Source: an uncultured Actinomycetes bacterium (GTDB taxonomy: Bacteria > Actinomycetota > Acidimicrobiia > Acidimicrobiales > JACCXE01). Taken from it: a DNA stretch of 64,000 bases. Location of the stretch: assembly GCA_963722185.1 (NCBI GenBank), contig CAVRKD010000004.1, forward strand, positions 130,918-194,917, read 5' to 3'. Position numbers and translations under genes: made by a program. Of this stretch, positions 1 through 64,000 are shown piece by piece. Within the stretch, counting starts at the first letter, position 1. Every line of letters begins with the position of its first letter. The notes under the pieces are model-generated. The model saw only the letters and a list, made by a program, of their open reading frames with translations, searched no databases and was not told the origin of the DNA.

Positions 1-137
1 GATGGAACAGCAGGGCCTCGGCGACGAAGCGCGGCTCGTGTTCATCACCCACGTCGCCCGCGAGGCCGATGTGCAAGCCACCCTCGACGACCTGCGCGCG
101 CTCGACGCCGTCCGCAGCATCGGCGGGTTACTGCGAG

Positions 138-157
<20 letters not shown>
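1..157 (+). CDS. hom: homoserine dehydrogenase, C-terminal fragment (gene begins upstream of window)
   Basis: Open frame from window edge to TAA 155-157. The tail [40 protein letters not shown] looks like the ACT-domain end of Hom. hom/thrC neighbourhood; 20-nt tail-to-tail overlap with thrC. Confidence 0.7.
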
Positions 158-1467
<1,310 letters not shown>

Positions 1468-1479
1468 CCCTCGACCGTA

Positions 1480-2028
1480 TTAGGTCACAGGTGGCACGTC
1501 GGAATGATTAGCGCCGCACATGAACACCGCCAGGCGAGCGATCGTCGTGCCGGGGTTGTGCCAGCGATGCCGGGTGCCGTTCTGCACGACCGTGTCGCCC
1601 GGGTGCAACGTGACCTTTTCCCCGTCGTCGAGTTCGAGCACGACCGTGCCCTCGAGGACGATCTCGAAGTCGATGGTGTCGGTCGTATGCATGCCCGGAT
1701 CTGACCGGTCCATGTAGCGCATCATCCCCGGCATGCCCTGCTCCATGTCGGCCAATGCCGCGGGGATGTCGAGGTCGGCCGGAGCTTCGGATCCCTCGGC
1801 CGGAAGGCTGAACAGGCCGAAGCGGAACCCGCCGACGGGGGGAAAGTAGGTGTGGTGGTCGGGCAGCGATCCGTCGCCCGGGAAGGTCGAAGTCGCGTCG
1901 CCTCCCCACAGCCGGTGGAATTCGGCGCTCGGCATCAGCATTGGCTGAATTGGCGCAACTGCCTCGTCGCTGACGAAAATCGACTTCCCATTGGCGTCAT
2001 GACCGGTAACGACTCGTCGTACGTTCAT
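1480..2028 (-). CDS. cupin domain protein
   Basis: 182-aa ORF. The C-terminal beta-barrel signature (VTLHPGDTVVQNGTRHRWHN) is typical of cupins. Confidence 0.65.
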   Translation of the reverse strand: MNVRRVVTGHDANGKSIFVSDEAVAPIQPMLMPSAEFHRLWGGDATSTFPGDGSLPDHHTYFPPVGGFRFGLFSLPAEGSEAPADLDIPAALADMEQGMPGMMRYMDRSDPGMHTTDTIDFEIVLEGTVVLELDDGEKVTLHPGDTVVQNGTRHRWHNPGTTIARLAVFMCGANHSDVPPVT

Positions 2029-2252
2029 AGGGAATTAGTCAAGCAGTACGGCTGTTGTGCCTGCTGGTGCGTGTCTTTGGCGTACTGGTGATAATGTGGC
2101 AGCGCACCGACCGCCGGAACTTTGGTTCCAATGAAGTAGCGGAAGTGCTCCCGATTCCGCCACTTTGGCGAAGTTCTTGCCCAGGTGGCATCTGGTTGTG
2201 TTCCTCGGCGGTTTCCGTGGACCCGACCTGTCCCAATTAAGTGAGGTAATCA

Positions 2253-4160
<1,908 letters not shown>

Positions 4161-4174
4161 AGGGAGATACGAAC

Positions 4175-4396
4175 ATGGCAAAAGCAGGCATCCATCCCGA
4201 TTACGTCGAGGCGACGGTTACATGCTCGTGCGGCAACACCTTCACCACGCGCTCGACCAAGAACGAGCTGCACGCCGAACTGTGCAACGCCTGCCACCCG
4301 TTCTATACGGGCAAGCAGAAGCTGGTCGACACCGGCGGCCGCGTCGAGCGCTTCCAGCGCCGGTACGGCCGGCAGGGTTCCAAGAAAGAGAGCTAG
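4175..4396 (+). CDS. rpmE: 50S ribosomal protein L31
   Basis: 73 aa, [10 protein letters not shown]...CSCG...[12 protein letters not shown], the zinc-ribbon type L31. Confidence 0.95.
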
Positions 4397-5359
4397 GTGT
4401 CGCTCGACCCAACACGTCGAGCTGCCCTGAACCTCGCAAAATTGAAGGTCCTGGCCACCTCGGCTGGGGCGGACGGATTGACGCCGCTGGGGTTTCCCGG
4501 CGGCGCCGCCGCGTCCGGCGACGGAACATTGTGGGTGCTCGGCGACGATCTCCGTGTCGGCACCCTCGGCGGGGCCTTATCCGTCGCCCTGAAGGGCGAC
4601 GGCTCGCGTCATCTCATCGTGATCGTCGATGACGCCGGCGACGCGGGTGTTATCGCCCGCCGGGCTAGCTACTTCGCGCAACCAGCTCGCATCGAGGCCG
4701 CGTCCGTCGACGGCACCAGCCTGACTTTCTGCGGCCCAGCGACACCTGCGGTCCCTGAGCCGCAGAAAGTCGTCGCGGTTGACGTGCCTGAAGGCGTCGA
4801 TCTCGTGCACGAGCACGGCGTCACGTCATTCGAAGTGCGGGGGTTGGAGATCGGCCGCATCGAGGACGGGGAGCTGGCGGTGGGGGTCGGCAAGCACGAC
4901 CGCGAGGGTCACCGCATGGCAAACGCCGATCAGGATCCTCTCGAGGCCCTACGCGCCCTCGCCGAACGCGTGCGGATCGAGCGAACCGCCGATGCGCCCG
5001 GTGGGCTGATGACGAGTGTCGGCCGCGAGCGGTGGCTGCGATCCATCGTCGTCGCGCGACCAGAACTTGTCGGCGCCACGCAGCTCACGCCGGTGGCGCC
5101 GCCGCTACGGCGCGACGACCTCCGTGCAATGGCGATCGCCCCTGCCGTTGGCGACAACCTGGTCGTGGCGTGCTCAGTAGGCGTGTACGCCGACCTGGTT
5201 CCATCGGCGGCGGACGTGCGCGGTGACAGCGACGCCGAACTCGTCATCGTCGTACCGGAAGCCGACGCGTTGCCGAACACCCACCGCCTCGCCGCCGCGT
5301 TGAAACAGCCGGCGCGGATCGTCACGGTTCCGGCTAACTGGCCCGCTCTGGGAGACTGA
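4397..5359 (+). CDS. hypothetical protein (between rpmE and prfA)
   Basis: 320-aa ORF. GTG start abuts the rpmE stop. Coding-like codon bias. No family recognised. Confidence 0.55.
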   Translation: MSLDPTRRAALNLAKLKVLATSAGADGLTPLGFPGGAAASGDGTLWVLGDDLRVGTLGGALSVALKGDGSRHLIVIVDDAGDAGVIARRASYFAQPARIEAASVDGTSLTFCGPATPAVPEPQKVVAVDVPEGVDLVHEHGVTSFEVRGLEIGRIEDGELAVGVGKHDREGHRMANADQDPLEALRALAERVRIERTADAPGGLMTSVGRERWLRSIVVARPELVGATQLTPVAPPLRRDDLRAMAIAPAVGDNLVVACSVGVYADLVPSAADVRGDSDAELVIVVPEADALPNTHRLAAALKQPARIVTVPANWPALGD

Positions 5360-5363
5360 CTCC

Positions 5364-6428
5364 GTGCGCGACCGCCTGAGGATGCTGGAGGAGGAGTACC
5401 AGGACGTCGAAACGCGCCTGTCCGCACCCGACGTCGCCAGCGATCCGAAGGTGCTGCGCGACCTCTCGCGTCGCCACAAGGAACTCGAAGCCGTCGTCAA
5501 CGCGTTTCGCGCCTACGAGCAGGCACAGAGCGATCTCGAGGCGGCGAAGGAGATGCTCACCGACGCGACGGGCGACGATCGCGACGTCATGCGCGCCGAA
5601 GTCGAGAACGCCGAGGCGCGCATCGAGGCGCTCGACGCCGAGCTCAAGATCCTCCTGCTTCCATCCGACCCGAATGCCGGGCGCAACGTGATCGTGGAGA
5701 TCCGGGGCGCCGAGGGGGGCGAAGAGGCGAATCTCTGGGCCAAAGACCTCTTCGACATGTACACCCGCTACGCCGACCGCATGAAGTGGAAGGTCGAAGT
5801 GCTGGGTGCCGACGCGTCGCCCAAGGGGGGCGTGAACGAGGTGGCGTTCCTCGTCAAGGGTGAGAACGTGTGGACCCGCATGAAGTTCGAAGGCGGACCG
5901 CACCGCGTGCAGCGCGTGCCGGCCACCGAAAGCCAAGGCCGCATCCATACGTCTGCCGCCACGGTCACCGTGCTGCCCGAAGCCGAAGAGATCGACGTGC
6001 AGATCGAAGAGAAGGACCTCAAGGTCGACGTGTACCGCTCGACGGGCCCCGGCGGCCAGTCGGTCAACACGACGGACTCGGCTGTGCGCATCACGCACAT
6101 CCCGACGGGCATCGTCGTGGCCATGCAGGACGAGAAGAGTCAAATCCAGAACCGCGCCAAGGCGATGCAGGTCCTCCGCGCCCGCATGCTCAAGGCCGAA
6201 CAAGACCGCGCCGAGGCTGAGATGTCCGACGCGCGGCGCGCCCAGGTCGGAGGCGGTGGTCGCGGCGAGAAGATCCGCACGTACAACTACAAGGAGAACC
6301 GCGTCACCGATCACCGCATCGGGCTGACGTTGTACAAGCTCGACCGCGTCCTGATGGGTGAGCTCGAAGAAGTGAGCGACGCGCTCGTCAACGACGAACG
6401 CGCGCGCCAACTCGCCGGTGACGCCTAG
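5364..6428 (+). CDS. prfA: peptide chain release factor 1
   Basis: 354 aa. GGQ motif (STGPGGQSVNTTDSAVRITH). RF1-type domain order. Confidence 0.95.
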   Translation: MRDRLRMLEEEYQDVETRLSAPDVASDPKVLRDLSRRHKELEAVVNAFRAYEQAQSDLEAAKEMLTDATGDDRDVMRAEVENAEARIEALDAELKILLLPSDPNAGRNVIVEIRGAEGGEEANLWAKDLFDMYTRYADRMKWKVEVLGADASPKGGVNEVAFLVKGENVWTRMKFEGGPHRVQRVPATESQGRIHTSAATVTVLPEAEEIDVQIEEKDLKVDVYRSTGPGGQSVNTTDSAVRITHIPTGIVVAMQDEKSQIQNRAKAMQVLRARMLKAEQDRAEAEMSDARRAQVGGGGRGEKIRTYNYKENRVTDHRIGLTLYKLDRVLMGELEEVSDALVNDERARQLAGDA

Positions 6429-7269
6429 AACGTGGCGCGAGGCGATCGCGGAGGCGACCGCGCAGGTCGGTGAACGCGACGCCCGCCTCGTCGTCGGCCA
6501 CGTCGCGGACTGGAAGCCCGCGGAGCTGGCGCTCAACGCCGACGAACCCGTCAACGAAAAGTGCCAAGCCTCGATCGACGCCCGCGTCGCCCGCCGAGCG
6601 GCGGGGGAGCCGCTGCAGTACGTGCTCGGGTCATGGGGCTTCCGTCACCTGGATCTCTATGTCGACCGTCGCGTGCTGATCCCGCGTCCGGAGACCGAGG
6701 TTGTCGTCGACGTCGCGCTCGCCGCGCTCCGCGCGTTGCGCGTCGAGGGCGACGCGCCGCTCGTGGTGGACCTCGGCACGGGATCCGGGGCCATCGCACT
6801 CGCCATCGCCACCGAGGTCCCAGACGCGTACGTGTGGGCCACCGACGCGTCGGCCGATGCCCTCGACGTGGCTCGCCTGAACCTGATCGGGCTCGGTCAA
6901 GCGGCGGTCGGCCGCGTCGAGCTCAAAGAAGGCGACTGGTTCAACGCATTGCCGGACGCACTAATGGGCATGCTCACGGCTGTGGTCAGCAACCCGCCCT
7001 ATGTGCGCGACACCGACGTCCTGCCCGCCGAGGTCGCCGAGTGGGAACCGGTGGGCGCGCTGCGCGCCGGTCCCGCCGGACTCGACGACATCGAGCGCAT
7101 CGTGCACGCCGCGCCGCTGTGGCTGGCGCGGCCGGGAGCGCTCGTGCTCGAGCACGCCCCCGATCAGGGCGAGGCCGTCACTGCGCTCTGCAACGCCGCT
7201 GGCGCCGAGATCGTGTCGACCCACCCTGATCTTGTCGGCCGTCCCCGCTGCACGGTGGCCAAGTGGTAA
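6418..7269 (+). CDS. prmC: release-factor glutamine N5-methyltransferase
   Basis: 283 aa. SAM site DLGTGSGAIA and NPPY motif (VVSNPPYV). Overlaps the prfA end by 11 nt. Confidence 0.9.
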   Translation: MTPRTWREAIAEATAQVGERDARLVVGHVADWKPAELALNADEPVNEKCQASIDARVARRAAGEPLQYVLGSWGFRHLDLYVDRRVLIPRPETEVVVDVALAALRALRVEGDAPLVVDLGTGSGAIALAIATEVPDAYVWATDASADALDVARLNLIGLGQAAVGRVELKEGDWFNALPDALMGMLTAVVSNPPYVRDTDVLPAEVAEWEPVGALRAGPAGLDDIERIVHAAPLWLARPGALVLEHAPDQGEAVTALCNAAGAEIVSTHPDLVGRPRCTVAKW

Positions 7270-7817
7270 TCGACGAGCACGAAGCCATCGATCGGCTTGC
7301 CCGCGGAGAAGTCGTCGCGCTCCCGACCGACACCGTGTACGGGTTGGCCGTCGCGCTGAACGTGCCGGACGCGACCACGGCGCTGTTCGAACTCAAGGAG
7401 CGGCCCACCAGCGTGGCGTTGCCCGTGCTGATCGCCGAACCGACCGACGCCGGTGCCTACGCGTTGTTCGCCGTCGACCTCACGCGGCATTGGCCGGGTG
7501 CTCTAACGATCGTCGGCGCGCGGACAGCGCTGTCGGAGGACTGGGACCTCGGCGGCGACGACCAAACCGTCGGGCTGCGTTGCCCGGACGACCCTGCGGT
7601 GCGCCGCATCGCCACCATGGTGGGACCGCTGGCGTGCACGAGCGCCAACAAGCACGGCGACGAGTCGTGCACGACCGCGAGCGAAGTCGAAGACGCGTTC
7701 GGTGACGCTATCGCCGTGCTCGACGGTGGCGTCCGCGATGCCGAACCGTCCACCGTGGTGGACGCGACCACGCTGGCCACGCGCGTCCTGCGCGAAGGCC
7801 CCGTCGTTATCGACTGA
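7263..7817 (+). CDS. tsaC: L-threonylcarbamoyladenylate synthase (YrdC/TsaC family)
   Basis: 184 aa. PTDTVYGLAV and TSANKHG motifs of the YrdC/Sua5 domain. Conserved position after prmC. Confidence 0.8.
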   Translation: MVIDEHEAIDRLARGEVVALPTDTVYGLAVALNVPDATTALFELKERPTSVALPVLIAEPTDAGAYALFAVDLTRHWPGALTIVGARTALSEDWDLGGDDQTVGLRCPDDPAVRRIATMVGPLACTSANKHGDESCTTASEVEDAFGDAIAVLDGGVRDAEPSTVVDATTLATRVLREGPVVID

Positions 7818-9309
7818 TCGCGCGCTCCTTCACGGACACGGAAGCGCCGAACACGTCGTGCTGCGACTCGAGCCACGCCATCGTGTCGGCGTCTGTTGCG
7901 TTGGCCCACGTGCGGGCACCATCGGGCGTGCGCAGCGCGATCGTGCCCATTGCCGGTGAGCCGTCGCGCTCGTGCATGACCACGAAGGTCTCGACCGTCG
8001 CCCGTCCTTCGTACTCGTCGACCAGCTTGGTTTGCGGTGTGGTGTTCAATTCCGGTTGTGGGTTCGCCGGACAGAACGGGTTCGTCGGCGGCGTGCTGGC
8101 ATAGATACCGAGTGAGTGCTTGGTGGAGAACCAACCGTTCGCCGTGACGAGACCGACGCCGCCTTCGGCGCGGATGCGGTCGACCATCGACGCGATGCCG
8201 TGGGTCGAGTAGTTGTTGCCCGGTCCGCCGAAGAACACCAAGCCGCCGGTCTGGGTGAGGGGACGCGGATCGGAGAACGGGTCGACGCCCATCGCGTTGG
8301 CGCTCATCTGCACCATGCACGGGAAGCACGAATAGATCTCGATGTGGTCGACGTCGTCCATGCCGATGCCGGCGAGCGACAGCGCGTGCTTGGCGTTGAG
8401 GCCAACCGCGGGCGACGTGTGCAGGTTGTCGCGCTCGGACACGAACCAGTGGTCGTTGCAGTCGGAGCCCGACCACGGGAAGACCCAGCGGTCCTCGGGG
8501 ATGCCGGCGGCCTGCGCCGTCTCGACCGAGCAGAGCAGCACGGCGGCCGCCTGGTCGACCTGCATGTTGGCGCACTGGTACTTCGTGTACGGGAACCCGA
8601 CATAGCGGTTGTCGTCGGACGGAGTGCGGATCTCCTCGGCGGTCATCGGCTCCGGCGACCACGCGTAGGGGTTGGCCTGCGCGACCTCGTTGAACCGCGC
8701 CCACATCTCCGAGACCTTGACGCCGTGGCCCTCCGGTCCGTCGGGTGACTGGCCGCGCAGGGCGTTCTCGAAGAGCGGATACATCTGGGTCGGGATCATC
8801 AGGCCGACGGAGGTCTCCACGTCGTGGGAGCCGCTGCGGTCTGAACCGACGATCTCGGCCATCGGCGCTTCGCTCTCGGCGGAGTTCCACGGCAGTTGGT
8901 AACCCGCCTGCCCGGCGCGGCGGCGCGTGAGAAAGGCCTCGGCGCCGGCGATCAACACGGAATCGAAGCGGCCCTCGAGGATGTCGGCGGCCGCGCTGTT
9001 CATCAACATCTGCGGGCTGTTGCCGCCAGTCGTGGACTGCTGGAACTGCCGCGGCGTGGCGTCGATGGCGGCGGCGAGCGCCCCCGCCGGGTGCTGCAGT
9101 CGCCACGACATGATCGCCACGGTCCGCACCGACTGCACCGAGGCCAGGAACTTCGCCGGGTTGGAGGCGCCGGAGTCCTCGGCGGCGGTTCTGGCGGCGT
9201 CGGCCATCATGGCGATGGTGTCGCCGATGCCCTCCAAGTCGTGGACGGTCGGCTTGCGGGTGAGCTGGCCAACGCCAACGACAACGGGGGTTCTCGGGTC
9301 AAGCGCCAT
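7807..9309 (-). CDS. thiolase-fold protein (acetyl-CoA acetyltransferase-like)
   Basis: 500-aa ORF with thiolase-like N- and C-domains (VVVGVGQ..., ...FFGGPGNNYSTHGIA). Exact activity not assignable. Confidence 0.6.
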   Translation of the reverse strand: MALDPRTPVVVGVGQLTRKPTVHDLEGIGDTIAMMADAARTAAEDSGASNPAKFLASVQSVRTVAIMSWRLQHPAGALAAAIDATPRQFQQSTTGGNSPQMLMNSAAADILEGRFDSVLIAGAEAFLTRRRAGQAGYQLPWNSAESEAPMAEIVGSDRSGSHDVETSVGLMIPTQMYPLFENALRGQSPDGPEGHGVKVSEMWARFNEVAQANPYAWSPEPMTAEEIRTPSDDNRYVGFPYTKYQCANMQVDQAAAVLLCSVETAQAAGIPEDRWVFPWSGSDCNDHWFVSERDNLHTSPAVGLNAKHALSLAGIGMDDVDHIEIYSCFPCMVQMSANAMGVDPFSDPRPLTQTGGLVFFGGPGNNYSTHGIASMVDRIRAEGGVGLVTANGWFSTKHSLGIYASTPPTNPFCPANPQPELNTTPQTKLVDEYEGRATVETFVVMHERDGSPAMGTIALRTPDGARTWANATDADTMAWLESQHDVFGASVSVKERAISR

Positions 9310-9346
9310 TGCCAGAAGATAAGCGACGGACCTTTAGACTCGTCCG

Positions 9347-9899
9347 ATCGACGTCCTCATTCTCTGCACCGCCAACCAGTGCCGTTCCCCGATGGCCGAG
9401 GGGATTCTGCGTGCCCGCGCCGCTGAGTCCGGCCTCGACCTGACCGTGTCTTCGGCCGGGATCTACCAGGGCGGCGTCGCCGGCGACCGACTACGCCGTG
9501 ACCGTGTGCGCCGACCGCGGCGTCGACATCCGCGGGCACGTCAGCCGCCGCCTCGAGCGTTCCATGATCGAGCAGGCCGACCTCGTGCTCGCCATGACCC
9601 GCGAGCACCTGCGCGAGGCGGTCGTCGCCGTTCCCGACGCCTTCGACCGCACATTCACGCTGCGCGAGCTCGTGCGCCGCCTCGGCGACGCGCCGAACGC
9701 CACGTTGGCGGAACTAGCCGCAGGCCGCGATCTGGCCGACTACGTCAAGGCGAACGCGGACGACGACGTCGCTGATCCCGTCGGCCAGTCGCGCAAGGTG
9801 TACGAGACCACCGTGTCGCAGCTCGACGGGCTGCTGTCGCGGCTCGTCGCTTGGATGCGAACGCTCGAACGCACCGACGAAGCCAAGGCGGCGTCGTAG
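9347..9899 (+). pseudogene. low-molecular-weight protein-tyrosine phosphatase family, +1 frame break near 9479 and no canonical start codon
   Basis: P-loop LILCTANQCRSPMAEG (CX5R-S) at 9356-9400. The downstream part (PATDYAVTVCADRGVDIRGH...LVLAMT...) is in the +1 frame. Only ATC/ATT codons lie between the in-frame TAG 9335 and the P-loop. Confidence 0.75.
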
Positions 9900-10344
9900 T
9901 GCGCGTCGCCATCGGGGCCGATCACGCGGGCTACGAGCTCAAGCAGACGCTCATCGCCGCGCTCGCAAGCCGCCGGCCACGACGTCGACGACAACGGCAC
10001 GCACAACACGGAGTCGACCGACTACCCGCCGATCTGCGCGGCCGTCGGCCGAGCCGTCGCCAGCGGCGACGCCGACCGCGGGAGTGGTCCTCGGCGGCAG
10101 CGGCCAGGGCGAGCAGATCGCCGCCAACAAGGTCAACGGCGTGCGGGCCGCGCTGTGCAACGACTTGTATCTCGCCCGCATGAGCCGCCAGCACAACGAC
10201 GCCAACGTGCTGGCTATCGGTGCCCGCGTCGTGGCCGCGCCGCTGGCCGAAGAGATCCTCACCTTGTGGTTGGCCACGCCGTTCGAGGCCGGTCGCCATG
10301 TGCCTCGTGTCGAACAGATCGCCGAGATAGAGAAGAGCAACTGA
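9899..10344 (+). pseudogene. rpiB: ribose-5-phosphate isomerase B, two +1 frame breaks (9968, 10083)
   Basis: Three frame segments together spell a canonical RpiB: VRVAIGADHAGYELKQTLIAALA / AAGHDVDDNGTHNTESTDYPPICAAVGRAVASGDADRG / VVLGGSGQGEQIAANKVNGVRAAL... GTG start overlaps the PTP stop (TAGTG). Confidence 0.9.
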
Positions 10345-11584
10345 TGGCAGACGAGAGTATTCGAACTGATCGCGCGCGAGAAGGAGCGTCAGATGACGAC
10401 GCTCCAGTTGATCGCGTCGGAGAACTTCACCTCCGAAGCGGTCATGGCGGCGACCGGCTCGGTGCTCACCAACAAGTACTCCGAGGGCTACCCGGGCAAG
10501 CGGTACTACGGCGGCAACACGGTGATCGACGAGGTCGAGGCCATCGCCATCGAACGCGTCAAGGCGCTGTTCGGCGACAGCGCGGCGCACGCCAACGTGC
10601 AGCCTCACTCGGGCGCCAACGCCAACGTCGCCGTGTACCTCGCCTTGCTGCAGCCGGGCGACACGGTCCTCGGCCTGAGCCTCGACCACGGCGGCCACCT
10701 CACGCACGGCAAAGACGTCAACATCTCGGGCCGGCTCTACAACTTCGTGCCCTACGGCCTGAGCGAGTCCGACGAGCGCCTCGACTACGACGCCATCGGC
10801 GCGCTCGCCGAGGAGCACCAACCCAAGATGATCGTGGCCGGAGCGACCGCGTACAGCCGCATCATCGAGCCCGAGCCGCTGCGCAAGATTTGCTGACTCG
10901 GTCGGAGCGCTCTTGATGTTCGACGCTGCTCACATCGCCGGCCTCATCGTCGGCGGCGCGCACCCGAACCCGATGCCGTACTCCGATGTCGTCACCTTCA
11001 CCACGCACAAGACGCTGCGCGGTCCCCGCGGCGGCTGCATCCTCAGTTCGTCCGCCGAGATCGGCAAGAAGATCGACTCAGCGGTCTTCCCCGGGTTGCA
11101 GGGCGGTCCGCTGGAGCACGTCATCGCCGCCAAGGCCGTCGCTTTCGCCGAAGCGGCGCGGCCCGAGTTCAAGGCGTACGCCCAGCAGATCGTGAAGAAC
11201 GCCCAGGCGCTCGCCGGCGCGCTGTCCAAGGAGGGCTTCCGCATCGTGTCGGGCGGGACCGACAACCACTTGATGCTGGTCGACCTGCGAACCTTCGACG
11301 ACGACCTCACCGGCAAGGTCGCCCAGGAGACGCTCGACAGCGCCGGCATCACGCTGAACAAGAACACCATTCCCGACGACCCGCGCTCACCGTTCGTCAC
11401 CTCGGGTTTGCGCATCGGCACCGCAGCGGTGACCACCACCGGCATGACCGAAGCCGAGATGCCCGTCATCGCGCGACTGATCGGCGAGGCCCTCAAGGGT
11501 CGCGAAGAACCGGACACGCTCGGCACGGTCCGCAAGGAAGTCAACGAGCTGTGCGCCAAGTTCCCGCCGTACCCCGCTAGCTAG
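10344..11584 (+). pseudogene. glyA: serine hydroxymethyltransferase, two +1 frame breaks (10356, ~10890)
   Basis: Three frame segments: MADE / [21 protein letters not shown]...PLRKI / [18 protein letters not shown]...[12 protein letters not shown] (PLP Lys). ATG overlaps the rpiB stop. Confidence 0.92.
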
Positions 11585-11590
11585 CGAGCT

Positions 11591-12280
11591 CTACTCACTC
11601 CAGGTCGAAGTCGTGTCGATGACGTCGCGCCACCAGGCGGCGGAGTCGGTCCAACCGGTCTCTTCGCAGAACGCCAGCACCTCGCCGCATTTGCGGATCA
11701 TCGTGGTGTGCCGTTCTTCCCAGCTCGGCCGCCAACCCGCACCTTCGAAGAGGGCGTCGAGGATGTCGACCCGATCCGCGTGGTGCATCCGCACGAGCCA
11801 CTCGGCAAAGGCGAGGTCGTCGACGGGCGCGCCGAGGCTCGCCGACTCCCAGTCGATCACTGCGGCCACTCGGTCGTTGGCGAGGTCGAACAGCATGTTC
11901 TGGGCGCCGAAATCGCCGTGGCAGATGACGGTGCCGTGGCCCGTGAGATCGACGACCGACGTGGGAACCGACTGCATGACTCGATGGGTCTCGCCGATCA
12001 GTCGCATGACTGTGTGCCCCTCGCCGCGTTCGATCAGATCTTGGCCATGCTCGCCGTCGACCCAACGGATCACCAAGCGCGGCTCATCCAGGTCGCTCTC
12101 CACGACTTGGGGAACGGGCAACACGCCGGCCAACGCCGTCAGGCACGCGACCTCGCGGCGAGCGTTGTCGAAACGGCGCGATCCGAGGTATCTCTTCTCG
12201 ACCAGGTCGTCGCCGACGCGGCGGGTCGCGTTCGTGTAGCCGTGGGGAAGCTTCTCGTCGGAGCGAGTCGACTCGGTCAC
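11591..12280 (-). CDS. phosphotransferase (APH / choline-kinase family)
   Basis: Kinase-like motifs ICHGDFGAQN and VIDWES. GTG 12280 chosen as start. The longest ORF runs to 12400 through the repeat motif. Substrate unknown. Confidence 0.65.
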   Translation of the reverse strand: MTESTRSDEKLPHGYTNATRRVGDDLVEKRYLGSRRFDNARREVACLTALAGVLPVPQVVESDLDEPRLVIRWVDGEHGQDLIERGEGHTVMRLIGETHRVMQSVPTSVVDLTGHGTVICHGDFGAQNMLFDLANDRVAAVIDWESASLGAPVDDLAFAEWLVRMHHADRVDILDALFEGAGWRPSWEERHTTMIRKCGEVLAFCEETGWTDSAAWWRDVIDTTSTWSE

Positions 12281-12347
12281 CCGCTGAACTTCGCACGTCG
12301 CTCTGGGAGTTGCGAGCGGAAATGCCGTTCGGACGCGCCACGATGGG

Positions 12348-12417
12348 GGTTGGTGGCACGAGAAGCGTGCGATCGGCGACGAGACTTTCGGATCACACAC
12401 TTCTCAGGGCGTCTAAC
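12348..12417 (+). repeat. copy A of tripartite intergenic motif (GGTT-8nt-GCACGAGAAGCGTGC-21nt-ATCACAC-15nt-TAAC)
   Basis: Direct reading of the sequence. Same blocks and spacing as at 24712-24783 and on the reverse strand at 52205-52276. Confidence 0.85.
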
Positions 12418-12444
12418 AATCAGCACGGCCGCCGGTCGTCGCGG

Positions 12445-12494
12445 GAACTGGTCTCAGGAAACGGCCACATATGGCCGTTTCGTGAGACCAGTTC
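12445..12494. repeat. 50-nt near-perfect palindrome / hairpin
   Basis: GAACTGGTCTCA-G-GAAACGGCCA CATA TGGCCGTTTC-G-TGAGACCAGTTC. That is 12+10 bp of pairing with one G/G mismatch, 27 nt upstream of the wecA ATG. Confidence 0.9.
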
Positions 12495-12520
12495 GCTATG
12501 CGGTCCAGTAGAAACACCGC

Positions 12521-13693
12521 ATGAGTTCTGCCGCGCGGGCGTATCTGGCGATCCTCGCCGTCGCCGCGGCCGGCAGTTACGCACTCAACTGGGTGTGGTA
12601 CTGGTTCGCCAACCGGCGGGGGATCATCAAGGTGCCCGGCGCCCGCGACCGCGACATCCACACCACGCCGGTGGCCAACGCCAGCGGTATCGCCATGTTC
12701 GGGGCGTTCCTGGTTGCGATGTTCATCGCCTGGCGGCTGCCGTTTTTCTCCGGCGTGTTCCGCGACTCGTCAGAGCCGCTCGGCGTAGTGCTCGGCGCCT
12801 CGATCATCGTGGCGATCCAGTTCATCGACGACCTGCGCGACCTGTCGCCGCCGGCCAAGCTCGCCGGGGTCGTCCTCGGCGCCTCGGTCATGTACTTCTT
12901 CGGCCTGTCGATGTTCTACTTCCGGATCCCGTTCGCGGGCTTCGTGGTTCTGGCCGCCGACGTGGCGCCGTTGGTCACCGTGTTGTGGGTCGCCGGCATG
13001 ACGCAGGCGGTCAACCTCATCGACGGGCTCGACGGACTCGCCGCCGGCGTGGTGGCCATCGCTGCCGCGTCATTCACGATCTACGCGCAACGTCTCTCCG
13101 ACGGCGGCCTCCTAGCGCCCGAGAACATCGGCCCGCTCTTGGCAGTGATCGCCTGCGGCGTGTGTCTCGGTTACCTGCCCCACAACATCCACCGGCCTCC
13201 ACGAGTCTTCATGGCCGACAGTGGCGCCTATCTCCTTGGCGTGCTGATGGCGGCCTCGACGCTCACCGTCGGTGGTCGCATCGCCGACCAGTACAGCGGC
13301 CAGACGTACTTCTTCTACGCGCCGATCTTCATTCCGCTCTTCATCCTCGGCGTGCCGATCCTCGACGTCGCATGGTCGATCGTGCGGCGGACCTACCGGC
13401 GGACGGGCGCGGCCACCGCCGACGCCGAGCACATCCACCACCGCCTGATGCGACTCGGCCACGGCGAGCGCCGCGCCGTGTTCATCCTCTGGGCCTGGAC
13501 GGCACTGCTGTCGGCGTTCGTACTTATCCCTACCTTCGGATCCGGTGCCCGCGAGTTCGCCAATCGGGCCGTTCCGTTCGGCGTAGCCGGCCTCGGATTG
13601 GCGCTGTACACGCTCTTCCACCCCCGCGTCCGGGACAAGAGCCGCGCCGACCATCCGGCGACGCAGTGGCAGGAAAACACCCCCGCCAAGTAG
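12521..13693 (+). CDS. wecA: undecaprenyl-phosphate GlcNAc-1-phosphate transferase (MraY/WecA family)
   Basis: 390 aa, polytopic. NLIDGLDGLA and VFMADSGAY motifs. Conserved position upstream of the atp operon, as in mycobacterial rfe. Confidence 0.85.
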   Translation: MSSAARAYLAILAVAAAGSYALNWVWYWFANRRGIIKVPGARDRDIHTTPVANASGIAMFGAFLVAMFIAWRLPFFSGVFRDSSEPLGVVLGASIIVAIQFIDDLRDLSPPAKLAGVVLGASVMYFFGLSMFYFRIPFAGFVVLAADVAPLVTVLWVAGMTQAVNLIDGLDGLAAGVVAIAAASFTIYAQRLSDGGLLAPENIGPLLAVIACGVCLGYLPHNIHRPPRVFMADSGAYLLGVLMAASTLTVGGRIADQYSGQTYFFYAPIFIPLFILGVPILDVAWSIVRRTYRRTGAATADAEHIHHRLMRLGHGERRAVFILWAWTALLSAFVLIPTFGSGAREFANRAVPFGVAGLGLALYTLFHPRVRDKSRADHPATQWQENTPAK

Positions 13694-13736
13694 CTTTCCT
13701 CGCCGGTAATTTTTTCGGGTTTTTGTGAGGAAAAGT

Positions 13737-13765
13737 TTGCGCGCCCGCAAGCTTTGGCATACATT
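13737..13765 (+). promoter_or_regulatory. candidate sigma-70-type promoter for atp operon (TTGCGC-17nt-TACATT)
   Basis: Lies in the AT-rich 140-bp gap 13694-13833, which also carries repeated GA(G)GAAAAGTTT boxes. Assigned by eye only. Confidence 0.25.
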
Positions 13766-13833
13766 GAGAAAAGTTTCACAAGCTCAAAACTTGAGTTTGG
13801 GAAGCCAAAGTTCCAGTCGGCAAGGGGAAGCAG

Positions 13834-14139
13834 ATGCAGCGAGCTGAGCAGCGATCGGGGTTGGTGCGGCGCTTTGGCGCGCTGTTCACCATCGGTCCGC
13901 GCCAGAAGCGCTTCATCGAAGAACTCGATCGGGCCAACACCGGCGCCTTCGAGCTGGTCCTGACGCCGATGATCTTCGCCGGCATCGGCGTCTTCCTGGC
14001 GAGCAAGTTCGGCGGTGGCCTTCTGCTTCCGTTCGTGCTCGGCTTCGTCGCCCTCGGTGGCACGGTGTACCGCCTCGTCACCGACTACAAGCGCCGGATG
14101 CTCAAGGAGTCGGAAGGAAAACCATGGGCGAAGCAGTGA
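13834..14139 (+). CDS. small membrane protein preceding atp genes (AtpZ/AtpR-like)
   Basis: 101 aa with two hydrophobic helices. First ORF of the atp cluster, SD AAGGGGAAG. Confidence 0.5.
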   Translation: MQRAEQRSGLVRRFGALFTIGPRQKRFIEELDRANTGAFELVLTPMIFAGIGVFLASKFGGGLLLPFVLGFVALGGTVYRLVTDYKRRMLKESEGKPWAKQ

Positions 14140-14567
14140 GCCCCAAGGTGATGGGCGAAGTGAACCCGCAGGCCGAGATCGTGCTCGACATGGCCCGCCG
14201 CGGCCTTATGGTCAGCCCGGTCCTGGTCGCCATCGGCGCCATCGGATGGGGCGTCAACGGCGCCCTCTCGGTGCTGTTCGCCCTCGGTGTCGTGCTGATC
14301 AACTTCGCCGCGTCCGCCGCCGTCGTGCGCAAGTCGGGCACGCTCCCGGCCAACTTCATCATGATGTTCGTGCTGGGCGGCTTCGCCGTCCGCATGTTGT
14401 TCGTGCTCGGCGCCATCACCCTCGCCGGTCACTTCAGTTGGGTGAGCAAGGTGCCCCTCGGTCTCGCGATTGTCGTGACGCACCTCGGTCTGCTGACGTG
14501 GGAGACCCGTCACATTTCCGCCTCGCTTGCCTATCCAGGTCTCAAGCCGAAAAGAGGAGCCGCGTAG
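14124..14567 (+). CDS. atpI: ATP synthase protein I-like membrane protein
   Basis: 147 aa with four predicted TM helices. Directly abuts atpB. Confidence 0.55.
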   Translation: MGEAVSPKVMGEVNPQAEIVLDMARRGLMVSPVLVAIGAIGWGVNGALSVLFALGVVLINFAASAAVVRKSGTLPANFIMMFVLGGFAVRMLFVLGAITLAGHFSWVSKVPLGLAIVVTHLGLLTWETRHISASLAYPGLKPKRGAA

Positions 14568-15365
14568 ATGTTCGCGTTGGAAGTCCCGCCAGTAAGCCAC
14601 CTGTTCAACTGGCCCGCGATCTGGGGCGAGGGCGCGTGGGCGATCAACAAGGTCGTGCTGATCTTCATCGCCGCGACGATCCTGACCCTTGGGTTCTTCA
14701 TCGTCGCCAGCCGGAAGCGCTCGCTCGTTCCGACCGGCATTCAGAATGTCGCCGAGATCGCCGTCGACTTCGTCGAGAACGGGATCATCATGCAGACCAT
14801 GGGCCCGCAAGGCCTGTGGTTCACGCCGTTCTTGCTGACGACGTTCACGTTCATCCTCACGCTCAACCTGATCGGTCTGCTGCCGTTCGTGCAGATGCCG
14901 CCGAACTCGAAGATCGCGCTGCCGATGTTCATGGCGCTGGTCGTATGGCTGATCTACAACTTCATGGGGATCGCCAAGAACGGGATCGGCGGCTACTTCA
15001 AGCACATCATGTTCCCGCCGGGTGTGCCTTGGTACGTGCTGCCGCTCATGACGCCGATCAACCTGATCTCGGACCTGCTCGTGCGGCCCTTCGCCCTCAT
15101 GGTCCGACTCTTCGCCAACATGTTCGCCGGCCACTTGATCCTCGTGAGCTTCGGCGCTCTCGGCGTCGGGCTGTTCAACGCCTCGCCGCTCGGCAAGGCC
15201 GTCTCAATCCTCCCGGCCCTGCTGCTCGTCGCGCTTACCGGCTTCGAACTGCTGGTCGCCTTTTTGCAGGCCTACATCTTCACCATCCTCGCCGCGGTGT
15301 TCACCAGTCTCGCGATTGGCCACCCCGAGGGTCACGACGACCACGCAACAGCAGATCACCACTAA
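14568..15365 (+). CDS. atpB: ATP synthase F0 subunit a
   Basis: 265 aa. Essential Arg motif LMVRLFANMFAGH. Confidence 0.95.
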   Translation: MFALEVPPVSHLFNWPAIWGEGAWAINKVVLIFIAATILTLGFFIVASRKRSLVPTGIQNVAEIAVDFVENGIIMQTMGPQGLWFTPFLLTTFTFILTLNLIGLLPFVQMPPNSKIALPMFMALVVWLIYNFMGIAKNGIGGYFKHIMFPPGVPWYVLPLMTPINLISDLLVRPFALMVRLFANMFAGHLILVSFGALGVGLFNASPLGKAVSILPALLLVALTGFELLVAFLQAYIFTILAAVFTSLAIGHPEGHDDHATADHH

Positions 15366-15392
15366 CCAAACCACCACAGAAACAAGGAGTAA

Positions 15393-15674
<282 letters not shown>

Positions 15675-15684
15675 GGAGATCCAC

Positions 15685-16416
15685 ATGCGTATTCGTCATC
15701 TGCTCGCCGCATCCGGCGTAGCGATTGCGACGCTCGTGCTCCCGTCCTACGCCGCTTCGGCGCAGGAGGACCACGGCGCCGAACCAGCTGAGACAACCGG
15801 AGGGCCTGAGGTCGAGACCGCCGACCCCGAAGCCGCGGCCGAGCATGACTTCGCCAATCACGCGGCCGAAGAGTGCGCTCACATGCTCGAAGAGGGCAAG
15901 ACCGTCGACGACTGCCAGAAGTCGCCGAGCGTTCTCATGCCGGAGACCAACGAGGTCATCTGGGGCGGCGGCGCCTTCTTGGTCGTGCTCGCCGGTCTTA
16001 GCTACCTCGCCCTCCCGGCGCTCAAGAAGACCCTGAACGACCGCACGGAACGCATCCGTGAATCGATCGACGAGGCCGACAAGCTCAAGGCCGAAGCGGC
16101 GACCACGCTGACGCAGTACCAGGCGTCAGTGGCCGACGCGAAGGCAGAGGCGGCACGCATCGTCGACGAGGCTCGGCAGGACGCGGAGAAGGTGCGCGCC
16201 GATCTCATCGCCCGCGCCGAGGCCGAAGTCAACGAGCTCAAGGCCAAGGGTCGCGAAGACGTCGAAGCCGGCAAGGCCCGCGCCATTACCGAACTGCAGG
16301 CGCAGGTCGGCGACCTCACGATCGCTCTGGCGGAGAAGGTGGTCGAGCGCAGCCTCGACGACGCCACCAACCGTCAGCTGATCGACAACTACATCAACAA
16401 CCTCGGGAATAACTAA
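15685..16416 (+). CDS. atpF: ATP synthase F0 subunit b with ~85-aa N-terminal extension
   Basis: 243 aa. Strong SD AAGGAG 8 nt before ATG 15685. Canonical b region starts around LMPETNEVIWGGGAFLVVL and is followed by a long coiled coil. Confidence 0.85.
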   Translation: MRIRHLLAASGVAIATLVLPSYAASAQEDHGAEPAETTGGPEVETADPEAAAEHDFANHAAEECAHMLEEGKTVDDCQKSPSVLMPETNEVIWGGGAFLVVLAGLSYLALPALKKTLNDRTERIRESIDEADKLKAEAATTLTQYQASVADAKAEAARIVDEARQDAEKVRADLIARAEAEVNELKAKGREDVEAGKARAITELQAQVGDLTIALAEKVVERSLDDATNRQLIDNYINNLGNN

Positions 16417-16940
16417 TGAGCAAGCGAGCCGAAGGGTACGCAGCGGCGTTCTACGCCGTGGCTGAAGCGGAAGACGCCGTTGCGGCGATCGAGGACGAGC
16501 TGCACACGGTCGCGCGCACGCTCGAATCCAACGATCAGTTGCGCAACACGCTCACCGACCAGGCCATCCCCGCCGATCTCCGCCAGGGGATCGTCGAGGA
16601 CCTGCTCGGTTCGCGCGCTCACCCGGTCACGACGTCGCTGGTCAGCTTTGTGGTGGGAGCTGGCCGGGGTCGTGAACTCCCGGCGATCATCGACGCCTTC
16701 GTGGCCAAGGCTGCGGACTCCCGCGCCGAGGCCGTGGCCGAAGTTCGGTCGTCGGTCCCGCTCGACGACGATCAGAAGGCCCGCCTCGCCGCCGCACTCG
16801 GCAAGGAGACCGGCAAGAAGATCACCGTCAAGGTCACCGTCGATCCGACCGTCATGGGCGGCATCGTCGCCCAGATCGGCGACACGGTCATCGACGGCAG
16901 CGTTCGCCGCCGTCTCGAACAACTCAAGGAAAGCGTGTAG
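16416..16940 (+). CDS. atpH: ATP synthase F1 subunit delta (OSCP)
   Basis: 174 aa, OSCP-like. The ATG overlaps the atpF stop (TAATG). Confidence 0.85.
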   Translation: MSKRAEGYAAAFYAVAEAEDAVAAIEDELHTVARTLESNDQLRNTLTDQAIPADLRQGIVEDLLGSRAHPVTTSLVSFVVGAGRGRELPAIIDAFVAKAADSRAEAVAEVRSSVPLDDDQKARLAAALGKETGKKITVKVTVDPTVMGGIVAQIGDTVIDGSVRRRLEQLKESV

Positions 16941-16942
16941 CC

Positions 16943-18474
<1,532 letters not shown>

Positions 18475-18485
18475 GGAGTCCGCAC

Positions 18486-19417
<932 letters not shown>

Positions 19418-19447
19418 TCTTCTTCCACACCACTAGGAGCGATCGCA

Positions 19448-20894
<1,447 letters not shown>

Positions 20895-20907
20895 GCAGGT
20901 TCGAACG

Positions 20908-21301
20908 ATGTCGATGCAGGTCGAGGTCGTTTCGCCCGAGCGCATCCTGTTCTCCGGCGAGGCCGACATGGTCGTGGCGCGCTCCGAGGGTGGCGAGATC
21001 GCCTTCCTCACCGGGTCACGCCCCGTTCCTCGGCACGCTCGGCATCGGGATCGTCAAGATCAACCTCACCGGCGGCGGCATCGAACACATCGCGGTGCAC
21101 GGCGGCTTCGTCGAGGTGCGCGACAACCGCGTGATCATCCTGTCCGACGTCGCCGAGCTCGTCGATCACATCGACCTCGAGCGTGCCCGCAAGGCGAAGG
21201 AAGCGGCGGAGAGCGCGCAGCGGGACGGGAACGATCACGAGATCGACGCCGCGCTCCGACGCGCCGAAACGCGCATCGAGCTCGCCTCGCTCGGTAAGTA
21301 A
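20908..21301 (+). pseudogene. atpC: ATP synthase F1 subunit epsilon, one +1 frame break (21016)
   Basis: MSMQVEVVSPERILFSGEADMVVARSEGGEIAFLTG / HAPFLGTLGIGIVKINL... continues in the +1 frame to TAA 21299-21301. Confidence 0.9.
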
Positions 21302-21308
21302 CGCCGTG

Positions 21309-21337
21309 GCACGACACCGGCTTGGTGTCGTGCTTCT
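21309..21337 (+). terminator. hairpin after atpC (intrinsic-terminator-like)
   Basis: Perfect 10-bp stem GCACGACACC / GGTGTCGTGC, loop GGCTT, then TTCT. Overlaps the candidate start codons of the next gene. Confidence 0.55.
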
Positions 21338-22193
21338 GATCCCGCGCAACCTCGCACCGGAGATCGACGGGCTACGTCGCGCCACGGGCTTCTCGAAGAT
21401 CGAAAGCGTGCCGCCGCACATCACGCTGGTGCCGCCGATCAACGTGGCCGACGACGAGGTCGACGACGCGATCGCGTTGGCACGGCACGTCGCCGCCGCT
21501 GAGCAGCCGCTGCACGTCGTGCTCGGCCCCGTCGGCACCTTCAATCCGATCACCCCGGTTGTGTACCTGCGCGTGTCGGGCCCCGGCGTGGACGGCATCA
21601 AGCGACTGCGCGACGGGCTCGACTCCGGGCCGCTGGCGCAGGAGTTGTCGCATCCGTTCGTGCCGCACGTCACGTTGAGCGACGACGCCACCGATCGCGA
21701 GATCGAAGGCGCAATCGCGTCGCTGACGCACTTCGTCGAACACGTGGTGCTCGACGCGGTCACCGTGCTCGAGGAAGACGACGACAGGATCTGGCGTCCG
21801 ATCGCCGACGCGCCACTGACGGCGCAAACCACCACCCGCACCGTCGGTGCTAACCCGGTCACGATCACCGTCACGTCGCTGCCGACACAGGCCGGGTCGA
21901 TCATGGGCCGGTATCGATCTTTGTCGGTGGAGGCGTTCGTCGACGGGCGGGTTGTCGGTCTCGCCCGCGGGCATATCGCGCCGGGCGACCTCGCGTGGCT
22001 CGACGAGCTCGTCGTCATCCGGGAGACTCGGTCGACTGGTGTCGGCGGCATGCTCGCCCGTGCGTTCACCGACGCCGCCCGCGCGGCCAAGGCCACCGAG
22101 ATCCGAGCGGTCCGGGGGGCAACCGTGGCCGGATTCCTCGTCCGCCTCGGCTTCGCCGTCGACGCGGCTGATGAGTTCAGGCTCGAGCTGTAA
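21330..22193 (+). CDS. 2H phosphoesterase (LigT-like 2'-5' RNA ligase) fused to GNAT acetyltransferase domain
   Basis: Two HxT motifs (PPHITLVPP, VPHVTLSD). C-terminal GNAT motif A (IRETRSTGVGGMLARAF). Start is GTG 21330, or GTG 21306 as an alternative. Confidence 0.7.
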   Translation: MLLIPRNLAPEIDGLRRATGFSKIESVPPHITLVPPINVADDEVDDAIALARHVAAAEQPLHVVLGPVGTFNPITPVVYLRVSGPGVDGIKRLRDGLDSGPLAQELSHPFVPHVTLSDDATDREIEGAIASLTHFVEHVVLDAVTVLEEDDDRIWRPIADAPLTAQTTTRTVGANPVTITVTSLPTQAGSIMGRYRSLSVEAFVDGRVVGLARGHIAPGDLAWLDELVVIRETRSTGVGGMLARAFTDAARAAKATEIRAVRGATVAGFLVRLGFAVDAADEFRLEL

Positions 22194-22214
22194 CGCCCAA
22201 ACAAGCGGGGCGTT
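22192..22214 (+). terminator. weak hairpin after LigT-GNAT gene
   Basis: AACGCCC-9nt-GGGCGTT overlapping the stop codon (22191-22193). No U tract follows. Confidence 0.3.
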
Positions 22215-22232
22215 CCGCTCTACTCTGGCGAC

Positions 22233-22973
22233 TTGATGAGTCGAGCTCCAGCGGTCGCTCTGGCGGTGGTCGCCATCGTCGCCGGTGTCGCCGGCGCGCT
22301 CATCGGTACGCCGTGGAACGAGAACGGCGAACCCACGCTCACCGACACGCCGGCGAAGGCCGCCGCGGTCGACACGTCGCTTTCGATCGTCGCCACGGCG
22401 ATCGGACCGCGGGTCACCGTGTACGAAGCGCCCAACGGCAAAGTGCGCACCGCGCTGCCGAACCCCAACGAGAACGGCGCGCCGCTCACGTTCCTCCAGC
22501 GCGAGGAGCGCAACGGTTGGATCCGAGTGTTGCTGCCGGTCCGGCCCAACGGCGCCGAGGGTTGGGTCAACCGACAAGAAGTCCGTCTCACCAGCCACTA
22601 CTACAAGATCAAGGTCGAACTGGCGGCCCACCGGCTCGTCGTCACCGAGCGCGGCAAGAAGATTCTCGAGACACCCGTCGGCGTGGGCACCACCGACACG
22701 CCAACGCCGGGCGGCCTTTATTACACGAAGGAATTGCTCCAGCCGCCCGACCCCAATGGCGCCTACGGGCATTACACGTATGGACTGTCCGGGTTTTCCA
22801 ACGTGATCTTCGACTTCCAGGGCGTCGACGGCGTCATCGGCATCCACGGCACCAACGATCCGACCAGCATCGGCAAGGACGTCAGCCACGGCTGCCTACG
22901 CATCTCCAACGACGCCATCGGCATGCTCGCCAAGCGGCTTCCGCTCGGTGTGCCCGTCGAAATACTCGCCTAA
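22233..22973 (+). CDS. L,D-transpeptidase (YkuD domain)
   Basis: 246 aa with an N-terminal signal/anchor. Catalytic motif IHGTNDPTSIGKDVSHGCLRISN. Confidence 0.85.
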   Translation: MMSRAPAVALAVVAIVAGVAGALIGTPWNENGEPTLTDTPAKAAAVDTSLSIVATAIGPRVTVYEAPNGKVRTALPNPNENGAPLTFLQREERNGWIRVLLPVRPNGAEGWVNRQEVRLTSHYYKIKVELAAHRLVVTERGKKILETPVGVGTTDTPTPGGLYYTKELLQPPDPNGAYGHYTYGLSGFSNVIFDFQGVDGVIGIHGTNDPTSIGKDVSHGCLRISNDAIGMLAKRLPLGVPVEILA

Positions 22974-23106
22974 ATAGGTCGGAAGCCGGAGATACCGGAT
23001 ACCCGACTGGCTAGTCACTCTGGGTGGTCTATTGGCGACATTTCGTTGTCGTCGCACTAGCATTCCGCCGGTACTGGGGCTCGGGATCTCTCGGAGGGTG
23101 ACGCGG

Positions 23107-24639
23107 TTGAAGCGCAACAAGACATGGCTCGCATGGGCCTTAGCGGTAGGCCTCGTGGCGTATCTGCTGGGCGCAGCCACGGCGGGCCGCTCGACGATCG
23201 ATCCGGCTGACCAGGTCGTCAAAGCGATGGCGTCGGGCACCGCGCTCCATCTTGACGCCGTCCAAGCGGGCTTGACCGGGCCGCGCATCGCCGACGTCGA
23301 GGTTGCCTTCTCCTCGGCCAACGTCGACTCGAACGGCTTTCCGGCGGAGAGCCGCTTGACAGAAAACTCGGTGCTCGTCCAACCCGACCCGGCAGACCAC
23401 GAGCCCCCAACGCCGTTCGTCGACAAGAACGCGTCGGCCCGTGGCGCCGGGCTCGAACTCGGCTTGGGCGACGACGTACCGACCGCGGCGGGCAGCGTGA
23501 TCGCCGAAACCCGAGCGGGCGCGACCGCGCCTCCGGACTCCGAGGAGTCGCTCGACGAGGGCCCCGTTCCCGGTGGCCCCGTCGTCTACGCGTCGCTGCT
23601 TCATTCCGATGCCGCCGCCCGCTGGGTGCAATCCACCTGCCTGACCTCACCGCAGCTCCCGATCTCCTACGGGCGCGGTTACGCAGCTGACGTGCAACTA
23701 ATCGATGCCGGAGCCGGCAACGAAGACGACACCCTCGAGCAGCCCGTGGTCGCCACCGACGATCCGAACCCGCAGCGCAGCGTGTCGCAGACCAACTCCT
23801 TCGTGTACGCCGCGCCCAACGGTGTCGCCGGTCACTACGGCTTGGTCTCTGAGATTCACCAGACGTACGCGCCGGTCTCGATCGCACGCGGCCCGCTCAA
23901 CGCGATCGCCCCGCTGATCATCGAGGTGCTCGGCGAGTGGTACGTCCGCACCGAAGTCGACGGCATCGGCCCGGCCACCATGACCTACGGCGTTACCGAC
24001 AACGACCCGGCCAGCCCGACGTTTGGCCAACCGATCGGTGCCGGCGCGACCGTCATCCGGGTGTCGACCGACGGCGGCCTCACATATGAGGGCTTCAGCC
24101 TCCAGGATCTCGGTGAAGAAGGCGTCATCATCCCGGCGGCTCCGTTGGCGGAGATCGCCCTCGGCGAAAACCTCCGCGCCCTGTCGGCGCCGGGCGCACT
24201 CGCCGACCCCGAGTCGGCCCCTGTGCTGGCGGGTGACGGCACGCACGCCGCTGGTGCCGTCGATGTCGTCCGCATCGACGCCCTCGACGATCCCGTCAGT
24301 GGCATGTCACTGGCGGACCTTCGCATCGGCCATTTCGAGACCGATCTGACCGTTCCTGCGGGCGGCTTCACATGCGATCCTCCGGCGACGACCACCACGA
24401 CCACAACGACGACCCCGACGACGAGCACGTCTTCCACCACGACGACGTCGACTTCGACGACGACGTCGACTTCGACGACGCTCGCGCCGACGACCACGAC
24501 GACGGCGGCACCGACGACCACCACAACGGCAGGCGTCACGTCGACCACGGCGCCGCCGACAACAACCACAACCGCGGCCCCACCACCCCCGGCACCTCCA
24601 GCCACACCCCTACGGGTGCAGCCGAAGACCGTGGGCTAG
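23107..24639 (+). CDS. secreted/N-terminally anchored protein, paralog of 29936-31690, with Thr/Ser/Pro-rich C-terminal tail
   Basis: ORF is open from 23032. TTG 23107 follows SD GGAGGG (GTG 23098 is an alternative). TM segment WLAWALAVGLVAYLLGAATAG. Shares RW..TC, D.QL.DAGA, VSQT, EVLGEW, AVDVVR and TVPAGG.TC blocks with the downstream paralog. Confidence 0.7.
   Translation: MKRNKTWLAWALAVGLVAYLLGAATAGRSTIDPADQVVKAMASGTALHLDAVQAGLTGPRIADVEVAFSSANVDSNGFPAESRLTENSVLVQPDPADHEPPTPFVDKNASARGAGLELGLGDDVPTAAGSVIAETRAGATAPPDSEESLDEGPVPGGPVVYASLLHSDAAARWVQSTCLTSPQLPISYGRGYAADVQLIDAGAGNEDDTLEQPVVATDDPNPQRSVSQTNSFVYAAPNGVAGHYGLVSEIHQTYAPVSIARGPLNAIAPLIIEVLGEWYVRTEVDGIGPATMTYGVTDNDPASPTFGQPIGAGATVIRVSTDGGLTYEGFSLQDLGEEGVIIPAAPLAEIALGENLRALSAPGALADPESAPVLAGDGTHAAGAVDVVRIDALDDPVSGMSLADLRIGHFETDLTVPAGGFTCDPPATTTTTTTTTPTTSTSSTTTTSTSTTTSTSTTLAPTTTTTAAPTTTTTAGVTSTTAPPTTTTTAAPPPPAPPATPLRVQPKTVG
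24381..24612 (+). repeat. coding low-complexity Thr/Ser/Pro tract (includes 21-nt direct repeat ACGACGACGTCGACTTCGACG x2)
   Basis: Translates to ATTTTTTTTTPTTSTSSTTTTSTSTTTSTSTT...APPTTTTTAAPPPPAPP. Approximate limits. Confidence 0.8.
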
Positions 24640-24657
24640 CGAATCCCAGAACGTAAA

Positions 24658-24692
24658 GAGGCCCCCGGGCGAAAGCCGGGGGCCTCTTTTTT
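24658..24692. terminator. strong bidirectional intrinsic terminator
   Basis: GAGGCCCCCGG-GCGAAAG-CCGGGGGCCTC followed by TTTTTT and preceded by AAA. Lies between the convergent surface-protein gene and glpX. Confidence 0.85.
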
Positions 24693-24711
24693 ACGTTCGA
24701 GGCCCAATCCC

Positions 24712-24783
24712 GGTTTACTCGGCACGAGAAGCGTGCTCTCGAGCGTCCCGAGGCGGAATCACACCACTCTGGCGGCGAGTAAC
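24712..24783 (+). repeat. copy B of tripartite intergenic motif
   Basis: GGTTT-ACTCG-GCACGAGAAGCGTGC-21nt-ATCACAC-15nt-TAAC. Spacing identical to copy A. Confidence 0.85.
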
Positions 24784-24794
24784 GCCCGGCGGAG

Positions 24795-25786
24795 TTAGTT
24801 GAACTCGACCGCCGCGTATTCGCTGAGTTTGGCGAGGCGGTGTTGGGCCGTTACCAAGCGGACAGTGCCGGACTTGGAGCGCATGACCAGGCTCTGCGTG
24901 GTGGCGCCGTTCATGTTGTAGTGAACGCCTCGCAGAAGCTCGCCGTCGGTGATCCCGGTGGCGGCGAAGAAGCAGTTGTTGCCGCGCACGAGGTCTTCGC
25001 TGGTGAGCACGGCGTCGAGGTCGTAACCCATGTCGAGGGCGAGAGTGCGCTCCGCGTCATCGCGGGGCCACAAGCGGCCGAGCTGCTCGCCGCCCATGCA
25101 CTTGAGCGCGGCCGCGGCGATGACGCCTTCAGGCGTACCGCCGATCCCGAAGAGGATGTCGGCGCCCGAGTCGGGCCACGCCGTCGAGATGGCACCGGCG
25201 ACGTCGCCGTCTTGGATGAGGCGGATGCGGGCGCCGGCGGCGCGCACTTCGGCGATGAGATCGGTGTGGCGGTCGCGGTCGAGGATGACGGCGGTGACGT
25301 CGCGCACGTTCTCGCCCTTGGCCTTGGCCACGGCGGCGAGGTTGGCGGCCACGGGCGCTTCGAGGTCGATGACGCCCCTGGCCTCGGGCCCGACGGCGAT
25401 CTTCTCCATGTACACGCACGGTCCGGGGTTGAACATCGTGCCCCGCTCCGACACCGCGATTACCGACGAGCGCGTTGGCCCGGCCGAGCGAGGTAAGCGT
25501 CGTGCCGTCGATCGGGTCGACGGCGATATCGGTCTCGGGCGGTGAGCCGTCACCGATCTTTTCGCCGTTGTAGAGCATCGGCGCCTCGTCCTTCTCGCCT
25601 TCGCCGATCACGACGACACCGTCCATCGAAACGGTGTCGAGCACGATGCGCATGGCGTCAACGGCGGCGCCGTCGGCACCGTTCTTGTCGCCGCGACCCA
25701 TGAAACGCGACGCAGCGAGAGCGGCGGCCTCGGTCACGCGAACAAGATCCATGGCCAGGTTTCGGTCTGGCGCCTGCTGAGGGGAC

Positions 25787-25788
<2 letters not shown>
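24795..25788 (-). pseudogene. glpX: class II fructose-1,6-bisphosphatase, one +1 frame break (25467)
   Basis: N-terminal ...[22 protein letters not shown]...[17 protein letters not shown] joins [26 protein letters not shown]...GGTPEGV... in the +1 frame. Confidence 0.9.
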
Positions 25789-27438
<1,650 letters not shown>

Positions 27439-27442
<4 letters not shown>

Positions 27443-28581
27443 GCGACTGGTCCAAGCCCGATCAGGAAGCGGACGAGCCAGAACAGCCCGCCGCTCCCGA
27501 GGTTCCCGAGGCACCGGTTGTTCCGGAGGTACACGAGGCGCCTGAGCCGCCCGAGGTGCTACCGGTCGCCACCGTGTTCGAGGCGCCGTCCGCACCTGCG
27601 CCTCCTGAAGCACCCGAACCTCCGGCAACGCCGGCGACCCCGGTAACGCCGGCGACCCCGGTAACGCCGGAGACCCCGGCAACGCCCGAGCCCCCGGCAA
27701 CGCCCCAGCCCCCGGCAACGCCCCAGCCCCCGGCAACGCCCCAGCCCCCGGCGGCACCGGCGTGGCAGTCGCCACCCACGCCCTCCGGCTACGCGATCCC
27801 GCAGAGCTACACGCCGACGGCGCCGCCCGAACCGCCCGCGCCGCCCGCGCCACCTACGCCGCCGGAGCCGACGGTCATCGACGAACCGTCACCCGAACCG
27901 CCACCGCCGATCATCGACGAAGAGCCCGCGCCACTCGAGCCAACGGACTGGTTCGAGCCGCCGCCTGTCGAAACGGCGCCGATCGTCGACGAGCCCGTCG
28001 TGCAACGGACCGAGCCGGAGATCATCGACGTTCCGGAATCGGAGGACATCGAAGAAGTCATCGAAGAGGCGGACGAAGAAGACGACGAGATCGTCTTCGA
28101 CTTGGCATCGTTGTCTTCCGAAGAGCGACGTCATCTCTCGATGCGACTCACCGGTGCCGGCATCACCCATCTGTGGGAAGTCGCCACCGACCTCGTGGTT
28201 TCGGTCGCGGACGCGCCCGTCATCGAGAGCTACATCGACGAAGTGCGCAACCCCGACGGGTTCGGCGACGAAGAGATCATCGCGTTCGAGGCCGACGAGG
28301 ACGTCGACGACGAAGCCGTCTACGCGGCGATGAGCAATCTGTATGTCGCCGCCGACAAGCTCATGCAGAAGCCCGGCGACGAAGTCACCGCCGGTGGGTT
28401 CTACGCCGCGGCCGACGACGTCGAAGGTCTGCCGCCGCCTTTCGGGTTCGACCCGCGCGTGTGGCAACAGGTACTCGGGCTCGCCGACGCGATCGTGGCC
28501 GCGCTCGACGCCGAAGCCGATCCCACCGGCATCGGCACCGACGCCAAGACCCTCCGTCAGCTGCTCGTCAACTACGTCTAA
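27439..28581 (+). CDS. proline-rich / acidic hypothetical protein
   Basis: 380 aa. GTG overlaps the mutase stop (GTGA). N-terminal half is P/A/T/E repeats and the C-terminal half is highly acidic. No family recognised. Confidence 0.55.
27622..27747 (+). repeat. seven tandem copies of an 18-bp unit (last three identical: CCGGCAACGCCCCAGCCC)
   Basis: Read directly from the sequence. Encodes P-[AV]-T-P-[AEQ]-[TP] hexapeptide repeats inside the CDS. Confidence 0.9.
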
Positions 28582-28599
28582 ACGGTAAGTTCCGCCCCG

Positions 28600-29301
28600 A
28601 TGCTCGCCGCTGAACTCGAGGTGCGTCATTCGCGGATCGTGGCGCCGACGCGGCGCGTCGCCTTGGGCGAGCTGTTCCTGCCGACCGACCCGCCCGACGG
28701 CCCCTTGCTCCTGGCTGCCATCGTCGGAACGTTTGTGCCCCGACTCGACCCGGACTTGCGCGACGACTTGGACTTGCTGATCGACGACCTCGAGCGCCGC
28801 CGCCGGATCCCGCAGCCGCGCCTGCGTCATCGCTTCCAGACCGACACGCAGGGCCTGGCGCGCAGCCGCCACCGGCTTTACCGCGACGACGAATCCGGTG
28901 AAGCGTTGTTGTCGTACGAGGAAGCGCTGCACCCGCTGCCGCAGATCCTGGCGGCGGTGTACGCCACCGGCATGCTGGTGACCGCCGCCCGCTCGCACGC
29001 CTTCTCCCTGTTGTGGCGCGCCTCGCGGTGGGAGGGCGGCACCAACGAGCATCTGCTCTCGCACCTCAGTGGCCCCGACCCGCTCGCCACCATTCGGCGC
29101 CGGCGTGGGGGCGCGGAGTGGGCGCTGGCGGCGCTTGGTTTTTCTCCCGACGAGCAGCCCGAACGCAGCGACGTCGTACGCCGGTTCCGCGACGCGGTGC
29201 GCGACGCCCACCCCGATCACGGCGCCGAGTCGACCGAGGCCAGCATGCGCATAACCGAACTGACCGACGCCCGGCGCATCCTGCTGGCAATGAGCGCTTG
29301 A
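28600..29301 (+). CDS. hypothetical protein with C-terminal J-domain-like region
   Basis: 233 aa. The C-terminus VVRRFRDAVRDAHPDHGAESTEASMRITELTDARRILL carries an HPD tripeptide in a J-domain helix II/III context. Confidence 0.55.
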   Translation: MLAAELEVRHSRIVAPTRRVALGELFLPTDPPDGPLLLAAIVGTFVPRLDPDLRDDLDLLIDDLERRRRIPQPRLRHRFQTDTQGLARSRHRLYRDDESGEALLSYEEALHPLPQILAAVYATGMLVTAARSHAFSLLWRASRWEGGTNEHLLSHLSGPDPLATIRRRRGGAEWALAALGFSPDEQPERSDVVRRFRDAVRDAHPDHGAESTEASMRITELTDARRILLAMSA

Positions 29302-29323
29302 GTGAATCGTTGAGATCGAGCGC

Positions 29324-29902
29324 GTGAAGAAGCCGAAGGCGCTTCTCCTCACACCTGGCGCGGGCGCCGATCGGAATCAGGCGTCGCTCGTCGCGCTCGA
29401 CGACGCGCTGACGGCGAAAGGCGTCGTCGTCGAGCGCATGGACTTCCCGTATCGCATCGCCGGGCGGCGCGCGCCCGACCGTCCGCCGGTGCTGCTCGAA
29501 TCCGTGCGTGAAGGCGCGGCGAAACTCGCCGCCCGCACCAAGGCTAAGCCCGCGTCGATCGCGTTAGGCGGACGCTCGATGGGCGGCCGCATCTGTTCGA
29601 TGGCAGTGGCCGACGGTTTGCCTGCCGCGGCGCTGGTGTTGATCAGTTATCCACTGCATCCACCGGGCAAACCGGACCAACTACGGATAGACCACTTTCC
29701 GTCACTCGACGTTCCCTGCCTGTTTGTCTCCGGTACACGCGACGCGTTCGGTACGCCGGACGAGCTCACGAAGGCCACCAAGGCCATCAAAGGTGCGGTT
29801 ACCCACGTCTGGATCGAAGGCGGCGACCACGGGCTGCGCCGAAAGGACGATTACGTCGTCGAGGCCGTAGGATCTTGGCTTTCCGCACGTTCCCCGCAGT
29901 AA
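29324..29902 (+). CDS. alpha/beta-fold hydrolase (small, COG3571-like)
   Basis: 192 aa. Nucleophile elbow GGRSMGG. The second half has noticeably AT-richer codons. Confidence 0.6.
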   Translation: MKKPKALLLTPGAGADRNQASLVALDDALTAKGVVVERMDFPYRIAGRRAPDRPPVLLESVREGAAKLAARTKAKPASIALGGRSMGGRICSMAVADGLPAAALVLISYPLHPPGKPDQLRIDHFPSLDVPCLFVSGTRDAFGTPDELTKATKAIKGAVTHVWIEGGDHGLRRKDDYVVEAVGSWLSARSPQ

Positions 29903-29935
29903 CCTGCAGCTGAGTACGTCTCTCTTAGGAGCAAT

Positions 29936-31690
29936 ATGTCGTTGTCATTTTCACGTCTCGCACGACGCCGGGCCATCGCGGTCCTCGGCGCCGCGGGGAT
30001 TGTCGCCGGAGTCGTCGGCGTCGCGCCGGCGCGCGCGGCCACACCGTTCGCCACCGCCGCGTTCTCCGGATCCGCAGTTGGATCCACGGTGCACACCGAC
30101 GCGCTGAACTCGGGTGACACGCGTATCGCCAACGCCGACATCGCGCTCGCGAGCTCGGCGGTCAACTCCAAGGGGATCACGGCCGCGGCAACTAACGAGA
30201 ACGGGCGGGTCATCAACCCCGCGCTTGGTGCCAGCAAGTTCTCTTACGGCCGCGGTCAGGGTCTCGAGGTCGGCATCGCCGCCGCCCCGCCCGACGACGG
30301 TCAGATCCTTCTCGCCGGTAAGGCCGAAGTGGCCGCGCCGCCAACGGGTCACGACAGCCAGCAGGTCGGTCCGGTCGACGCCGATCCCGTCGCGTGGGCG
30401 TCCGCCGCGCAAGGCACCGCCGACGCGCGCTGGAACACCGAAACCTGCATCCTCGGCGAAGACATTGCTCGCGGCATCGGCTTCGTTGCTGACGCGCAGC
30501 TCGTCGACGCCGGTGCGGACGAAGAGACGGGCCTCGACGGGCCCGTGCTCTCCACCGACGCCACCGACCCCTTCCGCGACGTGTCGCAGACCACCGCCGG
30601 TCAATACTTCGCTCCGAACTCGGCGGGCGCGTTCGGGCTCACGTCCTACGTCGCGCAGACGATCGCCCCGGTCTCGCTGCTGCGGGGCAACCTCGATCTC
30701 ACTGTCGAAGTGCTGGGCGAATGGGTCATGAAGGCGTTCGCTTCAGGTATCCCCGGCCAGTCGACGGTGACCTACCGCCCGACCAAGGACGAGAACGGCA
30801 ACCCTGTGACCGACTCGACGCCGATCCTGCGGTTCATCGTCGGCAGCGAGCCCACCGAGGTCACGACGGTCTTGACCTTCCAGCAGGTGTTCGGCGAGGA
30901 GGGCTTCAGCGACATCAGCATCCCGGGCGTTATCGAGCTCGTCGTCGGTGAAGACCCGCGGGCCATCGGTGGCGACGCCACCACCAACCCCGCCATCGCC
31001 GCCGACGGCACATCAGTCGCCGCCGCCGTCGACGTCGTCCGCCTGAAGCTCGCCGACGGCGCCCTTGGCGACGTCCGCGTCGGTCACATGGAGGCCAAGG
31101 CCACCGTGCCGGCCGGCGGTGTCACCTGCCCCATCCCGGTGACCAAGGTCGCCACGCCGCCGATCGTCAACTCGACCTCGGCTCCTGACGGCAAGTTCCT
31201 CACCACCATCACGATCAAGAACGCCTTCGCTTGCCCGCTCGAGAACGTCAGCATGATCGACGAGATGATCCGCAAGACGGGCGACGTCACGTTCGAGATC
31301 GACGAGGGCAACGCCAACAATGATCCGAAGAAGGGCGCGGGCGCAGTCTTTACGAAGAAGTCGTCGACCGCGGCGACCGCTTCTTACGCGAATCTCGGCA
31401 CAATTCCCGTCGGTGGCTCGAAGATCGTGAAGGTGTACACGCGCGTCATCAGTGGCGGCGGCACCATCGAAGACACCGCGACCGCCAAGGGCACGCTGCA
31501 CTGCGGTCCCAACTCGGCGATCGGTGAAGCCACGGTCAACCTGACCGGATCGTTCACGCTCATCACCACAGTGGCCAAGGTGCTCGCTCGCACGGGTGGG
31601 TCGGCAGGCTTGGCGCTTGCCGCGGCTGCTGTCGCCGGTCTCGCGCTGATGAGCCGTCGCATCGTCCGCACCCGCCGCGTCGAGTCGTAA
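29936..31690 (+). CDS. cell-wall-anchored surface protein with LAxTG sortase signal
   Basis: 584 aa. SD AGGAG. Signal peptide ...GVAPARAATP. The C-terminus is LARTG + hydrophobic stretch + RRIVRTRR. Extra beta-rich domain (TTITIKNAF...VKVYTRV) before the anchor. Confidence 0.8.
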   Translation: MSLSFSRLARRRAIAVLGAAGIVAGVVGVAPARAATPFATAAFSGSAVGSTVHTDALNSGDTRIANADIALASSAVNSKGITAAATNENGRVINPALGASKFSYGRGQGLEVGIAAAPPDDGQILLAGKAEVAAPPTGHDSQQVGPVDADPVAWASAAQGTADARWNTETCILGEDIARGIGFVADAQLVDAGADEETGLDGPVLSTDATDPFRDVSQTTAGQYFAPNSAGAFGLTSYVAQTIAPVSLLRGNLDLTVEVLGEWVMKAFASGIPGQSTVTYRPTKDENGNPVTDSTPILRFIVGSEPTEVTTVLTFQQVFGEEGFSDISIPGVIELVVGEDPRAIGGDATTNPAIAADGTSVAAAVDVVRLKLADGALGDVRVGHMEAKATVPAGGVTCPIPVTKVATPPIVNSTSAPDGKFLTTITIKNAFACPLENVSMIDEMIRKTGDVTFEIDEGNANNDPKKGAGAVFTKKSSTAATASYANLGTIPVGGSKIVKVYTRVISGGGTIEDTATAKGTLHCGPNSAIGEATVNLTGSFTLITTVAKVLARTGGSAGLALAAAAVAGLALMSRRIVRTRRVES

Positions 31691-31723
31691 CCGACGCGCC
31701 GAGAGGCGCTCCTAAGAACAAAC

Positions 31724-31753
31724 GGAACGAGGCGCCGTAAGGCGCCTCGTTCC
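31724..31753. terminator. GC-rich hairpin between convergent genes
   Basis: GGAACGAGGCGCC-GTAA-GGCGCCTCGTTCC (13-bp stem). A T-rich run (GTTTGTTCTT) follows on the minus strand. Confidence 0.7.
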
Positions 31754-31765
31754 GCGTCCTACGTC

Positions 31766-31812
31766 AATCTGTGATGAATCGATCGACTATGTCGATCGAT
31801 TCATCACAGATT
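31766..31812. repeat. 47-bp perfect AT-rich palindrome
   Basis: AATCTGTGATGAATCGATCGAC-TAT-GTCGATCGATTCATCACAGATT, with 22-bp arms and no mismatches. Starts 5 nt beyond the MFS gene stop. Confidence 0.95.
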
Positions 31813-31817
31813 CGGTA

Positions 31818-33344
31818 TTACGACAGCGGCTCGTCTTCGGGGTTGAGGTCCTCGAGCGTGTGGTGCGCGGTTTCGGGGTAGGCGACAAGGATCAAAATCA
31901 CCAGGATCAATGGACCTGCCGCGAGGTACGTGAAGGCACGGGTGAGCCCGATGCGGTCGCCGAGTTCGCCGGCGACGACCAGTCCGATGACGCTGCCAAT
32001 GCGTGATGCGAATCCGATACCGCCGTTGGCGGCGCCGCGCGCCTCGGTCGGGAATAGCTCGGCGCCATAGACGCCTAAGGCGGGGATCGCGGCCGCGCCG
32101 ACGATCGAACCGAGCGTCGAGGTGGCGTAGATCATCGCTCCGTAGGAGTAGTACTGGGCCACCGTCATGCCGACGCCGACGAAGGTGGCGGTCGCTCCTA
32201 CCAACCTGCGTCCATTCTCGGCGAGACGCCCGCCCACGAAGACGCCAAGCGCACCCGGAATCGACGTCAGCGTAAGGAAGGCGGCAATCTGAGCCGCGCT
32301 GAACCCGCGCTCGTTACGAAGGAACTCGTTCTGGAACTGGTTGGCCGGCGTTGCGAAAAGAGAGAGCAGTGTCGCCGACCCGCCGATCAGAAGGAACCGC
32401 GCGCGGTGATCGCGCATGACCTTCCACGTCTTGGTCGCGGTCACGCGGTTGGCGGCATGCACTTCGTAGCGGTGCGTCTCTTTGAGGTGGCGCCCATTAC
32501 GAATCGCCAGTGGGATGAACACGAGTGGGATGACGTACAGGGCCCGCCATGACCCCGCCGACAGGTCCGCCAGAGGCAGCGCGAGCACGCACGCGCCGGC
32601 GCCGACGAAGCCGGCCATGCTCGCGAGGCTGGTTGCCCACGCTCGGGCGCCCGCCGGCATCTCCTCGGCCAGCATGACTCCCGCGATGACGGCGCAGGCG
32701 CTGGTGACGCCGCGCGATAGCACTTGGGCGGCGGTCAGGCCGAGCAGGCTGGGCGCCAGCGCGCCGAGGGCGCTGAGCGCGCACGCCGCCGCGGTGCCGT
32801 TCACCACGAGCCATCGCCGACCTCGTCGATCGGCGAGGAAGGCGAGCGGCAGCGCGAGCGCGACATCGAGACGGACGCTTGCTAGCGCGATGCCCTGCGC
32901 GCCTTTGTCGTCGCCGAACTGCTCGGCGGCGTAGGTGATCGTCTGCGTCAGCAGTGTCCCGGTGTATCCGAGGATGAACGTGAGCGTCGAGATCCGCGCG
33001 AGCGCGCCGACGGCGCGGGCGTCGATTGCATCCGGAGGGAACCAGAACGGCCGCCGCGTGTTGGGGCCAATTCGGCTGAGGTGCCCGAACAGCATGTTCC
33101 CGAAGATGACGTCCCACACGCCGATGTTGGCGGCGAGCGCGAACTCGAGACGCTGACGAACCCGGAAGCGTTCACCGTCGGTCGACTCCACCGTGACTGT
33201 GCGCCGGTAATGACCCACCATCCCGTCCGAAGCGGAGAAGTTGTTCGCTCCGTCGCGCATTTCGGCAACCGTGACGCTCCGGGGCTGCAGTACGGCGTCG
33301 AGTTCGGCCTGTGTGAGCACGGCCGACCGTTCGCGCACCCGCAT
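31818..33344 (-). CDS. MFS transporter with ~100-aa non-MFS N-terminal region
   Basis: 508 aa. Multiple TM helices from about residue 110. N-terminal soluble segment unrecognised. Confidence 0.7.
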   Translation of the reverse strand: MRVRERSAVLTQAELDAVLQPRSVTVAEMRDGANNFSASDGMVGHYRRTVTVESTDGERFRVRQRLEFALAANIGVWDVIFGNMLFGHLSRIGPNTRRPFWFPPDAIDARAVGALARISTLTFILGYTGTLLTQTITYAAEQFGDDKGAQGIALASVRLDVALALPLAFLADRRGRRWLVVNGTAAACALSALGALAPSLLGLTAAQVLSRGVTSACAVIAGVMLAEEMPAGARAWATSLASMAGFVGAGACVLALPLADLSAGSWRALYVIPLVFIPLAIRNGRHLKETHRYEVHAANRVTATKTWKVMRDHRARFLLIGGSATLLSLFATPANQFQNEFLRNERGFSAAQIAAFLTLTSIPGALGVFVGGRLAENGRRLVGATATFVGVGMTVAQYYSYGAMIYATSTLGSIVGAAAIPALGVYGAELFPTEARGAANGGIGFASRIGSVIGLVVAGELGDRIGLTRAFTYLAAGPLILVILILVAYPETAHHTLEDLNPEDEPLS

Positions 33345-33366
33345 CGACCGGCACCATACTTACGGC

Positions 33367-34653
33367 GTGAGTCGCAGGATCGTTGTTCGCGCGGGCGCGC
33401 CTTTGCGAGGCGAGGTCGCCGTGTCGGGCGCCAAGAACTCCGTCCTCAAGTGCATGGCGGCGACGCTGCTGGCCCCCGGGCGGCACGTGATCTCCAACGT
33501 GGCGGCGATCGAAGACGTGACGGTGATGGGCGACGTGCTGAGTGCTATGGGTGTGGTGATCGACCGCAGTGGGCTGAAAGCCGAATCGTCACTCGTGCTC
33601 GACGTGCCGCAGGACTGCATCCCCGAGGCGCCTTACGAGCTGGCGGAACGGATCCGCGCGTCGATCGTCGTGCTCGGACCGCTGCTGGCGCGCTTCGGCC
33701 GCGCCAAGGTGCCGATGCCGGGCGGTGACGACTTCGGATCGCGGCCCATCGACATGCACATCAAGGGCTTGGAAGCCCTCGGTGCCACCATCGCCGTCCG
33801 CCACGGCGACCTCGAAGCGACGGCCGACCGATTGCGGGGCGGCCGCATCAATCTCGACTATCCGAGCGTCGGCGCCACCGAGAACCTACTGATGGCGGCC
33901 GTGCTGGCGAAGGGGACGACCGTCATCGACAACGCGGCCCGTGAGCCCGAGATCGGCGACCTCATCGATCTGCTCACGGCCATGGGAGCGCATGTCGACG
34001 GCAAGGACACGTCGACGCTCACCATCGAGGGCGTCGACGATCTCACGCCGACCGAGCACATCGTGATCCCGGACCGCGTCGAAGCAGCGACCTACGCCAC
34101 AGCAGTTGGACTCGCCGGTGGTGGCGTCACCATCAAGGGCGCCCGCCTCGACCACATGGACATGCTCGCCGAGAAGCTCGGCGAGATGGGCGTGCACGTG
34201 TCGGCGGTCGACGACGGCATCTGGGTGACCAGCGAGGGGCGCACGCGTTCGGCCGACGTGTCGACGCTGCCGTACCCCGGCATCGCCACGGACTACAAGC
34301 CGTTCCTGCTCACGCTGTTGACGGTGTCTGACGGCGTGGCCATCGTCACCGAGAACGTGTACGGCGCCAACCGCTACGCGTACGTGGCCGAGCTGTCGCG
34401 CATGGGTGCCGATATCCGCACCGAGGGCCACCACGCCGTCGTGCGCGGCGTGCCCCGCCTGTCGGGCGCCCCCATCCGGGCCCACGACATCCGCGCCGGT
34501 GCCGCGCTCGTGCTGGCGGGCCTGGCGGCGGAGGGCACGACGGTCGTGGGTGACGCTCACCACGTCGAACGGGGCTACGCCGATCTCGTCGCTTCGTTGG
34601 GTTCACTGGGTGCTGACGTATCCTGGGAAGAACCAGCGCACGCGGGGCGTTAA
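33367..34653 (+). CDS. murA: UDP-N-acetylglucosamine 1-carboxyvinyltransferase
   Basis: GTG 33367 (ORF open from 33241). VSGAKNSVLK N-terminus. Active-site loop PGGDDFGSRPID has Asp where E. coli has Cys115. Confidence 0.93.
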   Translation: MSRRIVVRAGAPLRGEVAVSGAKNSVLKCMAATLLAPGRHVISNVAAIEDVTVMGDVLSAMGVVIDRSGLKAESSLVLDVPQDCIPEAPYELAERIRASIVVLGPLLARFGRAKVPMPGGDDFGSRPIDMHIKGLEALGATIAVRHGDLEATADRLRGGRINLDYPSVGATENLLMAAVLAKGTTVIDNAAREPEIGDLIDLLTAMGAHVDGKDTSTLTIEGVDDLTPTEHIVIPDRVEAATYATAVGLAGGGVTIKGARLDHMDMLAEKLGEMGVHVSAVDDGIWVTSEGRTRSADVSTLPYPGIATDYKPFLLTLLTVSDGVAIVTENVYGANRYAYVAELSRMGADIRTEGHHAVVRGVPRLSGAPIRAHDIRAGAALVLAGLAAEGTTVVGDAHHVERGYADLVASLGSLGADVSWEEPAHAGR

Positions 34654-34685
34654 AGCCCTTGTACGTGCCTTCGTAGGAGTAGATC

Positions 34686-34943
34686 GTGGAAACAGCTGTC
34701 CAGGAAGCGCTTGACGCCATACGCCCGGCCCTGCAGGCCGACGGCGGTGACATTCGCATCCTCAGCCTCGACGAGTTGACGGGTGTCCTCGACATCGAAC
34801 TCATGGGTGCCTGTGGTAGCTGCCCGATGTCCACGATGACCCTCAAGCAGGGCGTCGAACGGATCCTCAAGGACCGCGTCGAAGGCCTCACCGAAGTGCG
34901 CGCCAAGGGCATCGACTTCGACGTCGATCCCAGCGGTTTCTAG
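34686..34943 (+). CDS. NifU-C-terminal-domain (Nfu-type) Fe-S cluster protein
   Basis: 85 aa. ADGGDI...GACGSCPMSTMTLK (CxxC) signature. Confidence 0.8.
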   Translation: METAVQEALDAIRPALQADGGDIRILSLDELTGVLDIELMGACGSCPMSTMTLKQGVERILKDRVEGLTEVRAKGIDFDVDPSGF

Positions 34944-34977
34944 ACCACCTTCTGACACCTCTTAGGCTGGCCGCGCT

Positions 34978-35826
34978 GTGGACGCGGTAACCCCGAACGA
35001 CCTGAATCGCATGAAGGCCATCGCGTCGCGCCTGTGGGGCCTCGGTCGGCGGTGGGCGCCCGGTGAGATCGTGTGGTCGCTGATGACCGAGGGCGATCAC
35101 AACCAGGTTGAGTTCATCGGTGACGGGTTCTGCTGGTTGCAACCCGACTACGCGGTGATCGTCGTCACGAACGAAGCTGACGCGCTCGCCGCCCTCGACC
35201 TCGTTGCCGACGGGCCGGTACAGATCCCGGACGGCGACGAAATACTCGCGTCCGCGGCGCTCGCAGGCGGCTACGCCGTGATCGCCGACGCGCCGTTCGA
35301 GCTCGACGTGCGGTTGCCCGTCGAAAGCGCCGCGCTACCGGCGCCGCCCGAGGGCTATCGCGTGCGCGCTACCCGGCCCGGCGACGACCTCGTGGCGGCA
35401 CATCGCGACGCGTGGCGTCCCGCCGACCTGCCCTTCGCCGACGGCCACCGACCGGCGTTCGCCGACGACGCCACCAGCTCCTTCGACGACGCCGCGCTCA
35501 CCCGCGTCCAAAGTGACTCGCTGTACGAGGCCGGGCTCCACGTCGTGGCCGAGAGCCCTGCGGGTGAACTCGTCGGCAGTTGCATCGGCTGGCACGACGA
35601 CGCCGGTGGCACGGTCGTCATCGAACCGCTCGGTGTGAGCCTCGTCCATCGCAAACAGGGCCTTGCCGGTGCCATGTGCCTGCAGGTGGCGCGCCTCGCG
35701 GGCCGCAGCGGCGCGCAGGAAGTCGTTATCCACCCGCGCGGCGACGCCGCCTATCCCGCAGCGCGCGGCGCGTACGCCCGCGCCGGCTTCGTCGAGGTGG
35801 GCCGCACCCACCTGTACGCCAACTAA
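34978..35826 (+). CDS. GNAT family N-acetyltransferase
   Basis: 282 aa. C-terminal motif A HRKQGLAGAM and an acetyl-CoA-binding fold pattern. Confidence 0.6.
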   Translation: MDAVTPNDLNRMKAIASRLWGLGRRWAPGEIVWSLMTEGDHNQVEFIGDGFCWLQPDYAVIVVTNEADALAALDLVADGPVQIPDGDEILASAALAGGYAVIADAPFELDVRLPVESAALPAPPEGYRVRATRPGDDLVAAHRDAWRPADLPFADGHRPAFADDATSSFDDAALTRVQSDSLYEAGLHVVAESPAGELVGSCIGWHDDAGGTVVIEPLGVSLVHRKQGLAGAMCLQVARLAGRSGAQEVVIHPRGDAAYPAARGAYARAGFVEVGRTHLYAN

Positions 35827-35835
35827 CTTTCGCGG

Positions 35836-36789
35836 GTGCGCGGTGGTGATCCAGAGGCTCTGCTCGCGTCGGCCCAGGCCGGCGACCGCGGCGCGATCGC
35901 GCGGCTGATCTCATTTGTCGAGCGCGGCGGCCCCGCCGCCAGCGCCGTCAGCCGCCTCACGTGGTCGGCCGCCCGCAAAGCCAGCCTCATCGGGTTGACG
36001 GGCGCGCCGGGCGCCGGCAAGTCCACGCTCACGAACGCGCTCGTGCGCCTCGTGCGTGACAAGGGTGATCGCGTCGGCGTACTCGCCATCGATCCCTCGT
36101 CGCCGTTCACCAACGGCGCCATCCTCGGCGACCGCGTCCGCATGCAGGACCACGCCACCGACGACGGCGTATTCATCCGCTCGATGGCGACGCGTGGCCA
36201 CATCGGCGGCCTCGCGCTCGCGACACCCGAAGCGGCCCGCGTGCTCGCGGCCGTCGGCTATCCGCTCGTGTTGATCGAGACCGTCGGCGTCGGCCAGGTC
36301 GAAGTCGAGATCGCCGGTGCGGCCGATACCACCGTCGTGGTTGTGAACCCCGGCTGGGGCGACGCCGTGCAGGCCAACAAGGCGGGCCTGCTCGAAGTGG
36401 CCGACGTGTTCGTCATCAACAAGGCCGACCGTCCGGGCGTCGCCGAAGTGCACCGCGACCTCGAATCCATGCTCGACTTCCACATGGCCCCCGGGCCATG
36501 GCGCCCGCCGATCGTCGAAGCCGTCGCCGCCCGGGGCGAAGGCGCCGCCGAAGTCTGGGATGCCATCAACGCCCACCGCGCCCACCTCGTCGAGAGCGGC
36601 GAGCTCGAACGCCGCCAGGCCAAGCGGGCGACCGCCGAAGTGCGCGAGATCATCGTGCGCACGATCGAAGCGAAGGCAGTAGACGCGCTGCACTCCGACG
36701 AGGGCGAGGCGCTATGCGCGCTGGTCACGTCGGGTGAGATCGACCCCCACGCGGCCGCCGAATCGATCCTCGAGAACCTCGACGCGTAG
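35836..36789 (+). CDS. meaB: methylmalonyl-CoA-mutase-associated GTPase (MeaB/ArgK)
   Basis: 317 aa. P-loop GAPGAGKST, ETVGVGQ and NKAD motifs. Confidence 0.9.
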   Translation: MRGGDPEALLASAQAGDRGAIARLISFVERGGPAASAVSRLTWSAARKASLIGLTGAPGAGKSTLTNALVRLVRDKGDRVGVLAIDPSSPFTNGAILGDRVRMQDHATDDGVFIRSMATRGHIGGLALATPEAARVLAAVGYPLVLIETVGVGQVEVEIAGAADTTVVVVNPGWGDAVQANKAGLLEVADVFVINKADRPGVAEVHRDLESMLDFHMAPGPWRPPIVEAVAARGEGAAEVWDAINAHRAHLVESGELERRQAKRATAEVREIIVRTIEAKAVDALHSDEGEALCALVTSGEIDPHAAAESILENLDA

Positions 36790-36797
36790 CCTGGCGC

Positions 36798-37572
36798 ATG
36801 GCTGATTTCGTCACTGTCACGCGCGGCGACGATGGCGTCGCGCTCGTTCGCCTCGATCGGCCGAGGGTCAACGCGCTGTGCGTGCAGTTGCTCGACGAGC
36901 TGGCCGCCGCGGCGAAGGAGTTGACGGCTGACCCGCCGGGCGCAGTCGTGGTCTGGGGTGGCGAGCGCATCTTCGCCGCCGGCGCCGAGATCAGCGAGTT
37001 CGGCGGTCCTGACGAAGCGCAGGTGATCGGTGGCAGGTTCCGCGCCGCGCTCGACGCCGTCGCCGCGATCCCTCGGGCGACGATCGCCGCGGTGAACGGC
37101 TACGCGCTCGGCGGCGGCTGCGAGCTCGCCTTGGCGTGTGACTTCCGCGTCGCCGCCGACAACGCGAAGTTCGGCTTGCCCGAGATCCTGCTCGGCATCA
37201 TCCCCGGCGGCGGCGGCACCCAGCGGTTGCCGCGCCTGGTCGGTCCGGCCAAGGCCAAGGACATGATCTTCACCGGTCGCCGTGTCGACGCGGAAGAGGC
37301 GCTGCGCATCGGCCTGGCCGACCGCGTGGTCGCCGCGGCCGACGTGCTTACCGAAGCGCGCGCGCTGGGCGACGGAGTTGGCGAAGGGCGCGGTAGCCGG
37401 TCAGGCGCTGGCGAAGGATGCGGTCGACCGCGGGCTCGAAGTCGACCTCGCCGACGGGCTGTCGATCGAGCAGGAGAACTTCGTCGAGGTGTTCGGCACC
37501 GCAGACGCGAAAACCGGGGTCGCTAGCTTCTTGGCTAACGGCCCCGGCAAGGCGACCTTCGAAGGTCGCTAA
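36798..37572 (+). pseudogene. enoyl-CoA hydratase (crotonase family), one +1 frame break (37365)
   Basis: ...NGYALGGGCELALACD...LTEARA joins WATELAKGAVAGQALAKDAVDRGLE...FLANGPGKATFEGR in the +1 frame. Confidence 0.85.
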
Positions 37573-37585
37573 GCGCTACGACGTC

Positions 37586-37834
37586 TTAGGAAGCGATGCG
37601 GCGGAGGTTGCGGCGGGCGATGCGACGCTCGTCGTCGTTCTCGCCACCCCAGTAGCCAAGCTCACCTTGACCGCGTGCGTGATCACGGCACGGCAGCAAG
37701 ACTGGGCAGTCCATGCAGATCGTCCGGGCAACAGCTTCGCGGCGGATGCGGGGTTCCTCACGCTCGCCGGCCGGTGCGAAGAAGAACTCCGTGTGGCCTT
37801 TGCAAGCGGCATTGTCTTTCCAGGTTTCGTACAT
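37586..37834 (-). CDS. WhiB-family transcriptional regulator
   Basis: 82 aa. Cys pattern C-x28-CxxCx5C (CKG...CMDCPVLLPC), GYWGG turn and a basic C-tail. AT-rich upstream region. Confidence 0.9.
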   Translation of the reverse strand: MYETWKDNAACKGHTEFFFAPAGEREEPRIRREAVARTICMDCPVLLPCRDHARGQGELGYWGGENDDERRIARRNLRRIAS

Positions 37835-37897
37835 CGTTCACGAGTTTGAAACCAAATTGAGCATCAATCAAACAGTTTGCTGAGATACCCATTATCT

Positions 37898-38356
37898 CTA
37901 AAACCGATGCCGCTGCTCGACGAGGCCAGCAAACCTGGACAAATTGCCCCGCCAAATGCGACGAAGCACCGGCTTTGCTGCGAAAGCGCCTACCACGCCG
38001 CCGAGGTAGAGGGGAAATCGCAAGTCCTCCGTCCAGGAGAATTGGGTCGTTGTTGGGGTCGGTGAGGCGAGTTCGAACACGCCGACGCCTTGGACGATGC
38101 CGTTATGGGAGACCGCCATCCGGACGCCGCCGACCCATTCGGTAACGGTCATCTTGTCGAGCGTCCTCAGCGGGCCGACCTTGGTGCGGCACTCGAAGAC
38201 GGTGCCCTCGCCCCGGCGCTGGTCGGTGGTGAAGGTGATCGACTCGGCGTCGGCCATCCACTCGACGTGCGACGCGATGTCGGCGAGGGCCGACCAGGTG
38301 ACGTCGATAGGGGCGGCCACGACGACCTCACCGCGGATTCGCACTGCGCTCCGCAT
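37898..38356 (-). CDS. SRPBCC (START/polyketide-cyclase-like) domain protein
   Basis: 152 aa. N-terminus IRGEVVVAAPIDVTWSALADI is typical of the fold. Confidence 0.6.
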   Translation of the reverse strand: MRSAVRIRGEVVVAAPIDVTWSALADIASHVEWMADAESITFTTDQRRGEGTVFECRTKVGPLRTLDKMTVTEWVGGVRMAVSHNGIVQGVGVFELASPTPTTTQFSWTEDLRFPLYLGGVVGAFAAKPVLRRIWRGNLSRFAGLVEQRHRF

Positions 38357-38435
38357 CTCTTCCCAGACGGGGCCCCATCCCCGTCCTCCTCCCTCGGCGT
38401 GGGGCCCCTCGCTTCGCTCGCCCCATGCCGGGCCG

Positions 38436-39491
38436 TTACGACGCGGCGGCGGTGAGGCTGTTGGCGCGCAGGGCGCCGGCGGCGTCTTCGGGGGCGACGA
38501 GATTGATCGGCACGCCGGTGCCGAGTTCGAAACCGGCGCGCGTCGTCAGCTTGGGCAGCAGGTGCACGTGCCAGTGGAACCCGCCCGAGGCACGGTACGG
38601 CGCCGCGTGGAACACGACGTTGTACGCCACCTGCCCAACCGTCGCCTCGAGGCGGACGAGGCAGTCGCGAATGGCGCGGCCAACGGCGGCGACATCGAGC
38701 GGCGCGGCGCGGTGGATGTGCGCGTCGTGCGTCTTCGGAAGCAACAGCATTTCGTAGGGCGTGCCGCTCCAGAACGGGCAGAGCGCAACAGTTCTGTCGT
38801 CTTCCTGAACGACACGGTGCCCGACATTGAGCTCGGCCTCGGCGACGGTGCAGAGCAGGCAGTTGCCCTCGAAGCGGGCGAAGCCTGCCTGCTCGTCGGC
38901 CACTTCACGCGGCACGAACGGCATGCCGAGGAGCTGCGCGTGCGGATGTTCGAGCGAGGCGCCGGCCTCGCGTCCCGAGTTGACGATGACCTGGCTGTAC
39001 CGCAAACCGGCCGTGGACGCGTGCTCGGCGACGCGGTCGCGGATGGCGGCCATGACCAGCCCGGCCTGGGCGTCGGACAGCGACGCCCACGGCGCCCGAT
39101 GCTCGGGCGAGAGCACGAGCACCTCGTGGATACCGCTGGCCGGCGCCTGGGTGAACACGGGGCCAAGAGTCGTGACCGCCATCGGCTCGTCACCGGCGAA
39201 GGCGGGGTACAGGTTCGGCACGACGCGCACGAGCCAACTGCCATTCGGTCCGTAGGTCTCCAATGCCGGCGGCATCGCCTCCTCGTTCCCGGGGCAGAAC
39301 GGGCAACGCGAGGGATCGGCCTGGACCTCGAGCGTGGGGTGCACAAAGGCGTCGGGGCGAGCCGCGCGTTCCGCGGCGATCACCACCCACCGACCCGTCA
39401 ACGGGTCGAGCCGAAGCTGGCTCAAAGGAACGTCAATTCGCCGCACATGTTGTTGATGAAGATACCGTCCCCGTGCGCCATTACCTCGCAT
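38436..39491 (-). CDS. GalT-family HIT nucleotidyltransferase (galactose-1-phosphate uridylyltransferase-like)
   Basis: ATG 39491 (ORF open to 39761). CPFCPGNE zinc motif and the HxHxQ active site (EHPHAQLL). Confidence 0.75.
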   Translation of the reverse strand: MRGNGARGRYLHQQHVRRIDVPLSQLRLDPLTGRWVVIAAERAARPDAFVHPTLEVQADPSRCPFCPGNEEAMPPALETYGPNGSWLVRVVPNLYPAFAGDEPMAVTTLGPVFTQAPASGIHEVLVLSPEHRAPWASLSDAQAGLVMAAIRDRVAEHASTAGLRYSQVIVNSGREAGASLEHPHAQLLGMPFVPREVADEQAGFARFEGNCLLCTVAEAELNVGHRVVQEDDRTVALCPFWSGTPYEMLLLPKTHDAHIHRAAPLDVAAVGRAIRDCLVRLEATVGQVAYNVVFHAAPYRASGGFHWHVHLLPKLTTRAGFELGTGVPINLVAPEDAAGALRANSLTAAAS

Positions 39492-39510
39492 TGACAGCCT
39501 CCCGGTAGCG

Positions 39511-40677
39511 TTGTCGTCCGTGGTTTCGCTTCTCGGCCGGTCGACGCGCCGCGATCGTGTGGTCAGCGCGTACGTGCGCCGTGAGTTGTACCCACACGCG
39601 CAGGCGGCGCGCGCGCGAATCGACGCGGCGGCGATCGACGGCGGCCGCCTGCGCACGCTGGCCGATCTGCAGCGGGTCGCGCCAGTGACGCTCTCTGAAA
39701 TCGGGGACGGCGACGACTGGATGGTGCGGCCCACCCGCTCCGAGCTGATGCGTTCCGGCACCGTCTACATGCGGCTCCGCACGGCGTGGGCGTCCACGTG
39801 GGGTCGCTGGTCGGCCTATCTCGCGTCCATCGAGCCGGTATACCGGCCAGTCCACTTCTTCAACGCCGACGGCGTGCCGGTCGGAGCGGCGGCCGGGGAC
39901 CTGGTGCGCCTGGCCGGGCTCGGTGCGGAGTGGTTGCGGCGTCTCGGCGTCGGTCGGCACGAGACCGTGGCGCTGGTCGGTGGCGCCGGCTCGGGGATCG
40001 AAGCGTGGGAACTCAGCGGTGGCACGCGTCGCGCGGGGATTTCTCTGTCCGTGGTCGACGACCCGGCCACCGCGGCGCGTCACAACGTGAACGTGCTGGC
40101 CGGTTCGGAAGACGCGGTACTGGCAGCGTTGCGCGAGGGCGGGTGGCCTGCGCTGCGACTGGTGATCGTGCTCGGTGAATCGGCCGACCGCGTGGCGGCC
40201 CGCCTGCCGAAACTCGGTCTCAACGTCACCGACTCGCTCCGCCGCGCCTGGGCGCCTCCGGGCGCGCGGTCGGTCTGGTTCGAGTGCGTCGGCGGCGCGA
40301 CGTACGGGTGGCACACCACCGCGGCGGCCGAGTTGATCGAAGTCGACGAGTACGCCGAAGTCCTGTGGACCGGACTGGGTTGGGCTGGCACGGTCTTCTT
40401 GCGGCTGCGTACCGACGTGCGCGCCGAACAGATTGCCGACGGCGCCTGCCCGGCGTGCGGACACGTCGGCACGCGCATCGCTCGTGGCGAAGGACGACCC
40501 GCTTTGGCGCGGTGGTTGGTCGCCGACCCACGCGTCGCCGATGTCCGCCTCACGGCGTCGGGCGCCGACGTGCTGCCGGTGCGCGCCGGCGCGAACGCCC
40601 GGCTCGTTACCGACGCCCGCAAGGCGTTCCCGGACCAGGCGGTCTCAGTACTCGGCAAGAAGGCGTGGGCGTCGTAG
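39511..40677 (+). CDS. hypothetical protein, PaaK/F390-synthetase-like architecture (degenerate)
   Basis: 388 aa. The N-terminal region resembles phenylacetate-CoA-ligase family leaders (LRTLADLQRVAPVTLSEI). CPACGH near the C-terminus. I see no clear AMP-binding motifs. Stop overlaps the iscS start (TAGTG). Confidence 0.4.
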   Translation: MSSVVSLLGRSTRRDRVVSAYVRRELYPHAQAARARIDAAAIDGGRLRTLADLQRVAPVTLSEIGDGDDWMVRPTRSELMRSGTVYMRLRTAWASTWGRWSAYLASIEPVYRPVHFFNADGVPVGAAAGDLVRLAGLGAEWLRRLGVGRHETVALVGGAGSGIEAWELSGGTRRAGISLSVVDDPATAARHNVNVLAGSEDAVLAALREGGWPALRLVIVLGESADRVAARLPKLGLNVTDSLRRAWAPPGARSVWFECVGGATYGWHTTAAAELIEVDEYAEVLWTGLGWAGTVFLRLRTDVRAEQIADGACPACGHVGTRIARGEGRPALARWLVADPRVADVRLTASGADVLPVRAGANARLVTDARKAFPDQAVSVLGKKAWAS

Positions 40678-41807
40678 TGACCGCGCCGCGGCGACCCGTG
40701 TACCTGGACCATGCGGCCTCGTCGCCGATGCGGCCCGAGGCGGTGGCGGCGATGCTGCCGTTCCTCGGCGATCAGTTCGGCAATCCGTCCGGTTCGCATG
40801 CGCTGGCGCGCGCGGCGCGCGTCGCCATCGAAGATGCCCGCGACGTGATGGCGGAGGCACTCGGGTGCGCGCCGGGAGAAGTGGTGTTCACCGGCGGCGG
40901 CACCGAGGCCGACAACCTCGCCGTTAACGGCGCCCGACCCGGCCGCCGAGTGTGTTCCGCCGTCGAGCATCACGCGGTGCTGCGGCCGGTCGAGGCGAGC
41001 GGCGGGTTTGTGGTGGCTGTGGATTCCGCTGGCCGCGTCGACCCCGACGCGTTGAGCGCCGCGTTGTCCGGCGACGTCGCCGTGGTGTCGGTGATGCTGG
41101 CCAACAACGAGACCGGGGTGGTGCAGTCGCTCGAAGAAGTCGGGTCCGTCGTTCGTGCCGGCGCACCGGGCGCGGTGCTGCACACCGACGCGGTCGCGGC
41201 GTTCTGCTGGCGCGACGTCGCCGCCGAGGCGGCCGCCGCCGATCTCATTTCGGTGAGCGCGCACAAGTTCGGCGGGCCGATGGGCGTTGGAGCCTTGGTC
41301 GTTCGCGACGTTGTTGATCTGACGCCGATGCTGCGCGGTGGGGGACAGGAGCGCGAGCGTCGCTCGGGCACGCACAACGTCCCGGCCATCGTCGGCATGG
41401 CGGCGGCGGCGGGCGTAACCGTGCGCGAGCGCGGTGACGCCGTGGCCCGCATCGGCGCGCTGCGCGACCAACTCGCCCGCGGGATAACCGGCGCGGTCGG
41501 CGGAGTGGTGGTGACCGCCGCCGAGGCCGAGCACACCGCGGGCACCCTGCACGTGCGCGTCGACGGCGTCGAGAGCGAAGCCTTGGTGTTCGCGCTCGAC
41601 CAGCTCGGCGTGTGCGCGTCCGCGGGCTCGGCGTGCGCCAGCGGTGCCCTCGAGCCGAGCCATGTCCTTTCGGCGATGGGCGTCGACGCGGCGTCGGCCC
41701 GCGGCGCGTTGCGCCTGTCGCTCGGATGGTCGAGCACCGCTGCCGACGTCGACGCCGCACTCGTCGCCGTCCCCAAGGCGATCGAGAACCTGCGAGTGGC
41801 GTCGTGA
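40677..41807 (+). CDS. iscS: cysteine desulfurase (IscS/NifS class)
   Basis: GTG 40677. PLP Lys in SAHKFGGPMG. Catalytic Cys loop SAGSACASG. Confidence 0.88.
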   Translation: MTAPRRPVYLDHAASSPMRPEAVAAMLPFLGDQFGNPSGSHALARAARVAIEDARDVMAEALGCAPGEVVFTGGGTEADNLAVNGARPGRRVCSAVEHHAVLRPVEASGGFVVAVDSAGRVDPDALSAALSGDVAVVSVMLANNETGVVQSLEEVGSVVRAGAPGAVLHTDAVAAFCWRDVAAEAAAADLISVSAHKFGGPMGVGALVVRDVVDLTPMLRGGGQERERRSGTHNVPAIVGMAAAAGVTVRERGDAVARIGALRDQLARGITGAVGGVVVTAAEAEHTAGTLHVRVDGVESEALVFALDQLGVCASAGSACASGALEPSHVLSAMGVDAASARGALRLSLGWSSTAADVDAALVAVPKAIENLRVAS

Positions 41808-42850
41808 AGGTGCTCGCCGCCATGTCCGGCGGCGTTGACAGTTCGGTTGCGGCGGCGCTGTTGCGCGCCGACGGTCACGAAGTCGTCGGCGCCACGATGA
41901 AGCTCTGGGGCGGCCCGTCCGACCAGGGCTGCTGCTCGGTGGCCGACGTCGACGACGCCCGCCGCGTGTGCCACCAGCTCGGGATCGATCATCACGTGTT
42001 CAACTTCACCGACGACTTCGACGCCCACGTGGTGGCGCCGTACCTGGAGGCGCACACGCACGGGCGCACACCCAATCCGTGCATCGAGTGCAACCGCCAT
42101 CTGAAGTTCGATCGCTTCCTCGTGCGGGCGCGCCAGCTCGGCTTCGATGCGGTGGCCACCGGCCACCACGCCCGCGTGACTCAAGCGTCCGGCGGCGGGT
42201 TCGAACTGCGGCGCGGTGCCGACGTGGCGAAGGACCAGTCCTACGTGCTGCACATGCTCGACCAGGCGGCGCTGTCGCAGACGCTCTTGCCCGTCGGGAC
42301 GATGACGAAGCCGGAGGTGCGCGCCCGCGCCGACGCGCTCGGCCTGCGCACCGCCGCCAAGCCCGACAGCCAGGACACGTGTTTCCTGCCGACGCTTGGC
42401 GGACGCGAGACGTTTCTCGGCGCCCGAATTCCGCTGCGTCCCGGCCGCGTCATCGACACCGCCGGCCGTACGGTCGGCGTGATCGACGCCGTCGAGTTGG
42501 TCACCGTGGGCCAGCGGCGCGGCCTCGGCGTCGGCGGTTCGACCGACAATGGCGCTGCCCGCTACGCCGTCGACGTCGACACCGACGGCGGCGTGGTCAC
42601 GGTGGGCACGCTCGACGACCTCTTGTGCGTCGACCAGGCCATCCGTGCGCTCACGTGGGTGGACGGTCCGGTGGCGCACGGAACCGCCGTGTTCGTGCAG
42701 ACAAGCGCACACGGGACGGCGCACCCCGCGACGCTCGCCGGCGACGGCATCGCCTGGCGGGAGCCGCAGCGCCGCGTGGCACCCGGACAGAGCGTCGTGC
42801 TCTACGCCCTCGACGACGACCGCGTGTTGGGTGGGGGGCTGGCCGCGTGA
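41804..42850 (+). CDS. mnmA: tRNA 2-thiouridine(34) synthase
   Basis: GTG 41804 overlaps the iscS stop. PP-loop AAMSGGVDSSVAA. Conserved Cys pairs. Confidence 0.9.
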   Translation: MKVLAAMSGGVDSSVAAALLRADGHEVVGATMKLWGGPSDQGCCSVADVDDARRVCHQLGIDHHVFNFTDDFDAHVVAPYLEAHTHGRTPNPCIECNRHLKFDRFLVRARQLGFDAVATGHHARVTQASGGGFELRRGADVAKDQSYVLHMLDQAALSQTLLPVGTMTKPEVRARADALGLRTAAKPDSQDTCFLPTLGGRETFLGARIPLRPGRVIDTAGRTVGVIDAVELVTVGQRRGLGVGGSTDNGAARYAVDVDTDGGVVTVGTLDDLLCVDQAIRALTWVDGPVAHGTAVFVQTSAHGTAHPATLAGDGIAWREPQRRVAPGQSVVLYALDDDRVLGGGLAA

Positions 42851-42972
42851 CAGAGAAGCAACCGCCGCAACTGCCGCGCCGCGACGCCACGATGCGACAG
42901 GCGCTCATGGCCATCGCCCTCGTGTTCTTCATCGGCGTCGCCCTGGGCTACGTGTTAGCGAGGACATTTTGA
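42847..42972 (+). CDS. possible small membrane protein
   Basis: 41 codons. GTG overlaps the mnmA stop (GTGA) and the end overlaps the dsbA-like start. Single TM segment LMAIALVFFIGVALGYVL. Supported by ORF geometry only. Confidence 0.3.
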   Translation: MTEKQPPQLPRRDATMRQALMAIALVFFIGVALGYVLARTF

Positions 42973-43666
42973 GAGTCGAGATCTGGTCCGACATCGTGTG
43001 CCCGTGGTGCTTCGTCGGGAAGCGCCAGTTCGAGAAGGCGCTGGCCGAGTTCGAGCACGCCGGCGAAGTCGAGGTCGTGTGGCGCGCCTACGAACTGGAC
43101 CCGCGCGCGCCGAGGTGCGCGAGGGGACCTACGCCGAGCGCATCGCGCGAAAGTACGGCCTCGAGGTCGGCGCGGCGCGGGCGGCGATCAGCCGCATCGT
43201 CACCGCCGGCGCCGACGCCGGAATCGACTTCAAGTTCGAGACGATCCGCCCAGGCAACACGTTCGACGCCCACCGCCTCGTCCATCTGGGAGCGGCGCGC
43301 GGCATCCAGCACGCGGTCAAGGAACGCTTCCTCGAAGGCACGTTCTTCGAGGGCGAGGCGATCGGCACGCGCGACGCGCTGCAGCGCCTCGCGGTGGAGG
43401 CCGGCCTCGACGTCGACGATGTGGCCGAGGTGCTCGACAGCGATGCCTACGCCGAGGAGGTGCGCGTCGACGAGCGCGTGGCGCAGAGCCTCGGCGTCAC
43501 CGGCGTGCCGTTCTTCCTCGTCGACGACGCCTACGGCATTCCCGGGGCGCAGGAGCCGTCGGTCTTCCTCGCGATCTTGCGGCGAGCGTGGGGCGAGACC
43601 CACCGCGACATCGAGGTCGTCGCCAGCGGCGATGTGTGCGCCGACGACGAGGTCTGCGAGATCTAG
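42969..43666 (+). pseudogene. DsbA/FrnE-family thiol oxidoreductase, single-base deletion near 43112
   Basis: MRVEIWSDIVCPWCFVGKRQF...YELDPRAP continues as EVREGTYAERIARKYG...GVPFFLVDD in the -1 frame. Confidence 0.85.
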
Positions 43667-44515
43667 TCGACCGAGATCCGGCGTACCGCGGCCTCGCGCG
43701 AGCACGCGGCCCGGCCGCATCGGAGTGAACAGCAGGCGGGCAGAGGCGCCGGACTCGGCGTTACGCCGCCCCTTGCTCAGAACCATCGGCACCTTCTCCG
43801 TCAACACGAGTTCGAGCGCCAGGCCGAGCGCCGCGCCGGTGAGGTCCAGCGAGTCGCTGCCGGCCGGAGCGGCGTGCAATGACTCGATGAGCTTGCGTTC
43901 GAAGAGCACCGGGTCGGTCAACGTCATCGGGTCGTGCAGCACCATTCCTGCCGGAACGAACACCACCCAGCGCCGCGTCAGGCCGTAGAGCGCCCGGCCT
44001 CCGACCGCCGCGGCGCCGCCGCCGACGACGGCCACGACCGCACCCGCGACGTACTCACCGCCGGCGAACAACATGACGGCCGCCGCCGGGCCGAGCACCG
44101 TCGCCACCACCGCTAACCACAGCGGCAAGACGACGATCGGCCCGGGAATGCCGAGCGGGTAGCGGCGCTCGTTGGCGTATGCCGGGCCGTTCAGGAACCA
44201 CTCGACCGTCGCAGATTGCGCGGCCGCGGCGGCGGCGCCGACGGCGACGAGTGCACCGAGAGCCTGCGCGGCACCACCGACGGCGACCGCCGCGCAAACC
44301 CCGACTCCGACGACGGCCAGGCAAGCCGGCAACGCGACACAGCTGGCCACCGCCACGACCGCCCAGCCGATCCACAGCATCGCCGAGGCGGCGAAGCGGA
44401 TGGCGCTCTCCCAGTCGTGGAGCCGGTCGGCGAGTGTCGGTCCGAGGGTGACCGGGAGCAACCCCCACGCGACGCGCAGCAGCCAGGGCCCCGCTTGCTC
44501 GATCCGTTCCCGCAC
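43663..44515 (-). CDS. integral membrane protein (possible +1 frame break near 43695)
   Basis: As sequenced, the ORF runs on to 43088, antisense through the dsbA-like gene. Skipping one base near 43695 gives ...AAVRRISVD-stop at 43663-43665. The 3' end is therefore inferred. Confidence 0.5.
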
Positions 44516-44522
44516 GGCATGA

Positions 44523-47422
<2,900 letters not shown>

Positions 47423-47467
47423 CGGGTTTCCTCCTCGGGGAAGTAGTCCTTCCGTCCTAACACGGCG

Positions 47468-47905
47468 TCAGTGGACCTGCCAGCACCAGTCGTAGGACTC
47501 GGCGGTGCTGCGTGACAACTCGACCAGCCAGTAGACGACCGTCGCGCAGCGGCGGCCCGGCGTCAGCTCCTTGATCTCGGTCCCTTCGCCGGGGGTGAAG
47601 CCCACCGAATTGATCCCCTCGAGCCGGTCGAGCTGGTCCTCGGGGATCTCGATGCCGTCCACGATGAGGATGCCCGTGTAGCCCGCCTTGAGCTTGGCGA
47701 AGATGCGCGCCTGGCGCAGCACGGTCGTGTCCGCCGGGGGCTGCACATCGACCACGTTCTGCGAGTTGGTGATCTCCGTCTTGCGATCGACCGAGGAGAC
47801 AACGCCGATGTACAGCAGCGCCGCGGCGAGGGCGAGCAGCAACGAGACGACGACGCCGTAGCGCGTCACGAAGCGCTTCTTGGCGGTCTGGAGGGACTGG
47901 ATCAT
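47468..47905 (-). CDS. small membrane-anchored hypothetical protein
   Basis: 145 aa from ATG 47905, with an ATGA overlap to the upstream ORF. One N-terminal TM helix. Confidence 0.5.
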   Translation of the reverse strand: MIQSLQTAKKRFVTRYGVVVSLLLALAAALLYIGVVSSVDRKTEITNSQNVVDVQPPADTTVLRQARIFAKLKAGYTGILIVDGIEIPEDQLDRLEGINSVGFTPGEGTEIKELTPGRRCATVVYWLVELSRSTAESYDWCWQVH

Positions 47906-48243
47906 CGCGTACGCCACTCTACGGTGGGGAAGGCGGAAATCGCGCGGCCGAGAAGGACCATCACGACCGCCGCGGCTACCACGGTGGCCGCACGCGGGAA
48001 CAGGGCGCCGCGCACGGACAGCGCGGCCACCACAGCGCCGATTTCCCACAGCCACACACCGAGGTATCCGCCCGGCCGGCGGCGATACGCGCCCCAACAC
48101 AGCGGCAGCTTCAGGGCGAGAAAGACGATGCGAAGCGGCGCGCCGGCCAGCGTGCCCCGGCCGATCAAAACCGCAACCTGAACTAGTACCTCGAGAACGG
48201 CGGCCCCAACCGCGATTTCCAGCCGCCGCGCCGAGGGGTCCAT
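47902..48243 (-). CDS. small integral membrane protein
   Basis: 113 aa with 3-4 hydrophobic helices. Translationally coupled to 47468-47905. Confidence 0.5.
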   Translation of the reverse strand: MDPSARRLEIAVGAAVLEVLVQVAVLIGRGTLAGAPLRIVFLALKLPLCWGAYRRRPGGYLGVWLWEIGAVVAALSVRGALFPRAATVVAAAVVMVLLGRAISAFPTVEWRTR

Positions 48244-48281
48244 GCCACGAGTCTCGCCGGTTGCCTAGGTACGGTGGTGTC

Positions 48282-50153
48282 GTGGCCGGTGGACGAGTAG
48301 CCGACCAAGTTGGTCGCGTCCTGGGTGGGCGTTACCGCCTTGTGGCTCCGGTGGGAACCGGAGGATCCGCGCACGTCTATGTCGCCGACGACACGACGTT
48401 GCGCCGGCGCGTCGCGGTCAAGGTGCTGCAGCCCGCCCTGGCGCTGGACCAGGCGTTCCTACGGCGGTTCCGGGCCGAGGCCCAAGCCGCGGCCGCGCTG
48501 AACCACCCGAACATCATGCGGGTCTTCGACTGGGGCGAGGACGACGAGGGCCCCTTCCTCGTCCTCGAGTTCCTCGGCGGCGGGAGCCTGCGCGACATGC
48601 TGGACTCCGGCCATCGCCTGAGCATCGCTCAGGCGGTGCTGGTGGGGCTCGAAGCGGCACGCGCCCTCGACTACGCCCACCGGCGCGGGCTGGTGCATCG
48701 CGACATGAAGCCGGCCAACGTTTGCTTCGACGAGGAGGGTCGGACCGCCGTCGCCGACTTCGGTCTCGCCCGCGCACTCGCCGAGGCCTCGTGGACCGAA
48801 CCCGAAGGCGTGCTGCTGGGCACCGCCCGTTACGCGGCGCCCGAGGCCGCCCAGGGCAGGGGCGTCGACGGCAAGGCCGACGTGTACGCGCTCGGTCTGG
48901 TGCTGCTCGAAGCCGTGACCGGCGACCCGCCGCCCGCGGGCGACACCACCGTGGCCACGCTCATGGCGCGGGCCAACCAACCGATCGTCGCCCCATTCGG
49001 TCTCGGCGCCTTGGCGCCGATCATCGACGCTGCCGGCGCCCTTGAACCCGACGACCGACCCGACGCCGCCGAGCTGGCGATCATGCTCGATGCGGCGGCG
49101 CGTCAGCTCGACTCGCCGGCGCCGCTGCCGGTGTCGACGGTGTTGAACCTCGACGCCCGCGCCCCGTCGGCCGCCGACCCCACCGAGATGGGCCTTACCG
49201 GTGCCATGCCCACGATCGCCGCGCCGGCGGTCAAAGCGCCCGCGACTGTCGCGGGTCGCAAGAGCCGGCGGCGCGTGTCGATCGTGATCGGTGCGCTCGT
49301 CGCCATCGCGGCGATCGTCGCCGGAGCGCTCTACATCCCGACCATCCTGAAGCCCGAACACGTCGTGCCCAACGTCCTGAACGTCGCCTTTGACACGGCC
49401 CAACAACAACTCGTGGCGATGCGGTTCAACGTCGACAAGCGCGAGGAATACTCCGAGACCACTCAGGTGGGGTCCGTCACGCGCACCGATCCCAAGCCGA
49501 ACGACAAGCTGCGCGAGGACTCCACAATCCACGTCTACGTCTCGAAGGGCCACGCGCCGCGGGACGTGCCCGCAGTGGAGGACAAGAACTTCGAGATCGC
49601 CAAGGCGTTGCTCGAGGAAGCCGGCTTTACCTTCGGTGAGCACCGCCTCGAGTTCCACGAAACGATCGTGAAGAACAACGTCATTCGACGAGAGCCAGCG
49701 GGGGAGCAATTGCCGGGCGGCAGTCCTATCGTCCTCGTCGTTTCCGACGGGCCCGAACCGCGCAAGATCTCCGACTGGGCGGGCAAGACCTTCGAGGAAG
49801 TGAAGACAGCTTTGGAATCCGCCGGCCTGAAGGCGAAGAAGGCTGACGGTTACTCCGACACGATCGCGGTGGGCAAGGTGATCACCACGAGCCCTGGACC
49901 GGGGGAGACCGCCGAACGCGGATCCACGGTCTCGGTGTTCGTCAGTGTGGGCCCGCAGACCGTGACCGTGCCCGACCTGACGGGCAAGACCATCTCCGAC
50001 GCCCGCAAGTCGTTGCAGGCAGTCGGCCTGCAGATTGGCGCCATCTACCCGGCGGGCAATAACGACAACCGGCGGGTGATCTCCCAGGACCCGCCGGGCG
50101 GGACGAAGGCCCAGCGCGGGAGCGCCGTGGACGTGTTCGTTCGTAGGAACTAG
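48282..50153 (+). CDS. Ser/Thr protein kinase with four extracellular PASTA domains
   Basis: GTG 48282 (ORF open from 47880). HRDMKPAN, DFG and APE motifs, a single TM helix, then four ~65-aa PASTA repeats. Confidence 0.9.
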   Translation: MAGGRVADQVGRVLGGRYRLVAPVGTGGSAHVYVADDTTLRRRVAVKVLQPALALDQAFLRRFRAEAQAAAALNHPNIMRVFDWGEDDEGPFLVLEFLGGGSLRDMLDSGHRLSIAQAVLVGLEAARALDYAHRRGLVHRDMKPANVCFDEEGRTAVADFGLARALAEASWTEPEGVLLGTARYAAPEAAQGRGVDGKADVYALGLVLLEAVTGDPPPAGDTTVATLMARANQPIVAPFGLGALAPIIDAAGALEPDDRPDAAELAIMLDAAARQLDSPAPLPVSTVLNLDARAPSAADPTEMGLTGAMPTIAAPAVKAPATVAGRKSRRRVSIVIGALVAIAAIVAGALYIPTILKPEHVVPNVLNVAFDTAQQQLVAMRFNVDKREEYSETTQVGSVTRTDPKPNDKLREDSTIHVYVSKGHAPRDVPAVEDKNFEIAKALLEEAGFTFGEHRLEFHETIVKNNVIRREPAGEQLPGGSPIVLVVSDGPEPRKISDWAGKTFEEVKTALESAGLKAKKADGYSDTIAVGKVITTSPGPGETAERGSTVSVFVSVGPQTVTVPDLTGKTISDARKSLQAVGLQIGAIYPAGNNDNRRVISQDPPGGTKAQRGSAVDVFVRRN

Positions 50154-50211
50154 TTCCATACCTTGAAGTAGGGTGACCCGTCTTCAAAACGGGATCACGG
50201 AGGAATCGGAC

Positions 50212-51090
50212 ATGGGCTCACTCGACGGGCGCGTAGCAATCATCACCGGAGCGGGCGGCGGCATCGGCCGCGAACACGCGCTGCTTTTCGCCGCCGAGGG
50301 CGCCAAGGTCGTCGTGAACGACCTCGGCGGCGCCATGGACGGCACCGGCGACGACCGCGGCGTGGCCGAGAAGGTGGCCGACGAGATCAAGGCCATGGGC
50401 GGCGAGGCCGTCGCCAACGCCGACAACATCGCCGACTGGGAAGGCGGCCAGCGCCTCATCAACACCGCCATCGAGGCGTTCGGCGATCTCCACGTCCTCG
50501 TGAACAACGCCGGCATCCTGCGCGACCGCGTGCTGGTCAACATGAGCGAGGAAGAGTGGGACGCGGTCATCCACGTCCACCTCAAGGGTCACTTCGTGCC
50601 CACCCGCCACGCGGCGGCGTACTGGCGGGAGCAGACCAAGGAAGGCAAAGCCGTGAACGCGGCGATCGTGAACACGTCGTCCACGTCGGGCCTCTTGGGC
50701 AACCCCGGCCAGACCAACTACGGCGCCGCCAAGGCCGGCATCGCGTCGTTCTCGAACATCTGCGCCCAGGAGCTCGCCCGCTACGGAGTGCGCTCCAACA
50801 CGATCGCCCCGGCGGCTCGCACCCGTCTCACCGAGGCCACGCCTGGTTTGGGCGACATGGTCAAGGCACCCGAGGATGCGGCCAAGTTCGACGCTTGGGA
50901 TCCGGCCAACGTCAGCCCGCTTGTGGCGTACCTGTCGACGGCTGACTGCCCGCTCACGGGCAAGGTCTTCTTCGTGCAAGGCGCCCGGGTGAGCCTCATG
51001 ACGCCGTGGGCGATGGGCGACACGTTCGACAACAAGAACGACCGCTGGACCGTCGACGGTCTCGCCAAGGAGCTCGCCTCGCTCGGTTAG
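50212..51090 (+). CDS. SDR family oxidoreductase
   Basis: TGAGGGIG cofactor motif, NNAG, and the YxxxK dyad (YGAAK). Confidence 0.8.
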   Translation: MGSLDGRVAIITGAGGGIGREHALLFAAEGAKVVVNDLGGAMDGTGDDRGVAEKVADEIKAMGGEAVANADNIADWEGGQRLINTAIEAFGDLHVLVNNAGILRDRVLVNMSEEEWDAVIHVHLKGHFVPTRHAAAYWREQTKEGKAVNAAIVNTSSTSGLLGNPGQTNYGAAKAGIASFSNICAQELARYGVRSNTIAPAARTRLTEATPGLGDMVKAPEDAAKFDAWDPANVSPLVAYLSTADCPLTGKVFFVQGARVSLMTPWAMGDTFDNKNDRWTVDGLAKELASLG

Positions 51091-51941
51091 AGGTTCTGTT
51101 CCAGCCACCGCTCGACGGCGGCAACGAACTCCTCTGGCTGCTCGATATAAGGATTGTGCGCGGAGCGTTCGAAGACTTCAGTCCTCGTCTTCGGCGGCTT
51201 CTTTGCGTCGGTCCAGTTGGTCATCGGTGCCATGAAGTCGTACTCGCCGAGGGCGAGTAGGACCGGGCAGGTGACGGATTTCATCGTGGTTGACCAGTCG
51301 ACGTTGGCGGCGTCCGTGAACAGCGCCGCCACCCACGCGACATCGCGATCGAGGATCTCGAGCGCGTCGAGCGCCGATGAGTCGAAGTCCGGGTCGTACC
51401 ACTGCCGCAGATGGTTGTACGCCTCCCGCAGTGTTTCCTTCTCGGCGGCGTCGGAGCTGGTGTTGTAGGCCTCGATGATTTCCGCCCCGCGGCGACGGCG
51501 TTCGGGTTCCGCCTTGGCCGCCCAGTACGCCGCGTTGTCCTCGGGATTAGGCGGCAGTGCCGGAGCCGGCGTGACGGCGATAGCCCCGGCGTAGTTGCCG
51601 GCGGCAGCCGCGGCCAAGGCGAGCGTCCCGTTCATGGAGTGGCCGAACAGCACGACTTGCCCCGGATCGTTCGAGATGTGCGCCGCCAGCTCGCCCACGG
51701 TGGCCACGACCGACGCCACTGACTGCTCCGTCGGGTCGCCTTCGGAGCGCCCGGTGCCCGGCAGTTCAGCGACGTGGACCGCAAAGAGGTCGCCAAATCG
51801 GGCCGGAAGCGCCTCGAGCATCCACGGCGCGCCGATGGGCGTGAGCACCAGCAAGGGAATCGGGCCATATCCGGCCAATTCGACGCATACGACGCCCGCC
51901 GAGGTGGGTACGTGAAGGGCTGACGAATTCGCGAGCGCCAT
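51087..51941 (-). CDS. alpha/beta hydrolase
   Basis: ATG 51941 (ORF open to 52142). Nucleophile elbow GHSMNG. Confidence 0.7.
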   Translation of the reverse strand: MALANSSALHVPTSAGVVCVELAGYGPIPLLVLTPIGAPWMLEALPARFGDLFAVHVAELPGTGRSEGDPTEQSVASVVATVGELAAHISNDPGQVVLFGHSMNGTLALAAAAAGNYAGAIAVTPAPALPPNPEDNAAYWAAKAEPERRRRGAEIIEAYNTSSDAAEKETLREAYNHLRQWYDPDFDSSALDALEILDRDVAWVAALFTDAANVDWSTTMKSVTCPVLLALGEYDFMAPMTNWTDAKKPPKTRTEVFERSAHNPYIEQPEEFVAAVERWLEQNL

Positions 51942-52105
51942 GGTGCGATTCAAGCAGTCGGCGTCGAAATTTCTCCGATAAAGGCGCGAGAAACCACTTC
52001 GGTAAAGCGTTGATGTCCGTGACAGGGCCCGAGAGGGCGACGCGTCGAGACAGTGTTCCCCAGCCACTGTCGGTGCCGTCGCTCTCTCGGGCTCTGTCGC
52101 GTTAG

Positions 52106-52129
52106 GTCGCCCGCCTCGCGGCGGGCGAC
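52106..52129 (+). other. perfect 10-bp GC hairpin (GTCGCCCGCC-TCGC-GGCGGGCGAC) followed by TGGGTTTG
   Basis: Read directly. Lies in the 360-bp non-coding gap between divergent genes. Confidence 0.8.
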
Positions 52130-52204
52130 TGGGTTTGAACACGCCGGAGCGCTGCGATCAGCCCCATCTCGCGCCGATCACGACGCGTCCGTGGGTTCAA
52201 ACCC
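52130..52204. repeat. 10-bp inverted repeat GGGTTTGAAC ... GTTCAAACCC enclosing 55 nt
   Basis: Arms at 52131-52140 and 52195-52204. Directly abuts motif copy C. Confidence 0.7.
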
Positions 52205-52276
52205 GTTAGCCGGCTTAAAAAAGGGTGTGATCGGCGAGCTCGGAAGTGGATCCCACGCTTCTCGTGCGGTGAAACC
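52205..52276 (-). repeat. copy C of tripartite intergenic motif (reverse orientation)
   Basis: The reverse complement reads GGTTT-CACC-GCACGAGAAGCGTGG-21nt-ATCACAC-16nt-TAAC. Confidence 0.85.
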
Positions 52277-52303
52277 ATCTGCGGCGGGCTAGTCGTGTGA
52301 GCT

Positions 52304-53773
52304 TTGGTCGGTCCCCTTGCCGCCGGTAGGTTCACCCCGGTGGAGGCCACTCGCCGTTGGGAGCGCTTGCAGGAGCGTCCCCGGTACAAGTGGTGGGTTC
52401 TGTGGACGGCGATGGGCGGGCTGTTCTCGGTCAACGTGACGTTCACGATCCTGGCGGTCGCGCTGCCGCGCATCGCTGACGAATTCGACACCACGAGCAA
52501 CACCCTGACGTGGGTGATCACCGGCCCGCTCCTCGCATTTGGCGTGGCGGCGCCGTCGCTCGGAAAGGCGGCCGACCAGTACGGGCACAAGCGCGTGTAC
52601 CAGTACGGGCTGATCCTGTCGTTCTTCGCCGCCGGGGCTTCGGCGCTTGCGTGGGGAGCGCTGCCGCTGATCGTCATCCGGACCATCGGTTCTCTCGAAG
52701 GCGCGGCGACCGGCGCGGCGTCGATGGCCATCGTGATGCGCACCTTCGACCGCCACGAGCGGGTAAAGGCCATGGGCTGGTGGTCGCTGGTCGGCGCCGG
52801 CGGACCGGTCATCGGCGTCGTGCTCGGCGGCTTCCTGCTCGAGACCGTGGGTTGGCGCGTGATCTTCGCCGCGCAGATGCCGCTGATCGCGCTGGCTTTC
52901 GTGCTCGGCTCGATCGTGCTGCCCGAGACCGAGACGTTACCGGCGCAGAAGTTCGACATCGCCGGCGCGCTGACGCTCAGCGGGGGCGTGACCGCGTTGC
53001 TGTTCGCCATCAACCGCGGGCCCGAGGTCGGTTGGGACAGCCCGATCGTTCGGCTCGCGTTCGTGCTCTGTCCAGTGCTGCTGTACGCCTTCGTGCGCGT
53101 CGAGCGACGAAGCGCCGCGCCGCTGATCTCACTCGCGTACTTGAAGAAGCCGTCGTTCGCCTTCCCCATCACGTCGAACGCGCTGGCGAACAGCGCGTAC
53201 ATGGGCGGTTTCATCCTCACGCCGCAGTTGCTGCAGAAGGTCTACGGCTACAGCGAGCAGAAGATCGGCCTGCTGGTGATCGCCCGGCCGCTGTCGTTCT
53301 CGATCCTGTCACCGGTTGCGGGCTATCTCGCCGTAAAGATCGGCCAACGCACCTCGGCGGTCGCCGGCACGTTGTTCGTCGTCGCGTCGATGGGCGTCTT
53401 CGCGCTGCTTGGCGCCGACTCACCCAACCTGCTCATCATCGCCGCGCTGGTGCTCTCGGGCGTCGGCCTCGGCGTCTCACAGCCGTCGATCTCCGCCGGC
53501 ATCGCCAACGCTGTGGCCGACCAGGACCTCGGCATCGCCAGCGCGGCGCAGCAGCTGATGCAGAACGTCGGCATCGTGAGCGGCATTCAGATCATGACCT
53601 CGGTGCAGACGTCGATTGGTCAAGGCTCGACGGGCGCCGCCGCACTGCACAGCTTCCACATGGCCTACCTCGTCGGCGGCGCGATCTGTGTCGGTGGCGT
53701 CTTACTCGCCCTCGGTGTCAAGAACGAACACGCCCGCCCCGAGCCCCACCCGGAGCTCTACGAGCCGTACTAG
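52304..53773 (+). CDS. MFS transporter, DHA2 (14-TMS drug:H+ antiporter)-like
   Basis: 489 aa, about 14 TM segments, EmrB/QacA-like layout. Start is TTG 52304 or GTG 52340. Confidence 0.8.
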   Translation: MVGPLAAGRFTPVEATRRWERLQERPRYKWWVLWTAMGGLFSVNVTFTILAVALPRIADEFDTTSNTLTWVITGPLLAFGVAAPSLGKAADQYGHKRVYQYGLILSFFAAGASALAWGALPLIVIRTIGSLEGAATGAASMAIVMRTFDRHERVKAMGWWSLVGAGGPVIGVVLGGFLLETVGWRVIFAAQMPLIALAFVLGSIVLPETETLPAQKFDIAGALTLSGGVTALLFAINRGPEVGWDSPIVRLAFVLCPVLLYAFVRVERRSAAPLISLAYLKKPSFAFPITSNALANSAYMGGFILTPQLLQKVYGYSEQKIGLLVIARPLSFSILSPVAGYLAVKIGQRTSAVAGTLFVVASMGVFALLGADSPNLLIIAALVLSGVGLGVSQPSISAGIANAVADQDLGIASAAQQLMQNVGIVSGIQIMTSVQTSIGQGSTGAAALHSFHMAYLVGGAICVGGVLLALGVKNEHARPEPHPELYEPY

Positions 53774-54181
53774 CTACTCGGTGATCTCGGCGATCTTGCC
53801 CGCTAGCTCTTCGGCGACGGGGTCGGCGGCGCCGCCCTGCATCGCCATGAGCTTGGTCATGTCGCCGGCGACCTTGATCTTGCCGGACATGAACGCCTGC
53901 ATCCCGGCCTGCGGGTTGCCTTCGACGAAGATCGCCTTGGCGGTCTGGTAGTCGAGCGTGACGGTGACGTCGGCGCCTTCGATGTGGCCGGTATCCATCT
54001 CCATCTCGCCCGAGCTCGTGTCCATGTGGGCCTCGATGGTGCCCTCGCCGAACGGGACGTCGGTGATGATCTGATTCATCTTCACGACGTGCGGGGCGGG
54101 CGCGCCCTTGCCCTTGTATTCCTCACGGATTGCCTTGGCGGCGTCCATCCACTCGTCAGACAAGAAGGGGTACTTGGCCAC
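53774..54181 (-). CDS. SCP2 sterol-binding domain protein
   Basis: GTG 54181 with SD AAGGAG (ORF open to 54277). MQAFMSGKIKVAGDMTKLMAMQ signature. Confidence 0.75.
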   Translation of the reverse strand: MAKYPFLSDEWMDAAKAIREEYKGKGAPAPHVVKMNQIITDVPFGEGTIEAHMDTSSGEMEMDTGHIEGADVTVTLDYQTAKAIFVEGNPQAGMQAFMSGKIKVAGDMTKLMAMQGGAADPVAEELAGKIAEITE

Positions 54182-54251
54182 GTGGGTGCTCCTTGGGTTG
54201 AGTAACGGTGCGCCGCGCACGCTAGCGCGCCGTTGTCTAGGGTCCACCTCG

Positions 54252-55529
54252 GTGGAAGAGGAAGCGGGCGTCGACAAGAAATACCTCCGAATGCTGCTGA
54301 TCCTGCTGGTGTCGGCGGCGTTCTTCGAGGGTTATGACAGTTCGATCCTCGCGTTGTTGCTGTCCGACATTCAGAGCAGCTTCCGCGTGAGCGAAGCCGT
54401 GCTCGGCGTCACCCGCATCCCGATCGAACTCGGCCTGTTCGTCGCCTTCTTCGTGACCCGCTTGTCGGACCGCCTCGGCCGACGGCCGCTGCTGCTGTGG
54501 TCGGTGGTCGGCTACACGCTGTTCACCGCGGCCACCGCCTTCTCGTGGGACATCTGGAGCTTCTCGTTCTTCCAGTTCGGTTCGCGGGTGTTCCTCGGCG
54601 CCGAATACGCCGTCGGCGTGACGATGATCGTGGAGGAGTTCCCCGCCGGGAAGCGCGGTCGCGCGCTGGGCACGCTGCTGACCTTCAGCGCGCTCGGCAC
54701 GATCGTCGTCGGCGTGTTGCTCGGCGCCGGGCTGCAGGACACCGGCCTCGGCTGGCGCGCCTTCTACCTCGTCGGCCTCGTGCCACTGGTGCTGTTGATT
54801 CCGTACCGTCGACGGCTTAAGGAAACCCGGCGCTTCCTCGACATGAAGGCCGGCAAAGAGACAGAGGACAAGGTTCCGTTCCTCGAGCCGTGGAAACCCC
54901 AGTACCGCCGCAACCTCGTGCTGGTCGGCATCGTGCACATGCTGCGATCGATCCCGATCTTCGGGTCCACGGCGTGGTGGGCGTTCTACGCCGAGCGTGA
55001 GCGCGGCTTCACGTCGCTCGAGATCTCGATTTTCATCATCGCCGCCTACGGCCTGGGGTGCGTCGGCTACTACGTGTGCGGTCGCTTGATGGAACGCATC
55101 GGCCGGCGGCCGACGGCGATGCTGTACTTCTCGGGCGGCATCGTCTTCTCGATCACGCTGTTCCAAGTCAGTGGCAAGACGATCAGCTTCGTGTCGCTCA
55201 TGCTCGCCGTGTTCTTCGGCCTCGGCATGGGACCGGTGATGAGCAGCTTCGCCACCGAGTTGTTCCCGACCGAGATCCGCGGCCAGGCCGCCGCGTGGAT
55301 TCGCAACTGGTTCGAGATCGCCGGCTACGTGTTCGGTCCCGCGCTGGTCGGCATCCTCGGTGACCACGCCACCGGCGCCATCGGCAATATCGGCGACACG
55401 GTCACGCTGCTCATGATCTTGCAGCTCCCAGCGCTGTATTTGATCTGGAAGTACATGCCCGAGACGAAGGGCTTGGAGCTCGAAGAGGTGTACGCCGTGC
55501 CGGGCCCGGCTGAGGTCATCGCGCCGTGA
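54252..55529 (+). CDS. MFS transporter
   Basis: GTG 54252 (ORF open from 54108). 12 TM-type layout. Motif RLSDRLGRRPLL between TM2 and TM3. Confidence 0.8.
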   Translation: MEEEAGVDKKYLRMLLILLVSAAFFEGYDSSILALLLSDIQSSFRVSEAVLGVTRIPIELGLFVAFFVTRLSDRLGRRPLLLWSVVGYTLFTAATAFSWDIWSFSFFQFGSRVFLGAEYAVGVTMIVEEFPAGKRGRALGTLLTFSALGTIVVGVLLGAGLQDTGLGWRAFYLVGLVPLVLLIPYRRRLKETRRFLDMKAGKETEDKVPFLEPWKPQYRRNLVLVGIVHMLRSIPIFGSTAWWAFYAERERGFTSLEISIFIIAAYGLGCVGYYVCGRLMERIGRRPTAMLYFSGGIVFSITLFQVSGKTISFVSLMLAVFFGLGMGPVMSSFATELFPTEIRGQAAAWIRNWFEIAGYVFGPALVGILGDHATGAIGNIGDTVTLLMILQLPALYLIWKYMPETKGLELEEVYAVPGPAEVIAP

Positions 55530-56110
55530 GTAATTCCACGTTCGTCAAGGGGATGGTGGCATGCGTCGCGGTGATGCTCGCCTTTGGAGGTGCCATCTCG
55601 CTGCTCAACGCCGGGAACAACCGGCCCGAAGGCGTGGCCGAGGACTGGCTGACCGCCGTCGGCGACACTGTGCGCGCGGGTGTCGAAGACGACGCCCGCG
55701 AACGCGCTGAGAAAATTGGGCCGCTGTCGCTGGCGCGCGAACTCGTGCAGCCCAACCCCGATCGCAAGACGGCGTTCCCCGACCTTGAGGTAGGTAAGGC
55801 GGTTGAAGTGGCGACGGACTCGGTGCAAATGCCGTTCAAGTTGCACGCCCGCGTGGGCGACGACGAAGTTGAGAAGTCGGGGCTCATTGTCATGCGCAAG
55901 CGCCTTGACGAGTGGCGCGTCATCAACGTCGTGTTGCTGCCGCTGGCTGACATTCCTCCGCTGCCCTCAGACGGCGGGCCGCCGCCGTCGTCCGCGCCGA
56001 ACTCGCTGTGGCTCGGCGCGCTGGCGGGTGCGGCACTCATCGGCCTCGTCACCTCGGCGTTGGTGAGGGTCGCCGACCGTCCAGTGGCGGCCGCTGGCGT
56101 AACTTCGTAG
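55526..56110 (+). CDS. hypothetical membrane protein
   Basis: 194 aa. N- and C-terminal TM helices. GTGA overlap with the upstream MFS gene. Confidence 0.5.
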   Translation: MSNSTFVKGMVACVAVMLAFGGAISLLNAGNNRPEGVAEDWLTAVGDTVRAGVEDDARERAEKIGPLSLARELVQPNPDRKTAFPDLEVGKAVEVATDSVQMPFKLHARVGDDEVEKSGLIVMRKRLDEWRVINVVLLPLADIPPLPSDGGPPPSSAPNSLWLGALAGAALIGLVTSALVRVADRPVAAAGVTS

Positions 56111-56112
56111 GC

Positions 56113-56421
56113 GTGGCAGCCGCTAACCGCGCCGAACGGCTCGAGAGTCGCGAACGCAACCCGAAGTGGAAGCTGCCGCCGCTCAAGATCGACATGTCGA
56201 TCTGCATCAACTGCGACGCCTGCCTCCGCCACTGCCCGCCGCAGTTCGGCGCCATCTTCAACCACGGCATCGACGTGATCATCATCCCGGAGCTGTGCTC
56301 TGGCTGCGACAAGTGCCTCGACCCGTGCCCGGTCGACTGCATTCACCCCGACCCCGACTGGCAGCCGGCCACCGAAGACTGGTGGAGCGAACCGCTCACC
56401 GCTGATCACTACAAGAGGTAA
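56113..56421 (+). CDS. 2x[4Fe-4S] ferredoxin
   Basis: Two CxxCxxCxxxCP motifs (CINCDACLRHCP, CSGCDKCLDPCP). Start is GTG 56113 or an internal ATG. Confidence 0.8.
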   Translation: MAAANRAERLESRERNPKWKLPPLKIDMSICINCDACLRHCPPQFGAIFNHGIDVIIIPELCSGCDKCLDPCPVDCIHPDPDWQPATEDWWSEPLTADHYKR

Positions 56422-56449
56422 CGCCACCAGCCCCTACGATGGCGGCCCC

Positions 56450-56748
56450 ATGGCGAAGCGGCTGACACGCGAGGAAGTAGCCCACGTCGCGCTTTTGGCG
56501 CGACTGGAATTGACCGACGACGAGCTCGACACCTTCACCGGCCAGCTCGCCGACGTCCTCGAACACGCCAACGACGTGGAGGCGCTCGACGTTTCGGGCG
56601 TCGAAGCGATGGCCCATCCGCTGCGGCTGCGCAACGTGTTCCGGCCCGACACCGTCGTGCCCTCGCTCGACCGCGACGAGGTACTGGCGCAGGCCCCCGC
56701 CGCCGAGGACGGTCGCTTCCTGGTGCCGCAGATCCTCGGGGAGGAACC

Positions 56749-56752
<4 letters not shown>
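56450..56752 (+). CDS. gatC: Asp/Glu-tRNA amidotransferase subunit C
   Basis: 100 aa. [18 protein letters not shown]-terminus. Confidence 0.9.
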
Positions 56753-58169
<1,417 letters not shown>

Positions 58170-58170
<1 letters not shown>

Positions 58171-59604
58171 TGGCGATTCCTGACGGGTGGGTGTTGGTCA
58201 TCGGGCTCGAGGTGCACTGCGAGCTCAAGACCGCCACCAAGTTGTTCTGCGGATGCCCGAACATGTTCGGCGACGAGCCGAACACCAACGTGTGCCCGAC
58301 GTGTCTGGGTTTGCCAGGGTCGCTGCCCGTGCTCAACGAGAACGCCGTCGAGCTGGCGATGCGCATCGGCGCCGCGCTCAATTGCGACATCGTGCACTCG
58401 ACCTTCCACCGCAAGAACTACTTCTATCCGGACATGCCGAAGGACTATCAGGTCAGCCAGTACGACGAACCCATCAACACCACTGGTTGGCTCGACCTGC
58501 CCGACGGCTTCCGCGTCGGCGTCACGCGGGCGCATATCGAAGAGGACACGGGCAAGTCCACCCACGTCGGCACCACGGGCCGCATTCACGGGGCCACGCA
58601 TTCACTCGTCGACTACAACCGGTCCGGCGTGCCGCTGGTGGAGATCGTGAGCGAGCCCGACATGCGCACCGTCGATCAGGCCCGCGCCTACGTCACCGAA
58701 TTGCGCGGCATCCTCGTGGCGACGGGCGCATCCGACGGTCGCATGGAAGAAGGCTCGATGCGCGTCGACGCCAACGTGTCGGTGCGCCGCTCTGAGGACG
58801 ACCCCTTCGGCACGCGCTGCGAGATCAAGAACGTCAACAGCATCCGCTCGCTCGGCCGGGCCATCGAATACGAGGCCATCCGCCAGATCGACCTCATCGA
58901 GGCAGGGGAGCGGGTCATCCAGCAGACGCGGCACTGGAACGAGGGCGAAGGCCGCACGATTACCGGCCGCGTCAAGGAAGACGCCGACGACTACCGCTAC
59001 TTCCTCGAGCCCGACCTCGTTCCGCTCGAGCCGTCGGCTGAGTGGATCGGTTCGGTGCGCAGCAACCTGGCGGTGCTTCCCGCGGCGCGGCGCGTCGCGG
59101 TAGCCGCAAGCAGCCGGAGCCGAACCGCACGCCACCGCGGTGGCGACGGTGGTGGATCTGGACCTCGACGCGTTGGTGGTTGGCGCTATCGAGGCCGGGG
59201 CTGACGGGCGCATCGCCCTCGCACGCGCCGCCAACGAGATCGCGTCGAACGCGGAGGCGGGGCGGGGGCTCGACGTCGCTGCGTTCACGACGCTGGTGGG
59301 CATGGAGTCCGCTGGCGAGATCACCGCTACGCAGGCCAAGACAGTCCTCGGCGAACTTCTCGCCGACGGCGGCGGCGACCCCAAGGCGATCGCCGCCAAA
59401 CACGGGTTCGAGGCCATGGATGCGTCGGTCCTCGACGCCGCGCTGGACGAGATCATCGCGGCGAACCCCGACCAGTGGCAGCGCTACAAGGACGGCGACC
59501 CCAAAGTCGGCGGGTTTTTCGTCGGCGCGGTGATGAAGGCCACGCAAGGCAAGGCCGACGGCAAAGCCGTCAACGCCGCGCTAGCGGCCCGCGCTAAGAG
59601 CTAG
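58170..59604 (+). pseudogene. gatB: Asp/Glu-tRNA amidotransferase subunit B, one +1 frame break (59115)
   Basis: ...[10 protein letters not shown]...[13 protein letters not shown] joins [20 protein letters not shown]...VMKATQGKADGKAVNAAL in the +1 frame. Confidence 0.92.
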
Positions 59605-61388
59605 CGAGGCGGACGAACTCGTCGATGCGGGCGCGGACCACGTCGAGTGACGCCGTCCAGAAACGCGACGTCGGTGACGTCGATGTCGAACCGGGCGGCG
59701 AGCGCCGCCGCGCTGCCGAGTCCGGTGGCCGACAGCAAGTCGTCGTAGCCAGAGCGGAACTTCTCCGGGTCCTCCCGGTACGCCGCGTACAGGCCGATGC
59801 CGAACAGCAACCCGAAGCAGTAGGGCCAGTTGTAGAACGCGCTGCCGTAGTAGTGCGGCTTGGCCGCCCACATGTAGGGGTGGTTGACCGACAGCGCCTC
59901 GCCGTACGTCTGCGCCTGGGCGTCGGCCATGAGCTCGCACAACTCGGCCACCGACAGCGCCCGGTCCTGACGGCGCTCCGACATCGCCTGCTCGAACAGG
60001 AACCGCGAGTGGATGTCGACTACGACCTGGCAGCTTCCTTGCAGGTCGATCTCGAGGATGTTGCGCCGGGCGTTGTCGTCGGCGTTGGCGAGCCCGTGCT
60101 CGACCATGATCGTCTCGCAGAAGATCGACGCCGTTTCCGCCAGCGCCATCGGCGTCATCCGCTGGTACGGCGTGCGGTCGGCCAGTTGCGTGTTGTGGTA
60201 CGCGTGACCGAGTTCGTGGGCGAGCGTTTGCACACTGTCGAACGTGCCGTTGAAGTTGAGCAGCACCAGGCTGCGATCGGCGTCGACGCTCATGCAGAAC
60301 GCGCCGCCGCCTTTGCCCTCGCGGATCTCGGCGTCGATCCACTTGTCGTCGATGGCGCGCTTGGCGAGGCCCGCAAGCTCGGGCGAGTAGCCACCGAACG
60401 CCGATTGCACTGCGGTGTTGGCGCCGTCCCAGTCGATCGCCGCGTCGGCGCCGGTCGCGACCGGAGCGAACATGTCGTAGAACGCCAGGTGATCGCCGAT
60501 GCCGAGCAGCTTCGCTTTCGCGTCCATGTACCGACGGAAGTCGGGGAAGCTGGCGACGGCCGCTTCTTGCATCGCCGCGAGCGTTTCCGCTTCGACGTTG
60601 TTGAGCAGCAACGAGGTCTCGAGCGCGTTCGCGAACCCGCGGCGACCGTTCAGCATCGCCGCCTCACCCTTGATGGAGTTGAGCGCGGCGGCGATGGGTA
60701 CCGACCACTGCTCCCAACCGGCGATCTCCGCGTCGTACGCCGCCTTGCGCGTGTCGCGGTTCTCGTCCATGGCCAGCGAGCGCACCTGCGCCATCGGCAG
60801 TTCCTTCACACCGATGTCGGGCAGGTCGACGGGCACCGTGATGCGCGCCGTCACGTCGCTGTACATGCGGTACCAGGCCGATCCGCCGGTGAGCGCCAGA
60901 TCGCTCGCCAGAGCTTCCTCTGGCTCCGTCATCTGGTGCGACGCCCGCAGTGCGGCGCGCTCGAGCGGGAAGGCGTGGTCGGCGGCGACGGTCGACGCGT
61001 TGACGAGCTGCTCGGTGTCGAAGCGGGCGACGTACGCGTCGAGGCGCGTGCGCAACTTGCCGAGCCGTGCCGAATCCTTCTGCAGACCCGACAACTCCGC
61101 CTGAGCGGCGTCGTCGCGGGCGTCGGTGGTCACGAACGACGAGATGTAGGCGTTGACGGTGCGCAGCTGATTGAGAATGCCGTTGGTGCCCTCGATGGCC
61201 GCCTCGAAGGCGCTCACCGTCTTGTCGGTCACGTCGAGCGAATCGCCCCCGCGGACTTCGTTCTCGTCGTACAGCGCTTCCAGGCGCACCACCTCGGCGC
61301 CGAAGGCTTCGCGGGCGGCGGCGTATTCGCGGGACGCAAGCGACGGGTAAAGATCAGAGAGGTCCCAGTGGGGGAGAGCGGTCGACAT
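59601..61388 (-). CDS. pepF: M3-family oligoendopeptidase F
   Basis: 595 aa. Zinc motif HELGHAYH. PepF-like length and layout. Confidence 0.85.
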   Translation of the reverse strand: MSTALPHWDLSDLYPSLASREYAAAREAFGAEVVRLEALYDENEVRGGDSLDVTDKTVSAFEAAIEGTNGILNQLRTVNAYISSFVTTDARDDAAQAELSGLQKDSARLGKLRTRLDAYVARFDTEQLVNASTVAADHAFPLERAALRASHQMTEPEEALASDLALTGGSAWYRMYSDVTARITVPVDLPDIGVKELPMAQVRSLAMDENRDTRKAAYDAEIAGWEQWSVPIAAALNSIKGEAAMLNGRRGFANALETSLLLNNVEAETLAAMQEAAVASFPDFRRYMDAKAKLLGIGDHLAFYDMFAPVATGADAAIDWDGANTAVQSAFGGYSPELAGLAKRAIDDKWIDAEIREGKGGGAFCMSVDADRSLVLLNFNGTFDSVQTLAHELGHAYHNTQLADRTPYQRMTPMALAETASIFCETIMVEHGLANADDNARRNILEIDLQGSCQVVVDIHSRFLFEQAMSERRQDRALSVAELCELMADAQAQTYGEALSVNHPYMWAAKPHYYGSAFYNWPYCFGLLFGIGLYAAYREDPEKFRSGYDDLLSATGLGSAAALAARFDIDVTDVAFLDGVTRRGPRPHRRVRPPR

Positions 61389-61406
61389 GACCGCACACTA
61401 TTGGGA

Positions 61407-61682
61407 CTACGTGAGGTGCGACCGCAGCTTTCCGAGGGCGCTGAGCTGTACGGCGCGTAGATCGCTGCGCCGCAGGTGCAGCTCGGTCTCGAGGTCGAGG
61501 AGGCGGTGCGGGATGTTGCCCTCCAGGCCGAAGCGCTTGACGATCACCTCGCGCTCAAGCGGCGTCAGCTCGTCAAATAGATGGCGGTCGGCGTGGAGGG
61601 CGAGCATGTCCTCGTCGAACGTGGCATCGACATCGGCGGTGTCTTTGCCTTCAAACTCGTCCGGATACCAGGCATAGCTCAT
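61407..61682 (-). CDS. small sigma-70 region-4-like HTH protein
   Basis: 91 aa from ATG 61682. LTPLEREVIVKRFGLEG...LRRSDLRAVQLSALGKLR resembles sigma region 4.2. There is no region 2. Confidence 0.55.
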   Translation of the reverse strand: MSYAWYPDEFEGKDTADVDATFDEDMLALHADRHLFDELTPLEREVIVKRFGLEGNIPHRLLDLETELHLRRSDLRAVQLSALGKLRSHLT

Positions 61683-61739
61683 AGGTTCTGGTGTACGCCT
61701 TGAGAAGAAAAGTTCAAGTCTTGACATGAGGAGCGCTTC

Positions 61740-62786
61740 ATGAAATACCGCCCGATCGGCCGCACCGGCATCCAGGTGACCCCGTACTGCCTCGGGGCGA
61801 TGATGTTCGGGGAGTGGGGCAACACCGACCACGACGAGTGCATCCGGATCATCGACGCCGCCCTCGACGGCGGCATCAACTTCATCGACACCGCCGACGC
61901 CTACTCCGCCGGTGAGTCCGAGGAGATCGTTGGGAAGGCGTTGCGCGGCAAGCGCGACTCGGTGGTGCTGGCGACGAAGTTCTACATGCCGATGGGTCGC
62001 GATCCGAACATGGCGGGCGGCTCGCGGCGCTGGATCATGAAGGAGGTCGAGAACAGCCTGCGGCGCCTCGACACTGACTACATCGACCTGTACCAAATTC
62101 ATCGGCCGATCCCGGGCACCGACATCGACGAGACGCTCGGCGCGCTCAGCGACCTCATCCATCAAGGCAAGGTGCGGATCATCGGTTCGTCGACGTTCCC
62201 GGCTGAAGACATCGTCGAGGCGCAGTGGGTCGCCGAGAAGCGCAACCGCGAGCGGTTCACCTGCGAGCAGCCGCCGTACTCGTTGTTCGCCCGCGGCATC
62301 GAGACCGCCGTGCTGCCCACCATCGAGCGCTTCGGCATGGGCGCGATCGTGTGGAGCCCGCTCGCCGGCGGTTGGTTGACGGGCAAGTACCGCAAGGGCG
62401 ACGCCCAACCCGATTCGCACCGCGCCCGCCGCGTGCCGGGCCGTTTCGACTTCAGCCTGCCGGAGAACCAGCGCAAGCTCGAACTCGTCGATCAGCTCGA
62501 GAAGGTCGCGGCCGACGCCGGCCTGTCGATGACGCATATGTCGATGGCGTTCGCCGTGTCGCACCCGGCGGTCACCTCCGCGATTATTGGGCCGCGCACG
62601 ATGGACCAACTCACCGACGTGCTCGCCGGAGCGGCGGTCGAACTCACCGACGACACGCTCGACGCGCTCGACGCGATCGTCCCGCCGGGTACCACGCTCA
62701 ACGCGGCGGATGCCGGTTGGTCGCCGCAGTCCATCACCCAGTCGTTCCGTCGCCGGCGTCCGGTCGGGCGCCGCGCCGTGGGTTAA
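61740..62786 (+). CDS. aldo/keto reductase
   Basis: 348 aa. SD GAGGAG. GINFIDTADAY, catalytic Tyr/Lys context and IGSSTF motifs. Confidence 0.88.
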   Translation: MKYRPIGRTGIQVTPYCLGAMMFGEWGNTDHDECIRIIDAALDGGINFIDTADAYSAGESEEIVGKALRGKRDSVVLATKFYMPMGRDPNMAGGSRRWIMKEVENSLRRLDTDYIDLYQIHRPIPGTDIDETLGALSDLIHQGKVRIIGSSTFPAEDIVEAQWVAEKRNRERFTCEQPPYSLFARGIETAVLPTIERFGMGAIVWSPLAGGWLTGKYRKGDAQPDSHRARRVPGRFDFSLPENQRKLELVDQLEKVAADAGLSMTHMSMAFAVSHPAVTSAIIGPRTMDQLTDVLAGAAVELTDDTLDALDAIVPPGTTLNAADAGWSPQSITQSFRRRRPVGRRAVG

Positions 62787-63958
62787 CTCGGAGGTCGGAG
62801 CGACGCGCTGAGCGCCTCGACGGCGGAGAAGTCGGTGTTCGTGATCATCACCGACACGAAGCCGTCGCTGACGCGCCAGAGCAGCGAGGAGGAGTACGTG
62901 TGCGTCCCGCCCGCGTGGCCGACGCTCTCCTCGCCGACGATCCACCCGTAGCCCTGACCGCCGCCTTCGGCGCGGGCGACCCGCTGCGTCATTGCGTCGC
63001 GGGCGAGGTCGGCAGGAAGAAGGGTTCGCCAGCCGGCGACGAAACGCGCCAGGTCGTCGACGGTCGCGACGAGGCCGCCGGCGCTCGGCACGCTCGGCAC
63101 TAACCGCTCCATCTCGACGGCGCGCCCGTCCTCGTTGCGGTAGCCCGGGCCGACATCGGCCGGCCACGACTCGGCGAAAGTCGACGCCTCCATGCCAAGA
63201 GGGACGAGGACGGTCTCGCAGATGGCGTCGACCACCGGCTTGCCGGTCACACCGGCGATCACTTCACCGAGCACGGTGTAACCGCCGTTGCTGTACTCGC
63301 GGCGGTCACCCGGTTCGAAGTCGAGCGCCACAACACTGCCGAGCATGTCGACCGCCGGCGGCGCCACTTCGAGGTAGTGCTCGAACGCCGACGAGACGCC
63401 GGCGGTGTGGGTGAGTAGTTGGAACACGGTCACGTCGTCGGAGGCGAGCTTGAGGGATTGCAGGTACGCGTTGGCTGATCCGTGCAGGTCGAGGTCGCCC
63501 GAGGCGACCAGCGTCAGCGCGGTGACGGCGGTGAAGAGCTTGGAGATCGACCCGGCGAGCATGCGCGTGTCGAGCTCGACCGCACGGCCGGCGTCGAGGT
63601 CGGCGTATCCGCCGGCGATCCGCCACCGCGGGATCGCGCCATCACCGCCGTAGGCGCCGGCGACGACGCCGACCAGTCCATTGGCGCGGTACGCGTTTTG
63701 GAGTGCGTCGAGCGGTGCTCCGGCGCCGTCGGCCACCCACGGCGCGTCGACCAGGCGCTCGTCGTCGAGTTCGTTGCGCACGGGCCGGATCACCAAGCCA
63801 CGAAAACGATGCGGCGACTCACGCTCGACGTTGACCGCCGCCTCCATGGCGCCATACGAAACGAGCAGGGCGTCGCCGCGTTCGTGCCGGCCCGCCTCCG
63901 GTGTGGTCACGATCTCGGCCGCGCCGGTGACAAACGCGACCAGCTGTTGTGCGGGCAC
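62783..63958 (-). CDS. serine hydrolase (beta-lactamase / PBP4* family); 5' end may lie beyond window
   Basis: SxxK motif (GSISK). The frame stays open upstream of GTG 63958 to the window edge. Confidence 0.7.
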   Translation of the reverse strand: MPAQQLVAFVTGAAEIVTTPEAGRHERGDALLVSYGAMEAAVNVERESPHRFRGLVIRPVRNELDDERLVDAPWVADGAGAPLDALQNAYRANGLVGVVAGAYGGDGAIPRWRIAGGYADLDAGRAVELDTRMLAGSISKLFTAVTALTLVASGDLDLHGSANAYLQSLKLASDDVTVFQLLTHTAGVSSAFEHYLEVAPPAVDMLGSVVALDFEPGDRREYSNGGYTVLGEVIAGVTGKPVVDAICETVLVPLGMEASTFAESWPADVGPGYRNEDGRAVEMERLVPSVPSAGGLVATVDDLARFVAGWRTLLPADLARDAMTQRVARAEGGGQGYGWIVGEESVGHAGGTHTYSSSLLWRVSDGFVSVMITNTDFSAVEALSASLRPPS

Positions 63959-64000
63959 CGCTTCGAGAAACGACGGCGTGAATCCATCGACGGCGGCGGC

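Follow-up and report, generated by a model that had tools for sequence, protein, structure and literature searches.

An imperfectly palindromic intergenic motif gained in an Acidimicrobiales lineage, plausibly a REP/REPIN- or MITE-like repeat family

The window (the whole 64-kb stretch of DNA that was analysed, with a composition of 67% GC) carries a non-coding motif in three intergenic regions, two between divergent genes and one between convergent genes. Copy 1 lies between a GT4/wecA-like GlcNAc-1-P transferase gene and an APH-like kinase gene, copy 2 lies beside glpX, and copy 3, with a diverged fourth member next to it, lies between an alpha/beta-hydrolase gene and an EmrB/QacA-type MFS exporter gene. 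The nearest homologues of the flanking proteins are found in Acidimicrobiales or Actinomycetota MAGs. All four copies are intergenic, and they occur on both strands, as follows.

12348-12417, + strand: copy 1, with box 1 at 12356-12370, box 2 at 12392-12398 and TAAC at 12414-12417; its parts are a left unit GGTTGGTG-GCACGAGAAGCGTGC-GATC, a centre of 16 nt and a right unit GATCACAC...TAAC
24712-24783, + strand: copy 2, with a degenerate left GATC (GTGCTCTC) and the outer arms GGTTTACTCG and CGAGTAAC
52205-52276, - strand: copy 3, with boxes as in copies 1 and 2 and the most degenerate right arm among copies 1-3
52131-52204, + strand: copy 4, GGGTTTGAAC...CTGCGATC-N16-GATCAC...GTTCAAACCC, tail-to-tail with copy 3 and lacking the exact 14-mer

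The window contains the 14-mer GCACGAGAAGCGTG exactly three times, at 12356 (+), 24722 (+) and 52254-52267 (-); the 14-mer makes up the 14 nt of the GCACG-AGAAG-CGTGC unit that are invariant in copies 1-3, a short and imperfect palindromic core. GGTT(T) is found 4-6 nt 5' of the 14-mer in these copies, the sequence upstream of box 1 being GGTTGGTG, GGTTTACTCG or GGTTTCACC. The heptamer ATCACAC follows 22 nt after the 14-mer, exactly in 3/3 copies, and is separated from TAAC by spacers of 15, 15 and 16 nt in copies 1, 2 and 3, respectively. The threefold motif, the coordinates and the blocks described in the initial annotation are confirmed. Pairwise local alignment shows that the likeness among the copies is limited to the motif, and a small conserved ORF was ruled out because the flanks display neither conservation nor codon periodicity.

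Copies 1 and 3 each lie between divergent genes, so that either orientation places two of the three copies upstream of a gene; read in the orientation opposite to that facing the APH-like and MFS genes, they precede the wecA-like and alpha/beta-hydrolase genes just as well. Copy 2 is situated between the glpX stop codon (24795-24797, - strand) and a bidirectional terminator (24655-24689) that serves convergent genes. The strong hairpin that had been assigned to this copy, at 24788-24814, proves to be a 5-bp stem formed by the last glpX codons, which is kept as coding sequence in relatives and is not a feature of the element.

The recurrence of the 14-nt core had been taken as proof against chance, a claim that fails for the 14-mer alone and holds for the composite. 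Simulated windows generated with an order-3 Markov model contain a mean of 3.6 14-mers occurring at least three times per window, and three other dispersed 14-mer triples are present in the real window, every one in coding DNA; the 14-mer triple by itself is within chance expectation at 67% GC. In the 70-nt flanks of these control triples, invariant runs outside the core do not exceed 2 nt, whereas the motif contains an invariant 7-mer at a fixed offset. It is this 7-mer, in addition to the intergenic position of every copy, that places the composite far beyond chance. A profile built on copies 1-3 detects no additional copy in the window.

The motif aligns to its own reverse complement, and analysis by hand resolves each copy into an imperfect inverted doublet of a ~26-nt unit, GTT-N6-GCACGAGAAGCGTG-N-GAT(C), which itself holds a 5-5-5 palindromic core, around a centre of 16 nt that is fixed in length and free in sequence. 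Compared by hand with the reverse complement of the left arm, the right arm matches at 19/26 positions in copy 1, 17/27 in copy 2 and 15/26 in copy 3, and the left-right complementarity of copies 1-4 amounts to 0.74, 0.59, 0.61 and 0.75, against 0.51-0.54 for shuffles. In gapped alignments, the arms of different copies are identical at 0.57-0.79 (about 0.52 for shuffles), and the identity between centres, 0.50-0.62, is at background level (0.44-0.57 for shuffles). The doublet is asymmetric in that the left box is invariant in copies 1-3, whereas the right arm is degenerate except for ATCACAC and TAAC. The terminal repeats read CCGGGCGTTACTCG / CGAGTAAACCGGG in copy 2 and GGGTTTGAAC / GTTCAAACCC in copy 4, and copies 1 and 3 share only GTT...AAC. 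An inner helix of 13 pairs has 84.6% of its cells paired, compared with 36-64% when slid, and it shows zero compensatory changes, that is, no covariation, across the copies. The RNA fold of copy 1 has a z-score of -2.0 on the + strand and -3.7 on the - strand, and the DNA fold of copy 4 has a z-score of -3.1; copies 2 and 3 fold no better than shuffled sequence.

Copy 4 was recognized through the pattern TGnGATC-N16-GATCAC, taken from copies 1 and 3, which matches the window only in these two copies and at 52153-52181 and has no match in 60 simulated windows. The site at 52153-52181 is located inside a long hairpin (52131-52204) that abuts copy 3, and its ends and 16-nt centre are those of the family, with box 1 present in the diverged version CACGCCGGAGCGCTGC. 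The arms of copy 4 are identical to those of the other copies at 0.57-0.76, against approximately 0.5 for shuffles. The three-copy profile misses copy 4 (E = 40), and its membership in the family therefore rests on architecture and adjacency.

The quality of the assembly bears on how closely the spacings can be read, in that four genes of the window are each split by frameshifts, at the following sites.

10345-11584: glyA
17530-18474: atpA part
19696-20894: atpD split
~25470: glpX

We attribute these frameshifts to indel errors in a long-read assembly that was left unpolished, and do not regard the genes as pseudogenes; single-base differences of spacing in the window should accordingly not be over-read. 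In copy 3, the 16-nt spacer includes a T6 homopolymer, and its true length may be 15 nt, the additional base being an indel error. An independent Logan assembly (run ERR12037361) encodes an identical APH protein, with the nearest called upstream gene start 310 nt away, which indicates that the long spacer beside the APH-like gene is not peculiar to the assembly analysed here.

Comparison with syntenic relatives reveals that the copies lie in blocks found only in the window.

12262-12508, no strand: block of ~210 nt from the GT4/wecA-like start to the APH-like start, containing copy 1 and a palindrome at 12445-12494
24692-24788, no strand: block of ~94 nt containing copy 2
52103-52323, no strand: block of ~210 nt from a conserved hairpin to the MFS start, containing a hairpin at 52106-52129, copy 4 and copy 3

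Relatives that retain the flanking genes (those for the APH-like kinase and the MFS exporter, and glpX together with the terminator beside it) have an empty site at each of the three loci. In L003 (amino-acid identity of 85% for the APH-like protein and 97% for GT4), the same divergent gene pair has start codons 27 nt apart, against 240 nt in the window (~210 extra). In L008/L009 (glpX identity of 97%), L010 (96%) and L012/L013 (90%), the glpX stop codon is followed by 12-16 nt and then by a terminator, which in L008 and L010 is the same terminator as in the window, and copy 2 is absent; L011 (92%) has unrelated sequence at this site. The element is missing here from four independent relatives. 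L006, L007 and L014 (MFS identity of 82-86%) have the conserved upstream region and a 31-bp hairpin in common with the window. The MFS start lies 10-60 nt after this hairpin in L006 and L007, compared with ~210 extra nt in the window, and an RDD-family gene occupies the copy 3 site in L014.

Across approximately 117 kb of non-redundant syntenic DNA from relatives, profiles and the architecture pattern detect no family member, against four in the 64 kb of the window. The distances at 4-fold degenerate sites are 0.31 between the window and L010, 0.36 between the window and L008, and 0.49 between L010 and L008; the window is thus not an outgroup, and gain in its lineage is the most parsimonious history. 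The copies are insertions, and the family is restricted to this lineage among the relatives compared. Between this lineage and its relatives 26-49% of 4-fold sites differ, which indicates that neutral sites have come near to saturation in the time since they separated. Comparison of the filled site of copy 2 with the empty sites of L008 and L010 reveals no direct repeat at the junctions, i.e., no target-site duplication, with boundaries placed to within about 5 nt. As a separate observation, a relative with 92% identity is represented by L004 and L005, contigs of two different assemblies, and position 1 of both is one and the same base, 183 nt before the MFS gene and beside a different hairpin (CTTGTTGTGC...GCACAACAAG); the shared end suggests that a repeat has its boundary at the homologue of the copy 3 site.

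Several palindromes and inserts unrelated to the motif are also present in the window. At 12445-12494, adjoining the wecA-like GlcNAc-1-P transferase gene, 50 nt form a near-perfect palindrome whose 23-nt arms are 96% complementary (DNA fold z-score of -11.8); it is missing from L003, and its outer arms, ACTGGTCT and AGACCAGT, correspond to the two half-sites of the DasR dre consensus. Between convergent genes, at 31766-31812, lies another palindrome, perfect and with arms of 22 nt (AATCTGTGATGAATCGATCGAC); it represents a 53-nt window-only insertion directly after a terminator conserved in L012, and is a second kind of lineage-specific palindromic insert. The hairpin at 52106-52129 is GC-rich and lies in a window-only block. 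In view of these three window-only palindromes, palindromic intergenic insertions look like a general trait of the genome.

The 31-bp hairpin between an SDR gene and the MFS exporter (52022-52099 on the + strand of the window, ~9889-9967 in L006, ~9791-9870 in L007, and also in L014) is kept across lineages that differ at ~50% of 4-fold sites and has three compensatory pairs. Its G·U pairs fall on the MFS strand, no Rfam family matches it above threshold, and a conserved GAAATTTCTC...GAGAAA stretch (51968-51998) precedes it on the 5' side; it could be the SDR terminator or an MFS leader/attenuator. Three single-gene blocks of ~860-880 bp (34943-35822, 46587-47467 and 51068-51967) are missing from syntenic relatives and encode a GNAT acetyltransferase, a metallo-beta-lactamase-fold protein and an alpha/beta hydrolase; they have no common border motif, and the alpha/beta-hydrolase ORF failed a GC3 filter that the other genes passed. 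Coding tandem repeats with a period of 9-18 nt (24383-24604 and 27577-27774) encode low-complexity Asp/His/Thr-rich and Pro/Ala-rich stretches and vary in length among relatives.

A scan of the whole window against Rfam (15) at the gathering threshold gives no match on the motif, and relaxed scans around each copy return just miRNA-like, terminator and generic hairpin noise on the neighbouring hairpins. The exact two-box pattern has one match in 185,579 species genomes and one in JGI metagenomes, and both are taken as chance because their gap is 21 nt instead of 22, the surrounding sequence looks coding-like, and neither GGTT nor TAAC is present at the ends. The two-box pattern has no match in viral contigs, blastn of the window-only blocks against plasmids and phages gives none, and a literal search of the literature for the motif sequence is also negative. 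No tRNA or tmRNA gene is found in the window, and no transposase or Y1/RAYT-type gene is present among the ~38 of ~55 candidate window ORFs scanned, all before 53.8 kb.

Known promoter and operator types were compared with the motif as well. No sigma-70-type promoter is predicted at the three loci by a criterion that demands -35 and -10 hexamers, the -10 having A as its second and T as its sixth base; TAAC(A/G)N does not end in the T that a sigma-70 -10 requires. By eye, a sigma-54 promoter (TGGCAC-N5-TTGC) was rejected for wrong spacing and the absence of GG in copy 3, a SigF/SigB-type promoter (GTTT-N15-17-GGGTA) for a -10 that is not conserved, and an ECF-type AAC...CGT because it occurs in copies 1 and 3 only, at 19 nt. 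CRP/GlxR (TGTGA-N6-TCACA) is represented by a half-site only, and parS and the DnaA, LexA and IdeR boxes do not fit.

These observations bear on three roles that had been put forward for the motif, a shared leader or operator, a small structured RNA and a miniature repeat family, among which the last is best supported by the lineage-specific insertions, the empty sites, the imperfect palindromes and copy 4. As a host cis-regulatory DNA module, the motif would offer GCACG-AGAAG-CGTGC as a candidate operator for a dimeric regulator and, three helical turns away, ATCACAC and TAAC as a candidate second contact for a protein or sigma factor, and the flanking genes would form a single lineage-specific regulon, to which a mobile element may have delivered the module. 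The exact spacing of invariant blocks around spacers of background similarity is a signature of double-stranded DNA recognition, the box centres, ~32 bp apart, would lie on one face of the helix, and two of the loci are divergent promoter regions. If the copies are old, the 21 bases invariant in three of them, seen against the divergence at 4-fold sites, also argue for selection. We nevertheless consider regulation unlikely: in relatives the same genes, among them those for the APH-like kinase and the MFS exporter, do without the motif, copy 2 is enclosed by a stop codon and the terminator that convergent genes share and has nothing to lead or regulate, none of the three copies has a predicted sigma-70-type promoter, and copy 4 has the architecture without box 1. 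A leader role for the resistance-type genes is not supported, and their association with the motif is post hoc and weak, with a rough P of ~0.05 for three MFS genes and one APH-like gene among ~60 genes. More doubtful still is a module of structured RNA, be it a UTR element or a small RNA, transcribed on the strand of the glpX, MFS and APH-like genes. Such a module would act on mRNA stability or translation through the long hairpin or a 5-bp GCACG/CGUGC stem-loop, and it would suit the position of copy 2 within the glpX transcription unit, that of copy 3 on the MFS strand, with the conserved hairpin upstream of it and the MFS start downstream, the fact that the same strand faces the adjacent gene at 3/3 loci, and the z-score of copy 1 on its gene-facing strand. 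However, positive evidence for an RNA is lacking in the Rfam scans, where relaxed thresholds yield generic hairpin noise, in the shared helix, which has no compensatory change, and in the inconsistent z-scores, copies 2 and 3 being no better than shuffles; in our reading, the G·U pairs of copy 1 and those of copy 3 point to opposite strands, a fixed spacer length with free sequence is atypical of RNA helices, and the element is missing in relatives.

Chance resemblance, or an artefact of a noisy long-read MAG, is very improbable. A 14-mer triple alone is expected in this composition and essential genes of the assembly are frameshifted, but the invariant 7-mer at a fixed offset comes with GGTT and TAAC ends for which the control triples have nothing similar, TGnGATC-N16-GATCAC is matched three times against none in 60 simulations, intergenic blocks of 94-210 nt cannot be created by indel noise, and the independent Logan assembly also has a long spacer beside the APH gene. 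The age of the copies matters for the remaining alternatives. If they are old, the 21 invariant bases are under selection in place, and this would imply a host function and not mobility alone; one possibility is instead that the copies are young and descend from distinct master copies with only the boxes in common, as happens in REPIN populations. Because four copies cannot separate old from young copies, the regulatory reading keeps its place as an unlikely one and the RNA reading its place below it. A further and improbable option combines the two sides: a mobile palindrome may have been domesticated as a portable operator or nucleoid-protein site, its boxes kept by selection, in which case a host protein would couple glpX, the wecA-like/APH-like pair and the MFS exporter, or, alternatively, the family may be copied by a non-RAYT system in a phylum in which REPIN-like systems have not been described.

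We lean towards the motif being a REP/REPIN- or MITE-like non-autonomous palindromic repeat family that has spread in this Acidimicrobiales lineage, a reading that fits a genome in which palindromic intergenic insertions appear to accumulate as a general trait. The element would be a non-coding, imperfectly palindromic dispersed repeat of ~72-95 bp, gained in this lineage and inserted into intergenic DNA irrespective of gene orientation, and it might come to adjoin another element in opposite orientation, as copies 3 and 4 do, or an unrelated palindrome. We infer that the invariant boxes are the determinants for a copying or binding protein, recognized as a double strand or as a hairpin, and that the rest of the element drifts freely; the mechanism of mobility is likewise inferred, as is a high copy number in the genome, which extrapolates from four copies in a single 64-kb window. 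Once inserted, the element would ride in neighbouring transcripts, in the 3' UTR of glpX and the 5' regions of the MFS and APH-like genes, where it might act as an RNA hairpin.

If the repeat-family interpretation is correct, a REP/REPIN-like palindromic repeat family is documented in Acidimicrobiia, an uncultured and poorly studied actinobacterial class, and its seeming association with resistance genes is incidental, a product of where small elements are able to insert. Elements of this kind break short-read assemblies, add hairpins to UTRs, and in motif scans can pass for riboswitches or operators.

Among known systems, integron attC sites resemble the family in being imperfect palindromes (57-141 bp) with short conserved cores and variable interiors. 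They were rejected because the ends are reversed, the motif reading GTT...AAC on either strand against RYYYAAC...GTTRRRY in attC, and because the flanking genes are conserved core chromosomal genes rather than cassettes; attC-like sites are also absent from the borders of the three single-gene insertions. The Correia elements of Neisseria and the enterobacterial ERIC/IRU sequences, which are MITEs, are small non-coding imperfect palindromes that are intergenic, co-transcribed with their neighbours and variably present among close relatives. The family described here is likewise small, non-coding, imperfectly palindromic, intergenic and present or absent between relatives, but it shows no target-site duplication at copy 2, the sole site with a known empty allele, its terminal inverted repeats (GGTT...AAC) are weak, and its copies are much more diverged than those of recently amplified MITEs typically are.

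In E. coli, BIMEs are mosaics of REP units in alternating orientation, to which the tail-to-tail arrangement of copies 3 and 4 and the unrelated palindromes (52106-52129 and 12445-12494) in the same window-only blocks may be compared, although a single such cluster is seen in the window. REPs number in the tens to hundreds per genome and go with a cognate RAYT gene that is single-copy and flanked by the repeat, against four copies in the 64-kb window. A GTAG-type tetranucleotide 5' of the palindrome is typical of the REPs of E. coli and Pseudomonas, and no GTAG head is found upstream of box 1 in the copies examined. The family further differs from REP/REPIN systems in that its centre is fixed at 16 nt, that no RAYT gene is seen among the window ORFs scanned, and that its host is an Acidimicrobiales MAG; Actinobacteria are not mentioned in a survey of RAYTs (PMC5581495). 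The second unit is degenerate in three copies and the first is invariant, and this combination of one invariant arm with one decaying arm is the unusual feature of the family. REPs (repetitive extragenic palindromes) pair up in hairpin-forming doublets, the REPINs, and are mobilized by RAYT Y1 transposases (PMC3337134, PMC3116915); a REPIN consists of two inverted REPs, 16-mers with palindromic cores, around a spacer, with a length of ~89 bp and spacers that are never alike (PMC3337134). The family in the window resembles this description, and more loosely that of small MITEs, in that it is extragenic, contains a short conserved unit with an imperfect palindromic core, appears to arrange two inverted units around a spacer that differs in each copy over ~72-95 bp (against 89 bp), adjoins other palindromic units, and is specific to a species or lineage.
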